DNA of 64,000 nt from Candidatus Eiseniibacteriota bacterium (GCA_963792585.1 CAWBWI010000001.1:1344001-1408000); one strand, 5' to 3'. Numbered from the stretch's first letter, positions 1 to 64,000 are shown. Notes: generated by a model not told the origin, from the sequence alone. A program made the numbers and translations.

Positions 1-3000
1 GGTGGCGGTGCAGGGATCTGCGCGAGCATCCAGACCAGTGCCACGGAACCTCCCGGCATGTGGCCGCGGACAAGGAAATCGAAGACCGTCGCGTTGAAGA
101 CACCGAGAAACTCGAAGGCACTCTCGCGATCGAGGGTGAGAATAGGCAGCTTATGGGTTGCCGGGACGCGCGGCAGGATCGCGCACTTCGCCGAGCGCTG
201 GTCAGTCCATGGCCGCGTCACATCCCGAAAACCCAGCATGATTTGGTCGCCCACCTTCTCGCGCAGCCGCGTCTCGGCAATAGACCGGAGCATCCAGTAA
301 CGCGGCTCGTTCTCGAAGCACGGGTCAGCCTTCTGCGTATTAGTGCAGTGGGGAATGTGCGGCTTGCGGCCGTACTTGTTGCTGCCCGTGTAGCCTTCAT
401 ACGTCCGCGCACGATGGTCGTAGCGGTTCATGAGCTGACCCTCAAAGAGCGTCAGGGCCTCCTTCTCGGGCTCCGGACTGCCGAAGAGCGTAGTAGTTCT
501 GTCCGCCACCATCATCGCTGCGCGCTCGGCCGAGAGTCGGAACACCCTGTCGCGGCCGAGGACCCAGCCATCAGGTTCGAGGTCCTCGCGCTTGAGGAAG
601 TGGCCAGATGCAGTCGTCGAGTTGAAGAGCGTGCAATAGTCCAGGCCCCAAGGATTCTGGCCACCCTCCTCGAAGTCGAGGACGGGCAGACGCTTGTGGA
701 TGTCGAGCGCGATCAACAACTCCTCAGGCCTGCGGAAGGAGGTCATTGTGCGAGTCTTCGGGCAGAGCGTCTTGAGCACGCTCGGCGTGAAGGACTGCGG
801 TGGGCACTGCAGAGCTTCGTCCACACCTCCATTCATGACCGTTGCATGAAATGATGGATCACTGCCTTGACCTCTGAGGGCCAAGAGGGCGAATCGCTCC
901 ACGGCCGCCACGGCTGGGAACATTGGCACCCTTCGCAGGCCATTGACAAAGTCGTGGAGCTCTTCCACCTGTCCTTCGTCGACAAGCCTTTGGAACACAC
1001 CCGAAGCTGACTTATCCAACGCGAGGGCACTCTTGACCAGGATGCCCGACCGACCATCCTCGCGAAGCATTTCGGCGACCGTCTCAGCAAAGAGAAGGTA
1101 CGTGTTTGGCTTGCCGCCACTTGCCGTGAATCGGCCGCACGCCCGCACGTAGTCCCCCATGCGCTCATTAAGCGCCTCGTAGACCCTCCATCGTCGGTAT
1201 AGCGTGGGGTCCGTGTCGGGAAGCTGTTCGATGGCACGCTTCCGCTCGGCACCCTTCAGCCCTGCGATTCTCGGTGCATGGACAGCGAACCACTCTTGCT
1301 CCCGGCTCTCGAACTGCTCCCACGGTGGGTTTCCAACAAGACAATCGAACCCGCCGCGAGCGCGGATCTCGGGGAACCGGAGCGGCCAGTGGAAGGCGGG
1401 AAACTCGGATAGAAGGGAGCGAGCCGCCGCGACCTGCCCTGCCTCAAGGTCCCCCACGAGCGCTCGCCGGTAATCGGCGGCGGTCGGGGCGGCCGCGCCC
1501 GCCTGCGGGCTCCAAAAGAAGGATGCCGCCCAGAGCGCTGCGGCGGCGTCGAACCGGCAGTAGGCCTCGGATTCGAGGAATGCCCGGTATGCCGCGTCCT
1601 TCCTCTCTACGTCGGCGGGGATGCGCTCATCCTCTTCGAGGATCGCAGGGAAGTCCACGCGAACGTCTGGCACGGGTGGGGTCCGACCCAACTCGAGTTG
1701 GCCCTCGAGAGCCTGGGCGTTGCGCTCTCGCGCTCCCCGCAGGAAGTCACGGAGGCGCCGGTCCTCTGGCTTACTGCTCCCCTGGATCTTTGACGGAACG
1801 GTATAGGCCTCCTCCGGAATCACGGTCGGGATGTCCCGCATAGGCCAGCCCACGAGCGAGTCGCCATGCTGGATGCGGTGGTCGAGGAAGGAGAGCGGTA
1901 GATCCGGCACGGCGCAATGGATCCAGAGCGCCACCTTGCAGAGCTCCACCGCGAAGGCGTCCTTGTCCACGCCACAGATGCAGTGCCGGAGCACGTCCCG
2001 CCGTGCGTGTCGGAGCGCCTCCTCAGTGGGCTTGTCGCCGCCGGCGCGCTCGGTGGCGAGCGCGAGGGCAATACGGTCCACCGCCCCAATGAGGAAGTGG
2101 CCGCTCCCGCAGGCGGGGTCGCAGATCCGAAGGTCGAGCAACGCCCGCTGGCGCACCTCGGTATCGGTGCCGGCGCGGTCCAATCGCTCCGCGACGAGGC
2201 GGTCGAGCGAAACCGAAAGGGCGAAGTCCACAAGCTCCGGGGGCGTGTAGAAGGCACCAAGGTCCTTCCGCTCCGTCGTAAGCGGCGCGAGGAACACCCC
2301 GCCTACAGGGACCACACGCCCCTCATGCTCGGTCGGTCGGTCGGCACGGCGGAGAGTCTCGTTCAGGAGCGACTCGTACACCGAGCCCAGCTCCTCGACG
2401 CCCAGCTCCCCGTAATTCACGCGCTGGCGCACGGCGCCCACGCGCACGTGGGTCAGGGCCTCGATCGCGGCGAGGAGCTTCCGGTTCTCACAGGTGCGGG
2501 AAAGGACGTGAGCCGTCCGCCTGGGGTCGAAGAGCTGGCCGTTGTACGGGAATACTCCGGCCACCGGCGCCCCTTCGTGGAGCATCCGGAATGTTGCCTT
2601 CAGACCCTCCCAGAGGTCGCGGTGCCCCAGCTCGACGGAGCGCGTTTCGGCCATCCGCACGAGCCCTGTCACGCTGTAGGTATCGGCATAGATCCCCCTA
2701 GAGGGAAGCATCCTGCGCTGCTCGGCGAAGAGCAGGAAGAGCAGCCGGTAGATGACGAGGAGCAGCTCGTGGTACAGCGCTCGCGCTTCCTTCGGGTCAT
2801 CGAGAAGTCGGCGTTGCTCAGTGTCGAAGATCCCCTCGGCGAGCGCCTCGATCGCCGCTCGTACCTGCCGCTGCAACTCGCGGCCGATCTCGACCCCGTG
2901 CTCACGACTCTGCTCAAAAAGGACTTCCAGCGGGCAGCGGCCTTCCTCGTCTCCAGGCAGGAGTAGGAAGCGGCTTCTGTGGACCAGCCGGTAGAGCGCC

Positions 3001-3605
3001 CGGAACGATGGGAAGTCCGCCGCTTCGATGATGGCGTCTAGGTCGAAACCGACATAGGCCTTAACATGCTCGTGATGAAAGTCGCGCAGCACGCGCAGTC
3101 GACGGGCGTTGGCCACGATTCCCCACCGCGCCGCCGTGCGGTTGAGACACGCCTGCAGTTCCTCATGAGGCGAGCGCCGGCCACGGCCCGGCGAGGCATC
3201 GAGGTCCTCACGAACGAGCAGGACAGGCGGGGCTCCGTCTCCCCCCCAACCGAGGTGGCTGATGGCGAACCGATCTCGACCGTCCTCGCTCGGAACGTAC
3301 GCGCGCTGGAAGACTGGCTCGAAGTCAAGAAGCTGGAGCAAGGGCAGGAGCCAGCGCTCTCGGAGCGCCGCCGTGTCGATCTCGTCTTGGTGAGCAACCA
3401 CGGTTTCGTAACGCTCGCGTACGAGCCCGAATGCGGTCTCGATGGCCTCTGCATGAACGGCGGGGCTCTCCGCCTCCCGGCCATCGAGAGCAAAGGCCGG
3501 CGGCACGAACAGGCTTTCTCGAGGCGCATCCGCTAGCGCGTTGGCGAGAACCCCAGCGCCGAAAAGTCCCCCCGAGGCATGAACGTATTCGAGGGTTTCA
3601 GCCAT
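1..3605 (-). CDS. Large N6-adenine DNA methyltransferase (Eco57I/type IIG-like, DISARM DrmMI-like); 3' end runs off the window
   Basis: Not in the ORF track because it has no stop in the window. Hand translation from ATG 3605 (MAETLEYVHASGGLF..., overlapping the helicase stop) gives ERKDLGAFYTPPELV, motif I ICDPACGSGHFL, GVDKDAFAVELCKVALW and motif IV GFDCLVGNPPW; the YTP and NPPW motifs were checked to be in the frame of the ATG. More than 1200 codons. Confidence 0.9.
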   Translation of the reverse strand, partial: MAETLEYVHASGGLFGAGVLANALADAPRESLFVPPAFALDGREAESPAVHAEAIETAFGLVRERYETVVAHQDEIDTAALRERWLLPLLQLLDFEPVFQRAYVPSEDGRDRFAISHLGWGGDGAPPVLLVREDLDASPGRGRRSPHEELQACLNRTAARWGIVANARRLRVLRDFHHEHVKAYVGFDLDAIIEAADFPSFRALYRLVHRSRFLLLPGDEEGRCPLEVLFEQSREHGVEIGRELQRQVRAAIEALAEGIFDTEQRRLLDDPKEARALYHELLLVIYRLLFLLFAEQRRMLPSRGIYADTYSVTGLVRMAETRSVELGHRDLWEGLKATFRMLHEGAPVAGVFPYNGQLFDPRRTAHVLSRTCENRKLLAAIEALTHVRVGAVRQRVNYGELGVEELGSVYESLLNETLRRADRPTEHEGRVVPVGGVFLAPLTTERKDLGAFYTPPELVDFALSVSLDRLVAERLDRAGTDTEVRQRALLDLRICDPACGSGHFLIGAVDRIALALATERAGGDKPTEEALRHARRDVLRHCICGVDKDAFAVELCKVALWIHCAVPDLPLSFLDHRIQHGDSLVGWPMRDIPTVIPEEAYTVPSKIQGSSKPEDRRLRDFLRGARERNAQALEGQLELGRTPPVPDVRVDFPAILEEDERIPADVERKDAAYRAFLESEAYCRFDAAAALWAASFFWSPQAGAAAPTAADYRRALVGDLEAGQVAAARSLLSEFPAFHWPLRFPEIRARGGFDCLVGNPPWEQFESREQEWFAVHAPRIAGLKGAERKRAIEQLPDTDPTLYRRWRVYEALNERMGDYVRACGRFTASGGKPNTYLLFAETVAEMLREDGRSGILVKSALALDKSASGVFQRLVDEGQVEELHDFVNGLRRVPMFPAVAAVERFALLALRGQGSDPSFHATVMNGGVDEALQCPPQSFTPSVLKTLCPKTRTMTSFRRPEELLIALDIHKRLPVLDFEEGGQNPWGLDYCTLFNSTTASGHFLKREDLEPDGWVLGRDRVFRLSAERAAMMVADRTTTLFGSPEPEKEALTLFEGQLMNRYDHRARTYEGYTGSNKYGRKPHIPHCTNTQKADPCFENEPRYWMLRSIAETRLREKVGDQIMLGFRDVTRPWTDQRSAKCAILPRVPATHKLPILTLDRESAFEFLGVFNATVFDFLVRGHMPGGSVALVWMLAQIPAPP

Positions 3606-6369
3606 TGGCCGGCACCAGCACCGTAAGTGTGAGCCAGTCAGCGGAGGCGACCTCCACTGAGTCCATGCCTTCGGCCCAAGCGCTCGCCAGATTGCGGATC
3701 GAGGCTTGCCGTCTAGCGAGCAGGCACCGCCGTTCCTCCACCGCGTTTGCGACTAGGGCAGGCAGGTGTTGGGCAGCCATTGCCTCAGCGCAGAGATCTT
3801 GCAGCTCCGCGGCGGAATGCGGGATTGGTGCCCCGGGGGCGCGGAGTAGGAGGTCTGGGTCGAGATCAACCAGACTCTCCGAGTATGGACGGAATGCTAC
3901 CGGGATCAGCTCCTCCATGACGACCGGAGGATCGGAGGCCGTAACATACCGCGCCAGCACATGCAGGACTGCCGCTACCTCGCCCACCTCGCGGCTACCG
4001 CGCAGTGCGACCCTCCCCTCGTGGGTACCTGCAGCCGCATCGCGCACCTGTTCGATCAGGCGGCGCACGAGCGGGTGGGCAATATCAAGCAGCTCCAGCT
4101 CCGGCTCGTCGCGTGCGATGCGGGGGTCAAAGGTCGCCTCGAGCCTGTCGGCGAGGTCAGCGAGCATGCTCCCTCGAAGATCGATTTGGAGGGTCCCGCC
4201 AGGCTTCTCCACGACCCTTGCCCCGGCACGGTCCAGGGCTGAGAGGACGAATCCGCGAACCTCCTCCGGCGCCCCGACGCGGCGGTACGTATCCTCAAGC
4301 GCCCGCTCGACTTCCGGCAGGCGAACCTCGGCCTGCCCATAGAACGATTCCTCCTCGATCTTGCGCACCCGATCCTCGTCGAAGGGGTCCTCTCCGGTTC
4401 CGGGCGATGCGAACGGGAGGAGGAGCTGCGGATCCGGGCGATACTTCGCGATCAGTAGCTCAAGGTCCTTCATCGAGGAGAAGACCACCGGGCAGAAGCC
4501 GTATGCCTCCCGAATCGCCGCTGCTTTGCGGACCAGCACCTCGAGGATTGTGACGTCGAGCTCGTCCTCGCGGACGAGCGTGGTGATTCCCACCGTCGGC
4601 TCGGGCTGCCCGTAGCGGTCGATCCGGCCATTGCGCTGCTCAAGGCGGTTTGGGTTCCAGGGAAGCTCGTAGTGCACAAGCTCGGCGCAGCCGCGCTGCA
4701 AATCGAGTCCCTCGGAGATGCAATCCGTCGCGATGCACACAGCCCGTTCCGTCCGCTCGAAGTCACGGAACACCTCGCGGCGCTGCTGGAGCGTCATGTC
4801 TCCATGGATCGCGAAGACCGCAAGCCGGGCGAGGGCGGACCGATTCCTGGCTTGCGCGATGAGTGCCTCCTGGAGATATTCGAGCGTATGCCTGTACCGC
4901 GTGAACACGAGCATCCGCGGCGCCCGCCGATGCCGGCTTAGGAGGTCGGGTAGCGCGTTGACGAGCCAGGAGAGCTTCCGATCCTGCAACGGTGCAAGCT
5001 GCCGGACCCGGCGCCGGAGCTTCTCGAGCTCCGTCACTTCATCCGACGTCCCCAGCACTGCGGCGCGGTCTAGGCGCGACCAGCGATCCTCATCGTCCAA
5101 TTCCGTCGTCGAGTCCTGATCCGTGACGGCGGCTTCAGCCTCGGCCGCCCCGGCATCGTCTGCCGCTGCCGCGTCTCGGACCTGGCGGCGCAGTCTCTTG
5201 AGGCGCTCGGCCAATGACAGCTGAAGCGCCTTCGGGCTCGATAGCGCGCGGCGTTGGAGGTGCAAGGCCACGAATCCGGCGATCGCCGCGCCCTCCCGGG
5301 CGCGAAGCAAGCGCCCGCAGTAGGCCCGTAGTTCCTTCAGGAGACGTGCCTCCTCCGGGCCGAGAGGGATGACTTCGTCCACCGGCCGCCGATCCGGGAA
5401 GGGTGTGCGGTCCCCATACCAGTCGCGCAAGTCCTTGCGGCGCCGCTGCACGACATGGCGGCGCGCGACCTCGCGGCAGATCCTCCCGGCCGGGGCGACA
5501 CACGCCGGGTTGAGCACCGAGAGGAGGCTGGCGAAGGAATCCGTGTAACCCGGATGCGGCGTCGCGGAGAGGAGGAGCAAGTGGCGGACCCGGCCGCTCG
5601 ACGCGACGGCCTCTAGGAATTCCCAGCGTTGCTTCTGGAGTGCCGCGCCCCACGGTCCTTCATGCGGGCGTGCGGCCATGTGTGCCTCGTCCACCAGCAC
5701 GACGTCCCAAGAGTGGGAGAGGATCTCGCCCGTACGCCGCTTAAGATAATCGATCGAGGCCACGACGATCGGGAATGCCTCCCAGGGCGACTCCCCGGGC
5801 AGGAGGGTTCGTTCCAGCGCCGGCCGAGTCTGGCCGGAGACAATCACGGCATCGAGGTGGAAGAAACGCGACAGGCTTTCCTGCCACTGCTCGCGGAGCG
5901 AGGCGGGCACAACCACAAGCACGCGCTCGGCGGTTCCGCGCGCGATGAGTTCGCTCAGGATCAACCCTGCCTCTATGGTCTTGCCGATCCCCACATCGTC
6001 TCCGATGAGCAAGCGCACTGGCGACATGTCGAGCGCCATGAGGAGCGGGACAAGCTGATATGGCTCGGGGATGGCACGGCTGCGCTGAAGGCCGAGAAAC
6101 GGAGCGGACCCATGGATCAGGCTCAGTCTGTGCGCTCGGAGCAGGAGGTCTTGCCGCGCCGGGTCATCGAGCCGCAGTGGGTCTGGGGGCGGCAAAGAAC
6201 CCTCTACGGCATAGCCTTCCTCCAGGGCCCGAAGGAAGCGCCATCTCTTGTGTCCCCGTCCATCCAACGGAGTCGCCGCGAATTCCTCCTCGGTCACCCG
6301 GTCGATTCGCCAGAGACGTTCCCGCAGCCGAATGACCCCGCCTGCCTTCAATTCGGGTTGCGGTGTCAC
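3598..6369 (-). CDS. SNF2-family helicase, DISARM DrmD-like
   Basis: 923 aa; Walker A LLIGDDVGIGKT, DEAH, LLLSATP, SEGLDLQ, ELPWNPNRLEQRNGRIDRYGQ; translationally coupled to the methylase. Confidence 0.88.
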   Translation of the reverse strand: MTPQPELKAGGVIRLRERLWRIDRVTEEEFAATPLDGRGHKRWRFLRALEEGYAVEGSLPPPDPLRLDDPARQDLLLRAHRLSLIHGSAPFLGLQRSRAIPEPYQLVPLLMALDMSPVRLLIGDDVGIGKTIEAGLILSELIARGTAERVLVVVPASLREQWQESLSRFFHLDAVIVSGQTRPALERTLLPGESPWEAFPIVVASIDYLKRRTGEILSHSWDVVLVDEAHMAARPHEGPWGAALQKQRWEFLEAVASSGRVRHLLLLSATPHPGYTDSFASLLSVLNPACVAPAGRICREVARRHVVQRRRKDLRDWYGDRTPFPDRRPVDEVIPLGPEEARLLKELRAYCGRLLRAREGAAIAGFVALHLQRRALSSPKALQLSLAERLKRLRRQVRDAAAADDAGAAEAEAAVTDQDSTTELDDEDRWSRLDRAAVLGTSDEVTELEKLRRRVRQLAPLQDRKLSWLVNALPDLLSRHRRAPRMLVFTRYRHTLEYLQEALIAQARNRSALARLAVFAIHGDMTLQQRREVFRDFERTERAVCIATDCISEGLDLQRGCAELVHYELPWNPNRLEQRNGRIDRYGQPEPTVGITTLVREDELDVTILEVLVRKAAAIREAYGFCPVVFSSMKDLELLIAKYRPDPQLLLPFASPGTGEDPFDEDRVRKIEEESFYGQAEVRLPEVERALEDTYRRVGAPEEVRGFVLSALDRAGARVVEKPGGTLQIDLRGSMLADLADRLEATFDPRIARDEPELELLDIAHPLVRRLIEQVRDAAAGTHEGRVALRGSREVGEVAAVLHVLARYVTASDPPVVMEELIPVAFRPYSESLVDLDPDLLLRAPGAPIPHSAAELQDLCAEAMAAQHLPALVANAVEERRCLLARRQASIRNLASAWAEGMDSVEVASADWLTLTVLVPANG

Positions 6370-6581
6370 GATCTCGCCCTGCGCGATCGGCCGGAAGACC
6401 CCAGCTCCTGCTGAGGGTCGAGAAGCCGCCGAAGCAGGAATGGCATCGGGACTCGCCTACCGTTCTTCCATCGGTTCACGGTGTCATAGGGGATGCCGAT
6501 CTTCTGGGCGAATTGCTCCTGCGTGAGCTCCGGCCGTCGTCGAAGATAGTTGATGAGCGCCGGGACGTCTTCGTTCTTCAC
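6366..6581 (-). CDS. XRE-family helix-turn-helix regulator
   Basis: LTQEQFAQKIGIPYDTVNRWKNG; GAGG RBS; GTGA overlap with the helicase start. Confidence 0.75.
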   Translation of the reverse strand: MKNEDVPALINYLRRRPELTQEQFAQKIGIPYDTVNRWKNGRRVPMPFLLRRLLDPQQELGSSGRSRRARS

Positions 6582-6717
6582 AAGACACCTCGAATCCTCG
6601 CTTTGACGCAGGATCGCGCGCCGAACCGAACCGGGCGCATTCGAAGGGCCTGAGCCCGACTTGCTCGATTCCCGGCAGAATGAATGGGAGGATTGACGAG
6701 GCGGCCGCCTGAGGCGC

Positions 6718-7440
6718 TCATCGGACGGTGACCGTCGAGTACGGCCCCTGGAGGCTCTCTATGAGACCAGCCGAGTGCATGCTACGGATGGCCTCGTCGA
6801 TCTCCCTCCTGCTGTAACGAGACACGTCGGCAAGGAGCTGCTGAACCAGATCCGTTCTCCGCGCCTGTCCATCGCCGTCTAGTCCATGGATGATCTTGAG
6901 TGCCAACGCCCGATGGCGTTTCTTTGCTCCCCTGTCACGGCGTCGCGCGCCACCGGCGAGGTATTGCTCGAGGCGTCGAGTGTAGGGATGCTCCTTGGAG
7001 AAGTCGCCCAGTAGCCGCTGAAGTCCAGCTTCGTTCTTGTAGTGGTTGCGCCGTTTCCCCGCAAGATCAGCGATGATAGGGGCATCCTTGCTTGAACGGT
7101 CAGATGCCTTGTGCGTTGAAAGGTAAAGGGCTCTCGGAATGCTGTAGGCCTCGGCGAATCCGTATTCAAGCGATACGTTGGCGTTTCCTCCAGTTGCGTC
7201 GAAGATGGCATATGACGACGCGAGCAACTTCGTCTTGATAATCTCGAGGAGATCCTCAGCATCTTGAGTCTTGTCCCGTCCGACAATGACGAAGGACAGC
7301 GGAAACTTCTTCCGAAGCTTGTCGATCTGTGCCTCGTACTTGGTTTTCGCCGTCCTCCAAGGAACAGCGAGAAAGACTTGGTTGGGAACCTCGGGTTCGT
7401 TCCTTGCCGGAGCCTTCTTTTTCACCCGACGGGTTGCCAT
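6718..7440 (-). CDS. Nucleoside-deoxyribosyltransferase/TIR-like (flavodoxin-fold) domain fused to a probable C-terminal winged helix
   Basis: VFLAVPW...IFDATGGNANVSLEYGFAEAY matches the D-x-T-x-x-N-x-N-V-x-x-E-x-G motif; the C-terminus (RRTDLVQQLL...EIDEAIRSMHSAGLIES...VTV) is wHTH-like; GGAGG RBS. Confidence 0.65.
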   Translation of the reverse strand: MATRRVKKKAPARNEPEVPNQVFLAVPWRTAKTKYEAQIDKLRKKFPLSFVIVGRDKTQDAEDLLEIIKTKLLASSYAIFDATGGNANVSLEYGFAEAYSIPRALYLSTHKASDRSSKDAPIIADLAGKRRNHYKNEAGLQRLLGDFSKEHPYTRRLEQYLAGGARRRDRGAKKRHRALALKIIHGLDGDGQARRTDLVQQLLADVSRYSRREIDEAIRSMHSAGLIESLQGPYSTVTVR

Positions 7441-7682
7441 TGAGACCTCCGTTGATTCCCTACAGACTATGCGCCGGGCGAAATACTACCCTGCATCCCC
7501 ATGTGTGTCGAGGAACCGAGCAGCGGAGAGGTTCGCGATCTCTGACGAGATCATCGCGAGCTGATCGGAAGAAATCTGAAGGTCCATGCTGGCCGACTCC
7601 GGGCGGCACGGGCCGGCAGTCCCGGGAGCCGTGATGACGGGCCTGGTCTCCTGGGTGAGTCTTGGCGATGGGGATTTCGACT

Positions 7683-8030
7683 CTAGCGCGCGGCCGATGT
7701 TGGAAAGGCAACGTAGACTCCAAAGCGAATTCGGCTGGCTGTCTCTGTTCCACTTGTCTTCTCCCCTTCCACTCCTCCGGCGACGACCCAGAGAACCCCG
7801 ACCTTACCGGCGGCCTTGCGCTCCTCCGTTGCCCCAACGGCAACGTCGAACTCCACTCGCTGCGCGAATTGATTGTGACGATCATCCACGTATGCAATCC
7901 TTCCCTCGCTCGAAACCCCAACAACGGGGTTGATAAGGGCTCCGGTTTCAGCGGTTTGCTTCTGCGCTTCACGAATTCCTTCGACAATCTGCGTCAGGGA
8001 CTCTGTGATGAAATCCTTCAATTTGAGCAT
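7683..8030 (-). CDS. Trypco2-like small protein
   Basis: LKDFITESLTQIVEGIREAQ...VEFDVAV...G.VGV...GG....SRIRFGV pattern is typical of Trypco2-like proteins. Confidence 0.6.
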   Translation of the reverse strand: MLKLKDFITESLTQIVEGIREAQKQTAETGALINPVVGVSSEGRIAYVDDRHNQFAQRVEFDVAVGATEERKAAGKVGVLWVVAGGVEGEKTSGTETASRIRFGVYVAFPTSAAR

Positions 8031-8086
8031 AACCACCCCCTAGCACTCCGGACGTATTAGCGCTCAAGCGCGGTGATACATCGGAG

Positions 8087-8596
8087 TCAGTCACCACGCC
8101 CGGGGCGAACGTACTCCCCGGTCCGGACCTTTCGGTGGATCTCCTTGGTTACTCTGGGCGTTATTTCATCCCACGGGACATGGATCGTGATCTCGAAAGC
8201 GCAGTGGTCGCATTTTGTGGTGGTCTCGCAGGAGCGGAAGTGCGGTGCGAAGGGGTTCTTGAGTGGCTTCAGGTCGAGTTGATACTTGCACTTCGGGCAT
8301 ACCGCGATGAGACTGTCGAACTCTCCCGCTCGTAGACCCCAGTCCCACTGCCAATCGAGTCCAAAGACCGAGTCGGTCCGGTAATGCTCGGGATTGGTCG
8401 GCCTGTCTACGCTCTTGATTGCGCCATCCCGACCGTTGGCAATGGCTGGAGTGGCGGGCCTACGCTTGAGGATTGCTGTGAGGACAAGAGCTAAGACTGG
8501 AAGGACGTATGCGGGAAGGTCGACTCGCTTCCGAAGAAGGCCGATGAACCCCTCGGCCTTCAGAATCTCAAGAAGGAGGCCGACGCCCAGGGTCAC
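8087..8596 (-). CDS. Hypothetical membrane-anchored zinc-ribbon protein
   Basis: Two N-terminal hydrophobic segments; CPKC...CDHC; start uncertain. Confidence 0.55.
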   Translation of the reverse strand: MTLGVGLLLEILKAEGFIGLLRKRVDLPAYVLPVLALVLTAILKRRPATPAIANGRDGAIKSVDRPTNPEHYRTDSVFGLDWQWDWGLRAGEFDSLIAVCPKCKYQLDLKPLKNPFAPHFRSCETTTKCDHCAFEITIHVPWDEITPRVTKEIHRKVRTGEYVRPGRGD

Positions 8597-8678
8597 GCCA
8601 GCAGTGATGAGGTATCGCTTCCTCGTTTGGACAGACCCTCCCGAGTTGGATTTCCACCAACCTTCCGGGTCTCGAATT

Positions 8679-8699
8679 CGCTACCCCTAGCGCTACCCC
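8679..8699. repeat. 9-bp direct repeat CGCTACCCC-tag-CGCTACCCC, candidate integrase arm-type sites
   Basis: Copies at 8679-8687 and 8691-8699, about 30 bp from the tRNA-Arg 3' end. Confidence 0.5.
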
Positions 8700-8725
8700 G
8701 GAACCATCCGGCCTCTGTAAGTCAT

Positions 8726-8799
<74 letters not shown>

Positions 8800-8814
8800 A
8801 CAAGACCTTAGTCA

Positions 8815-8905
8815 TGGCGGAGAGGGGGAGATTCGAACTCCCGGTGGGTTTTTGGCCCACAACACATTAGCAATGTGCCGCCTTCAGCCACTCGGCCACC
8901 TCTCC
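8815..8905 (-). tRNA. tRNA-Ser(GCT)
   Basis: GGAGAGG acceptor stem, anticodon arm GCACA-TTGCTAA-TGTGT, long variable arm, TTCGAATC, encoded CCA. Confidence 0.97.
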
Positions 8906-8923
8906 GCGGCGAGAACCACGCCT

Positions 8924-9006
8924 CGGAGGGAGTAGGATTCGAACCTACGGGTCTTTCGACCTGCGGTTTTCAAGACCGCCGCCTTAAACCACTCGGCCAT
9001 CCCTCC
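8924..9006 (-). tRNA. tRNA-Ser(TGA)
   Basis: GGAGGGA acceptor stem, anticodon arm GCGGT-CTTGAAA-ACCGC, variable arm, GGTTCGAATCC. Confidence 0.97.
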
Positions 9007-9016
9007 AGCCTTGCGA

Positions 9017-9046
9017 AAGTTAGGGCAAGGCAGGGCGGGGCGTCAA
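9017..9046 (-). promoter_or_regulatory. sigma70-type promoter of the tRNA cluster
   Basis: TTGACG-N18-TAACTT ending 10 nt upstream of tRNA-Ser(TGA). Confidence 0.65.
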
Positions 9047-9431
9047 GGGGAGGAAAGACGCTTCGCATGGCGGGTTCTCGGGGGTTCCGAAAGCCCCTCG
9101 AACGGGTTGTGGATTGGATCGCACGCAGTTGCGCGATCCCCCCGCGACGGAGAAGAGCTGTCGGTCCCCGGGCACCGGGGCCGTAATCGCCATAATAGCC
9201 GATATCGATTGTTTTATGGCCGCGAGGGTATTGGCAGACGGCCCATGGGGTTGGCGTGTCCGAAACCGCGTATCGGATTTCCCTAAAGGCGCCCCAAAAA
9301 CCGCGCGAAGAAGGGTGGAGCGGATGATCCGATGGTCCGGGCAAGTCCTTCGCCGGTTTGCCGGATAGCATCGCGTCCGAGCGTAGACCGATCGACACCA
9401 ATATCCGGGAAGGCACAAAGAGGAGCTGGAG

Positions 9432-9836
9432 ATGAAGCTCAGAGCACTCGTGGTGGATGATTCCAGGATCATGAGGGCGATGGTGATGGAGTCGCTCAAG
9501 AAGTCGAACCTCGCGGAGTTCGAGTTCACGGAGGCGGTAGATGGAGCCGACGCGGTGAAGAAGTTCCACCGCGACAAGTTCGACATCATCTTCGCCGACT
9601 GGAACATGCCGAACATGAGCGGCGTCGAGTTTGCCCGTCATGTCCGCGGCCTGGGCAAGACCGAGCACATCCCGATCGTCATGGTCACGAGCGAAAAGAC
9701 CATGTCGAAGGTGGAAGAGGCGCTCGATGGAGCGGGAGCGAACGCGTTCATCTCCAAGCCATTCACCGTCGAGTACCTGGTGCAGAAGCTCTCCCGCGTG
9801 GTTGGCGGACTCGAGAAGAACGTTGACGTCAAATAG
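9432..9836 (+). CDS. cheY: CheY-like single-domain response regulator
   Basis: LVVDD, DWNMPNMSG, MVTS, FISKPF; AGGAG RBS. Confidence 0.85.
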   Translation: MKLRALVVDDSRIMRAMVMESLKKSNLAEFEFTEAVDGADAVKKFHRDKFDIIFADWNMPNMSGVEFARHVRGLGKTEHIPIVMVTSEKTMSKVEEALDGAGANAFISKPFTVEYLVQKLSRVVGGLEKNVDVK

Positions 9837-9876
9837 AGCCGCAACCACGAGGCCGCGCACGCAACGAGAGGGGAAC

Positions 9877-10356
9877 ATGGGAGAATCCAGAATCGAGACC
9901 GCTCACCTGACAGTTCTCAAGGACTCCACGATTTCCACCTTTGGGGCGTTCTGTGGGTCGGAACCAACCTTTGACGGAGACTTCGAGACCACCGATGACG
10001 GCGGGAGCGTTCAGGGGATCATCGCCGTGGTCGGCGACATCTCCTGGTCGGTGACGATCGGCTTCCCACCCAAAACGGCAACCACCCTGGCGGAGAAGTT
10101 CTCCGGGTTCGAGATCCCGTTCGAGAGCGACGACATGACGGACGTCGTCGGCGAACTCGCGAACGTCCTTGCGGGAGACATCGTTGCCAAACTCGAGGGC
10201 ATCGGGGTTCGCGTGCAGATGTCGCTTCCGAGCGTCGCACGGGGAAAGAACTTCAGCATGGTCCACCCGGGTTCCGCATCGGCAGCCCGTATGCGTTTCG
10301 GTCTCCCCCAGGGCACCATGTGGGTCGAATTGGCTGTGCCGAAGAAAGCGGCCTGA
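9877..10356 (+). CDS. cheX: Chemotaxis phosphatase CheX
   Basis: DVVGELANVLAG (E-x-x-N motif) and MSLPSV; start refined to ATG 9877. Confidence 0.85.
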   Translation: MGESRIETAHLTVLKDSTISTFGAFCGSEPTFDGDFETTDDGGSVQGIIAVVGDISWSVTIGFPPKTATTLAEKFSGFEIPFESDDMTDVVGELANVLAGDIVAKLEGIGVRVQMSLPSVARGKNFSMVHPGSASAARMRFGLPQGTMWVELAVPKKAA

Positions 10357-10373
10357 TCCAGCTATCGCCGGCG

Positions 10374-10390
10374 GGATCCGTCTCGGATCC
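10374..10390. terminator. Hairpin between convergent cheX and mnmA
   Basis: GGATCCG-TCT-CGGATCC; no U-tract. Confidence 0.3.
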
Positions 10391-10422
10391 GATGGAACCG
10401 CACGCCGGCAGCGCTCGGACGA

Positions 10423-11532
10423 TCAATCGACGGCGAGCGCCTCGTCGATCCGCGCACCCGCGAGCATTCGATCTCCCTTGTAGAAGACGACGGATTGCCC
10501 CGGCGCGATCGCTCCCTCCGGCTCGCTGAATCGGACGATCCACCTCTCCCCGCAAGCGCCGACGCGGCAGGGGGTGCCGGCATGGCGGTAGCGGATACGG
10601 GCGATCACTCCATCCCCTTCGAGGATCTCCATGGGCGCGAGGAGATTGCCGTCGATCGCGGCCAGCCCGCCCGCAAGGGTCGCCTCCTTCGGTCCGACCC
10701 ACAGCGTTGCCGATGCCGGCTCGATGCCAACCACATAGAGGCGTTCCCCGCCGCCAACCCCGACACCGCGACGTTGCCCGAGGGTGTAGCCGAGGAGTCC
10801 CTCGTGCTCCCCGACGACCCGTCCGGCGGAATCGCGTACGGATCCCGGCACGCGCATCGGATGCCCCTCCGGCAGCCGCTCCGCCAAGAAGCGCGGATGC
10901 TCCCCCGACGGCACGAAGCAGATGTCCTGGCTCTCGACGCTGTCCCAAGCCCGCAGGCCGATTCTCCGCGCGAGGCGGCGCACCGCCGCCTTCCGGGCGC
11001 GCCCCAACGGGAAGAGACAACGATCCAGACGCGACCGATCGAGTCCCCAGAGAACGTACGACTGGTCCTTCGTGCGATCGTGAGCGCGAAAGAGCGCCCA
11101 ACCGTCCTCTGCCTGCGCGCAGACGACGTAGTGACCGGTGGCCACCGCGTCGAATCCCATCCGCTGGGCCTTGTCGAGCAGCGGACCAAATTTCACGTAG
11201 GTGTTGCAGCGAACGCACGGATTCGGTGTCTTTGCGCGGGCATACTCGTCGACGAAGTTGCCGACCACCTCGCGACGGAAGGTCTCTTCCATATCGACGA
11301 CGGTATGGTCGATGCCGAGCAGATCGGCGCTCGAGCGGGCTTCACGCACCGCCTCCATGTCGCAACACGGACGCGCCGGCCCCTCCTGCCGCGATGAGCA
11401 GAAGAGACGCATCGTTGCGCCGGCCACTTCGTGACCGGCGCTCTTGAGCATGTAGGCTGCAACGGCGCTGTCGACGCCGCCGCTCATCGCAACGAGGACG
11501 CGCATCGGTCGCTCGGGTCGTACGAGGTCCAT
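10423..11532 (-). CDS. mnmA: tRNA 2-thiouridine(34) synthase
   Basis: AMSGGVDS, TPNPCVRCN, ATGHY, KDQSY, ESQDICF, PGQ. Confidence 0.96.
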   Translation of the reverse strand: MDLVRPERPMRVLVAMSGGVDSAVAAYMLKSAGHEVAGATMRLFCSSRQEGPARPCCDMEAVREARSSADLLGIDHTVVDMEETFRREVVGNFVDEYARAKTPNPCVRCNTYVKFGPLLDKAQRMGFDAVATGHYVVCAQAEDGWALFRAHDRTKDQSYVLWGLDRSRLDRCLFPLGRARKAAVRRLARRIGLRAWDSVESQDICFVPSGEHPRFLAERLPEGHPMRVPGSVRDSAGRVVGEHEGLLGYTLGQRRGVGVGGGERLYVVGIEPASATLWVGPKEATLAGGLAAIDGNLLAPMEILEGDGVIARIRYRHAGTPCRVGACGERWIVRFSEPEGAIAPGQSVVFYKGDRMLAGARIDEALAVD

Positions 11533-11577
11533 GTTCTCTTTCCTGCGGCCGATGTGCGCTTCCGGGTAGGCTCCGTA

Positions 11578-12210
11578 CTAGGGCTGCTCTCCCGCCGGCA
11601 GAAGACCCTGAAGGGTCTGGACGCCCTCGGCGGCCGTCTTGCCCGCCTCACCGTTCGGATCGAGCTCGACGACCTTCCTCCATTCGCGGATCGCTTCCCT
11701 GTAGATGCCGACGTCGGCGAATGCGGTCCCGAGCAGCCAATGCGGGAGAGGGCTCTTCGGATCGGCGGTCATCGCCTTGATATACAGGTCGATGGCTTTC
11801 TGGTATTCCTTCTGGGCGTAGTGCGCCTGCCCCATGTTGCAGAGCACCGTGACATCATTGGGCGCAATGGCGATGGCCTTGCGAAACTGATTCAATGCCT
11901 CCTCGGACTTCCCTTCCTCGTTGAGCACCACACCCAGATTGACCAGCGCCTGGACGTAGTTCGGCTTGAGCTCGACGGCTTTCTCGTAGCTCTGCTGCGC
12001 CTCCGTCCGACGACCCTGGTCGTACATCATGTTGCCCAACTTGAACTGGAGTTCCGCATCGTTCGGAGACTTCTTGATCTGCTCCCGGACCTCCGCCTCG
12101 GCCTTGGCGGGATCGGCCGGCGCATCCTCGGCAAGGGCCAGGGAGGCACAGCACGCGGCCATTGTGACCACGATTGCCAGGAGACGGGCGGGCCGTCCGA
12201 AACGCTTCAT
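11578..12210 (-). CDS. Exported TPR-repeat protein
   Basis: Signal peptide (MKRFGRPARLLAIVV...ALA) followed by about 4 TPR repeats; GAGGAGG RBS. Confidence 0.85.
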   Translation of the reverse strand: MKRFGRPARLLAIVVTMAACCASLALAEDAPADPAKAEAEVREQIKKSPNDAELQFKLGNMMYDQGRRTEAQQSYEKAVELKPNYVQALVNLGVVLNEEGKSEEALNQFRKAIAIAPNDVTVLCNMGQAHYAQKEYQKAIDLYIKAMTADPKSPLPHWLLGTAFADVGIYREAIREWRKVVELDPNGEAGKTAAEGVQTLQGLLPAGEQP

Positions 12211-12237
12211 CGTCAGTTTCCTCCTCAAATCATCTCG

Positions 12238-13701
12238 CTAGACGCGGAAACGGTCCGCGCGGGTCTGTTGGTCGCGCACCTGGCTCCCGAGACTCTCGAG
12301 CCCCTTCTTGCCCAGGGCCGCGTGGGTCAACCGCTTGCCCTCCTCGACGCCGGGCTGGTCGAATGGATTGACATGATACAGCATCCCGGCCGCGATCGTC
12401 GCCCACTCGTATAGGTAGAAGAGCTGTCCGAGCGCATCGGCATCGAGCCGGGCCACGTCCACGACCAGGAGGGGCCGCTGGGCCCCGGTGAGCACCAGTT
12501 CGGTCGCCGTCCGCTCGATCGCGAGGAGTTCGCCGATCGCGTGCCCGGGAATGTGATCAAGTTGCTCTTCGCCCAGCTCCGGCATCTCCGGCCGGGGAAT
12601 CGGGATCTCGGTCCAGGGCTCACGGACTCCGATCGTGGTGATCAGCTTGTCATTCGGCCCCTCGACATAGAGCTGAAGCTGCGAATGCTGGTCGGTCGCC
12701 CCGAGCGCCCGCACGGGCGTCTGCCCGACAGGAGAACGCTCCTCCCCGAACGGGGTGTGGCGCTTGCCGAGACTCTCGGCCCAGAGCTGGCAGAACCACT
12801 CGGAGAAGGAACGGAGTCCGTCGCAGTAGGGAATCATGACGGTCATCGACTTACCGCGGGCCCGATCCATGAACTGGTGGACGCCGGCGAGGGCGAGGGC
12901 CGGGTTTTCCTTCCAGGAGAAGGAACGACAGCGCTCGTCCATTCGGGCGGCCCCTGCGAGCAGCGCCTCGGGATCGACTCCGGCGACCGCTGCAGGGAGA
13001 AGTCCCACTGCAGTGAGCACGGAGAATCGCCCCCCCACGCCCGGCGGGACCGGGAGGGCCCGGAGCGCCCGCGTCCGGGAGAGCTTGCGAAGGAATCCCT
13101 TCTCCGGATCGGTCGTGACGATGAAGTGATCGGCGGCCTTCGGTCCCAGCGCCTCCGCAAGTCTCTCCCAGACGACGAGGTACTGCGCCAGCGTCTCCAC
13201 CGTCGTTCCCGACTTGCTGATCACGTTGTAGATGCTCTCCTGCGGCGGCGCGACCTCGAGAAGGCCGGCGAGCGTGTCCGGATCGACATTCTCCGCGACG
13301 AAGAGCCTCGGCGTGCCCCGTTTTTCATCCGAAAGGAGGTTTTGAAATGCCGGCAGGCAGGCATCGTAGATCGCCCGCGCCCCCAGGGCCGAGCCGCCAA
13401 TGCCGAGGATCACGAAGTTCCGCGCCGTTCGGCAATGCGCGGCCGCGGCCCGGATGTCCGCAACCCCTTCGGTCTGCAGAGGCAGGTCGAGCACCTCGAG
13501 GTGCCCCTGCATCCGCCGTTCCCGAATTTCCTCCGCGACCCGTTCCAGCTCCGGCTCGAGAGTCTTCCAGTCGGACTGCGACATCCCGTGCATCGGACCG
13601 ATCGCTTCCGCGAGGACACCGGACAGGTCGACGCGCACGTCCTCTACGCCCATCGTCCGCCCGCGTGACTGCTGCGCGCCCGTTACCCGCTCCTGCATCA
13701 C
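12238..13701 (-). CDS. pgi: Glucose-6-phosphate isomerase
   Basis: GIGGSALG, ISKSGTTVET, VGGRFSV, QLWAESLGK, DQHSQLQ, PFDQPGVE.GK. Confidence 0.96.
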   Translation of the reverse strand: MMQERVTGAQQSRGRTMGVEDVRVDLSGVLAEAIGPMHGMSQSDWKTLEPELERVAEEIRERRMQGHLEVLDLPLQTEGVADIRAAAAHCRTARNFVILGIGGSALGARAIYDACLPAFQNLLSDEKRGTPRLFVAENVDPDTLAGLLEVAPPQESIYNVISKSGTTVETLAQYLVVWERLAEALGPKAADHFIVTTDPEKGFLRKLSRTRALRALPVPPGVGGRFSVLTAVGLLPAAVAGVDPEALLAGAARMDERCRSFSWKENPALALAGVHQFMDRARGKSMTVMIPYCDGLRSFSEWFCQLWAESLGKRHTPFGEERSPVGQTPVRALGATDQHSQLQLYVEGPNDKLITTIGVREPWTEIPIPRPEMPELGEEQLDHIPGHAIGELLAIERTATELVLTGAQRPLLVVDVARLDADALGQLFYLYEWATIAAGMLYHVNPFDQPGVEEGKRLTHAALGKKGLESLGSQVRDQQTRADRFRV

Positions 13702-14465
13702 CGACCTCCCTTCCTCCCTCGGTTCTTACCTGCCTTGCGGCGAATCTCTTCGATCCTGCGTTGCTGCGCACGCACACCCCGCGCCCGCTTCGCCTCGCGG
13801 CTTCCGCCGACAGGAGGCGTCGCGGCGGGTTCCGGGGGCGGCTTCGGGGTCATCGCCGCCGGCTTCGGAGGGGCCGGGATCGCGCGTGCATCGGGGACGT
13901 ACCGATCGGGCGCGGCCTTGGAACGCATGGGCCTTTGCCGGACGGGCGCCTCCGCTTCCAGCGCCAGGAAGTGCGCCTCGATGTCCGAGAAATCCCCGGG
14001 TGGTCGCCTCTCGCTCCGGCGCTCCTCCGGAGCCGGACCTTCCAGCCGTCGAAACAACTCCGAGGGTTCCACCCTCACGACCTGCCTGGGCAAGCGCGCG
14101 CCCAGGGTCGCACGATCCGATGTGACGACGACCACGGATCGCCCTTCGCGGATCAGCCGCATCGTCATCATGACGATCCGGTCATCCGCCTCCTCTTCAG
14201 GCGCAAGGCTGTACACACTCTCCACACGCCCACCCCGCCGGGCGTCCGGATTGCGTTCCAACCGATTCCCGTCGTAGACGATCTGGACCTCGACCCCGTG
14301 CGTCGCGGCAAATCGCTCGAGGATCTCCTCGAGCCGGCGGCGCGCCTCGCCCTTCCGGTCCCCGACTTGAAGCTCCTCGAGATCGCGGTGGGAGAAGATG
14401 GCATTGTGACCGTCCACGATCCAGCGGTACCGGCGAATGTCATTGGGCCATCTTGGGTGCTTCAT
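13698..14465 (-). CDS. YacP/Rae1-like NYN-domain nuclease
   Basis: IVDGHN, IVYDG, EEADDRI, VVTSD; start refined to MKHPRW at 14465; ATGA overlap with pgi. Confidence 0.8.
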   Translation of the reverse strand: MKHPRWPNDIRRYRWIVDGHNAIFSHRDLEELQVGDRKGEARRRLEEILERFAATHGVEVQIVYDGNRLERNPDARRGGRVESVYSLAPEEEADDRIVMMTMRLIREGRSVVVVTSDRATLGARLPRQVVRVEPSELFRRLEGPAPEERRSERRPPGDFSDIEAHFLALEAEAPVRQRPMRSKAAPDRYVPDARAIPAPPKPAAMTPKPPPEPAATPPVGGSREAKRARGVRAQQRRIEEIRRKAGKNRGRKGGR

Positions 14466-14536
14466 CCCGACCGGGCTCCTCCCGAGTTCATCGTAGCGTT
14501 TCGGGAGGACTGCCGGTATGGACGGAATCGGGGGGG

Positions 14537-14572
14537 AAAAGGAAGAGGGAGCCGCACCGTGCGGGCTCCCTC
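14537..14572 (-). terminator. Intrinsic terminator after the lipoprotein gene
   Basis: GAGGGAGCC...GGCTCCCTC stem followed by TTCCTTTT on the minus strand. Confidence 0.6.
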
Positions 14573-14640
14573 CATACCGCTCCGACCGAGGCCCCGAGGG
14601 GCATTGGGACCCTCGGCCGGCGGCGGTAACCCATGTCGAG

Positions 14641-15747
14641 CTAGGAACCGAGGCAGGCGCCTTCTTTCCAAGCTCCCTCGAAGAACCCGTCTCCGCCATC
14701 GCGGGCGGCGCGCCAGTGACCGCGCACCGTTCCGACCGCGGCACCGTTCTCGTCGACCCACTCGCCCTGCAACATGCCGTGCGTGCGCAGGCGGTTCGAC
14801 TGGGACGGACTTTCGATCCCCCTGTCCTCCCAGCTACCGCGGAGGATTCCGCGGAAGTTGCCGGCACGGTCGACGTACTTGCCGAAGAAGACCTTCTCGC
14901 CCTTGGTGTTGATCCCCCAGATGCCGCGGACGTTGCCGGCCACACTTCCATCGGCGGCGACCCACCGACCCTGGAAATGACCATCCATGCCCGGCTCACG
15001 AGGAGCGAGCCATGCCCCGCCGACAAAACCGCGGTTGCATAGCTGTGGCATCATCCGGAACGAGCGGATCGCGAACTTGTTTCCCAGGTCGTCGATCACT
15101 TCCGTCCGATCGAGGTCGGCGAGATCGTTGACCGCGAGAACCCACTGGTGATCCCCGGCGGTGATCGTGAGGCTGTCGGTCACGCCATCATCACCGACAC
15201 CCAAGTTCTGCAGAACGAGCAACCGGAGCCCGTCGAAACCGCCGCTCGTGTGGCTGACCCACATCACCTTGTCACGCTCGGCGCGAGGTCCCACAAGGTA
15301 GTCGTCACGCTCGAAGGCGATCGTAGCGCGAGCGACCAACGCCCCGTGGTTGACGATTGCGGAGCCGGACCAGTCGAAGTTCTGCGCACCGTCGCCGTCG
15401 TCATTCGTGTGGATCGATGGGTCGCTGTCCAGGACGCCCCACAGAAGCGTCAGCGCGTAGGCCCGGAACGTGTCCGAGTTCTGCCATCCAAGGACATCGG
15501 GATCCGATGCGAACGCGTCTTCCGCGGCCACCTCGAGATCGCAACTCGCGGCGAGATCTTCGTCGCCGAAGAAGGGCGCCTCGCTCTGCGATGTGTATCC
15601 GCCGAGCGATTCGTCGAGATTCGGATTCTCTTGCGTGGGTATACCCTGATTCGTCGGTTGCGTGGCTTCCTTGCCGCATCCGACGAGGAGGAGGGTCGAT
15701 AGTGCGACCATGACTGCCAGCAGGGCTGGATTCCGTCGTTGGTTCAC
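14641..15747 (-). CDS. Hypothetical lipoprotein
   Basis: Lipobox LVGC; acidic N-terminal half; C-terminal repeated G-x-W beta strands. Confidence 0.75.
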   Translation of the reverse strand: MNQRRNPALLAVMVALSTLLLVGCGKEATQPTNQGIPTQENPNLDESLGGYTSQSEAPFFGDEDLAASCDLEVAAEDAFASDPDVLGWQNSDTFRAYALTLLWGVLDSDPSIHTNDDGDGAQNFDWSGSAIVNHGALVARATIAFERDDYLVGPRAERDKVMWVSHTSGGFDGLRLLVLQNLGVGDDGVTDSLTITAGDHQWVLAVNDLADLDRTEVIDDLGNKFAIRSFRMMPQLCNRGFVGGAWLAPREPGMDGHFQGRWVAADGSVAGNVRGIWGINTKGEKVFFGKYVDRAGNFRGILRGSWEDRGIESPSQSNRLRTHGMLQGEWVDENGAAVGTVRGHWRAARDGGDGFFEGAWKEGACLGS

Positions 15748-15880
15748 GTGGTCACCCCTTTTCTATGCGCCCCCCCTACTGACCGATGGCGATCCGACGG
15801 GGCTTGCCCCTTCCCCTTCGTCGCCACACATGCCCTATCCAGAGATGTGCCAGCGAGCCGTCCGCACGTCATGAATGCTG

Positions 15881-15910
15881 CATCATGTTGTATTATAATA
15901 CTTTACGATG
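15881..15910. promoter_or_regulatory. AT-rich palindrome CATC-N5-GTATTATAATAC-N5-GATG in a divergent intergenic region
   Basis: Perfect 12-bp core palindrome containing TATAAT on both strands. Confidence 0.55.
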
Positions 15911-16049
15911 GCACTATCGGTACGCGACCGTCGTGCTCCTCCATCGGGTTGCAGTCCGACTGTCCCGGTAGGTACACGCGGCCGAACGACCTGTACGCAA
16001 ACGCGCCGACTCCTGGCAATCGAGGAGACGCTGTGGCAGGCTCCCTCCG

Positions 16050-16757
16050 ATGATCCCGCTGCGCGACGACAACCCGACCCGCTCGAGGGCCTGGATGACC
16101 ATTCTGCTGATCTCACTCAATGGGATCATCTCGCTCATCCAGTGGCTCATGCCCGACGCCCAGCTGCAGGAACTCGTCTACCGCGCCGCGTTGATCCCCG
16201 CTCGTCTGGGGGGATCGCTGCAGGCTCCGGGTTTGCCGCCGATGTTGACCCTGTTGACCTCCCAGTTCTTTCATGGAGGCATCCTCCATCTGGCCGGCAA
16301 CATGCTCTTCCTCTGGATCTTCGGGAATAACGTGGAGGAGGAGTTTGGCCATTTGCGCTTCCTCGCCTTCTATCTGCTCTGCGGAATCGGCGCGGGCCTG
16401 GTCCACTACGCGACGACACCCGGGAGCACGGTCCCCACGATCGGGGCCTCCGGCGCGATCTCGGGCGTCCTCGGCGCCTACGCCTTGATGTTCCCGCGCG
16501 CGCGGATCCAGACGTTGGTCATCCTCGTCTTCTGGATCTCGGTGGTGCCGATTCCGGCGCTCCTATGGGTCGCCATCTGGTTCGGGGTACAGCTCCTCCA
16601 AGGATTGGCCACGGGCGGTCGTGGAGCGGGTGGGGGCGTCGCGTGGTTCGCGCACGTCGGAGGCCTGATCGTGGGCGTGCTGCTCCAGTTCTTCTTCCGT
16701 CGCTCCAGACCCCGCAGTCGTGTCGACCCCTTCGGAGGGTCCTGGGGCCGCGGCTAG
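16050..16757 (+). CDS. Rhomboid-family intramembrane serine protease
   Basis: MIPLRDDNP, HGGILHLAGNMLFLWIFG, GASGAISG, AHVGG. Confidence 0.95.
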   Translation: MIPLRDDNPTRSRAWMTILLISLNGIISLIQWLMPDAQLQELVYRAALIPARLGGSLQAPGLPPMLTLLTSQFFHGGILHLAGNMLFLWIFGNNVEEEFGHLRFLAFYLLCGIGAGLVHYATTPGSTVPTIGASGAISGVLGAYALMFPRARIQTLVILVFWISVVPIPALLWVAIWFGVQLLQGLATGGRGAGGGVAWFAHVGGLIVGVLLQFFFRRSRPRSRVDPFGGSWGRG

Positions 16758-17038
16758 ACAGATCGCGCCCCATTCCCATCCCCCGACGAAGCGGCACGCC
16801 CGTCGACATTTCCCGCCAGGACGAGGAGCCGCATCCGCAATCCCCGACGTTCCCGGCGGAACTGGGGATCGGTCCGTGCGATCTCATCGAGGGTCCCCAG
16901 GATCGTCCTCGAGAGGCTTACCGCGACCGGGTCGATGGGAAGCTCGCGTGCGACCCGTTCGAGAGTGTCGACGGCCGATTCGACGCGGCCCTCGAGATAG
17001 GAACGGGCAGCCTTCTCGATGGTCCCACGCACGCCCAT
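16754..17038 (-). CDS. Hypothetical small helical protein (94 aa)
   Basis: Start refined to ATG 17038 because the track's TTG lies inside the sigma54 motif. Confidence 0.5.
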   Translation of the reverse strand: MGVRGTIEKAARSYLEGRVESAVDTLERVARELPIDPVAVSLSRTILGTLDEIARTDPQFRRERRGLRMRLLVLAGNVDGRAASSGDGNGARSV

Positions 17039-17087
17039 GCCCTGCTCATGCTTGGCGATCGACGATTCGTTCACACCGGGCTTGCCA

Positions 17088-17103
17088 TGCAATCCCTGTG
17101 CCG
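17088..17103 (-). promoter_or_regulatory. sigma54 (-24/-12) promoter
   Basis: CGGCAC-AGGGA-TTGCA with exact GG-N10-GC spacing. Confidence 0.6.
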
Positions 17104-17248
17104 ATCGACCTCAACAGGCTTCGAACTGGAAACCAAGCTCCCGCACAATCATCGGCGGTTCACCGAGCTCGAGAGATCCCGCGCTTCCCGATGGGACGTC
17201 TGAATTCCGACGGTGAGTGCGGGGCGCCGTCCGTTTGGCGACGCCGCG

Positions 17249-20200
17249 CTAGCGTAGCAGTGTAAGGGTCCGCGTGGCCTGCCTGCCGGTCCAATCGAGT
17301 CGCACGTAGTAGATCCCGCTGGCGAGCGGGCGGCCGTCGTCGTTGCGACCATCCCACACGATCGTCTGGCGACCCGCCGGAAGGACGCGATCGACGAGGA
17401 CCCGAACGCGGCGACCGGCCGGGTCGAAGATCCGGACTCGCACCTCACCCGCCCGGGGGAGATCGAAACGCAGCGTCGCCGTGTCACGAACCGGGTTGGG
17501 CGCGACCGGGAAGAAGGCGAACTGCAGCCGAACTGCCGCGGTCGCGACGACCGGCCCGAACGTGGACATCCCGCCACCCGGAAGTAGCGCCCCGATCTTG
17601 TATGAGTATGTCTCCCCTGGCTCGGCGGAGCCGTCACTGTATTCCCACGGTCCCCGTCCGGGTACCGGCTCCGAGGAGTTGAGAACCTCGTAGGCGTCCT
17701 CGGCGGCGTCCGCACCGGGCGCGCGCATGATCAGGAACCCGTCGAAGCTGGCATCCGGAACCTGCCAGGCAATCCGAATTCCGTCCTCCGACGGCGTGGC
17801 CTCGAGAGCTGTCAAGTCGATCGGGGTCAACGTCTCGCGCAGGAAGAAACCAGCCGGGTTCTTGAGGGACCCTCCGCCGACAACCAATCGGAACTCTCCC
17901 TGGTCATATCTGAACACGGCACCCTGTGCGGTTCCGAGCCGGTAGGGGTCCGCATCCATGTCGGTGACCATCAAGTGCCCCGCGGAGTCGAACTGAAGGT
18001 GGCTGAGTGCCCGGAACGTTCTCGAACTGCCCAGGACGGAGACGTTTCCAAAGGGGTCGACCTTGAAAACGGTGCCGCGGGCACTGGAGCCCGGGTATGG
18101 CTGCACGTCGCGGTCCGCAACATAGAGCATCCCATCGGGACCTACAGCACCCGCAACCGGTCCTCGAAAATCAGCAGAGGTCGCGTAGAGCGAGATCGTC
18201 CGCTGTGTGAGATCGAGTCGGAAGACCGCGCCGTTGCGCATGCCGAACCGCCCGGGATCGGCGTCCTGATCGATGATGAAGGCCCCACCCTGTCCATCGA
18301 GGACGATGTCGCGGGGCGCCACGAGCACGGTGTCGGTCGCGAATGGCGTGACCTCCCCAGCCGGCATCGACACATGGAAGACACCGCCCCGGATGTTGCC
18401 GGAGGCGCCTCCGAACGGGTTGGCCGTCGCATCGAGGATGAGGATCTCGCGATTGCTCAACACGACCGCGGCCAGCGGCTGTCGGAAGCTGGGGCTCGCC
18501 GCCGCTACCGAAACGTCGCTCGTGACGGGGTCCCAACGCCAGAGGCACCCCTGCGCGGGGAGCGGATAGTGCCTTGGGTTGGCGACGGCGTCGAGAATCA
18601 GCAATTCGGGGGGCTCCGTCGGGAGAGAAATGCAGGACACGGGCTGACTCGTCGAATCGGTTACGACCATCGCCGTCGTGAGCGAGTTGACCAGGCTGAT
18701 CTTGAACACGTTGCCCGGATTCCCACCGAATCGGAACGGATCCGCATCGGTGTCGGCGACGTACATGCAGCCTTCCTCGAAGTAGATCGGCAATCGAATC
18801 GAAACGCGACGGACACGATGGACCCCTTCCCGGGAGCGAAGATGAGAACGGAGGGCGAGAGCCGTTCCCTGCGGCGCGCCGGCACGCAGTCGCGTTCGAT
18901 AGGAGGCCTGGTACGAACTCCCCGGCGGCAGATCGACGACCCAGCTGACCGTGTTCGCGTTCTCGGTGGTCTGGATGATGCCGGCCTCGGCGTGCAGCGA
19001 GACACGGTCGAGCGAGGCGATGAGCGGGATCGTGTCGAGGTACGCCGCCGCGAGGGTGGCGATGGGGCCGGGATTCCCGACCCGCGCGGTGATCAGTAAC
19101 TCGTCCCCCGGCTGCAGGGGCTCGCCGTTCACGTCCTCGATCGTGTAGCTCGCAAGTCGCGGGTTGGGTCCGGGGAAGGAATACAGGCGCAACGGAGTGA
19201 CGTACTGACTCGAGGAAGCGATGGCATCCACGTGACCCGTCTCCGGATCCCAGCGGAAGAGGGTCCGGGGACTGCCGGGCTTCGACTCATCGCGGGCGAG
19301 CATGTCGACGATCCAGAGTTCGCCGCTCGGAGCGAAGGTCGCGCTTCTCGGGAGCCGGAAACGAAGATCCGCCACGGCGATCTTGTGCGTGTTCTGATCG
19401 GGATCGACCTGGAAGACGAGCCCTTGGCCGCCGGCGACGAATCGCGCGGCCTGATCGACGACGAGCAGACCCTCCCCCGGCCAATTCACGATTCCGATCG
19501 GCGCCAGGAAATCCGTGAACTGCACGGTTCGGACGACCGCGCCGGTCGCCGGATCGATTTGGAAGATGGCGCCACGGCCGGCTTCCGTAGGCCCATTTGG
19601 ATCGACGGCGCTATCCACCACCCAGTAGCGTCCCGCGTCGTCCTGCGCGATTTGAGTGGGCCGCGTGAGGGTCGTGTCCGCGGAGAACAGATCGAGGGTC
19701 GAGCTGCCCTGCCGCTTGATGAAGATCGCGGCGTGGGCCGGCTGTCCCACCTCGAGTCTCGCACTGGAGTCGATCACGAGCAGGTCCTGAGCATTTGTCC
19801 AGAAGAGGTCGATCGGGTTGCCGAGTCGTTCGTCGACGACGTAGGGGGTCGTGGTGCCGCGAAGATAGTCGACCTCCATGACCTGACCAGGTTCGAACCC
19901 TCGCGGATCTGCGACGAGCATTCTCCCCGCGTCGAGCTCGACCATTGCCGTCGGATCGACCCAAGTCGAGTCGGCCAGAAGCAGTTGATCGAATCGGCTG
20001 AGCTGGTTGTCCAGCAGGAAGAGCGCTCCATCCTGGTGACCGGTATGATTGGGATCCGCGTTGGCGTCGGTGAGCACCATCGCGCTTGTTCCCAGCGGAC
20101 CCACGACACGAATGGTCGCGGAGATCGGCGGCACGCCCGGTGGGCCGCTCACCCGGAGGACGCCGCTCACGGGGTCGCCGAAGGCGTGGCCCGGGAGCAC

Positions 20201-22861
20201 GCGCGCGAAGACATCGATACGCACCGTGTCGCCGGCCTCGACGCTTCCGAGCCAGGAGACGGCGCGGATGGGCGGGTCGACGATCACCCCGCCCGGCCCG
20301 GTGCCGCTCAGGAGTTCCACACCCGTGGAAAGGGTGATCGTCGCCATCGCCTCGGGGACCGACGTCTTGCCGGAGTTCCGGATCCTCGCTTCGAACCGGA
20401 TGGTGTCGCCCGCGCCCGTGGGCGTACCGCCGATGTCGACGACGCTCAGCGAACTGAGTGAGAGGCTCCCCTCCTCGAATCCCGCCACCGCCTCGGGGCT
20501 GTAGAGGAGCGGGTCGGCGGTCACGATCGTCGGCACGGTGAGATTCGGCTGGGCCTTGAAGACCGCTCCCCGGTCGCGCGGCGAGAGGTTGAACGGATTG
20601 GCATCGCGGTCGGTGATGATCAGCGATCCGTCGCGTTGCGGGTAGACGTCGGTGGGGTCGACGAGCACCGAGTCGGCCACGACGGTAAGGAACTCGTCGT
20701 CCGCCTCGCGGCGGATCTCGAAGACCGCTCCTGTGTTCCGATGTAGCCCCAACGGGTCGGCGCTCACGTCGGCGACGAATAGCCGACGCGCCGATCCTTC
20801 GGCGACGGCGACGGGGTCGACGAACTTCCCCGGGGGCACGTCGATGATGCGGAATCGTTCCTGCTCGCGGTCGTACTCGAACAATGCGCCGCCGTGCGGG
20901 TTCTGCCCGAACGGGTCGGCCTCGAAATCCACGATCATGATCTCGCCCGTCGTCTCCACGATCGCGTCGACCGGCTCTCGGAAGAAGGGGCTGGAGACGA
21001 TCAAGCTCAGGGCGCCCGTCCCTACGTCGAGAGAGAAGACGGCTCCCGGCTGTCCCGAGTAGCCGAGCGGGTTCGCATCCTTGTCGATCAAGAGCAGTTC
21101 GTGCTGTTCGCCCGCGGCCAAACCAAGCGGTGTGCGCAATTCCGGGTGATCGGCGACTGCGAGCAAGGTATCGACATGCCCGTTGAATGGATCGATGAGG
21201 AAGACCCCACCGCTCGGAGCATCAGGACCACGGGGTTGGCTTCGGCGATCCAGGACCGCGATTCTCCCGTCGGGCACGAAGCAGAGATCGGACGGTTGCA
21301 CGAGCGGAGGCCCGGAAAAGACGCGGGACGGGCGCACCGCCCCGGCGGGCATCTCCCAGATGATCCCTCGTGTCGACGTTCCCGCTGGCTCATAGTCCGC
21401 CCACACCACCCTTCCGGGTGATGAACGCCTCGCCACGGATTCGCTCAGTGTGAAGTCGACCTCCGCACGGTTGACCTTCAAGGTGACTCTCTCGCTCAGG
21501 CTCGTTCCCGCCGGCACGTTGCTCCGGAGCTTGATCTCGTAGCTGATGTCCACCTCGGCTTGGGATTCGATGTTGCCGGCCCAGCGGACGATGCGGGTCG
21601 AGGGGTCATAGCTGAAGCTCCCCGTCGCGGAGCTATCGGAGCCGATACGGTATTCCCAGTTTCCCCCCACGGAGTGCTCCAGGCGAACGGGCCTGCCGGC
21701 GAGACTCCCGGTGTTGCGGATCCTCGCGTGGACGCGCATTCGATCACCGGGCTGGAGCGGGGCGCCGTCGACATCCTCCCAACGGACCTGAGAGGAGTCG
21801 AGCGCAGTCCCGGCCACCTCGCTGATCCCCACGAGGGCTCGGAAGAACCCGGAGGTGTAGGTGTTCGTGACCTGACCGGTCGTGGGATCGCATTTGAAGA
21901 GCGCTCCCACAGCCGTTGGGTAGTTGGCCGGATTGGCTTGGTTGTCGACCACCCAAACGGCGCCGGCCGGATCGACGCTCATGTCGAACGGTTCGTTGAA
22001 GTCCGCCGGTGCGATGAGCGGATCGACGGCCAGCGAGCCGCGACGGACGCGGAAGACGCAGCCCGGCGCCCCCGCGTGTCCGCTGGGGTTCGCATTGCGG
22101 TCGAGGATCAGGTAGTCGCCGTTGCGATCCAGGGCTATCGCCCAAGGCGTGAGGAAGCCGCGGATCGAGAAGACGACGGAAACGTCGCCGGTCGTCATGT
22201 CCACACGAAAGAGCGCGCCCGGCGAGCCGCCGATCCCCAGCGGATCTGCGCGGACGTCCCAGATGAGAACCGATCCGTCCCGATCGAAGACCATCGAGCG
22301 CGGCTCGTCGAAGAGCGGGCTGGCGGCGATCAGGTTCACGAACGGGACATCGAGGCCTACCCGATAGAGAGCGCCGGGACGGTCGCCCCTGGCCAGTGGA
22401 TCCGCATCCGCGTCGAGGAGCAGGAGATTGCCGGAGGGCTCCTGCAGGATATCGATCGGGGCCTCCCACTGGTTGAAGTAGGCGAAGAGCGTCGCCCTGC
22501 CCGGGAGTTCGTCGTTCGGATCCACGACGAACATGGCGCCCTGGGCGCGACCGTTCTGTGTCGGGTCCGCGTTGGTGTCGACCACGATGATCCGCCCGTC
22601 GGCAAGAGCGAGGGAGGTCACCGGATCGACGAAGCCGGCAGGACTGGCCAGCAGCCGGATCGGAATGGCCGAAGTCGGGGCGGCGAGCATGATCGTTCCG
22701 CGGCCGTCCCCGTAGCCGAACGGGTCCGCAGTCCGGTCCGTGAGCATGAAGTTGCCGGCGCGCAGATCTACCGCGACCGCAAGGGCCGGGGCCATCGCGA
22801 CGAGGAGGGCGAGGAAGAGAATATGCGGGATCCCCGGACGGCGGGGACTCGGCAGTGCCAT
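17249..22861 (-). CDS. Giant secreted protein: four 6-bladed beta-propellers, three DUF11-like Ig domains, C-terminal FlgD-Ig/CTD-like domain
   Basis: Signal peptide; 24 D-x-x-A-[DN]-P...G-A-x-F-type blades; PGD..(I/V)xN.G domains; ends PNPVRDTATLRFDL...IFDPAGRRVRVL...WDGRNDDGRPLASGIYYVRL. Confidence 0.85.
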   Translation of the reverse strand: MALPSPRRPGIPHILFLALLVAMAPALAVAVDLRAGNFMLTDRTADPFGYGDGRGTIMLAAPTSAIPIRLLASPAGFVDPVTSLALADGRIIVVDTNADPTQNGRAQGAMFVVDPNDELPGRATLFAYFNQWEAPIDILQEPSGNLLLLDADADPLARGDRPGALYRVGLDVPFVNLIAASPLFDEPRSMVFDRDGSVLIWDVRADPLGIGGSPGALFRVDMTTGDVSVVFSIRGFLTPWAIALDRNGDYLILDRNANPSGHAGAPGCVFRVRRGSLAVDPLIAPADFNEPFDMSVDPAGAVWVVDNQANPANYPTAVGALFKCDPTTGQVTNTYTSGFFRALVGISEVAGTALDSSQVRWEDVDGAPLQPGDRMRVHARIRNTGSLAGRPVRLEHSVGGNWEYRIGSDSSATGSFSYDPSTRIVRWAGNIESQAEVDISYEIKLRSNVPAGTSLSERVTLKVNRAEVDFTLSESVARRSSPGRVVWADYEPAGTSTRGIIWEMPAGAVRPSRVFSGPPLVQPSDLCFVPDGRIAVLDRRSQPRGPDAPSGGVFLIDPFNGHVDTLLAVADHPELRTPLGLAAGEQHELLLIDKDANPLGYSGQPGAVFSLDVGTGALSLIVSSPFFREPVDAIVETTGEIMIVDFEADPFGQNPHGGALFEYDREQERFRIIDVPPGKFVDPVAVAEGSARRLFVADVSADPLGLHRNTGAVFEIRREADDEFLTVVADSVLVDPTDVYPQRDGSLIITDRDANPFNLSPRDRGAVFKAQPNLTVPTIVTADPLLYSPEAVAGFEEGSLSLSSLSVVDIGGTPTGAGDTIRFEARIRNSGKTSVPEAMATITLSTGVELLSGTGPGGVIVDPPIRAVSWLGSVEAGDTVRIDVFARVLPGHAFGDPVSGVLRVSGPPGVPPISATIRVVGPLGTSAMVLTDANADPNHTGHQDGALFLLDNQLSRFDQLLLADSTWVDPTAMVELDAGRMLVADPRGFEPGQVMEVDYLRGTTTPYVVDERLGNPIDLFWTNAQDLLVIDSSARLEVGQPAHAAIFIKRQGSSTLDLFSADTTLTRPTQIAQDDAGRYWVVDSAVDPNGPTEAGRGAIFQIDPATGAVVRTVQFTDFLAPIGIVNWPGEGLLVVDQAARFVAGGQGLVFQVDPDQNTHKIAVADLRFRLPRSATFAPSGELWIVDMLARDESKPGSPRTLFRWDPETGHVDAIASSSQYVTPLRLYSFPGPNPRLASYTIEDVNGEPLQPGDELLITARVGNPGPIATLAAAYLDTIPLIASLDRVSLHAEAGIIQTTENANTVSWVVDLPPGSSYQASYRTRLRAGAPQGTALALRSHLRSREGVHRVRRVSIRLPIYFEEGCMYVADTDADPFRFGGNPGNVFKISLVNSLTTAMVVTDSTSQPVSCISLPTEPPELLILDAVANPRHYPLPAQGCLWRWDPVTSDVSVAAASPSFRQPLAAVVLSNREILILDATANPFGGASGNIRGGVFHVSMPAGEVTPFATDTVLVAPRDIVLDGQGGAFIIDQDADPGRFGMRNGAVFRLDLTQRTISLYATSADFRGPVAGAVGPDGMLYVADRDVQPYPGSSARGTVFKVDPFGNVSVLGSSRTFRALSHLQFDSAGHLMVTDMDADPYRLGTAQGAVFRYDQGEFRLVVGGGSLKNPAGFFLRETLTPIDLTALEATPSEDGIRIAWQVPDASFDGFLIMRAPGADAAEDAYEVLNSSEPVPGRGPWEYSDGSAEPGETYSYKIGALLPGGGMSTFGPVVATAAVRLQFAFFPVAPNPVRDTATLRFDLPRAGEVRVRIFDPAGRRVRVLVDRVLPAGRQTIVWDGRNDDGRPLASGIYYVRLDWTGRQATRTLTLLR

Positions 22862-22969
22862 GGTCACTCCCCGAACGTGTGGTCGACAGGAGGCCCGTTC
22901 CTGGCCCCCCCAAATGATCGGCGCGACCAACTCATTGGCTGAGGCCTAAGTCCCCCTTCCGGCCCCCCC

Positions 22970-22998
22970 ATCTTGGGCGCGCCTACGATCCCCGTCAA
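22970..22998 (-). promoter_or_regulatory. Candidate sigma70 promoter of the giant protein gene
   Basis: TTGACG-N17-CAAGAT. Confidence 0.35.
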
Positions 22999-25235
22999 GG
23001 GAGGCGCACGCAGAGAATGGTCATGTCGTCCTGGAATTCCCCCGCCCCCGTGAAGGCCAGGACCTCGTCCCGGACCCGTCCCACGATGGCCTGGGAGCAG
23101 CACTCCTCCTTGCGCGCCAGGAGGTCGCTGAGGCGCCATTCCCCGAATTCCTCCCCGGAACCGTCTCGCGCCTCCGTCACGCCGTCCGTGTAGAGCAAAA
23201 GCGTATCCCCCGGGCCGATATCGAGGATTCGCTCGGGGTACAGCATCGTATCGTCGATCCCCAGGACCAGTTCCGAGTCGTCCAGAAACCGGGGCGCCCC
23301 CTGCGCGGGGGCCAGGATCGGATAGTTGTGCCCCGCGTTGCAGTAGGTCAGCCGCCCCTTCGCGGGATCGAGATGCGCCAGGAACAAGGTCACGAACTGC
23401 TCCACCGAGGTGGACTCCACGATCATCGCGTTGACGCGCTCCACGACCCGCCCCACCGGGCTGCCGTCGCGCATCAGCGTCCGCAAGGAAGCCTGGAGCA
23501 TGCTCGCCAGAAGGGCCGCAGGGACTCCCTTGCCGGACACATCCGCGATCGCGAGCGCGAAGCCGCCCCCCTTCACCGCGAAGAAGTCGTAGTAGTCGCC
23601 ACCGACTTGCTTGCTCGGCAGGTTGAGGCCATGAACGTCGACCGGCAGATCGCTCGGGAAATGGGAAGGCAGGAAGTTCTGCTGGATCTTCCTCGCGAGC
23701 GCAAGTTCCTCCTCGAGCACCGCCTTTCCCAGAGTTTGCTGGTAGAGGAGGCTGTTCTTGAGGGCGACGCCGGCCTGGCTCGCCAGCGAGGTCAGGATCG
23801 ACACTTCCTCCCCGCTGTAGCGCATGCCCGAGATCTTCGGGCCGAATAGCAGCAACCCCAGCCTCTCGCCGCCGTGCTGCAACTCATACGTGAGCTGGGG
23901 CGCATGGCTTCGCGCGAGGGATTCGGCCTCCCGCCTCTCGCGTCCCGATCGAACGGCCGCTTCCACCCACTCGCCGCGGAGATAGGGTCCCCCCAGCGAT
24001 GGGGATTCCGGAAGATGTCCCGAGACGTCCGCCAGCCAGGCAAGCGCCGTGGGATCGATCCCCCGCGCCGCGACGGTCCGGTACTCCCCGACCTCCCGCC
24101 CGGTCCGCAGACAGAGGAGAATCGCCGCGCCGCTGGCGGCGATCGACTCGGGGATCTCGCGCACCATGCCGTCGGCGAGCGCGTCGAAGTTGAGCGTGGA
24201 ACTCATCTCCTGGGAGAGCCGTCCTACCACGCTCCTCAGCTCGCGCCGCCCTCTCAGGATCCATCCCTCCAGCCCCTCTTCGAGTCGGGCCATGACCGGC
24301 TGGAAGAGAACGAGCGGCACCACCAAGGCGACCCAGTCGAGGGCGCCCGGAGGGAGATGGAGCGGCGCGGCGAGGCTGCGGTTGAGCTGGCGGATGATCT
24401 GGAGATAGATGCCGACCAAGCCGGCGCTCGCGGCCGCGTAGAGGATCGTGCGGCGCACGATCCACCGCGCATCCAGGAAACGGTAGCGGACGATCGCATA
24501 CGCGATCGTCCCCGAGCATATGACGAGCGCTCCCACGGTCATCGTCGTCGAGACCGTATCGCGCAGTTTCATGTCGAGGAGCACGTTCAGCGGAACGCCG
24601 ACGCTGTAGAGGATGACGCCGATCCCCATCCCCACGAGGATCACCTGAAGCTGCGTGCGAACGGCGGAGTTGGTCGCGCGACTCCGATTGCGCGCGATGA
24701 GAAAAACGGAGATGCCGACGTAGGAGAGGTTGACGAGGGAGAAAAGATAGCGGTGCCAGGTGAAGAATTCACGAAGCAGGACCCGGATCAGGTCGATCAG
24801 CCCCCCGAGCAGCGGCAGCCGTACACCCAGCTTCTCCAGACCGAAGCTCGCTCCCCAAATCGTCGCGGAGAACATGAGGATGAAGTGGATCGTGTGGGGG
24901 ACGTAGACCAGGAATTCTCCCCAGCTATGCCGGCGCAGAAGCGAGATCTCTCTCGGAAACGTGGCGGCGAATAGCAGGAGCGTCGGGAAGAAGAACTCCC
25001 AGAGATAGGCGAAATTCCCGGCAATCGTGGTCTGCGACGCCAAGCCCGCTGCCGGCCGTGCCGCCAGGAGCGATCCCGAACCGAGGACCGCCCCGATCCC
25101 CGCGAAGACGAGCATCAGCGAAGTCAACCGGTTCAGACGCGTCCCGGCGTTCTCTCGGAGAATCACGAGCCCGAGCAGGACCGTGAGAACGCCGATGAGA
25201 AGGTAGGCGGTTCCTAGGACCCTCGCGAAATCCAT
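22995..25235 (-). CDS. Membrane-bound PP2C/SpoIIE (RsbU-like) phosphatase with multi-TM sensor and GAF domain
   Basis: VGGDYYD, IADVSGKG, NAGH, LYTDGVTE, DDMT; many N-terminal TM helices; start refined to MDFARV. Confidence 0.9.
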   Translation of the reverse strand: MDFARVLGTAYLLIGVLTVLLGLVILRENAGTRLNRLTSLMLVFAGIGAVLGSGSLLAARPAAGLASQTTIAGNFAYLWEFFFPTLLLFAATFPREISLLRRHSWGEFLVYVPHTIHFILMFSATIWGASFGLEKLGVRLPLLGGLIDLIRVLLREFFTWHRYLFSLVNLSYVGISVFLIARNRSRATNSAVRTQLQVILVGMGIGVILYSVGVPLNVLLDMKLRDTVSTTMTVGALVICSGTIAYAIVRYRFLDARWIVRRTILYAAASAGLVGIYLQIIRQLNRSLAAPLHLPPGALDWVALVVPLVLFQPVMARLEEGLEGWILRGRRELRSVVGRLSQEMSSTLNFDALADGMVREIPESIAASGAAILLCLRTGREVGEYRTVAARGIDPTALAWLADVSGHLPESPSLGGPYLRGEWVEAAVRSGRERREAESLARSHAPQLTYELQHGGERLGLLLFGPKISGMRYSGEEVSILTSLASQAGVALKNSLLYQQTLGKAVLEEELALARKIQQNFLPSHFPSDLPVDVHGLNLPSKQVGGDYYDFFAVKGGGFALAIADVSGKGVPAALLASMLQASLRTLMRDGSPVGRVVERVNAMIVESTSVEQFVTLFLAHLDPAKGRLTYCNAGHNYPILAPAQGAPRFLDDSELVLGIDDTMLYPERILDIGPGDTLLLYTDGVTEARDGSGEEFGEWRLSDLLARKEECCSQAIVGRVRDEVLAFTGAGEFQDDMTILCVRLP

Positions 25236-25306
25236 CGTGTCGAGCGACCCTCCCGGCTCCGTTCGCAACCCTACGTGCGGGCCCCGGCCAGGGTTCCCGA
25301 TGCCGG

Positions 25307-25780
25307 CTATTCGGCGGGTTCCTCTTCCGAAGCCTCGCCCGGAGGAGCGATCCCTGGCAGGGACAGGAGTTCGACCGCGCGGCTGACCAGACGTTCGGCG
25401 GCATCGAGGATCACACGCGTGTCCTTGCGGCCGCATCGGGCGCCCTCTTGGACGAGGTCCTTCTGATCCTTCGCGATCTTGAGCAGCTCGATCAGGTCGG
25501 GTGCGACCGCGCCGGGGGTCACGAACAGCCGGTTCACGCCCGCAACGAGGCTATAGAGATTCGTATCACGATAGCCGCCTGAGAGCAGGAGGCTCTTCGA
25601 GCTTCGGTACATGGCAAAGTACGACTGGACGATCGTTTCCTCGAAGCGGCCATCTCGAAAGCAGGAGCGGGCCTTGTCGAGTTCCGCAAGGGCAGTCGTG
25701 ATTTCCTTGACGAGAGTATCCTCGGGGGTCTCGACCGGTTTGAGACGGCCGTTTCGGATGCATGCCTCGAACGCATCCAC
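25307..25780 (-). CDS. Stand-alone HEPN-domain protein (degenerate)
   Basis: ALAELDKARSCF...SYFAMYRSSKSLLLSGGYR pattern of HEPN (DUF86/UPF0332-like). Confidence 0.7.
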   Translation of the reverse strand: MDAFEACIRNGRLKPVETPEDTLVKEITTALAELDKARSCFRDGRFEETIVQSYFAMYRSSKSLLLSGGYRDTNLYSLVAGVNRLFVTPGAVAPDLIELLKIAKDQKDLVQEGARCGRKDTRVILDAAERLVSRAVELLSLPGIAPPGEASEEEPAE

Positions 25781-25969
25781 GCGATGGACTCCTCACCGGT
25801 CGCACAAGGCGACCGCGGTGTCCCAGTGCCGCCCCATTCCGCACCTGGGATGTAGTTGGGATCTCGGCTATGGCGCAGGTACCTCAGCGCCGCGTTGTAT
25901 TCGGATTTAACCACATATCCGCACGTGATGCAAAGGCCGACCTGGCCAGCTCGTCGCAGCCCGTCCCGT

Positions 25970-27103
25970 TCAGGCCAGTGCGCGATCGATATCCTCGACG
26001 AGATCCTCCAGATCCTCGATGCCAACGGACAGGCGCAGGAGACCGTCGCTCAGACCGCGGCGGAGGCGATCCTCCCGCGGAATGGACGCGTGCGTCATTG
26101 TCGCGGGGTGGCACAAGAGGCTCTCGACCCCCCCCAAGCTCTCGGCCAGCGCGAAAAGGTGCGTCCGCGACGCAACCCGCTTGGCCTCCTCCAGGTCATC
26201 GAGAACGAAGGAGACGATTCCTCCAAACCCGCTCGCCTGCCCTTTGCAGATCTCATGTCCCGGGTGCTCCGGCAGGCCGGGGTAAAGGACCTTGCGGACC
26301 TTTGCGTGGCCGGAAAGGTGGCGCGCAACCGCCATCGCATTCGTCTGATGCCGATCCATACGGAGCGCGAGGGTCTTGACCCCGCGCATCGCAAGCCAGC
26401 AATCGAAGGGGCCCGGGACCGAACCGATCGCATTCTGCAGGAATCCGAGCCGCTCCGCGAGGTCGTCCTTCCCGGTGATGACGAGCCCCCCCACCATGTC
26501 GCAGTGCCCGTTGAGGTATTTCGTGGTCGAGTGAAGGACCAGATCGGCCCCCAGCTCGAGGGGACGCTGGAAATAGGGGGTCAGGAACGTGTTGTCGACC
26601 ACCATCAGGAGCCCATCCCGGCGCGCGATCCCCGCGACCGCCCTGAGGTCGACGATCTGCATGAGGGGATTCGTCGGCGTCTCGGCATAGATCATCCGTG
26701 TGGTCGGCTTGCGCGCCGCCGCGATCCGTTCCGGATCCGCCATGTCGACGTAGGTGAAATCGAGTCCGAGGTCCCGGAAGACCCGCTCGAAGATCCGGTA
26801 AGTCCCGCCGTACATGTCGTCGGAGGCGATCACGTGGTCGCCGCTCTTGAGAAGGTGCAGGACCGTCGAAATCGCCGCCAGGCCCGAGGAGAACGCGAAG
26901 CCATGGCGTCCCTTCTCGAGCGCCGCGACGCAGTGCTCCCAAGCGAATCGGGTCGGATTCTGCGTGCGCGCGTACTCGAATCCCTTGTGCTTCCCGATCG
27001 CCTCCTGCACGTACGTCGAGGTCTGATAGATCGGCGTGCTCACGGCTCCGGTCGTTGGATCCGGCTCCTGCCCGGCATGAATCGCATCGGTCGAAAAACC
27101 CAT
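25970..27103 (-). CDS. metB: Cystathionine gamma-lyase/gamma-synthase (PLP)
   Basis: PIYQTSTY, YARTQNPT, ETPTNP, VDNTF, HSTTKYLNGH, AESLGGVESL; start refined to MGFSTDAIH. Confidence 0.9.
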   Translation of the reverse strand: MGFSTDAIHAGQEPDPTTGAVSTPIYQTSTYVQEAIGKHKGFEYARTQNPTRFAWEHCVAALEKGRHGFAFSSGLAAISTVLHLLKSGDHVIASDDMYGGTYRIFERVFRDLGLDFTYVDMADPERIAAARKPTTRMIYAETPTNPLMQIVDLRAVAGIARRDGLLMVVDNTFLTPYFQRPLELGADLVLHSTTKYLNGHCDMVGGLVITGKDDLAERLGFLQNAIGSVPGPFDCWLAMRGVKTLALRMDRHQTNAMAVARHLSGHAKVRKVLYPGLPEHPGHEICKGQASGFGGIVSFVLDDLEEAKRVASRTHLFALAESLGGVESLLCHPATMTHASIPREDRLRRGLSDGLLRLSVGIEDLEDLVEDIDRALA

Positions 27104-27123
27104 CGAAGGCTCTCCTTTCGCGC

Positions 27124-28503
27124 CTATTGCGCGACGTATTCGATCAAATCGAAGCGGGTCAGGATCCCGATGATCCGGTCGCCGTCCACGACGAGCAGCG
27201 CTGCGTCTCGCTCCGCCAGCTTGCGGGCGGCTTCGGCGACGGCGGTGTCGGCGGCGATCCGGGGCAAGGGCGGCTCCATCCTGGAGGACACGGTGTCTTC
27301 GAGGTGCATGCTGCCTTCGATCAGACCCGCCATGAGGTTCGACTCGAGCACGGTCCCGACGAAGGAGCCATCGGGGCCCTGCACGGGCAATTGCGACACG
27401 TTGTGCGCGCGGATCAGGCGAAGAGCCTCGCGGATCGCATCCTCGCCGCGGACCGACACGAGGGAAGGCAACGCCGCTCCCTTGGCCCGCACGACGTCGC
27501 CGGCGCGCGCCGCCTCGGGGTCGACCATCCGATTGTCGCGGAGCCACTCGTCGTTGTGGAGCTTGCTGAGGTAGCGCTCTCCGGTGTCGGGGATCAGGAC
27601 GACGACGACCTGGCCCGCCTCCATCGTCTCTGCGATTCGGAAGGCGGCCTCGACGGCAGTTCCCGCCGAGCCTCCGCAGAGGATCCCCTCCTCACGCGCG
27701 AGCCGCCGGGCGATGCGGAATGATGAGCGGTCGTCGATGGTGAGGATCTCGTCGATCACACTGAAGTCGAGGGTGCCGGGGATGATGTCCTCACCGATTC
27801 CCTCTACGAGATAGCTGCGCGCCGGCCCATGCTGCCCGCTCTCGAACACCTCGCGCAGGATCGATCCGTCGGGATCGGCGCCGACGATGCGGATCTTCGG
27901 GTTCTTTTCCTTCAGGAACCGGCCGGTTCCGGAGATCGTTCCGCCCGTGCCCATCCCCGCGACGAAGGCGTCGATCCGGCCACCGGTCTGCTCCCAGATC
28001 TCGGGACCGGTCGTCATGTAGTGGATCTCGGGATTGTCGGGGTTGAAGTACTGGTTGGCGAGGAAGGCTCCGGGGATCTCGCGCGAGAGACGCCGCGCGA
28101 CCTCGTAGTAGCTCTCCGGCGAATCGGGGGGGACGGCGGTCGGGGTCACGATGACGCGCGCCCCGTAGGCCTTGATCAGGTTGATCTTCTCCCGGCTCAT
28201 CTTGTCGGGCATCGTGACGATCAGCTTGTAGCCCTTGACGGCCGCTGCGATCGCCAGCCCGCATCCGGTGTTGCCCGAGGTCGACTCGACGATGGTCCCG
28301 CCGGGCTTCAAGAGCCCCGCCTTCTCGGCTTTCTCGATGATGTGGACCCCGATGCGATCCTTCACGCTCCCGCCGGGATTGAAGTACTCGACCTTTGCCA
28401 GAACCAACGGCTTGAGCCCCTGAGCGACCCGATTGAGTCTGACCAGGGGGGTGTTACCGATCGTCTGAAGGATGTTCTCGGAGTAGGTGTGCCCAGGCTT
28501 CAC
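27124..28503 (-). CDS. cbs: Cystathionine beta-synthase with C-terminal CBS domains
   Basis: NPGGSVKDRIG, ESTSGNTG, GMGTGGT, EGIG, PDTGERYLSK plus a CBS pair. Confidence 0.93.
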   Translation of the reverse strand: MKPGHTYSENILQTIGNTPLVRLNRVAQGLKPLVLAKVEYFNPGGSVKDRIGVHIIEKAEKAGLLKPGGTIVESTSGNTGCGLAIAAAVKGYKLIVTMPDKMSREKINLIKAYGARVIVTPTAVPPDSPESYYEVARRLSREIPGAFLANQYFNPDNPEIHYMTTGPEIWEQTGGRIDAFVAGMGTGGTISGTGRFLKEKNPKIRIVGADPDGSILREVFESGQHGPARSYLVEGIGEDIIPGTLDFSVIDEILTIDDRSSFRIARRLAREEGILCGGSAGTAVEAAFRIAETMEAGQVVVVLIPDTGERYLSKLHNDEWLRDNRMVDPEAARAGDVVRAKGAALPSLVSVRGEDAIREALRLIRAHNVSQLPVQGPDGSFVGTVLESNLMAGLIEGSMHLEDTVSSRMEPPLPRIAADTAVAEAARKLAERDAALLVVDGDRIIGILTRFDLIEYVAQ

Positions 28504-28558
28504 GTACTTCTCCCTCCGCCACGCCCGGGCCGGGGGGAAACTACCCGCGCGGTGCCGA

Positions 28559-29914
28559 TCAGTGCTTGATTTTCGTCATGTAGGCTGCGAAATCCCAGCC
28601 CTTCGCCTTCCCCCACTCCCCCGTGTGGCACGCCGTACACGTCGCTTCCGTGATCGGCGCCGCCTTGTCGCCACGCGCATGCTGCGTTCCGATCGCGTGG
28701 CAGGATTCGCATCCGACATTCCGGAGATCCGGCTCTTTCAAATTCGCCGTGTAGCCACCGGCCTGTCCCGAGCCGGTCACATGGCAGGAGACGCACTGCG
28801 CGTCTGCCTGCTTCTGCTGGTTCTCGAGCACTGCGAAGGCGGTCGCGTGAGGCGTCGTGCGCCACTGCGCGTACTGCTCCTCATGGCACCGCTGACACTT
28901 CTCGCTGCCAAGGAATTTGTCCGAGGAGATCTTGGATTCGATCTCGGAAGCCTTCTTCTGCTGATCGACCTTGAGCATCTCCTTCGCCTGATCCTCGATT
29001 TGCTTGATCTGGGCCGTGATCTCGGCCTTCTCCGGGTAGACGGAATCGAGCGACGCATTGCGCGAGCCCCACTCCGCAACCTTCCCTGCCGGATCCACGA
29101 TCAAGACGAGTTCCCCAACGAACTGGCCCCGAAGCCCCGTCTGCTGGACGATGGTGTTCGTGGACTTTTGCGCCCGATCGATCCAGGCGGGCTGGCGGCC
29201 ATCGAGGGCCACGTCGATTCCCGGAACCTGCTTCAACAGCTCATCGGTCTCCTGCGGAGACATCTCCGACATCAGGACCACGATCTCGGCCTGCTTGCGC
29301 AGATCCAGCACGGACGCCCTGGCGACCGTGAGGGGGTCCTGCGGCCGGAATTCGATCCCTGCCGGAGGCTTGGCGGAGGAAACCTCGGCCGCCCCGATCA
29401 GGGAGAAGAATCCAACCCTCACCCCACCGATCTCCATGACATGGCTCGGCAGACCGGCGGGGGACTCCTTACCGTTCTCCACCACCGTGAGGTTCGTCGC
29501 GATCGATTTGATCGGGCTCGCCGAAACGAGCTCCCGGTAGAGAGTCCAATTCGTCAGTTCCCGGACGCCCGGAGTCGATGCGTTGTACCCCATCTGCTCC
29601 ATGAGCTTCCAGATGAAGCGCGTCTTCAGATCCCCCACCGTGAGCTCCGTGTTGGTGAAATCACCGAGGTCCACGAGGGCAAAGTCCTTGTTCCGCGCCC
29701 GGAGAGAGTCGATCAAGCTGGCCCGACGGGCCAGTCCGCCCTTCTGGCTAGAGTGTCACCCACAGGGGGCGAGTTCGCCGTTCGAACCGCCGAAGGAGAT
29801 CAGCATCACCTCTGCGTTCGTTTCCCGGCGATCGCTGCCCATCAAGCCGGCGCACCCGGCAAGGAGGGCGATACCCAAAAGGGCGAGCGTGGCGCGGCTG
29901 AAAATCCGCAACAT
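28559..29914 (-). CDS. UshA-like selenoprotein lipoprotein fused to a tetraheme cytochrome c (c554-like); in-frame TGA at 29756-29758 read as Sec53
   Basis: The two track ORFs are in the same frame; read-through gives ELAPCG-U-HSSQKGGLARRASLIDSL...VDLGDF; lipobox LAGC; CQRCH, CVSCH, CESCH, CTACH; GGAGG RBS. Confidence 0.85.
29718..29734 (-). promoter_or_regulatory. Candidate bacterial SECIS hairpin
   Basis: CTGGCCC-GTC-GGGCCAG; the loop starts with GU, 28 nt 3' of the UGA. Confidence 0.6.
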
Positions 29915-29972
29915 CCCAATTTCCTCCGTGTTCGCGGCCCGAGAAGACGGCCCTGAGCCCAACAGACAGAAC

Positions 29973-30001
29973 AGGTTACCACCCATCATCGGCAGGTTCA
30001 A
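29973..30001 (-). promoter_or_regulatory. sigma70 promoter of the selenoprotein gene
   Basis: TTGAAC-N17-TAACCT with an extended -10 TG. Confidence 0.55.
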
Positions 30002-30040
30002 GCTCTCCGCTGAGGCTGGAACTCACCGCGGCAAAGGCGG

Positions 30041-33000
30041 CTAACGGCGCTGCCGCTCCCACTTCACGTCGGGTAGCGACTTGACGTTAATGCGGAATGA
30101 GTACTCCGAGTTCCCTCCGGACATCCGCTTGTCGAAATGCATCTCCCAGCAGTGGAGGTCTCGATCGAGCGAAAGGGACTGCGAACGGATCTCCCGACGC
30201 CGCACATCGTAGTAGATGCTGTAACCAACGTGCCAGTTCCGAGTTGGAGCGAGACTCGTCGTGACGTTCAAGGCGTTCTGCTCGCTGGAACGGAGCGCTC
30301 CCCGCGTGTAGCTGTGGCTCATGGAGAGGGTCCAAGGTCCGCCGTAGGAGCCGGTCGCCTCCCCCGGACGACTCCGTGACTTCCCGGCCTGCCCGAAGCT
30401 GCCGTATTCGTCCTGCTGAGATCCACCCATCGAATCGCTTGGAGCGCCCCCACCGCCGCCCGAGATGTTGAACGTCGTCTGGACGGAGAGGGCCAGCATT
30501 CGCCGCGAGTAAGGATCGTGGGACAGGCTGACCGAGTTCTCGACGAATCGGGACGGCTTGAGCCGCATCGAGTTGGCGATCGTGCTCAGAGGGTGCTTCG
30601 CCTTCAGGAAGTCGTAGCTCGTCGAGGTCGTCAAGAGGATCAGGTTGTCGATCCGGTTCGGTTTGTGCGGGTCCTCTCCCCGCGTCTTCAGGTGAAAGCG
30701 CTGGGTCATCGAGAAGGAGGCGGCGCTCGCCTTCGATCCGGAAATCGAGATCCCCCCGACCGACGGGAATGCCGGCACGAGGCTCCCCGCCTCATTGCGG
30801 TAGCGCAGGTACTTCAGATCGGGCGCGAAGCGGTAGGTGACCGAGGGTTCGACGACATGGCGCAGCCCCACCAGGGGTCCGGCATTGATGGGGAACGTGC
30901 CATAGAGCGTGCTGCGGGCTGAGGCCCCCGTGTCCCACGCACCCGCGAATGCGTTGTTGCGCGCGCGAACGTCTCGGCGGAACCAGACCCCATTCGCCGA
31001 GATCGAGGGGGCGAACTTGACGAAGTTGCCGATCGAGCGGCTGTCGGTCAGCCCGGTGGAGATGCGGGCGGCCTGATTGTCGGTCATCTTCCCGCCCCAG
31101 GGCTGCAGGAAAGCGCTCCGGTACGAGGCGGAGAGGCGCGTGTAGACCGTCGACAGGAACGGCAGGCGCCCCCCACGGCCGCGATCGTCCGGCTTCGTTC
31201 CGATCGCGAAGGAGTTCAGCGCGTAGTCGATCGAGGGGATGTTCTGCTGGACCCGGTAGGAGGACGATGCCTTGTCCAGGTTCTCCGTTCGATCCGCGGT
31301 CAGCGAGATGCTCGACGTGGACCAGTTCTTCCGCAAGTCGACGTTCGAGCGAAGGATGCGATTCAGCCGCTCGTCGACGGACCCCCCGAAGGCCTGGTCG
31401 TCACGGTAGCTGGCGTCGCTCACGAAGTTCATGAGGAACTTGAGGGTCGACCGATCGCCGAGCTGCTGATCGTGATTCCCTCGCAGGTCCCATCGGGTTC
31501 TCTTCGTGGCGTCGCCGGTTTCCTTCGAGTAGGAGCCGAAGAACTGCCCGGAGAGGACGTAGCGAAGACGGTAGCGAACCTGGGAATTCAAGATCCAGCG
31601 TGGGCTCTGCTCGTAGTAGTCGCCCCAGACCATCGCGTCGCTATAGTCGTTGGGCGCCAGATAGTAGCCGATGTTCCGGAGGAAGCGTCCGCGGTTCTGA
31701 CTGAAACCGAACTCGATGTCGGGCATCAGCACGCCGGAATGACGCCCCTTTCGGATCGGGAAAACCCAGTAAGGGAGCGCCAGGACCGGGATGTTCTTCA
31801 TGTAGAGGAAAATCGGGCGCGCGACGACTCGTTCTCCGAGGCGAATCTTCATTCGGGACGAGTGAAAGTGATAGTGAGAGGTGTCGGCGTCGCAGGTGGT
31901 GTAGTCCCCGCCCTTGACGAGGAGGATCTTGCTGTCGACCCGCTTGATCTCCTCGCCGTCGTAGTAGCCGCCGTCGAACTCGGTCTTCCCCTGGTAGACG
32001 AATCCCTGCCGGCTGTCGAGCCGGTAGACCATCCTCTGGCCGACGAGTTCGCTGGTAGGATCTTTCAAGGTCGGTTTCCCGAGCGCCGTGACCCGATCGC
32101 GCGCGGCGTCGTACACGATTTCCTCCGAGTCGAGGGCCAGGTTCTGGTAGCGAACCTTCCCGTGACCCCGGACGACGATCGTGCGCTTGGGCACGAAGAA
32201 CGAGACGCTGTCCCCCTGGTAGGCGACCCGTTCGGCCGGATCGAAGGGGCCCGCCCGCGCGAGCGAGTCGGGTGAAGCGCTCTCGGCGCCGGCGAGGAAC
32301 CGCTCGGTGGTGCGTGCAAGATAGAGCGAGTCGGGCAGGGCCGCGACAGTGGTGTCCGGTTTCTCGCGCGGGAGGATGTACTCACCGCTCGCGTTGCGCT
32401 CCAGGTCGACCCGTTTTGCCTCTCCCGATTCGAGCCAGACCCGGATTCGGTCGCCTCGAGACTCGTTCTGGCCGACGTCCTCCTTACGGTCCTGAGGGGA
32501 CGGGATGTAGAGGCTGCGGGCGTGCCCGTTGACCTCGATCGCATAGACGCCGGTGGAATCCATCAGGGCGATCAGGGTGTCGCCGACGACGAGGTTGTGC
32601 TCGCCCGGCTTCGCGGACGGCTGGTAGAGGACCTGCGCGCGGCCAAGGACCTCGAGGCGTTCCGCCCGCCCCGCACCGAGGACCACGGCCATCGAGTCGC
32701 CCGTCACAACCCCGTCGGGATCGATCGCGTGCGGTTCGTCGCGCAAGCGCAGGAGGTCGCGGTTGAAGTCGAACTGGGCGCGGCCGCAGGTCGCGGTCAC
32801 GCTCCCCCGATGGATCCTCACATTGCCGAGCGCCTCTCCATAGGAGTTTCCCTTCTCCATCCGAAGCGTGTCCGCTCGGAGGTCCAGGTCCGCCTCGCCA
32901 TCGCGCCCCTCGCGGTGGAGCCGCGGATTTCCCGTGACGATCGTCACGTCCGTGACGCGATCGATCTCGCACCTGCGGCCGGTGATCTTCGCCGCCTCGG

Positions 33001-33532
33001 CGGCATCGACGATCACGACGCTGTCCGTCGCGACGGCCCTGCGCGTGGGCGTGTCGTAGACCAGGCGCCGTGCCCGCAGAATGCGTCCCGCATCTTCCAG
33101 ACGGACGCTGTCGCGCAACTCGAGCTTTCCGGATTCCCTCCAGTACCAGAGTTCGTGCGCCTCGAAGCGCCCCTCGGGACCTTCTCCCCGCACGTTCCCC
33201 GTCATGATCGCCAGGCCCTGTCTCCGGTCGAAGCTCGCGCGGTCCGACCTCACCGTGCGGACGGAGTCGCGCAGGACCACGTCCGCGGTCAGATTCAACA
33301 GGTCGTCCTCGCGATACCAGAGTCCCTCGCGCGCGGTCACGACCGTGCTTCCTTGCTCCGCCCGCGGCGAAACGAGCGTCGTCACGCCGGCCCGCGTTCC
33401 TTCGAGCCGCTCCCCCGTGATCGTCCAAGGCTCGTCCGCGAGGTCGCCCGGCGCTTGCGCGAAGGCCCCCGAGGCCACGAAGAAGACGATCGCCGTGAGC
33501 CAAGAGCGAATCATCGCGAAGGCGACTCCCAT
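30041..33532 (-). CDS. lptD: LPS assembly protein LptD with extended OstA-like N-terminus
   Basis: Signal peptide, repeated OstA jelly-rolls, YTTC...HYHF, RHSGVLMP, RDLHCWE, C-terminal barrel. Confidence 0.88.
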   Translation of the reverse strand: MGVAFAMIRSWLTAIVFFVASGAFAQAPGDLADEPWTITGERLEGTRAGVTTLVSPRAEQGSTVVTAREGLWYREDDLLNLTADVVLRDSVRTVRSDRASFDRRQGLAIMTGNVRGEGPEGRFEAHELWYWRESGKLELRDSVRLEDAGRILRARRLVYDTPTRRAVATDSVVIVDAAEAAKITGRRCEIDRVTDVTIVTGNPRLHREGRDGEADLDLRADTLRMEKGNSYGEALGNVRIHRGSVTATCGRAQFDFNRDLLRLRDEPHAIDPDGVVTGDSMAVVLGAGRAERLEVLGRAQVLYQPSAKPGEHNLVVGDTLIALMDSTGVYAIEVNGHARSLYIPSPQDRKEDVGQNESRGDRIRVWLESGEAKRVDLERNASGEYILPREKPDTTVAALPDSLYLARTTERFLAGAESASPDSLARAGPFDPAERVAYQGDSVSFFVPKRTIVVRGHGKVRYQNLALDSEEIVYDAARDRVTALGKPTLKDPTSELVGQRMVYRLDSRQGFVYQGKTEFDGGYYDGEEIKRVDSKILLVKGGDYTTCDADTSHYHFHSSRMKIRLGERVVARPIFLYMKNIPVLALPYWVFPIRKGRHSGVLMPDIEFGFSQNRGRFLRNIGYYLAPNDYSDAMVWGDYYEQSPRWILNSQVRYRLRYVLSGQFFGSYSKETGDATKRTRWDLRGNHDQQLGDRSTLKFLMNFVSDASYRDDQAFGGSVDERLNRILRSNVDLRKNWSTSSISLTADRTENLDKASSSYRVQQNIPSIDYALNSFAIGTKPDDRGRGGRLPFLSTVYTRLSASYRSAFLQPWGGKMTDNQAARISTGLTDSRSIGNFVKFAPSISANGVWFRRDVRARNNAFAGAWDTGASARSTLYGTFPINAGPLVGLRHVVEPSVTYRFAPDLKYLRYRNEAGSLVPAFPSVGGISISGSKASAASFSMTQRFHLKTRGEDPHKPNRIDNLILLTTSTSYDFLKAKHPLSTIANSMRLKPSRFVENSVSLSHDPYSRRMLALSVQTTFNISGGGGGAPSDSMGGSQQDEYGSFGQAGKSRSRPGEATGSYGGPWTLSMSHSYTRGALRSSEQNALNVTTSLAPTRNWHVGYSIYYDVRRREIRSQSLSLDRDLHCWEMHFDKRMSGGNSEYSFRINVKSLPDVKWERQRR

Positions 33533-34827
33533 AGGGGATCGAGAGGGGCGATCCCCATCCGCGCCATCACTTCCCCGACCGTGAAGAAGGAGCCGGTCAC
33601 GAGGATGGTCTCTCCGGGCCCGGCGGACTCGGTCGCGGCGACGATTGCGGCGGCGGGGTCTGCGTGCAGACTCACGGGGATTCCCAGCCCCTCAGCGGCG
33701 CGCGCGAGTTCCACGCCGGGAAGCCCTCGCTCGTCGCGTGGAGTGCAGGCGTGGAGGTGGACCGACCGCTCCGTGAGGGGACGGAGGAATCCCTCGAAGT
33801 CCTTGCCCTGGAGCATCCCGACCACGAGGCGGGTGGGCCCTTCGCCGCGCGCGGCAAGTGTGCGCGCAAGGAAGCGCGCGCCATCGGGATTGTGCGCCAC
33901 GTCGGCGAGCACCCGGGGCGTGGAGGACAGGAGACTCATGCGGCCAGGCCAGTGCGCCCGGCGCATCCCCCGCGTGATCGCTCCCGCGTCGGGTCGACTC
34001 GGCGCGGGGGCGAGAGAGAGCGCCAGCGCGGCGAGCGCGGCATTGGCGATCTGGTGCGGGCCGGCGAGGGGCAGATCGATCGTCAACTCCTCCGCGGGGC
34101 CCGGTTGCCCCGGCCGGGCGGCGAGACGGAAACGGCTTCCATCCGGGGTCGTCTCGATGGCCCGGGTGCGGATGCAGCGTCGCCGTTCGTAAAGTGGACA
34201 GCCGACGTCGCGCGCTCGGCTGCGCAGGACCGCCACGGCGTCGGCGGCCGAAACGCCGATCGCCGCCGGCGTCCCCGACCGCAGGATGCCGGCCTTCTCA
34301 CCCGCGATCGCCTCGCGCGTATCCCCGAGGATCTTCATGTGGTCGAGGCCGATCGAGGTGACCACGTTGACCACGGCGCGCACCGGGCGCGTCGCGTCGA
34401 GCCTACCGCCGAGGCCGACCTCGACGGCTGCGGCCTCGACCCCGCGCTCCCGGAACCAGAGGAAGGCGAGCAACGTGGTGGCCTCAAAGAAGGAGAGCTC
34501 CCATCGTTCGATCGAACCCCGGATCCTCCCCGTCAGGTCCGCGACCTCGTCGGGGGTGATCATGCCCCCATCGATCCGCATCCGCTCGCGGAAGTCGATC
34601 AGGTGCGGCGAGGTGAAGAGCCCGGTTCTCAAGCCCGCCGCCTGCAGCACGGAGGCAATGAGGACGCTGGTCGATCCCTTGCCGTTGGTTCCGGCGATCA
34701 GGAACGCGGGAAAGGACTCCTGCGGATCGCCGTGCTCCCGAAACGCGCCGACGACGCGGTCGAGGCCTAGACGGACCCCACGCCTCTCGAGGGAGAAGAG
34801 ATAGGCAGTCGCGGCCTCGTAGATCAC
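33511..34827 (-). CDS. folC: Folylpolyglutamate/dihydrofolate synthase
   Basis: IAGTNGKGS, FTSPHL, EVGLGGRLDAT, DVAHNP, TGSF; GTG start overlaps the accD stop. Confidence 0.95.
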   Translation of the reverse strand: MIYEAATAYLFSLERRGVRLGLDRVVGAFREHGDPQESFPAFLIAGTNGKGSTSVLIASVLQAAGLRTGLFTSPHLIDFRERMRIDGGMITPDEVADLTGRIRGSIERWELSFFEATTLLAFLWFRERGVEAAAVEVGLGGRLDATRPVRAVVNVVTSIGLDHMKILGDTREAIAGEKAGILRSGTPAAIGVSAADAVAVLRSRARDVGCPLYERRRCIRTRAIETTPDGSRFRLAARPGQPGPAEELTIDLPLAGPHQIANAALAALALSLAPAPSRPDAGAITRGMRRAHWPGRMSLLSSTPRVLADVAHNPDGARFLARTLAARGEGPTRLVVGMLQGKDFEGFLRPLTERSVHLHACTPRDERGLPGVELARAAEGLGIPVSLHADPAAAIVAATESAGPGETILVTGSFFTVGEVMARMGIAPLDPLWESPSR

Positions 34828-35687
34828 CGGGAGCGGTTCGGTCGGCTGTTCCAGAAGTGGCGCAGGATCCGGCCGACCTCCGCGCGCATTTCCTTGCGCG
34901 GCACGATGCGGTCGATCATTCCGTGCTCCAGCAGGAATTCCGAACGCTGGAAGCCCTTCGGCAGCTCTTGCTTGATCGTCTGCTCGATCACGCGGGGACC
35001 CGCGAAACCGATCAGCGCATTCGGCTCGGCAATATTCAGGTCGCCGACCATTGCGAAGCTCGCCGTGGCGCCTCCGGTGGTCGGGTCGAGGATGATCGAA
35101 AGGTAGAAGATCCCTTTCTGATCGAGGCGTGAGAGCTGTGTCTGCACCTTCGCGAGTTGCATCAGGGAGAGCACTCCCTCCTGCATCCGCGCACCGCCCG
35201 AGGCGGATATGATGATCAGCGCGATCTCCTCGGCGTAGGCGAGGTCGACCAGGCGGGCGATCTTCTCCCCAACGACCGAGCCCATGCTCCCGCCGAGGAA
35301 GCTGAAGTCCATGACCCCCAACGCGACCGGGGTTGTCTCGATCCGCGCGCGACCCGTCATGATCGCGTCGTTGTGGCGCGTCTTGGCGCGGGCCTCCCGG
35401 ATCCGGTCGGGATAGGGCTTCGAGTCGACGAAGCCGAGCGGATCGATCGATACGACCTCGGGCCACATTTCCTCGAACGAATTGGGATCGACGAGGAGGG
35501 CGATGTAGTCCTCGGCCGAGATGCGGAAATGGTGTCCGCACAGGAGGCAAGTCCAGCTGTTCCGCTCGACCTCCTTGCGGTAGAGGATCTCGCCGCAGCC
35601 GCCGCACTTGATCCAGATCCCGTCGGGGACTTCCTTCTTCTGCTGCTCCGGCTTGCCCGCATCCTTCCCCTTGGTCAACCAGCTCAC
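34824..35687 (-). CDS. accD: Acetyl-CoA carboxylase carboxyltransferase beta subunit
   Basis: Zn finger, GGSMGSVVGEK, GGARMQEG, PTTGG, GFAGPRVIEQT. Confidence 0.97.
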   Translation of the reverse strand: MSWLTKGKDAGKPEQQKKEVPDGIWIKCGGCGEILYRKEVERNSWTCLLCGHHFRISAEDYIALLVDPNSFEEMWPEVVSIDPLGFVDSKPYPDRIREARAKTRHNDAIMTGRARIETTPVALGVMDFSFLGGSMGSVVGEKIARLVDLAYAEEIALIIISASGGARMQEGVLSLMQLAKVQTQLSRLDQKGIFYLSIILDPTTGGATASFAMVGDLNIAEPNALIGFAGPRVIEQTIKQELPKGFQRSEFLLEHGMIDRIVPRKEMRAEVGRILRHFWNSRPNRSR

Positions 35688-36229
35688 GCGTGGGCCTCCT
35701 GCAACCGCAACGATCGGACCATCACCAGAGCATCCTCCCGCGGGTTGTTGTAGTAGTTGCGCCGAACCCCTCCGACGACGAATCCGTTGCGTTCGTACAG
35801 GGTGATCGCCCCCTGATTGCTCACCCGGACCTCGAGCACGATCACCCGGCTCCCCCGCAGGTAGGCCTCACGGAAAAGGTGATCGAGCATCGCCTGCGCA
35901 TGCCCCTGCCGTCGCGCCCAGGGGGCGACCCCGATGTTCGCCAAGTGCGCCTCGTCCTCGATGAACCAGGCGATCATATAGCCTGAGAGCTGCCCGCCGA
36001 TGCGAACGATCCGGCACCAGCTCGTCGGCTCTGCCCTCAGTTCGGCCTCGAAGCTCGCGCGCGACCAAGGGTCCCGGAAGCAGACCTTTTCCAGCTCCGC
36101 GACTTCGGAAAGGTCCGACATGGTCATCGGCAGCCAGTCGGCCGGCGCTTTCCCGGAGCTCGGACCCCAAGGTTCGCCCTCCGGCCCCCCTAGCGTGGGG
36201 CTATGACTGTCGTCTCGGCTTTCGAGCAT
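35684..36229 (-). CDS. rimI: Ribosomal protein S18 N-acetyltransferase
   Basis: DPWS, EAHLANIGV, LEVRVSN, RRNYY, EDALVM; start approximate. Confidence 0.9.
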   Translation of the reverse strand: MLESRDDSHSPTLGGPEGEPWGPSSGKAPADWLPMTMSDLSEVAELEKVCFRDPWSRASFEAELRAEPTSWCRIVRIGGQLSGYMIAWFIEDEAHLANIGVAPWARRQGHAQAMLDHLFREAYLRGSRVIVLEVRVSNQGAITLYERNGFVVGGVRRNYYNNPREDALVMVRSLRLQEAHA

Positions 36230-36917
36230 CCGCATCCCGCAGGTATCGAGGCGTCCGTCCCTCGAGCGCGCGACCCACCCCGACAACCCGTTCGGGATCC
36301 ATCCCCAGGGCCGCCAAGTGGGAGGCCCGAGCCGGCTCCACGGGTCCAATCCAGGCCCGGGACCCGAGTCGGAGACGGATCGGTTCCGCGAGGGAATCTA
36401 GCGCATCCCCAACGAAAAGCAAACGTTCGCCGGGCAGGCAAGCTAGGCGCCCGAGCGCCTCCTCGACCGGAAACGAACCAGGCTCGATCCTGGGCAAAAG
36501 CGCGGCCCCACTCCACTCGTAGACTGCGCCGTAGACCAGCCCCCGCCGGTGTCCCGAAAGCACCACGACGGGAACCCCGCTTAACCTATGAGGATAGGCC
36601 AGGACCTCGAGGCTGGGGACCGCGATCACGGGGCATCCCGCCGCATAAGCGACGCCGAGGGCCGCAGCCATTCCGACGCGAAGGCCTGTGAACGAGCCTG
36701 GCCCCTCATCGTAGACAACCCGATCGAGATCCCGGGGTGCGATCCGCAGATCCTCCAGAAGCCGCCGGAGGCTCTCCAGGAGCACTTCGGTGCGGGAAAC
36801 CCTCGTGTCGAGCGCGACCTCGCCCAGGATCCCGCCTTCCGCCGCCACGGCGACTCCGGCCAGGAACCCGGAGGTCTCGAAGGCGAGGAGCCGCCCGGAA
36901 AACCGGGCCTCGGTCAC
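36201..36917 (-). CDS. tsaB: tRNA t6A biosynthesis protein TsaB
   Basis: LAFETS, GPGSFTGLRVG, P.YLR; GTG start overlaps the tsaE stop. Confidence 0.92.
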   Translation of the reverse strand: MTEARFSGRLLAFETSGFLAGVAVAAEGGILGEVALDTRVSRTEVLLESLRRLLEDLRIAPRDLDRVVYDEGPGSFTGLRVGMAAALGVAYAAGCPVIAVPSLEVLAYPHRLSGVPVVVLSGHRRGLVYGAVYEWSGAALLPRIEPGSFPVEEALGRLACLPGERLLFVGDALDSLAEPIRLRLGSRAWIGPVEPARASHLAALGMDPERVVGVGRALEGRTPRYLRDADARKPRRQS

Positions 36918-37378
36918 CGGAGCCTCCAATTCGTGATCGCCTTCCCCGGCAGCCAACCCCGGAGCGTGATCCGCCGCCGCGTGGGGCCTTCGGGGGCAAG
37001 CTCGACCTCGATGGCGCCATCGGGGAGGATATCGTCGAAACGATCGCTCCATTCCACGAGCGTCAGGCCGTCGGTCTCCATCGCTTCCTCCCATTCCCCC
37101 GCGGTGCCCTCATCGAGAGCATCCAGCCTGTACAGGTCGAGGTGACGGATCGGCAGGCGCCCTCGATAGACATGGAGAAGGGCGAAGGTCGGGCTGCGGA
37201 CCCGGCCGTCGTAGCCGGCGCCGCGTGCGATACCCTGGACAAGCCGTGTCTTTCCCGCCCCCAGAGGGCCCACGAGACCGACCACCGCGCGGCTGCGCAG
37301 GGCCGCCCCGAGACGCTCGCCGAATCGCAGCGTCTCTTCCTCGGAGTCGGAAACGGCCTCCACGATGAGGCGGCGCAT
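36914..37378 (-). CDS. tsaE: tRNA t6A biosynthesis ATPase TsaE
   Basis: GPLGAGKT, VRSPTF, HLDLYRL, VEW. Confidence 0.95.
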   Translation of the reverse strand: MRRLIVEAVSDSEEETLRFGERLGAALRSRAVVGLVGPLGAGKTRLVQGIARGAGYDGRVRSPTFALLHVYRGRLPIRHLDLYRLDALDEGTAGEWEEAMETDGLTLVEWSDRFDDILPDGAIEVELAPEGPTRRRITLRGWLPGKAITNWRLR

Positions 37379-37385
37379 CGGCGCC

Positions 37386-38933
37386 CTAACGCGGAGTGAG
37401 GGTCGCGACGGGGAGAATCATCTCCTCCATCGAAATCCCGCCGTGCTGGAAACTCCCGCGGAACTGCTTCTCGTAGTGATGGAAGTTCGTCGGGTAGACG
37501 AAGTAGTAGTTCTCGCGGGCGAGGACGTAGGTCTTCGTGAGCGATTCCTGTGGAAGCATGTAGTCCTGAGGCTTCTTGATGAGCAATGCCTCCCGCTCGT
37601 CGCAGACGACGTTCTCTCCATACTTGTAACGGACGTTCGTCGACGTATCGCGGTTCCCGTAGACGAGGGTCGATTTCTTGCACTGCACGCTGCCGTGGTC
37701 GGTCGTGATGACCACGACGACATCCTGCCGCGCATACAGCTTCAGGATCTCGAAGAGGCTCGAGTGGAGAAACCACTGGATGAGAAGGGACCGGAAGGCC
37801 TGCTCGTGCGGCGCCAGCTCGAGGAGCAGATCGTTGTCGGAGCGGCCGTGGGAAAGCAGGTCGAGGAAGTTGATGACGAGCGCGAGTAGGTCGGTCGACA
37901 TCTGGGACGTGACCTTCTTCTTCAACTCCGCGGCCTCGTCGGCAGTGTGGACCTTGAGGTAGCGAAGCCCCTCTGCGGAGAGCCCCTCGCGCTGGAGCAG
38001 ATCGCGGAGGAGGGCCTTCTCGTAGCGGTTCTTCCCGGTCTCGTTGCCGATGTTCTCGAGCCACCATTCGGGATGGCGCCTCGCAATCTGGAGCGGGTAG
38101 AGGCCGGAGAAGATCGCGTTGCGGCTGTACGGGGTGGCTGTCGGCAGGATCGAGCAGTAGTAGTCCTTGTGCACCTGGAAATAGGGGGTCAGGAGGGGCT
38201 CGAGCGCGAGCCACTGGTCGAGTCGCATGCAGTCGATCACGACGAAGACGACCCTGCGTCCCGCCCGCATGTGGGGCACGACGAAGCGCGGGACCACATC
38301 GACGGAGAGCAGGGGACGCTCATCCGGCTTCTGCTGGACCCAGCGCGGGTACCGGGGCTCCACGTAGCGCGCGAACTCGCGGTTGATTTCCGCCTTCTCG
38401 TCCTGATGGGATTGGTAGAGTTCCTCGTCGGTCACCGACAGCTCGAGGTCGAGCCCCGCCATCCGCCCGGCCAGCTCGAGCCAGTCGTCCCAGCTGAGGT
38501 CGCCCTGGCGGACTTCCCGGATCCGGTTGAACTCGGTGACATAGTCGCGGGTCTTCCGATCGCGGACGAGCTGCTCGGACTCGAAGACCTTCTTGCAGGC
38601 AAGCCAGATCTGGCTCGGATTGACCGGCTTCGTCAGGTAGTCGGCGATCTGACGTCCGAGCGCCTCGTTCATGAGGTGCTCTTCCTCGCTCTTGGTGATC
38701 ATGATCACGGGCGTCAGCGGCGAGGATTCACGCAGCGCTTCGAGGGTGCGCAGTCCACCCATCCCGGGCATCTGCTCGTCGAGCAGGACGACGTCGAAAT
38801 TGGAGCCGCCAACCAACTCGAGGGCATCCTCGCCGTTGGAAACGGCAGTGACCGAATACCCCTTCCCCTCCAGGTAGAGAATGTGGGGGCGCAGCAGATC
38901 GATTTCGTCGTCTGCCCAGAGGATTTTCCGCAT
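37386..38933 (-). CDS. porX: Response regulator with PglZ/alkaline-phosphatase domain (PorX-like)
   Basis: REC domain (ILWADDE, DEQMPG, ITKSEEE, KPVNP) plus SILPTATPYSRNAIFSG, DLLSH, TTDHG, FQHGGISMEEM. Confidence 0.9.
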   Translation of the reverse strand: MRKILWADDEIDLLRPHILYLEGKGYSVTAVSNGEDALELVGGSNFDVVLLDEQMPGMGGLRTLEALRESSPLTPVIMITKSEEEHLMNEALGRQIADYLTKPVNPSQIWLACKKVFESEQLVRDRKTRDYVTEFNRIREVRQGDLSWDDWLELAGRMAGLDLELSVTDEELYQSHQDEKAEINREFARYVEPRYPRWVQQKPDERPLLSVDVVPRFVVPHMRAGRRVVFVVIDCMRLDQWLALEPLLTPYFQVHKDYYCSILPTATPYSRNAIFSGLYPLQIARRHPEWWLENIGNETGKNRYEKALLRDLLQREGLSAEGLRYLKVHTADEAAELKKKVTSQMSTDLLALVINFLDLLSHGRSDNDLLLELAPHEQAFRSLLIQWFLHSSLFEILKLYARQDVVVVITTDHGSVQCKKSTLVYGNRDTSTNVRYKYGENVVCDEREALLIKKPQDYMLPQESLTKTYVLARENYYFVYPTNFHHYEKQFRGSFQHGGISMEEMILPVATLTPR

Positions 38934-38960
38934 TGTCGGCACCATCCGATTGTGGGGGAC

Positions 38961-40232
38961 CTAGACCGGGAAGGCGATGATGAACGTCGAACCCTTCCCG
39001 GGTTGGCTCCGTTCGACCCAGATCTTTCCCCCATGATAGTCCTCGACGATCCGCTTCGCGAGCGTGAGTCCGAGGCCCCACCCCCGCTGCTTCGTCGTGA
39101 ACCCTGGAGAGAAGACCTGCCGCACCTCGCGCGGGGTCATGCCCTTGCCCTGATCGGTGATCCGAACCTCGACCGTCTCGGTCTCGGGCCGGCGCATCAG
39201 CTCCACCTCGATGGTGCCGTGCTTGGTGTCCGTAGCGTCGATCGCGTTCTTCAGCACGTTCTCGACGACCCACTCGATCAGTTCCTTGTTCACGTTGACG
39301 CCGGGCACCAGGTCATACCGCTCGTGGATCTCGACGTCTTTGCGGAGATTCGGCAATCGTCTGCGGAAATAGCGGACCGCCTCGCTGACGATCGGGGCGA
39401 GGTCCTGCGGTTCGAGGCGCGGCAGACTGCCGACCTGCCCGAAGCGCATGGCGACCTTCTGGAGCCGCTCGGCATCGTTCGCCATCTCGTCGACGACCTC
39501 GCGGAAGAACGGCTCTTCCAGCGTGACGACCCCGGCCTTGCCGGTGGTCTCCTCCGCCTTCTCGCCGAGCAGCTCGACCCAGCCGAGCAGCGAGGAGATC
39601 GGTGTGCCGAGCTGGTGCGCGGTCTCCTTCGCCAGGCCGATCCAGATCGATCGCTGCTCGCTCGTCTTGATCGAACGGTACCCGATGTAGCCGAGGCCGA
39701 AGTATGCGAAGAGGGCGATCAGCTGCACGATCGGGATCCACCGAATCTGCCGGACGAGGGTCGGCTCGCCGTAGTGGACATAGCCAAAGACAGTTCGATC
39801 CCCCGGTTTTCGAATTGGAACCGGCACATTGCGCCGATCGAATTCGCGCACATAGCGAATCACCTCGGCGATCGGCCCAGGGGGCGGATTCTTCGGATCC
39901 ATGTTCGCGACCACGTTGACGTCGACCGAATCGGCGGGGACATCGATCCCCCGCCAGACGAAGGGGCGCCCCTCGCGATCGGTCAGGACCATCGGGAAGT
40001 TGGCGGGCTTGATCACCCGCTCGAAGACCTCGGCCAGTTCCGGACTCTCGATCGCCTGGAAGGTGGTCACTCCGCAGAATTCGGCGAACAGCTCCGAAAG
40101 GGCGCGCGACTGGTCGTTGACCCGGTGGATCAGGTGATAGGTATAGACCATCATCCCACCGAACAGGATGAACCCGCCGAGGAACAGATAGGCCCTCAGG
40201 AGACCGGGAAGGTTCGAACGGGACAGGCCCAT
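38961..40232 (-). CDS. Membrane sensor histidine kinase (PorY-like)
   Basis: Two TM helices; H-box AKETAHQLGTPISSL; ENVLKNAIDA, DQGKG, GWGLGL. Confidence 0.9.
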   Translation of the reverse strand: MGLSRSNLPGLLRAYLFLGGFILFGGMMVYTYHLIHRVNDQSRALSELFAEFCGVTTFQAIESPELAEVFERVIKPANFPMVLTDREGRPFVWRGIDVPADSVDVNVVANMDPKNPPPGPIAEVIRYVREFDRRNVPVPIRKPGDRTVFGYVHYGEPTLVRQIRWIPIVQLIALFAYFGLGYIGYRSIKTSEQRSIWIGLAKETAHQLGTPISSLLGWVELLGEKAEETTGKAGVVTLEEPFFREVVDEMANDAERLQKVAMRFGQVGSLPRLEPQDLAPIVSEAVRYFRRRLPNLRKDVEIHERYDLVPGVNVNKELIEWVVENVLKNAIDATDTKHGTIEVELMRRPETETVEVRITDQGKGMTPREVRQVFSPGFTTKQRGWGLGLTLAKRIVEDYHGGKIWVERSQPGKGSTFIIAFPV

Positions 40233-40281
40233 GATCGCCGAGCTTCCTCCTCCTTGAAGAGCCTCGCCGGAACCGCCGCGC

Positions 40282-41556
40282 CTAGGGTTTCGTCAGCTCC
40301 GTCCGCCCCCCCATGTAGGGCCGAAGCGCTTCCGGGATCCGGATCGTTCCCTGCGGAGTCTGGAACAGCTCCAATATCGCGGCCACGATCCGCGGCAGCG
40401 CGAGCCCCGAGCCGTTCAGCGTGTGAACGTACTCGAGCTTCCCCTGCTCATTGCGGAATCGAACGCCGATTCGTCGAGCCTGGAAGGACTCGAAATTGCT
40501 GCACGACGAGACCTCCAGCCAGCGCTGCTCGGCCGGAGCCCACGCCTCGAGGTCATAGCACTTCGCGGCGGCGAAGGAGAGATCTCCTGTACAGAGCGAA
40601 AGCACCCTGTACGGGATCTCGAGCGTCTTGAGGACGTCCTCCGCGTCGCGGACGAGCGACTCGAGCTCGTCGTACGAGGTCTCGGGGCGAACGAACTTGA
40701 CCATCTCCACCTTGTCGAACTGATGAACGCGGACGAGTCCGCGCGTGTCGCGACCCGCCGCCCCCGCCTCGCGCCGGAAGCACGCGGAATAGCCGACCAG
40801 CTTCATCGGGAGACGCTCGGCCTCGAGAATCTCGTCGCGGTAGAGATTGGTGATCGGCACCTCGGCGGTCGGGATCAGGAACAAGTCCTCGTCGGCGAGC
40901 TTGTACATGTCCGCCTCGAGCTTCGGGATCTGTCCGGTTCCTTGCAGGGACTCCCGACGGACCAGGAAGGGGATCCAGACCTCTCGGTAGCCGTGGCTCG
41001 TCGTGTGGAGGTCGAGCATCAGCTGGATCAGGGCCCGCTCGAGCATCGCCCCCAGGCCGGCCAGACAGATGAACCCGCCGCCCGAGACCTTGCCCGCGCG
41101 TTCGAGGTCGATGATCCCGAGTTCCGCGCCGATCTGCCAGTGGGGGGCCGGCCGGAAGGTCTCCGGAGGAATCGTCCCCCAGCGACGCACCTCGACGTTC
41201 GCTTCCGCATCCGGGCCGACCGGGACGCTCTCGTGCGGGATATTCGGCAGCCAGAGCATCTGGGCGTCGAGTTCCGTCTCGAGGGCGCGGAGCTGGTCGT
41301 CGAGCGATTTGATCTCGTCGGAAACGCTCTTCATCGATGCGAGGATCGAGGCGGCGTCCTGCCCCGCTTTCTTCAGGCGGGCGATCTCCTCGCTCGCGCG
41401 GTTGCGCTCGGCCTTCTTCTGTTCGGCCTCGACGAGTATCCCGCGACGCCTCTCGTCCAAAGCGAGGATCAGGTCCAGGTCCGCCTTCTCCCCCTTGTCC
41501 GCGATCGCCTTTCGGACGCGTTCGGGGTCCACGCGTACGAGCTTCGGATCGAGCAT
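40282..41556 (-). CDS. serS: Serine--tRNA ligase
   Basis: [40 protein letters not shown]. Confidence 0.98.
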
Positions 41557-41597
41557 GCCCCTCCCTCGTTGTGCGGTAAGAGATTACCGGCGGGGCC

Positions 41598-41626
41598 AAT
41601 CTAACACGGCTCTCCATCCCGGTCAA
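41598..41626 (-). promoter_or_regulatory. sigma70 promoter upstream of serS
   Basis: TTGACC-N17-TAGATT. Confidence 0.55.
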
Positions 41627-41644
41627 ACGGATGCGCCGCAATCA

Positions 41645-42736
41645 TCAGATCGTTGGGGGCCGGAGCGTGTCGGGAGAAGGGAAGCGTCCGACCAGCAGGG
41701 CGAGGATCCCCGCTGCCAGAAGGACCGCACCGATCGCCACGACGGCTGGGGCGAAGCCGGCGAAGAAACCGAAGGCGCAGAGGCTCGCCGCCGCGAGTGC
41801 CGCGGCCAGGATCGCTCCCCTCGGGCCGAGGCGCAGCGTGAGGCGGTGGCCGGTGTGATCGCGCCCCCCCACGAAAGGGCTGCGCCCCGCGCGGAGGCGG
41901 ACGACCGTTACGAGGAGGAAGTCCGACAAAGGGAGTGCTTGCCCCGCGAGTCCCGCGCCGAGTAGATCCGCTGGGACACGGTCGATGATCGCGAGCCCGG
42001 CCAGGATCGACGCGAAGCCGAGCGGCAAGCTCCCCGCGTCTCCCAGGAAGATTCGCGCGGGCGGCTTGTTCCATGAGAGGAAGCCGAGCCCCGCGCCGCA
42101 GAGTCCCCAGAGGAGTCCCGGGACGATCCACCCACCGACGGCGCCTCCGCAGAGCGCGGCCACCATCGCGGAGGACACGACCAGCGTGGCCGAGAAGATC
42201 CCGTCGGCGTGGTCCAGGTAGTTCCAAGCATTGACCATGAGCATCGCCCAGACCCATGCAATCGAGCTCGGGACCAGACCGGCGAGGCGGCCGGAGGGTT
42301 TCCAGATCCAGAGGACCGCGAGCAGGACGAGCCCTTCGACCGCCGCCTTCGGGAGGGGCGGCAGGGAACGGCGGTCATCCCTCAATCCGAGCGCGCCCAT
42401 GCCGAGAATCCCCGCGATCGCTGCGAACAGCAGTCGCCCCTCTGCCGGAGCCGCGTGCGGGGTCCCCGCACCGAGCTTCCAGGCGAGGACCACGGCGGCG
42501 AAGAGCCCCAGGATGCACGCGGGGCCGCCGAGCAGTGGAACCGTCCGTTCGTGGAACCGATCGGCGCGCGGACGGGCGACGAAGCCGAGGGCCTGCGCGA
42601 GCCGGCGCAACGGCAGGACGGCCGCGGCCGTCGTCGCTGCGGAGGCTGCGATCGACAGGAACGGGACGAGGAGATTCAAGCGGCGAGGATCAGACCAAGG
42701 GGAGGTCGAGCGGGAGTCGGGAGGCGATCCAGTCAC
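41645..42736 (-). CDS. MraY/WecA-family undecaprenyl-phosphate sugar-1-phosphate transferase
   Basis: PLLGG, GLRDD, NAWNYLDHADG, N.PPARIFLGDAGS, RDHTGHRL. Confidence 0.88.
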   Translation of the reverse strand: MTGSPPDSRSTSPWSDPRRLNLLVPFLSIAASAATTAAAVLPLRRLAQALGFVARPRADRFHERTVPLLGGPACILGLFAAVVLAWKLGAGTPHAAPAEGRLLFAAIAGILGMGALGLRDDRRSLPPLPKAAVEGLVLLAVLWIWKPSGRLAGLVPSSIAWVWAMLMVNAWNYLDHADGIFSATLVVSSAMVAALCGGAVGGWIVPGLLWGLCGAGLGFLSWNKPPARIFLGDAGSLPLGFASILAGLAIIDRVPADLLGAGLAGQALPLSDFLLVTVVRLRAGRSPFVGGRDHTGHRLTLRLGPRGAILAAALAAASLCAFGFFAGFAPAVVAIGAVLLAAGILALLVGRFPSPDTLRPPTI

Positions 42737-43682
42737 GCGTGATCGCCAGCAGGCGATCGAGACCGACCTCCGGGACGTAGCCGATCTCGCGGCGGATCTT
42801 GGTCAGGTCGGGGACCCGTCTCGGGACATCCTCGAAGCCAGGACCATAGGCCTCATCGTAGGGAATCCTGCGCGGAGGAATCGTCGAGCCGGTGACCCGC
42901 CCGATCGCCTCTGCCAGATCAAGGATCGTGACCTCCTCGTCGGTGCCGATGTTGAAGACCTCGCCGCAGGCCGATGGCCGGCGAGAGAGCGCGAGCACTC
43001 CGCTGACAACGTCGCCGACATACGAGAAGCAGCGCGTCTGCAGACCGCTGCCGAAGATCGTCATCGCCTCGCCCGCGATCGCTTGCCGGAGGAGATTCGG
43101 AATCACCATTCCGTAGGAGCCGATCTGTCTAGGCCCGCACGTATTGAAACAGCGCACGACCGTGACCGGGAGCCCGTGGCGCCGGTGTTCGCCGATCGCG
43201 AGATACTCCCCCACGGCCTTTCCCGCCGCATAGCTCCAGCGTGGAACGGCGGTGGGCCCGATCATCGAGGCGGAATCCTCCGCTAGCGGTCCGCCCGTCG
43301 TGCGCCCGTAGACCTCCGAGGAGGAGAAGAAGACGACGGAGGCCGGTGAGGCCCTCCGAGCCGCCTTGAGGATCGTGTCGGCGCCCATGATGTTGTTGCG
43401 TAGCCCCGCAAGAGGATCGGCCAGGACGCGACGCACGCCCACGGTCGCGGCGAGGTGGAAGATCCGATCGCAGCCGCCGGCCGCCGCTTCGGTGGTCGCC
43501 TCGTCGGTCACGGAACCGACGATCAACTCCACGCGTCCCGCCGCGAGGGCTTCGGTCAGATTCTCACGACGGCCCGTGGACAGGTCGTCGAGAACACGGA
43601 CGGTCTCGCCTTCCGCGATGAGCGCGTCGACGAGATGGGAGCCGATGAACCCCGCACCGCCGGTGACCAGTACCTGGCTCAC
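42690..43682 (-). CDS. NAD-dependent nucleotide-sugar epimerase/dehydratase
   Basis: TGGAGFIG, SSSEVYG, YAAGK, GPRQ. Confidence 0.92.
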   Translation of the reverse strand: MSQVLVTGGAGFIGSHLVDALIAEGETVRVLDDLSTGRRENLTEALAAGRVELIVGSVTDEATTEAAAGGCDRIFHLAATVGVRRVLADPLAGLRNNIMGADTILKAARRASPASVVFFSSSEVYGRTTGGPLAEDSASMIGPTAVPRWSYAAGKAVGEYLAIGEHRRHGLPVTVVRCFNTCGPRQIGSYGMVIPNLLRQAIAGEAMTIFGSGLQTRCFSYVGDVVSGVLALSRRPSACGEVFNIGTDEEVTILDLAEAIGRVTGSTIPPRRIPYDEAYGPGFEDVPRRVPDLTKIRREIGYVPEVGLDRLLAITRDWIASRLPLDLPLV

Positions 43683-43740
43683 GTGATTCTCCTTCCGGCA
43701 GACGAACCACCGGGACGATACGGGCGCTTTTCGAGGTAAG

Positions 43741-44799
43741 TCAACGACGCTCCGCTTCCCCGGAGTGCAGGAAGACGTAGTTGCGCTTGTAGTACTCGAG
43801 AAACTCCCCGCTCTTGAGGGGACGCCACCAGTCGGGGCGGTCGCGATACCAACGGATCGTCTCGTCGAGTCCTTCCTCGAAACTCCTCCGGGGGGCCCAA
43901 CCGGTGCGGGCCTTGAGCTTTTCCCACGCGATCGCGTATCTGCGGTCGTGGCCGGGCCGGTCGACGACGGGGCTCAGGAGATTGGCCGGCTTCCCAAGCC
44001 CCTCCAGGATCCGCCCGCCAATCGTCAAGACGTCGCGTTCATTGTAGGCGCCGACGTTGAAGACTTCCCCCTCGCATCCCTCCGCGCGCAGGATCGAGTC
44101 GAGCGCGAGCACGTGATCCTCGACGTGGATCCAGTCCCGGACGTTGCGACCGGTACCGTAGACCGGCAACGGCAGATCATCGATCGCGTTGGTCACGAAG
44201 AGCGGAATCATCTTCTCGGGATACTGGTAGGGTCCGTAGTTGTTGCTGCAGCGCGTGACCACGACCGGCAGGCCGTAGGTGGCATGGTAGGAGTAGGCGA
44301 GCCGGTCACCCCCGGACTTGCTCGCAGCGTAGGGATTGCGCGGCTTCAGCGGAGCCTCTTCGTCGACCGGGGGGCCGAAGACCTCTCCGTAGACCTCATC
44401 GGTCGAGATCTGGATGAAGAGGGTGACCGGACTGCGCCGCATCGCCTCCAGCAGGACATAGACGCCGAAGACGTCAGTCCGCACGAAGTCGGCGGGATCG
44501 CCGATCGATCGGTCGACGTGGGTCTCGGCCGCGAAGTTGAGGATGAAGTCGAATCCCTGGGCGATCAACGGCCCGACCACGGCCTCGTCGGCGATGTCCC
44601 CATGCACGAAGCGGTATCCGTCCTGCCCGTCGAACTCGGCGAGGTTGGCTGGATTTCCGGCATAGGTCAGCTTGTCGAGGACGGTGACTCGGGCCCCGGG
44701 ACAGCGCGCCCGCAAACTCCGTACGAAGTTCGTCCCGATGAAACCCGCGCCCCCCGTGACGAGGTAGCGGCCGGTTTCGACGAGACGCTCCCTATCCAT
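43741..44799 (-). CDS. rfbB: dTDP-glucose 4,6-dehydratase
   Basis: DKLTYAGN, AAETHVDRSI, STDEVYG, PYAASK, DRPGHDRRY. Confidence 0.95.
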   Translation of the reverse strand: MDRERLVETGRYLVTGGAGFIGTNFVRSLRARCPGARVTVLDKLTYAGNPANLAEFDGQDGYRFVHGDIADEAVVGPLIAQGFDFILNFAAETHVDRSIGDPADFVRTDVFGVYVLLEAMRRSPVTLFIQISTDEVYGEVFGPPVDEEAPLKPRNPYAASKSGGDRLAYSYHATYGLPVVVTRCSNNYGPYQYPEKMIPLFVTNAIDDLPLPVYGTGRNVRDWIHVEDHVLALDSILRAEGCEGEVFNVGAYNERDVLTIGGRILEGLGKPANLLSPVVDRPGHDRRYAIAWEKLKARTGWAPRRSFEEGLDETIRWYRDRPDWWRPLKSGEFLEYYKRNYVFLHSGEAERR

Positions 44800-45248
44800 C
44801 CTTCCGCTCCCAGTCGTAGGGAACGTCGTTGTCGTGCGGATGGACGCGGTACTCGTCGGGGTGCTCGTAGTTGTACAGCTCGCTCGGCGTGTTGAGGAGG
44901 AAAGCGGGCTCGGTCCCGACCCCCTTCATCCCGTGCAGCACGCCGCAAGGAATTCTGAGGACGATCGGGTTTCTCTCTCCCATGAAGAACTCGTTGACCT
45001 CCCCGTGGGACTTGGAGCCTTCGCGGCCGTCGTAGAGGACGACCTTCGCCATGCCCTTGACCACGCAGAAGTGGTCGACCTGCACCTTGTGGTAGTGCCA
45101 CCCCTTGACGACGCCCGGATAGACGACCGTCAGGTAGCTCTGTCCGAACTTCTCGAAGAATGGATCGTCCGCGCGGATGATCTCCATCAGGAAGCCGCGC
45201 TCGTCGGAGATCACCTTGAGCGGCTTGATCGACGACCCCGTCGATCAT
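44792..45248 (-). CDS. rfbC: dTDP-4-dehydrorhamnose 3,5-epimerase family; +1 indel near 45231
   Basis: MIDGVV|IKPLKVISDERG...KGWHYH...LHG; the span is 3n+1. Confidence 0.85.
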
Positions 45249-46599
45249 TTGCGTCCCTTCCCCTTGGGGGTCCGGTGGCAGGCCTCGGCCGACGCCGACA
45301 TAGCGGAATCCAAGGGCTGCCATCTTTGCCGGATCGTAGATGTTCCGGCAGTCGACGAGGACGGGCTTCTTCATGATCCGCTTGAGCTTCGCCAGGTCGA
45401 GCATCCGGAACTCGTTCCACTCGGTCGCGATGACGAGGACCTCGGCTCCTCGCGCGACATCGTAGGCGTTCTCGCAGAAGGTCACCGCTCTTGACATCTC
45501 GCGCGCCGCGACCTTCATCGCGATCGGGTCGAAGGCGCGAGATCGTCGCGCCCCTCCGTCGAAGCGCGCGGATCAGATCGATCGCGACCGACTCGCGGAC
45601 GTCGTCGGTCTGCGGCTTGAAGGCGAGCCCGAGCACGCCGATCTCGCTTGCCGCGCACGTTGCCGCCCGCCGAGGCGACGATCTTCTCGAGCATCCGCTC
45701 GCGCTGCCCGTGGTTCACCTCGATCGTCGCCTCGACGATCTCGCATGGACTGCCCGCCTCGCGGCGAGAGCGCGGCAAGGGCGAGCGTGTCCTTCGGGAA
45801 GCAGGAGCCGCCGTATCCGGGGCCGGCGTGGAGGAACTTCGGGTCCGATCCGCTTGTCGAGACCCATGCCCCGCGCGACGACCTTCACGTCCGCCGCCGA
45901 CCACCTCGCAGAGATTCGCGATCTCGTTGATGAAGGAGATCTTCGTCGCGAGGAAGGCGTTCGACGCGTACTTGATCAGCTCGGCGGTCTGCACGTTCGT
46001 CCGGACCATCGGGGTCTCGTTGAGGTACAGGGGCCGGTAGATCTCCGGCCAGGATCGCCTCGGCCTTCTGCGCCCAGGTGCCGATGACGACGCGATCCGG
46101 GACGCATGAAGTCCTCGACGGCCGACCCCTCGCGAAGGAACTCCGGGTTGGACGCGACGTCGAACGGCGGTCTTCCGGGGCCGGTTGGACTCGATGATCT
46201 TCCAGACCTGCTCGCCGGTCCCGACCGGCACCGTGCTCTTCTGCACGATCAGCTTGTAGCCGTTCAGGTTCTTGGCGATCGTCCTGGCGGCGCGACCAGA
46301 CCTGCGATAGATCGGCCTCGCCCGTCTCGGACTGGGGCGTCCCCACCGCGATGAAGACGACGCGATTGTCACGGATCGCCTTGGGTAGGTCGCTGGTGAA
46401 GCTTGAGCCTCCCCTCGCGGACGTTCCGGCCGACGACTTCCTCGAGCGCGAACTCGTAGAAGGGCATCACCCCCGCGCGCAGCAGCTCGATCTTCTTCTC
46501 GTCGAGGTCGACGCAGGTGACGCTGTTGCCGAAGTCGGCCAGGCAGACGCCCGTGACGAGCCCCACATAGCCGGTGCCGATCATGCAGATCTTTTGCAT
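45245..46599 (-). CDS. ugd: UDP-glucose 6-dehydrogenase, split by several indels (probably sequencing error)
   Basis: Fragments in different frames: [66 protein letters not shown]. Confidence 0.85.
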
Positions 46600-46639
46600 C
46601 GTCTCCCTCCCTCACCCCCGTGAAAAGGCGTCGTTTTCG

Positions 46640-46668
46640 AGCCTATCGTGCCGCCCAGGACAGGTCAA
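46640..46668 (-). promoter_or_regulatory. sigma70 promoter upstream of ugd
   Basis: TTGACC-N17-TAGGCT. Confidence 0.5.
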
Positions 46669-46672
46669 ACCC

Positions 46673-47369
46673 TCAGGGCCATCGACTCGGCGATTCCCGC
46701 GCGCGGCCGCTGCGGATCGATCGAGCGCGCGTGATCGCGCCGGCCCACGACGATCCAGTGCGCGCCCGCCTCCACCGCTCCGGCCGGGGTCGCGACGTGG
46801 ATCTGATCGTGCACCTGCGCTCCCGGGGGACGGATGCCCGGACAGACGCGCGCAAGGCGGTCTCCGTAGAGCTCGCGCAGGCTCGCCGCGGCGGGGGCCG
46901 GACAGACGACGCCGAAGATCCCGGCGGCGAAGGCCTCCGCTGCCAGTCGTCGGACATCGCGAATCCGGCGTCGCCACGTTCATCGCTCGTGAGCCTCGTG
47001 ACGGCCAGGAGACCGACGTCCGGGTCGGCCCGCGATCGACCTCCTGCGCCGCCTCCTCATCACCTTCGGCCCCGCGGAGGCATGCAGGTCGATCAGACCG
47101 ACCGGCAGCCTCGCGGTCGCGCGCACCGCACGCGCCACGGTATTCGGGATGTCGTGGAACTTGAGATCCAGAAAGATCCGCTTGCCGAGCGCGGCAAGAT
47201 CCACGATGACGCCCGGACCCGCGGAGCAGAACAGCTCGAGCCCGACCTTCACCCACAGGACATCGTCGCCGACGTTCGCGGCGAAATCGACGGCCTCGCG
47301 CGGAGTCGAGCAAGTCGAGGGCCACGATCAGACGCTCGCGCGCGGTCGAGGGAAGAGCCGGACGCTCAT
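46673..47369 (-). CDS. pyrF: Orotidine-5'-phosphate decarboxylase, multiply frameshifted
   Basis: [31 protein letters not shown] overlap with the pyrD stop. Confidence 0.85.
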
Positions 47370-48299
47370 CCTCCTCCGGCAATCCCATCCTTCAGGGTAC
47401 CGATCCACTCTTCAACCGACCCGATGCCGCACTCCTCGAGGGATTGCTCGAGTCCTCGACGGCGATGCGCCCCTGGTCGGGCCTCAGGAAACTGGGATGT
47501 GCCGATCTGCACCGCGCGAGCCCCGACGAGGAGGAACTCCAGCGACGTCGCGACCGGTGACGATCCCGCCCACGCCGACGACGGGGATCTTCACGCTGCG
47601 CACCACCTCGCGCACGCGCGCGAGCGCGAGCGGCCGGATCGCCGGGCCCGAGAGTCCGCCCGTCACGCCCGGGAGGACGGCACGACGGTGATCGAGGTCG
47701 ATCGCCATTCCGACGAATGTATTGATCGCCGTCAGGGCGTCGGCTCCGGCCTCCTCGCACGCGCGCGCGAGGGTTCCGATCGAGGTCACGTTCGGCGAGA
47801 GCTTCGCCCAGAGCGGACGCCTCGAGCGCCTCCGCGCAGCAGCGATCACCCGGCCGCGGCGGCCGCCGGAACCTGCGCAGAACTCGATCCCGCCCTCCTT
47901 GACGTTCGGGCAGGAGATGTTCAACTCGTACGCCGCGATTCCGGATGCGTCGTCGAGGCGCGCGATCACGCGATCGAAATCCTCGTCGCTCCGGCCGCCG
48001 ATCGAGACAACGATCGGTCTCCCGAGCGCCACAATGAGGGGGAGTTTCTCGGCGACGAATCGCTCGACCCCCACGTTCTGCAGACCGATCGAGTTGAGCA
48101 TGCCCCCGGGCGTCTCGACGATCCGCGGCGGAGGATTCCCGGCGCGCGGCTCGAGGGTGATCGTCTTCGTGACGATGCCGCCGAGACCGGCGGCAGCCTC
48201 CGTCTGCTCGATCCCATAGCCGAAGGTGCCCGATGCGCAAAGAACCGGATTCGGGAACTCGATCGTGCCGACGCTCGTGCGCAGATCGGGCCGGCTCAT
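47366..48299 (-). CDS. pyrD: Dihydroorotate dehydrogenase B catalytic subunit; indel(s) near the 3' end
   Basis: ASGTFGYG, MLNSIGLQN, LNISCPNV, KLSPNV, AINT, GGLSGPAIRP. Confidence 0.9.
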
Positions 48300-49115
48300 T
48301 CGCGCACCCCCTCCCAGTCGACACGGGATCCGTCGAATACGGGACCGTCGCTGCAGACGAACGCATAGCGGCCGAACGGGTCGTCCGTCACCCGCCTTCA
48401 TGGGGATCGCGCAACCGGCACAGAGTCCCGTTCCACAGCCGAAGACCGTCTCGACGCTCACCTGGGACGGAAGTCCGATCGACCCGCAGCGCGCGCTGAG
48501 TGCAGCGAGCATCGGCGTCGGACCGCAGCTGTAGACGACACTCGCGTCAGGTCTGATCACGCCCCGGCGGATCAGATCGTCGAACAGGTCGATCACGGTG
48601 CCGCGCGAACCGACGGAGCCGTCGAGGGTGACCCGGTGGACGGGGTAAGGGCTCTCCTCCGTCGGAAAGATCGCGGCTTCGTCACGGGCGCCGTACAGGA
48701 AGAGACCGGTCGGCCGTGCGCCGACAAGTTCCTCGGCGAGCAGCAGCAGCGGGGCGACTCCGCGCCCTCCGGCCACGAGGATCGGCGTCCGCCCCTGCAC
48801 GGGAAGAAACGGCCGGCCGAGCGGGCCGATGATCTCCACGCACTCGCCCTCGCGCCGAGCATCGAGCCAGGCGCTTCCCTCGCCCACGACCGAGAAGAGG
48901 ATCCCCAGCTCTCCCCCTTCCGACGTGACCTGCCACCGGCAGATGCTGAACGGCCGACGCAGACGGAAAGCGCCCGAGGGCTGGCATGCAATCTGTACGA
49001 ACTGGCCCGCGCGCGGCGGCGGGAATCCCGGTGGAACCCTCAGGTGAATCAGCGTGCCTGCCCGGCCGATGCGTCGAACACGGAGAACCCTCGACGTCGT
49101 CGATCCGGCGATCAC
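48296..49115 (-). CDS. pyrK: Dihydroorotate dehydrogenase electron transfer subunit; +1 indel near 48390 creates an apparent fusion to PyrD
   Basis: RRPFSI, GPLG, AGGRGVAP, CGP, CGTGLCAGC; the terminal VCSDGPVF is in a shifted frame. Confidence 0.88.
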
Positions 49116-51121
49116 GGGGTCCTCCCCTCCGGCATCGGATCGGGATTCGCCGGCGCGGCGGAGTCCGCGGGCGCGGACGAATCCCCAGGCGCGACCGAAT
49201 CCCCGGGCGCGACCGAATCCCCGGGCGCGGCCGAATCCCCGGGCGCAACCGAGTCCCCAGGCGCACCCAAGTCCCCAGGCGACGCGGGAGGTCCGTCGAG
49301 TCCACTCGTGTCGCCGGGCGCCGGGGTTCGCAGGTCGATATCCCGTATCTCCCGCGGCGGCGCGCTTCCCCTTCTGGGCAGCGTGATCGGTCTCGTCCCA
49401 AGGGAGTCCACGCGGACGCCGCTCGTGTCGGGGAACGCGATGGTCGTGTCTGCGGGGGCGCCGGCGGTCGCGGATGTGTCGGGACGCACAAGGAGCGAAT
49501 CAGGGGGCGCCGGGATCGTGTCGGCGACAACCGCACGCAGGAGCAAATGCAGTCCCGAAGTATCGGCCCCCTGAACCGCGAGCAGCCGGATCGCGCTTCG
49601 CGCGACCGTCGTCGCGGGGTAGCGCGCGACCAAGCTCCGGAATTCCTGCTGGGCGCCGAGGCTGTCGGCCTGCTTCTTCCACTGAACATATGCACGCGCA
49701 TAGGCCGCGCGGGGCGCGGCGCGGCTGTCGGGGAACTCTTCTTCCACCTTCCGGTACTGCGCGAGCGCCTCGTCGACGCGATCTCGATCGAGCAGGAGGA
49801 TCTCCGCGATCCTCAACGCCGCGGCGGCACGCGCCTCCGTCGCCGCATCCCCCGCCTGGGCCTGCGCCTCGAGCTGGATCTGGGACTTCAGGGCATCGGC
49901 GCGCTGGAGGGCCTGTTCCTTGAAAACGGAACGACCGGGCAGGGATCCGACCCGCTCGTACGCGATCCGCGCCGCCTCGAGGGAATCGAGGAGCGTCTCG
50001 TAGGTGTAGCCGATCTGAAATTGCGCCTCGACGGCGTAGTTACTCGATTGGTAGCGGGTCGTGACGTCCTTGAGAACCGAGATGGCCTGATCCGTCTTCC
50101 CGGTCTGGTTCAGCGCGGCCGCCTCCTGGAGGCGGAGTCGGGCAAGGTCGTCCGCGTTCGCCGGAGGCGTCGGGACGACCAGCGTCCGGGTCTGGATGTT
50201 CGTCTGCTGGGCCGTCCCCCCGGGATTCTGTTCCTCGTTGCGATCCGCGGGGTTCGCGTTCGGCGATTTGTCATCGACGGGGTTCACGTTGGTGTACGTG
50301 CCCGCGGGGTTCGTCGTCTCCGTCGCGAGCGGGACCGTCGCCTCCTTCGGGATCAGCCCTCGCACGAGAGACAACGCTTCCTCTCCGCGGCCGAGCCTCG
50401 TCAACGACTGCGCCTGCAGGACCGCGACGTCCACCCGTTTGCGTTCATCCCGCACCAACGGCAGGAGACGCCCGAAGGCGACGGACGCAGAGTCGAACTT
50501 CCCTTCGTCGAGGTAGATCTCGCCCGACCGCTGCAGCGCGTCCTGGACCCGACCGCTCTTCGGATAGGTCCGCACGAGCCGCATGTACTCCGAGATCGCG
50601 CCCGGACGGTCGTGACGGTCGGCGGCGACATTGCCCAGGGCGAAGACCACCTCGTCGCGCTTCTTGTATTTCGGGAACTCCGCAAGAACGCGATCCAGAT
50701 ATGCGGCAGCCTCGTCGTAGTTGCGGCGCCGCCACTCGATCAACCCGCTCAGGTGGATTCCGTCGGGCACCAGGTCGCTCTTGGGAAAGAGACGCTCGAG
50801 ATCGGCAACGCGGATCATCGCGCTGTCGTAGTCCCCTTTGCCGTAGTAGGAGGAGGACATCACGAACACCGCATCGTCGGCCCACCGGCTGTTCGGGTGA
50901 CGCTCGAGCACCTTGCGGCTCTGTGCGATCGCGATTTCGTAGCCGCGCACCGCGTCGGACGGGACCTTGTCCGTGGTGTTCTTGGCGACCGAGTTCTCCG
51001 CCATGCGGAAGTTCTTTCGCGCAAGGTAGAACGTGTTGAAGTAGGCACACCCCGTCGCGGCCACCAGCAGGAGCGGCACGCACGCCCGCCCGACCCAGCG
51101 CCGTCCCCGGGAAGTCATCAT
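49112..51121 (-). CDS. TPR-rich lipoprotein (BamD/PorW-SprE-like) with a low-complexity D-S/T tail
   Basis: Lipobox-like ATGC, AYFNTFY, HPNSRWADDA, many TPRs; 4-bp overlaps with pyrC and pyrK. Confidence 0.8.
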   Translation of the reverse strand: MMTSRGRRWVGRACVPLLLVAATGCAYFNTFYLARKNFRMAENSVAKNTTDKVPSDAVRGYEIAIAQSRKVLERHPNSRWADDAVFVMSSSYYGKGDYDSAMIRVADLERLFPKSDLVPDGIHLSGLIEWRRRNYDEAAAYLDRVLAEFPKYKKRDEVVFALGNVAADRHDRPGAISEYMRLVRTYPKSGRVQDALQRSGEIYLDEGKFDSASVAFGRLLPLVRDERKRVDVAVLQAQSLTRLGRGEEALSLVRGLIPKEATVPLATETTNPAGTYTNVNPVDDKSPNANPADRNEEQNPGGTAQQTNIQTRTLVVPTPPANADDLARLRLQEAAALNQTGKTDQAISVLKDVTTRYQSSNYAVEAQFQIGYTYETLLDSLEAARIAYERVGSLPGRSVFKEQALQRADALKSQIQLEAQAQAGDAATEARAAAALRIAEILLLDRDRVDEALAQYRKVEEEFPDSRAAPRAAYARAYVQWKKQADSLGAQQEFRSLVARYPATTVARSAIRLLAVQGADTSGLHLLLRAVVADTIPAPPDSLLVRPDTSATAGAPADTTIAFPDTSGVRVDSLGTRPITLPRRGSAPPREIRDIDLRTPAPGDTSGLDGPPASPGDLGAPGDSVAPGDSAAPGDSVAPGDSVAPGDSSAPADSAAPANPDPMPEGRTP
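49161..49286. repeat. Seven imperfect 18-bp tandem repeats (GAATCCCCGGGCGCGACC) encoding APGDS[VAS]
   Basis: Units start at 49161, 49179, 49197, 49215, 49233, 49251 and 49269. Confidence 0.9.
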
Positions 51122-52432
51122 CCGAAGAGTCCCGCCTCCGCATGGGTGACCCGACCCTCGGCGATCGTCATCAGGACCTTGCCCGGCAATGTTTCTCCCT
51201 CGAAGGGGCAGTTGCGGGACAGCGAGGAGAAGGCCTCCGCGCGCACGGTCCAGGTGGCCTCCGGATCGATCAGGGTCAGATCCGCCGGCCGTCCCTTCTC
51301 GATCCGCCCGCCACCCCAACCGACGATCGAGGCCGTCCGGCTCGACATTGCGTGGACGAGCGCGGGCCAGTCGAGGACCTGCGTCGACACGAGTTCGCGG
51401 ATACAGACCGAAAGCGAGGTCTCGAGGCCGATCACTCCGAACGAAGCCTGATCGAGTTCGCACTCCTTCCGCTCGAAGGGATGGGGCGCGTGGTCGGTGG
51501 CGATCACATCGATCGTCCCATCCCGCAACCCCTCCTTCAGCGCCTGGCGGTCATCCTCGCGGCGGAGCGGCGGGTTCATCTTGAAGCGCGCGTCGTAGGT
51601 GCGAAGCGATTCGTCCGTGAGGGCCAGGTAGTGGGGCGCGGTCTCCGCGCTCACCGGAATCCCCTCGGCCTTCGCGCGACGGACAAGGTCGACTCCTCCC
51701 GACGTGCTGACGTGGGCGATGTGCAGGCGCGTTCCCGTAAGACGGCAGAGGGCGATGTCGCGCGCGATCGCCGTCGTCTCGGCCTCCGCGGGAATCCCAC
51801 GAAGACCGAGGACCGTGGAAACAGTACCCCTCGTGCATCACGCCGGATCCCCGGAGCGCGCGGTCCTCGCTGTGGGAGATCAGGAGCATCCCGGCGGACT
51901 GCGCATACTCGAGCGCGCGGCGCATGACCGGGGCCGAATCCACCGGATGGCCGTCATCGGTCACGGCCATCGCGCCGGCCTCACGAAGCTCGCACATCTC
52001 GGTGATCTCGCGCCCCTCGAGCCCCTTCGTGATCGCCGCGGCGGGGATCACGACCGTCCCGCAGGCTTCGCGCGCCCTTTGCAGGATGAGGTCCACCACG
52101 CTGCGATTGTCGACAACCGGCTTGGTGTTGGGCATCGTAAGGACGTGGGTGAAGCCTCCGCGCGCCGCCGCCATGGCGCCGGTCGCGATCGTCTCGGCAT
52201 CCTCGTCGCCGGGCTCGCGGAAGTGGACATGCATGTCCTGGAGTCCGGGCGTCAGGATCCAGCCTTCCGCAGGGCGGACAAGGGCATCCACACCGGCCGG
52301 AAGCTTCGGTTCCATCGCCTCGATCTTCCCGGACCGGATCCACACGTCCCGTCGCTCGTCGATTCCGTTCTCCGGATCGACCACTCTCACCCCTAGCAGG
52401 ACGAAGCTCTGCGATGGCTTCGCGATCGTCAT
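51118..52432 (-). CDS. pyrC: Dihydroorotase; +1 G in the homopolymer at 51827-51830
   Basis: DMHVHFREPG, MPNTKP, HSED, ETAPHYL, KMNPPLR, ATDHAPH; removing one G restores HEGTVSTVLGLRGIP. Confidence 0.92.
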
Positions 52433-53393
52433 CCCCGGCCTCCCTCGTGGGCCGGCAGAAGGCCCGCCCCGTCCGTCTTCCCACCGCGCACGAGGAAGAG
52501 CACCGCCATCCGCACGGCGACCCCGTTGGTCACCTGGTCCAGGATCACCGACTCGCGGCCGTCGGCGACATCGGAGCCGATTTCCACGCCCCTGTTCATC
52601 GGACCGGGGTGCATGACGCGGACCCCCGGCGCGCAGAGCGCGAGGCGCTCCCGGGTGATTCCCCAGACCCGCGCGTACTCACGCAACGAGGGGAGGAAGC
52701 CCCCTTGCATTCGCTCGAGTTGCAGGCGCAGGACGTAGACGATATCCGCCCCGTCGAGACCCTCCTCGATCTTCGTCACCACGCGTACGCCGGTCCGCTC
52801 GATCTCCGCCGGCATCAGGGTGCTCGGTCCGACCAGCGTGACGTGGGCGCCGACGGTCTTCAGACCCCAGATGTCCGAGCGCGCCACGCGGCTGTGCGCG
52901 ATGTCGCCCACGATGGTCACCCGCAGACCCTCGAGGCGTCCGGTCACCTCGCGCATCGTGTAGAGGTCGAGCAGGCCCTGGGTCGGGTGTTCGTGTTGCC
53001 CGTCCCCCGCGTTGATGACGTGCCCGTCGATGTTGCGCGCGAGAAAGATCGGGGCGCCGGAGGAGCCGTGGCGCATGACGACGAGATCGACGCGCATCGC
53101 CTCGATGTTGCGAACGGTATCGGTGAGGGTCTCCCCCTTCGAGACCGAACTGCCTGCCGAGGCGAAGTTGATCGAGTCGGCCGACAGACGCTTCTCGGCG
53201 AGTTCGAAGGACAGCCGGGTTCTCGTGGAGGCCTCGAAGAAGGCGTTGCAGGTCGTCACGCCCTGGAGGGCGGGAACCCGCTTGATCGGGCGGTCGAGGA
53301 CCTCGCGGAACGTCGCGGCCGTATCGAGAATGTCCAAGACCTCCTCGCGACGTAGATCCTCCAGGCCCAGGAGGTGTTTGCGCGTGAAACCCA

Positions 53394-53394
<1 letters not shown>
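52429..53394 (-). CDS. pyrB: Aspartate carbamoyltransferase catalytic subunit
   Basis: FFEASTRTRLSFE, HEHPTQ, MHPGPMNRG. Confidence 0.97.
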
Positions 53395-53963
<569 letters not shown>

Positions 53964-53976
53964 CTAACGCTCACAG

Positions 53977-54004
53977 AAAAGCCTTCCGTCCGGTTGCGGA
54001 AGGC
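53977..54004 (-). terminator. Attenuator terminator in the pyrR leader
   Basis: GCCTTCCG-N8-CGGAAGGC followed by TTTT, between a TGG-TAGATT -10 (54115-54120) and the pyrR RBS. Confidence 0.7.
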
Positions 54005-54184
54005 CGCCGTCCCCGTCGGCGGGTTCGGGGCGCGTGCGTTCGATTCCCTGGGCATATGCGGGAGTTCGACTACCTCCTGAAGCGTCTGCTGGTGTCGGAG
54101 GACGATCGGAGAGTAATCTACCACGTTCGTCTGCGGGCGCCCAACCAGGAATCACGAATCCCGTCGAACGGGCAGGAGGTTTCC

Positions 54185-54829
54185 ATGCGGAATCGATCGA
54201 TTGCCCGGGCCGCGCTTCTCGGGCTCTTTCTGGCCGCGGCCGGGTCGCCCGCGCGGGCCGCCGAGACGCAACCCGGCGGGAGCAGTGGGGGCGCTCCGGG
54301 CGGCGCTCCGGTGGCGGAGTTGAGCCGGACGGATGACGGACTGCTGGCCGCCGGCCAGTCCGCCCCGGACTTCGCCCTGGCCGACGCGACCGGGCGTCCC
54401 GTCCGTCTGAAGGACCTGCGGGGCACTCCGGTGGTCCTCTACTTCTACCCGATGGACGACACGCCCGGCTGCACGAAGGAGGCTTGCGCATTCCGGGACG
54501 ACGCGGCCCGTTACGACTCCCTGGGAGTCCGCGTGATCGGGGTCTCCACGGACGATCCGGCATCCCACCGAGCGTTCGCGACGAAGCACAAGCTCCCCTT
54601 CACCCTCCTCGCGGATACCACCGGCGCGGTCGTCCGGCTCTACGGGACCGGAGTCGAGATCGAGCAGGCGGGAACGAAACGATGGATCGCAAACCGGGTC
54701 ACGTATCTCATCGACGCGGGTGGCGCGATCCGGCAAGTCTGGCCCAGGGTCAATCCGGTCGGCCACAGCACGGAGATTCTCGCGGCATGGGCGAAGCTCC
54801 CGCCGACGACCGTCAAGGGGCGCGATTAG
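54185..54829 (+). CDS. bcp: BCP/PrxQ peroxiredoxin with N-terminal signal peptide
   Basis: LYFYPMDDTPGCTKEAC; start MRNRSIARAALLGLFLAAAG...ARA; GGAGG RBS. Confidence 0.88.
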   Translation: MRNRSIARAALLGLFLAAAGSPARAAETQPGGSSGGAPGGAPVAELSRTDDGLLAAGQSAPDFALADATGRPVRLKDLRGTPVVLYFYPMDDTPGCTKEACAFRDDAARYDSLGVRVIGVSTDDPASHRAFATKHKLPFTLLADTTGAVVRLYGTGVEIEQAGTKRWIANRVTYLIDAGGAIRQVWPRVNPVGHSTEILAAWAKLPPTTVKGRD

Positions 54830-55610
54830 ACAGATCCGGCGCCGGCTCGTCCGCCCGGAGCTTCCCAGCCTCCGCGAGCAAGCGCAGGGAGCGCAGGCCC
54901 CGATAGCGGTCGATGTGGTAGGCGAGAAAGGCCTCGGCGATCTGCTCGAGTTCGCGGCAGGCGTCGGGGCCCGGGCTCCGGGGTAGGCTGCCCCCGCGGA
55001 GGCTCCGCAGCAGCCCAATCGTCTCCTCGCCGACCGGCATGGCCCCCGGCACCCGATCGGCACAGGAAGCGCAGAGCAATCCCCCCTCCGCAGGCCCGAA
55101 GGAGCGACCCTCGGGGCGCCCGCAGATCGAGCATCCCTCGATGCGCGGCGTATACCCCAACCAGCCCGCCACCCGGAGCTGGAATGCGCGCAGGATGTAC
55201 CCCAGACGCCCGGCGGGGGCGTCCTCCATCAGCGCCAAGGCACGTAGGGTCAGCCCGTAGATGTCCGGAACCGGCTCCACTTCCTCCAGGACGCGTTCGA
55301 GGAACTCCAGGGCGGCGCATCCGTGGTGATAGCGATCCGCCGACCGGAGGAGTTCTCGGTGCTCTCGCTCCAGGAATCCCTCCGAGATCATCTGCAGATC
55401 GCGCCCCGGGCGGTAGTAGACGATCATGGAGGAGACGCTCAGAATCTCCAGGGAAGCGCCGAAGCGGCTCTTCGGCTCTCGAACCCCCTTGGCCACCGCG
55501 CTGAACTTCCCGACCTCGCGTGAGAGAACGGTCACGACCCGACTCGTGTCCCCCAGGCGTAGATTGCGGAGGATCAGCCCTTCGAGGCTCAGGAGGGCCA
55601 CGAGTCCCAT
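54813..55610 (-). CDS. recO: DNA repair protein RecO
   Basis: GDTSRVV...AKGVR..KSRF, CSIC...CASC zinc finger. Confidence 0.92.
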   Translation of the reverse strand: MGLVALLSLEGLILRNLRLGDTSRVVTVLSREVGKFSAVAKGVREPKSRFGASLEILSVSSMIVYYRPGRDLQMISEGFLEREHRELLRSADRYHHGCAALEFLERVLEEVEPVPDIYGLTLRALALMEDAPAGRLGYILRAFQLRVAGWLGYTPRIEGCSICGRPEGRSFGPAEGGLLCASCADRVPGAMPVGEETIGLLRSLRGGSLPRSPGPDACRELEQIAEAFLAYHIDRYRGLRSLRLLAEAGKLRADEPAPDLSNRAP

Positions 55611-55692
55611 TTCCGGGGAGCGCGGGCGGCGCCAAAGCGTGTAGGCTTCATGGGACTAGGATACACCCGGCCGCACGGAGGAGGAGGGAGCG

Positions 55693-56775
55693 ATGATCGT
55701 AGTCCTTCGCAAGGGACACTCGGCGCAAGAGCTTGCCGAGGTCGTGCAGAGGATTGAGTCGCAGGGTTGCCGCCCCAACGTCAGTGTGGGGACGGAGGAG
55801 ACGATCATCGGCGTCGTCGGCGACACGAAACGCGTCGACGAGGGCCTCTTCACCGAGTTGCCTTGGGTCGAGCGGGCCGTACGCGTCTCGCGCCCGTACA
55901 AGCTCGTCGGCCGCGAGCACCAGCCGGCGCCGAAGAAGATCCGCGTCGGCGACCATGTCCTCGGCGATGGCGGCGTGGTGATCATGGCCGGTCCGTGCTC
56001 GGTCGAAGGGATGGACGCGCTCGTCCCCCTCGCCGAACAGTGCAAGGCAGCGGGAGCGCAGATGCTCCGTGGGGGCGCCTACAAGCCGCGCACCTCCCCC
56101 TACGCGTTCCAGGGCCTCGGCCTCGAGGGAATCCGCTGCCTCGTCGAGGCGCGACGGCGGACCGGGTTGCCGATCGTCACCGAGGCGACAGGCAATCACC
56201 ACCACCTCGGCCCCGACGGATCGCCCGAGAAACGGACCGTGCTCGAGGAGGTCGTCGCGAACGCGGATATCCTGCAGATCGGCACACGAAACATGAAGTC
56301 GTACGGCTTCCTCGAAGAGGTCGCGCGCATGACCGGAGAACGCAAGGTGCCCGTGCTCCTGAAGCGGGGCGAATCGGCCACCCTTGAAGAATTCCTCCTC
56401 GCGGCCGAGTACCTCGTCCTGAACGGCAATCCCGATGTGATCCTCTGTCTGCGCGGCCTGCGGGCCTTCGAATCGACGCGATTCCTTCGCTACCAGCCCG
56501 ACATCGGCGCGATTCCCGTCTTGAAGCACGAATCGAATCTGCCGATCGTCTTCGATCCTTCGCACGCGACCGGAGACCGACGGTACGTGCGGGCCGTCGC
56601 GCTCGCAGCGGTCGCCGCCGGGGCCGACGGGTTGCTCATCGAGACCCACCAGGACCCGGAGCATGCCTGGAGCGACGGCCAAGAGTGCATCACCCCGGCC
56701 GCTCTCGCGCGACTCGTGGAGGACGTTCGGGCAATGGAGGCCGTGCGGGCCCGCGAGGTCGTCTACCCGACCTAG
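55693..56775 (+). CDS. aroF: 3-deoxy-7-phosphoheptulonate synthase (type I-beta with N-terminal ACT-like domain)
   Basis: AGPCSVE, GGAYKPRTSPYAFQG, QIGTRNM, LLKRG, DPSHATG, SDG. Confidence 0.93.
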   Translation: MIVVLRKGHSAQELAEVVQRIESQGCRPNVSVGTEETIIGVVGDTKRVDEGLFTELPWVERAVRVSRPYKLVGREHQPAPKKIRVGDHVLGDGGVVIMAGPCSVEGMDALVPLAEQCKAAGAQMLRGGAYKPRTSPYAFQGLGLEGIRCLVEARRRTGLPIVTEATGNHHHLGPDGSPEKRTVLEEVVANADILQIGTRNMKSYGFLEEVARMTGERKVPVLLKRGESATLEEFLLAAEYLVLNGNPDVILCLRGLRAFESTRFLRYQPDIGAIPVLKHESNLPIVFDPSHATGDRRYVRAVALAAVAAGADGLLIETHQDPEHAWSDGQECITPAALARLVEDVRAMEAVRAREVVYPT

Positions 56776-56781
56776 GGTCGA

Positions 56782-58251
56782 TCAGTCATCCCAGCGCGCG
56801 ATGCCGGCCGCGGGGCGGTTGCCCACGGCATTGAACGTCCCGCCCAGATAGAGGCTGCCGCCGTAATCCGCCAGGGCGATTCCCGCGCGGTACCCCTGTC
56901 CGACGATTCCGATCCCGAGAGGTTGGAATACCGTTCCATCCCATGCCGCGATGTGGTTGGTGACGATCCCGCCGACGGTCTGGAAGCGCCCGGTGATGTA
57001 GAGCTTCCCTTCGTGCACGGTCATCGCACGAACCCCCGGATCGGTGAACGTCCCGCCGCTGATCTCGTCGAAGCTGTTCCAGGAGGCACCGTCCCAGCGG
57101 GCCAGATAGACGGCGGGGGCGCCGCCGAGAGAGTGGAACGTCCCCCCCGCATGCAGGACCCCTTCATACTCCGTCAGGGAGAGGACTCCCGCGAGGGCCT
57201 GCGCCGGTTCTTCCGTTCCGAATCCCATCGATTGCCAGCGCGTCCCATCCCATGAGGCGACATAGACCGCCGAATCGCCACCGGCGTGCTTGAAATAACC
57301 GCCCGCGATCAACTTCCCGTCATGGACGGCCAGCGCGTTGACCCAGTCGTCCATCCCCGCTCCAAGGGGCGTGAAGCCGTTGCCGTCGAAGCGGACGACG
57401 TAGTTCACCGTGTCTTCACCCGCCCGCCGGAATCCCCCCCCGATGATCAGATCGCCGTCGTAGACGGCGAGGGCGGCGACGGTGCCGTCGAGTTCGGTGC
57501 GCAACGCATCCCAGCGCGAACCGTCCCAGAAGGCGAGGTACATCGCCCGACTCCCCCCCGCGAGAGTGAAGGCGCCTCCGGCCGCGAGGCGATCGTCGTA
57601 TTCGGTCAGGGCGACCACGAAGCCGTTCGTTCCGCCGCCGAGCGCGGTCCATGAACTGCCACTCCAGGCCGCGATGTTCCCCGCCTGCACGCCGCCGGCG
57701 CGCGAGAATCCACCCCCGGCGATCAGTTGCCCTCCGAAGGGGGCGAACGCATAGACCGACCCATCCGTCCCCTGCCCGGCAGGGTAGGGCGCGAAGCCGG
57801 GCCACCAGGCGAGATCGGCGTCGCTCGCGAGCGTCGTCGCAATGGCGACATTCGACTCCGTAGAGGCGTTGTCCTTCTCATCGGCGACTTTGAGGAGGAA
57901 TCGGTAGGTGATGTTCGGCGCGAGCCCCGTCACCGTGAAGGTATCGAGCTGTCCGGCCTCTCTCGGGGACGGCTCCCCCGACGCGCGGGTCGACGCATCC
58001 CAGCGCGGGGTGGACGAGGTCGTGTACCGGACGTCGTAGACGGCTGCGGTGCCCGTGAGACTGTCATCGCCGACGGCCGTCCAGTTGAGGAGGACCGTCG
58101 TCGCTCCGGTGGTACGGGCCGCGAGGTCGATGATCGGTGCGGGGCGCGCGGAATCTTCCGTGCCGCTCGGGTTGTCATCCCCACAGCCGGTCACGATGAG
58201 CAGTCCGATCCCGACCGCGATGACGGCAATGCGAAGCACCAAACGGGCCAT
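56782..58251 (-). CDS. Lipoprotein with FN3 domain and a W-D-G repeat beta-propeller
   Basis: Lipobox VTGC; FN3 (LNWTA.GDD, VTGLAPNITY); seven GG.F...IA.WDG..W repeats. Confidence 0.85.
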   Translation of the reverse strand: MARLVLRIAVIAVGIGLLIVTGCGDDNPSGTEDSARPAPIIDLAARTTGATTVLLNWTAVGDDSLTGTAAVYDVRYTTSSTPRWDASTRASGEPSPREAGQLDTFTVTGLAPNITYRFLLKVADEKDNASTESNVAIATTLASDADLAWWPGFAPYPAGQGTDGSVYAFAPFGGQLIAGGGFSRAGGVQAGNIAAWSGSSWTALGGGTNGFVVALTEYDDRLAAGGAFTLAGGSRAMYLAFWDGSRWDALRTELDGTVAALAVYDGDLIIGGGFRRAGEDTVNYVVRFDGNGFTPLGAGMDDWVNALAVHDGKLIAGGYFKHAGGDSAVYVASWDGTRWQSMGFGTEEPAQALAGVLSLTEYEGVLHAGGTFHSLGGAPAVYLARWDGASWNSFDEISGGTFTDPGVRAMTVHEGKLYITGRFQTVGGIVTNHIAAWDGTVFQPLGIGIVGQGYRAGIALADYGGSLYLGGTFNAVGNRPAAGIARWDD

Positions 58252-58340
58252 CGAAGATCCCCTTTCCGTTCCACCCCGGCGTGCGTCTCCCCCGATTCAA
58301 GCACCCCGAGTGTCGAGGGGAAAGGAGGACTTGGACCGTC

Positions 58341-61300
58341 TCAGCGATTCCGTGTGATCTTCTCGAAGCGGGTGCAGCCGGCCGCCTCGAGACGAATCAC
58401 ATAGGTGCCCGATGGTAGAAGGGCACCGCCGCTCCGGCCGTCCCAATCGACATGCTGGCGTCCCGCGGGCCGGAGCCCGTCGACCAGAACCGCGATGCGG
58501 CGGCCGGCGAGATCGTGCACCGTGAGGCGGACCCCACCGGGCTCGCGGAGCGTGTAGTCCAGCTGCACACGCTCCGTGAACGGATTCGGCATCGCGGGTC
58601 TCAGTTCAACGGCTCCCCCCGCCGCCTCCGTCTCGACGACCTCCGCGCTCGCAGCGACTCGCGTGCGAAGATCGATCTCGCTCGGGCTGTTTCCCTGCGG
58701 CGAGAACCATGGCGTGCGAGGAAAGAAGGGCGATTCCGCTGCGATCCGTGCCCGCCACCGGTACGGCGTTCCCGGACTGAGGTCGGGTGGAATGAGCTCG
58801 TCGAGCATGACGACGCTGCCGATTCCGTCCGCAGGTGTTTCCGTTTGCCATGTGGACCCGCTGCGGATGGAACTCCCGTCGAAGGCAACGCCGAGGGGCT
58901 TAACTTCGTACTCCAGCCGCACGCGGCCCCGGCCGCACGCGGCGCGGCCGAGGGCCTTCAGTCGGAACGAGTACGGATTGTCCGAGAGTCCACGGAGAGC
59001 GATCGGCGAGACTCCGCCCACGGTCCAGGCGCTCGGCGTTCGCGGGAGTCCGCCGCCCCCGTTCCCGAGGTAGACGTAGGCTTTGCCGTCTCCCGGCGGG
59101 TACTGATCCGCCCAGGGATCGCCGACCGCCACATCACTGAAGCCGTCGCCATTGACGTCGCCTGCATTCGCGACGACATGCCCGAACAGACCGTGGACCG
59201 AGCTGTACCCATTCCAGAACGGTTCTTCACCGGGTCCGCTCGGGGATCCAAGGTAGACATAGGCCTGCCCGCGGCCACCGCCGCCGGACTGCCATGGATC
59301 GCCGATCGCGACGTCACCGAACCCGTCGCCGTTGACATCTCCGGCCGCGGCCACGTTCGTGTCGAAGACCCATCCCACCTGCGACGGCCTCGTCTCGGTT
59401 ACCCAACATGGATCCAGGCTCAGACCGGAGGCCGATCCACCAAACAGATAGACCCATCCATAGCTCGGGGCGGTCACGAGGACATCGCTATAGCCGTCGG
59501 CGTTCACGTCGCCGGCGGTTGCCACGGTATTGCCGAAGAGCGCTCCGGCAACCTCTCCGAATACGGTCCAGGCTGGAGCCTGCGCGAGGCCGAGGGGTCC
59601 GCCTTGAAAGACGTAGGCCGCGCCGTCGTCTCCCCCCGGCAAGTGGTCCGTGCGATGCGCGCCAATGATTACATCGCTGTACCCGTCCCCATTCACGTCC
59701 CCCGCCGAGGCGACGGACCAGCCCAGTTCGGCGCCCGCCTGGCCGCCGTCGGTCGTCCACGACGCCTGAGGCGAAGGGCCAGATGGAGAGCCAAGGTAGA
59801 CGAAGGCCTTTCCCTCATCTTCCTCAGGGTTGTCGTCTCCCATGGACCCGACGATGATGTCGCCATAGCCGTCACCATTGACATCTCCCGCGCCGGCGAC
59901 GGAGTAGCCAAAATGGTCGTTCTGGGCTCTCCCGCCCGTGGCGGTCCAAGCCGGCTGGGTTGACGGGCCGGTCGCAGAGCCCAAGAAGACGTAAGCGCGA
60001 CCATGGCCCCCCCCGTCGAGGTAGTAGGCACCGATGATGATGTCATCGTAGCCGTCCCCATTGACATCGCCGGCGCTCGCGATGGAGTGACCAAAATAGG
60101 CATAGCTGAGGGCGCCTACCTTGTCCCACGCGGCGGTCGACCCGAGACCCGATGAAGATCCGAGGTAGAGCCAAACCCGGCCGATCAGCACCTCGGCTCC
60201 GTTGTAGTACGGGCATGAGACCAGGAGATCGCTGTAGCCGTCGCCATTGACATCGCCTGCGGAGGCCATCGAGTACCCGAGGAATCCTCCCGTAAAATCT
60301 GTGTCCATGGTCCAACTCGGATCCGGGGTGGCCGGTCCCGCGGAGCCCGTGTAGGCGAAGGCACCGCCCTCCTCGCCCCGGCCGCTGTGTCGTTTCCACG
60401 CTCCGACGACGGCATCGCCGAATCCGTCGCCGTTGACATCGCCCGCCGAGCCCACGCAGTTGCCGAACGCCGACGGGTCCGGGTCGCCAAAAGCGGTCCA
60501 AGCGTGGGCAGCGCCGAGTCCCAGCGCGGAGCCGAGATAGACGAAGGCCGCGCCGGTTGCGATTCCACCGCTCTGCTCGAATGGAGCGCCGACGATCAAG
60601 TCGGCGAACCCGTCTCCGTTGACATCGCCTGCGGTCGAAACGGACGAGCCCATTCTCGCGCCGGCGACATCGCCGGGCACCATCCAGGCCGCGGTCGATC
60701 CCAGTCCCTCAGTCGAACCCAGGAATGCGTAGACCGCGCCGACGTCGATGGCCCCGACGTCGGTTGCCGGAGCGCCGATCGCGACGTCCGCATAGCCGTC
60801 ACCGTTCAGATCGCCCGCGCCGGAAACCGAAGCGCCGAACGCGTCGGCGGTTTGTACTCCATGCGAAATCCAGGATGCGGTCGTGGAGGGGCCGGAGGGT
60901 CCTCCGAAGTAGAGGCTCACTCTCCCCGGTAGCAACGGCGGTAGCCCGGAACCCGGAGCGCCCACGAGGAGGTCGGCGTATCCGTCCCCATTGACGTCGC
61001 CCGCTCCCGCGACCGAGGCGCCGTGGCCGGCCCTGGCCCGATTCCCGTCACTCGTCCAGGATGGCGACTCGGCAAGACCTGTCGCCCGCCCAAGGAAGAG
61101 GAAGGCGCGCCCGTCATCGGCCTCTCCCGCGTCGTAGCCGTCGGCGCCGACGATGAGATCGTCGAAGCCGTCGCCATTGACGTCGCCCGCCCCCGCGACG
61201 GATGCGCCGCACCGGGCCGCCGCCTGGCGTCCACGGAATCTCCACGACGGCGTCGTGCCCAGGCCGCTCGGAGAGCCGAGGAAGAGAAGGACGCACCCCT

Positions 61301-61709
61301 CGTCCTCCGCCCCTTCATGGAATCCAGGGGCGCCGATCACGACATCGTCGTGCCCGTCTCCGTTGATATCCCCCGCCGCGGCCACGGAGAAGCCAAGGTG
61401 CGCCCCGGCCACGCCGCCGGCAACCATCCAAGCCGGTTCGTCGGCCACCCCTTCCACAGACCCGAGGAAGACGAAGGCGCGCCCCTCCTCGCCCGCACCA
61501 CCCTTCCATTCCCCCACGATCAGGTCGCTGAACCCGTCGCCATCGACGTCGCCCGCTGTGGCAACCGAGACGCCGAAGTTGCCTCCAAACGTGTCTCCCT
61601 CGACGGCCCACACGGGTGAGTCGGTCAGTGGGGCGCAGTAAGAGGCGGGAGCGTGGAACGATCCAATCGCTGCAAGAAAGAGCGGTAAGGAAAGCAGAGT
61701 GTGGCGCAT
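58341..61709 (-). CDS. Secreted FG-GAP (integrin-alpha-like) protein with C-terminal FlgD-Ig/CTD-like domain
   Basis: 14 AGD[VIL][ND][GA]DG..D repeats; ends PNPFTERVQLDY...HDLAGRRIAVL...WDG...SGTYVIRL. Confidence 0.9.
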   Translation of the reverse strand: MRHTLLSLPLFLAAIGSFHAPASYCAPLTDSPVWAVEGDTFGGNFGVSVATAGDVDGDGFSDLIVGEWKGGAGEEGRAFVFLGSVEGVADEPAWMVAGGVAGAHLGFSVAAAGDINGDGHDDVVIGAPGFHEGAEDEGCVLLFLGSPSGLGTTPSWRFRGRQAAARCGASVAGAGDVNGDGFDDLIVGADGYDAGEADDGRAFLFLGRATGLAESPSWTSDGNRARAGHGASVAGAGDVNGDGYADLLVGAPGSGLPPLLPGRVSLYFGGPSGPSTTASWISHGVQTADAFGASVSGAGDLNGDGYADVAIGAPATDVGAIDVGAVYAFLGSTEGLGSTAAWMVPGDVAGARMGSSVSTAGDVNGDGFADLIVGAPFEQSGGIATGAAFVYLGSALGLGAAHAWTAFGDPDPSAFGNCVGSAGDVNGDGFGDAVVGAWKRHSGRGEEGGAFAYTGSAGPATPDPSWTMDTDFTGGFLGYSMASAGDVNGDGYSDLLVSCPYYNGAEVLIGRVWLYLGSSSGLGSTAAWDKVGALSYAYFGHSIASAGDVNGDGYDDIIIGAYYLDGGGHGRAYVFLGSATGPSTQPAWTATGGRAQNDHFGYSVAGAGDVNGDGYGDIIVGSMGDDNPEEDEGKAFVYLGSPSGPSPQASWTTDGGQAGAELGWSVASAGDVNGDGYSDVIIGAHRTDHLPGGDDGAAYVFQGGPLGLAQAPAWTVFGEVAGALFGNTVATAGDVNADGYSDVLVTAPSYGWVYLFGGSASGLSLDPCWVTETRPSQVGWVFDTNVAAAGDVNGDGFGDVAIGDPWQSGGGGRGQAYVYLGSPSGPGEEPFWNGYSSVHGLFGHVVANAGDVNGDGFSDVAVGDPWADQYPPGDGKAYVYLGNGGGGLPRTPSAWTVGGVSPIALRGLSDNPYSFRLKALGRAACGRGRVRLEYEVKPLGVAFDGSSIRSGSTWQTETPADGIGSVVMLDELIPPDLSPGTPYRWRARIAAESPFFPRTPWFSPQGNSPSEIDLRTRVAASAEVVETEAAGGAVELRPAMPNPFTERVQLDYTLREPGGVRLTVHDLAGRRIAVLVDGLRPAGRQHVDWDGRSGGALLPSGTYVIRLEAAGCTRFEKITRNR

Positions 61710-61762
61710 CACAACCTCCGGCAGTCATCGCGTGCGGTGGAGGATCACCCAAACCCGGATTG

Positions 61763-61791
61763 ATTATACCTCAGTGACGATGGAAACTCAA
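61763..61791 (-). promoter_or_regulatory. Near-consensus sigma70 promoter of the FG-GAP gene
   Basis: TTGAGT-N17-TATAAT. Confidence 0.7.
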
Positions 61792-61851
61792 CGCGGGCGC
61801 AGCGCAGTGCGGATGCAGCGCAGTGCGGTCGAATTGGCGGTTCCCGTGCGA

Positions 61852-62973
61852 TCAGACGGCGCGACGGCCGTCGGCCTGCGTCGGAACCCGAAAGACGACC
61901 CGCATGGTGCGGATCCGCCGCGCGTCCGTGGTGGCAACCTCGAGCAGGACATCTCCGAGTTCGAGTTCTTCGCCCGGGTGGGGTATGCGGGAGACGTGCT
62001 GAAGAAAGAGACCCGCGACCGTCTCGTAATCACCTTCCGGGAGGGAGATTCCGAAAATGTCCTCGAATTCCTCGAGACGCACGGTTCCGGCGACGAGCCA
62101 TGACCCATCCTCGAGCCGGCGCACGCGCACGGGCACCGACTCGTGCTCGCCCGCGAGCTCGCCGACCAGGATCTCGAGCAGGTCTTCAAGGGTGACGAGC
62201 CCCGCCATGGCGCCGAACTCGTCGGCGACGATGGCGGTGTCGTACCGTTCCCGGCGCATCGACTCGACGAGATCATCGCAACCCATCGTCTCCGGCACGA
62301 TGACTGCGGGTCGAGCGAGCCGCGAGGCCGTGACCCGTTCGTCGGGACACGACAGCAGGTCGACGAGATCGATCATCCCTACGGGCTGCTCGAAATCGCC
62401 CTCGAAGACGGGATAGCGTGAGTGGCTCCGGCGCGCGATCGTCTCCAGGATCTCGGCCTTTCCCGCAACCGCGCGGAGCCAAGTCACCTCGCTGCGCGGG
62501 ATCATCACCTTCTCGACCGTCTTCTTGGTGAGTTCGAGCACGTTCTCGTACGCGCGCACGGGCGGGCTCGCGGGCGGCGGAGGCGACGCGGCGCGAGAGT
62601 GGCGGAATCCCGAGACGGTCCAGTCGATCAGGAGCGCGGCCCCCTCGTAGGGTGCGAGCAGGGGCGCGACGCGATGGGCCGCCCGCGGCCACGCCACGCC
62701 GACCCAGTGCCCGGAGACGCGCGCTGCGACGATGCCTGCGAGCGCGGACGCGAACGCGGCGGTTCCCCCCGCAATTCCGGCGAGGACCGCTCCCGCGCAC
62801 GCGAAGCCCAGGGCGATGTGCAGCACCATGCCGCGATGGATGGCGAGAAGCGAGCGCGCATCGCGCGCCCGGCCGAGCACCCGCGGCAGGCGCGCGGGGA
62901 TGCGCGCGGCCGCCGACGCTGCAAAGAGGAGGAGCAGCGAGAGGATCGAGACGGCGGCAAGCAAGGCCGTCAT
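61852..62973 (-). CDS. HlyC/CorC-family CBS-domain membrane protein
   Basis: VMIPRSEV, HSRYPV, DEFGAMAGLVTLEDLLE, YETVAG; start refined to MTALLAA. Confidence 0.88.
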   Translation of the reverse strand: MTALLAAVSILSLLLLFAASAAARIPARLPRVLGRARDARSLLAIHRGMVLHIALGFACAGAVLAGIAGGTAAFASALAGIVAARVSGHWVGVAWPRAAHRVAPLLAPYEGAALLIDWTVSGFRHSRAASPPPPASPPVRAYENVLELTKKTVEKVMIPRSEVTWLRAVAGKAEILETIARRSHSRYPVFEGDFEQPVGMIDLVDLLSCPDERVTASRLARPAVIVPETMGCDDLVESMRRERYDTAIVADEFGAMAGLVTLEDLLEILVGELAGEHESVPVRVRRLEDGSWLVAGTVRLEEFEDIFGISLPEGDYETVAGLFLQHVSRIPHPGEELELGDVLLEVATTDARRIRTMRVVFRVPTQADGRRAV

Positions 62974-63731
62974 GACGTCTCCTCGTCGCCGCCGGCCAGG
63001 TGCCGGAAGAAGTCGCTGCGCGTCACCAGGCCGACGGTCCTGCTGTATTCGTCGACGACGATCGCCAGGTGACCGCGCTGGGCCCGGAAGAGCTCGAGCA
63101 GCGCAGCCGCCGTCGCGTCCCGTGAGATGAAGAAGGCACGCCGCATCAGACTCCGCAGCGGAGCGGCCGGGCGTCCCCCGAGCGCCGTGGGCACGAGGTC
63201 CTTTGCGTGCACGACGCCGACGATCCGATCGAGGCTCCCGTCGACCATCGGGATTCGGAGAAAACCGCTCTGGCGGATCTTCGTCAGCGCTCCGGCGAGT
63301 CCATCGGCGCAATCGGCGTACACGATCCTGTCCTTCGCGGTGGCGATTTCCCCCACCCGAAGCCGCGAGATCGCCAGCAGTCGGTCGAGGAACAGCCGCG
63401 CCTGCGGCTCGAGCAGTTCTTCGTTCGCAAGGCTCTCCGCCTCCTCCGCCGGCATTTCGACCGCCGGGCCCAGCGTCCCCACGCCCGTGCGACGGTTCCG
63501 GAGCGCCACGATCCAGAAGGGTCCTGTCCAGCAGAGCCCGAAGACAACGAACGCCAGCCGCTCCCACCCCCCTTCGCCGTGCACCAGCAGCCAGCCGGCC
63601 AAGGTGAACCCCGCCATGGACACCAGGTGGAGCGCGCCCCGGGTGTAGGAGGCGCGGCGATCGCTTCCGAGCACCAGGAGAATCGCGGGGGCGAGCAGGA
63701 TCGCGAGGGCGAGGAGTGCAGGTGCGATCAT
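62970..63731 (-). CDS. CBS-domain membrane protein (CorC-like, no C-terminal transporter-associated domain)
   Basis: Three TM segments, GFLRIP, GVVHAKDL, HLAIVVDEY...GLVT..D. Confidence 0.8.
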   Translation of the reverse strand: MIAPALLALAILLAPAILLVLGSDRRASYTRGALHLVSMAGFTLAGWLLVHGEGGWERLAFVVFGLCWTGPFWIVALRNRRTGVGTLGPAVEMPAEEAESLANEELLEPQARLFLDRLLAISRLRVGEIATAKDRIVYADCADGLAGALTKIRQSGFLRIPMVDGSLDRIVGVVHAKDLVPTALGGRPAAPLRSLMRRAFFISRDATAAALLELFRAQRGHLAIVVDEYSRTVGLVTRSDFFRHLAGGDEETS

Positions 63732-64000
63732 GCCTCGTCGACCACTCGAAGACCTCGGCGCCGGCACCATGCCTGATGACGACGCTCCCGAGGCCGCATC
63801 CGCGCAATCTGACGTGCGGTCGCATGATCGTAGCCAAGGACGTGGAGCGTGCCGTGGATCAGCATCCGGGCGATCTCGTCGCTCAGGGTCATCCGGCGTT
63901 CGCGCGCCGCGCGCGCGCACACCGGCACGCAGATGACGATTTCTCCAACGGGTACTGCGGAGGCGGGAAGCCCGGGCGGCGGCGCGCCGAGGGGAAAGGA
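63728..64000 (-). CDS. ybeY: rRNA maturation endoribonuclease YbeY (5' part outside the window)
   Basis: GEIVIC...IHGTLHVLGYDH motif. Confidence 0.9.
   Translation of the reverse strand, partial: SFPLGAPPPGLPASAVPVGEIVICVPVCARAARERRMTLSDEIARMLIHGTLHVLGYDHATARQIARMRPRERRHQAWCRRRGLRVVDEA

Follow-up and report, generated by a model that had tools for sequence, protein, structure and literature searches.

The window analysed here, a stretch of 64,000 nucleotides from a Candidatus Eiseniibacteriota bacterium, carries on its minus strand (28559..29914) what, judged from its sequence, is a single hidden CDS for a predicted exported lipoprotein, in which a selenocysteine (Sec)-bearing N-terminal domain of nucleotidase fold is fused with a c554-like tetraheme cytochrome. 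By analogy with the multiheme cytochrome MccSep, we propose that this protein may act as a periplasmic Sec/heme reductase of S-S bonds, a reading to which we give a probability of about 0.45. A periplasmic redox role fits the anatomy predicted from the sequence and redox coupling of the Sec residue and the hemes seems probable; polysulfide or persulfide as the specific substrate is a tentative and rather doubtful choice.

The frame comprises 451 codons, and its assignment as one CDS with one TGA read as Sec follows from the translation together with a match to the NCBIfam model NF041198. As the first-pass annotation of this DNA had reported, codon 53 is a TGA (29758-29756), the sole in-frame stop of the minus-strand frame, located within ELAPCG-TGA-HSSQKGGLARR and giving Cys51-Gly52-Sec53 at 29756..29764. 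A ribosome-binding-site-like GGAGG (29923..29927) lies 8 nt 5′ of the ATG, and neither a sigma-70 promoter nor an intrinsic terminator was found within 28400-30300. The N-terminus is a lipoprotein-type signal peptide (29852..29914) with the lipobox L-A-G-C21, which ends at Cys21 and hence upstream of the TGA, again as had been annotated. A simple pattern detects a lipobox-like sequence in 26/60 of the Sec copies from the phylum, and an N-terminal hydrophobic stretch is present in 71 of 73 copies; judging from these sequences, the export signal is kept across copies and the lipid anchor is variable. The expectation that standard gene callers would split the gene also proved to be real, given that a 385-aa ORF begins 3′ of the TGA and that most of the closest database proteins span only ~80-85% of the query. 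Standard gene calling thus cuts the gene in two, with loss of both the signal peptide and the Sec site.

Comparison of homologues and the gene content of the genome make it almost certain that the TGA at codon 53 is decoded as Sec. The genome (84% complete) contains selA, selB and a tRNA-Sec (anticodon TCA), together with a selD that carries an in-frame TGA of its own, and so the Sec machinery that the annotated reading presupposes is present in full; four cytochrome c assembly protein matches were also found. This machinery argues against the alternative of a true stop, or of a sequencing error, at codon 53, leaving a pseudogene or two separate products, which we consider scarcely credible, and so does the heme domain, which requires the signal peptide encoded upstream of the TGA. 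A sequencing error is further opposed by a public DNA contig (run X1, possibly the source sample) that spans 29609-30349 and differs from the window only at 30122. The TGA, which the first-pass annotation held should be confirmed in reads, is unchanged in this contig, as is the hairpin downstream of it; the confirmation extends to X1 alone and to contigs, the read data consisting of four runs that were all assembled contigs. An RNA-library contig over 28466-30072 has a depth of 22.6 versus ~2-6 in the flanking contigs, figures which, coming from contigs, show neither transcription nor its level.

Within the phylum, 75 copies were compared, taken from 60 wide loci (a non-random choice among the best listed matches, guided by score and contig size), the window and the paralogue locus of its own genome; at the Sec column 60 have TGA, 13 have Cys and two (L076 and L077) were misaligned and were left out. 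A wider set of 80 loci came from an all-genome scan, and after removal of seven without the full motif the remaining 73 have G-(Cys/TGA)-x-GG and, further on, three or four CxxCH, with TGA in 35 and Cys in 38; ten Eisenbacteria-named or duplicate loci were excluded from the outside-phylum counts, leaving 63. The alternation of TGA and Cys by which the annotated Sec could be recognized in homologues is thus seen in both sets, in counts that are partly selected because rows were retained only if they had TGA or Cys at position 53. Across phyla, TGA is kept in 85 copies and Cys is found in 51 others, which is difficult to reconcile with a true stop, and a FastTree phylogeny of the N-domain requires at least 12 Sec/Cys changes, 10 of them forced by well-supported branches. 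A selA match is present in 181/201 genomes of the phylum (116/121 of those of high quality). In eight genomes that are 75-86% complete a TGA copy is present and selA gave no match, as a true stop would allow; against this, G043, which is 94% complete and likewise without selA match, carries a Cys copy only.

The SECIS-like hairpin CTGGCCC-GTC-GGGCCAG (29718..29734, minus strand) overlaps the L-A-R-R-A-S codons. A 7-bp hairpin with a GU-starting loop had been described 28 nt downstream of the TGA, and this structure was found, the distance being that of the loop, since the 5′ arm already begins 21 nt past the TGA. By itself the region folds no better than shuffles (z values of -0.09, 0.49 and -0.31 for three spans), a point on the side of a true stop, and for this hairpin only the comparative test is informative. 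In the genome a hairpin so positioned follows 60 of the 121,493 TGA triplets in its 7-bp form and 344 in its 5-bp form. Among the phylum copies, a 5-bp stem with a GG- or GT-starting loop accompanies 59/60 TGA versus 1/13 Cys copies, and outside the phylum 18/25 versus 3/38. The pair formed by the Leu and Ala codon wobble positions is G-C in 40 of the 60 copies, C-G in 13, G-T in five, and T-G and A-T in one each. All 33 distinct segments pair, versus a shuffle mean of 21.3, and none of 10,000 shuffles equalled this figure, to which kin do not contribute independently. Hairpin conservation, as read from these alignments, follows TGA versus Cys, with a compensatory G-C/C-G pair at the two wobble positions, and we retain the reading of codon 53 as Sec.

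Three more exported selenoprotein candidates were noticed outside the window, on the minus strand of contig G000:C6 of the same genome, with TGA at 970444, 968110 and 900851. Each has a signal peptide, U-x-x-C after (E)E(D/E)FG and a frame that stays open for >600 codons downstream; ~20 nt past the TGA comes a G-starting hairpin whose core is like that of the window gene.

The best NCBIfam match of the window protein is NF041198 (UshA_like_PCGU; E 9.8e-67, over both domains), to which it aligns at positions 18-269 and 352-511 of 519. The P-C-G-U motif, the UshA-like N-domain and the c554-like C-domain are shared, and since the model contains both domains the fusion is already catalogued; the differences are a score of 225.7 bits versus a cut-off of 275 and ~70 model positions between the domains that the window protein leaves unmatched. 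All of the 63 aligned orthologues match NF041198, and its cut-off is reached in only 1/41 genomes searched, so that the clade lies mostly outside the curated model. In another scan 2/14 proteins pass (295.3 and 279.5 bits), and the best orthologue in A1 (E 4.7e-89) is above the cut-off by the scale of that 14-protein scan. Because of its score, and because few of its clade pass, we regard the protein, on sequence comparison, as a divergent relative within the broad UshA-like CxU selenoprotein kind and not as a member of the NF041198 equivalog; lying below the cut-off, the split gene would not be rescued by the curated model. Its place in the broad kind follows from C51-G-U53 within a domain of UshA fold (Z 33.3 to 2z1a). 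It falls well short of NF049981, UshA-like (seleno)protein family 2 (36.5 bits versus 140 needed), whose motif is CxxU in the accessible part of PMC13188914 as opposed to CxU here, and, on the side of cytochrome c554, scores 51.7 bits versus a cut-off of 400 with NF043010.

UshA-like proteins (COG0737, CxU) are listed as selenoproteins in PMC2398784, which counts 76 GOS sequences, in PMC9312934 and in PMC13188914; the portions of these papers that were available give no function and make no mention of a heme domain. Listings of the family go back to 2008 or earlier, and neither a functional study nor a functional test of UshA-like CxU selenoproteins was found in the literature searched, some papers of possible relevance lying outside that search. 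The same literature held nothing pairing Eisenbacteria with selenocysteine, or nucleotidase with selenocysteine and c554, and the name UshA is absent from the main texts of deep-Sep and BSepDB and from one BSepDB supplement. The architecture of P-C-G-U, UshA-like and c554-like parts was thus already known from the public NF041198 model; new here are the phylum-wide occurrence, the gene context, the loss of metal ligands, the ligand count of heme 2 and the optional nature of Cys51.

An AlphaFold2 model built from 63 sequences (mean pLDDT 93.7, pTM 0.74) places a 5′-nucleotidase N-terminal (metallophosphoesterase-fold) domain at residues ~34-315 (28970..29815, minus strand), with its metal ligands lost according to the model, the fold match and the ligand columns. 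These residues match 2z1a with a VIA Z of 33.3 (rmsd 2.4 over 279 residues), 1ush with a Z of 30.4 and SoxB 2wdc with a Z of 30.1. The fold, the hinge helix and the GG-x-ARR helix are shared with UshA and SoxB, and a 35-residue linker helix (residues ~297-331; 28922..29026, minus strand; helix 270-304 of the mature-numbered model) is predicted to be the extended counterpart of the nucleotidase hinge helix. Unlike UshA and SoxB, the window protein lacks the di-metal ligands and the catalytic His, and has a cytochrome instead of the substrate-binding C-domain. The degenerate phosphoesterase motifs GGSNG and GVRE are as the first-pass annotation gave them. At the eight ligand positions (DxH, GD, GNH, H and HxH), which we take to be those given by E. 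coli numbering, the protein has G43, N45, D85, V117, R118, E217, R240 and P242, so that Asp85 is the only ligand kept and the di-metal set of an active 5′-nucleotidase or SoxB is absent. No conserved nucleotidase metal-ligand column was found in a 136-row alignment, in contrast with G52, Sec/Cys53 and the heme residues, which are conserved, and from these columns the phosphoesterase metal site is judged to be lost.

The same data bear on the alternative that the N-domain is still a metal site or a hydrolase, such as a sulfur-oxyanion hydrolase resembling SoxB or a domain that binds or senses metal, in which Cys51 and Sec53 replace His/Asp ligands and the hemes do a separate job. Such a view would gain from the position of the C-G-U loop, which in alignments with 5′-nucleotidases comes directly after the first metal-ligand motif of the fold, from a match to SoxB nearly as good as that to nucleotidases (Z 30.1 versus 33.3), from the single ligands kept in some lineages (Asp at the D84 column in 65/136 rows, His at H217 in 45/136 and at H252 in 46/136) and from the existence of heme-less copies. 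It has to contend with the fact that no ligand column is conserved family-wide, the window protein itself keeping 1/8, and with the replacement of the nucleotidase substrate-binding C-domain by the cytochrome, and we consider it quite improbable beside a Sec/heme reductase.

Cys51 is present in 130/136 rows, being missing from 6/85 Sec copies and from 0/51 Cys copies. The Cys-Sec selenenyl-sulfide centre imagined in the first-pass annotation can hence not be an obligatory one, and an obligatory Cys51-Sec53 bond was rejected on these counts. As Cys51 is dispensable in some Sec copies and kept in all Cys copies, the selenol of Sec53 appears, from this alignment, to be the working group and the Cys-Sec bond to be optional. 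The Sec copies without the first Cys are L060, L062, L063, L066 and L071 (family f4) and L155, with the motifs A-S-G-U, A-V-G-U, P-T-G-U, V-V-G-U, T-V-G-U and P-A-G-U among the set, and represent natural variants useful for the role of Cys51. Arg63/Arg64 was also considered as an anion site like R83 of MccSep and was rejected; GG-V/L-ARR occurs in ordinary 5′-nucleotidases too, so that conservation of the two Arg residues does not speak for anion binding, and that the codons of the pair form the SECIS is a further ground for rejection.

Residues 332-451 (28562..28921, minus strand) form a c554-like tetraheme domain that belongs to PF13435 (E 3e-17; 63.8 bits versus a cut-off of 20.8), with three distal His residues and the four CxxCH motifs previously annotated, which start at residues 340, 374, 402 and 426 (28897, 28795, 28711 and 28639, minus strand). 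In the model this domain matches cytochrome c554 (1bvb) with a Z of 11.5, an rmsd of 2.5 and 37% identity over 119 residues and, taken with the matches of the N-domain to 2z1a, 1ush and 2wdc, this indicates that at the end of the 35-residue helix the cytochrome stands where nucleotidases have their substrate-binding domain. The distal residues His356, His412 and His451 are kept in 128, 126 and 123 of the 136 rows respectively (10 rows being heme-less), and a conservation of ≥85% is reached by none of the remaining Met, His or Cys residues of the heme domain in this alignment. With three conserved distal His residues for four hemes, one heme is left without a sixth protein ligand; by homology, and on the assignment of distal His residues to individual hemes that we assume, this is likely to be heme 2, which would offer an open site. 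Nitrosomonas cytochrome c554 (1bvb) and the c554-like module of OcwA (6i5b) share the four CxxCH, the fold and a heme 2 without distal ligand, and the window domain differs from them in being shorter, in its fusion to a Sec domain and in having no adjacent hao-type genes. In c554, OcwA and MccA, heme 2 acts as the active site, according to the available part of 10.1101/641308.

An open heme 2 on a c554-like domain might instead serve periplasmic detoxification of peroxide or reactive nitrogen. Either H2O2 or hydroperoxides would be reduced by Sec, or NO or hydroxylamine would be bound at heme 2, and the hemes would hold the reserve of electrons. A wide spread over lifestyles is consistent with such a role, as is the fusion of a similar heme domain to AhpC/TSA redoxin domains in other database proteins; recurring peroxidase-type neighbours are lacking and the Sec residue does not sit within a glutathione-peroxidase or peroxiredoxin fold, and for these reasons we find detoxification improbable.

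The redoxin fusions (P0058, P0060, P0062-P0064, P0067, P0069, P0071 and P0095), of ~630-710 aa, are a second thiol-redox plus c554 architecture. On the plus strand of G000:C6, at 879840-882474, a nine-CxxCH predicted lipoprotein is followed by a stand-alone c554-like tetraheme protein.

The preferred reading, that of a Sec/heme reductase, draws on the MccSep/ExtKL family (NF040886), with which the window protein shares export, a multiheme cytochrome c, one Sec contributed by a non-heme domain and a heme 2 without distal His. MccSep is the polysulfide reductase of Geobacter sulfurreducens and, as described in the accessible part of PMC13510729, carries five hemes, of which heme 2 is ligated by His/Cys, and bears its Sec in a C-terminal Ig-like domain; the Sec from this separate domain works beside heme 2 in polysulfide reduction. 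The window protein has, by comparison, four hemes, an N-terminal Sec domain of nucleotidase fold and no conserved Cys heme ligand, and its heme domain matches NF040886 weakly (24.9 bits, cut-off 250), outside the family. The likeness is one of analogy, not of membership, and the Sec sites are not homologous.

On this analogy, the logic of MccSep would operate on an unrelated Sec-carrying scaffold. Three bis-His hemes would store electrons from a periplasmic or membrane donor and pass them to the open heme 2, and the selenolate of Sec53, on a loop beside the dead metal site, would attack an S-S bond, most likely that of a polysulfide or persulfide and less likely a protein disulfide. Contact of the Sec domain with heme 2 could be made inside one chain, or between adjoining subunits by means of the long helix; heme 2 would then reduce the Se-S adduct, and Cys51 could serve, though it need not, as resolving thiol or heme ligand. 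The 35-residue helix that separates the domains in the model (pTM 0.74) counts against this proposal. The ligand count, the optional Cys51 and the precedent of MccSep together lead to a precise and testable mechanism, with Sec acting at the open heme 2, and the natural Cys-form homologues allow testing without Sec expression.

A protein search at E ≤ 1e-15 matched a homologue in 197/201 genomes of the phylum and in 120/121 of those of high quality. Judged by sequence, the gene is thus near-core across an entire uncultured phylum, probably Ca. Eisenbacteria, under which name its nearest named relatives are recorded. Wider homologues, according to database records, belong to Krumholzibacteria, Acidobacteriota, Planctomycetota including Scalindua, Verrucomicrobiota, Nitrospirota, Armatimonadota, Myxococcota and others. 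The N-domain tree obtained with FastTree has several long branches, which makes its deep placements unsure. Heme-less copies that keep C-G-C/U occur at about five separate points in it, so the motif can exist without hemes of its own; the tie between the Sec centre and a heme wire that was first supposed is not obligatory, such copies having arisen about five times, and this too counts against a Sec/heme reductase. One heme-less Sec copy, L057, is a frameshift.

In the same tree, two tandem heme-less Cys copies from the genome of the window are sister to the window gene. These D-C-G-C paralogues are located at L007:580-2550 (G000:C3 ~1149900-1151900), ~14 kb from selB, and the first of them lacks an internal in-frame stretch of ~80 residues. 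G000:C1:649524-650414 (minus strand) encodes a short UshA-like copy that is exported, has P-C-A-C and lacks hemes. Sec tetraheme and Cys tetraheme copies stand in tandem in L074, L092, L094, L100 and L070, possibly as a backup under selenium limitation.

Upstream of the gene lies an LptD-type protein (30041..33532, minus strand; PF19838, E 1.9e-56), and downstream a protein with PALP and CBS domains by domain search (27124..28503, minus strand), apparently of cystathionine β-synthase (CBS) type, followed by a Cys/Met PLP enzyme (25970..27103, minus strand; PF01053, E 3.3e-141; start codon presumed), which would be of cystathionine γ-lyase/synthase (CGL) type. CBS-like and CGL-like enzymes make H2S and persulfide. 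Their genes are downstream in 29/61 and 33/61 phylum loci respectively, some of which stop at contig ends, and this we count in favour of a Sec/heme reductase. Outside the phylum, where a custom ORF picker called 204 neighbours (a maximum of two per side), no CBS or CGL gene was found beside the homologue in 63 loci, and the association may therefore be plain synteny. No family-wide operon or neighbour was found in these 63 loci either, so that synteny is a hint and not a functional link; the neighbours vary and include Maf/GatC, DUF4340, a secretin and, in 4/71 scanned neighbours, DUF1573.

The neighbouring lptD suggests a further alternative, envelope thiol-redox housekeeping, in which the protein would supply or accept electrons for disulfide rearrangement of exported proteins, LptD especially, as a stand-in of the DsbC/DsbD kind. 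LptD needs disulfide rearrangement, the LptD of the window keeps Cys in its ‘TTC’ and ‘HCW’ stretches, and lptD is upstream of the homologue in 48/61 phylum loci and in 9/63 outside loci (some of them Krumholzibacteria); DsbA- or thioredoxin-like proteins make up 3/71 scanned neighbours. Presence in 197/201 genomes is also as such a role would have it, and near-universal occurrence in the phylum, together with that in Scalindua (anammox), Verrucomicrobiota, Acidobacteriota and Armatimonadota, looks more like housekeeping than like sulfur respiration. Weighing on the other side, lptD is not among the called neighbours of 54/63 wider loci, a thioredoxin fold is lacking from the protein and some Sec copies do without Cys51, so a specific service to exported disulfides has a low probability in our view, and reduction of S-S bonds by Sec and heme is still the reading we favour.

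If the separate lines are joined, the protein could be a second, independently evolved selenium-heme catalyst, with Sec acting at the open heme 2 as a polysulfide or persulfide reductase, a combination that we consider unlikely as a whole. Here the substrate-binding domain of a dead 5′-nucleotidase would have given way to a c554 tetraheme unit, and the old hinge helix would carry the C-G-U loop to heme 2 on its open face, where Cys51 or Sec53 would be the sixth ligand and periplasmic polysulfide or persulfide would be reduced; the heme-less Cys copies, which were duplicated repeatedly, would borrow the catalyst's hemes as partner subunits. If true, such a catalyst would belong to the core genes of Ca. 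Eisenbacteria, would be linked to the sulfur output of CBS and CGL, and could be a main reason why the phylum keeps its Sec machinery, to go by selA in 116/121 high-quality genomes.

Some further genes near the homologues deserve mention. Homologues from several unrelated phyla (L117, L148, L163, L170 and clusters) have DUF1573 Ig-like proteins encoded upstream, and in L117 a rhodanese gene is also adjacent. Within the window, a conserved gene of 157 aa at 25307-25780 (minus strand) is downstream in 20/61 phylum loci and looks HEPN-like by eye, with no Pfam match at 1e-3. At 17249-22930 (minus strand) there is an exported repeat protein of 1893 aa, which by eye has many short NHL/β-propeller-like repeats and a C-terminal sorting-type domain.
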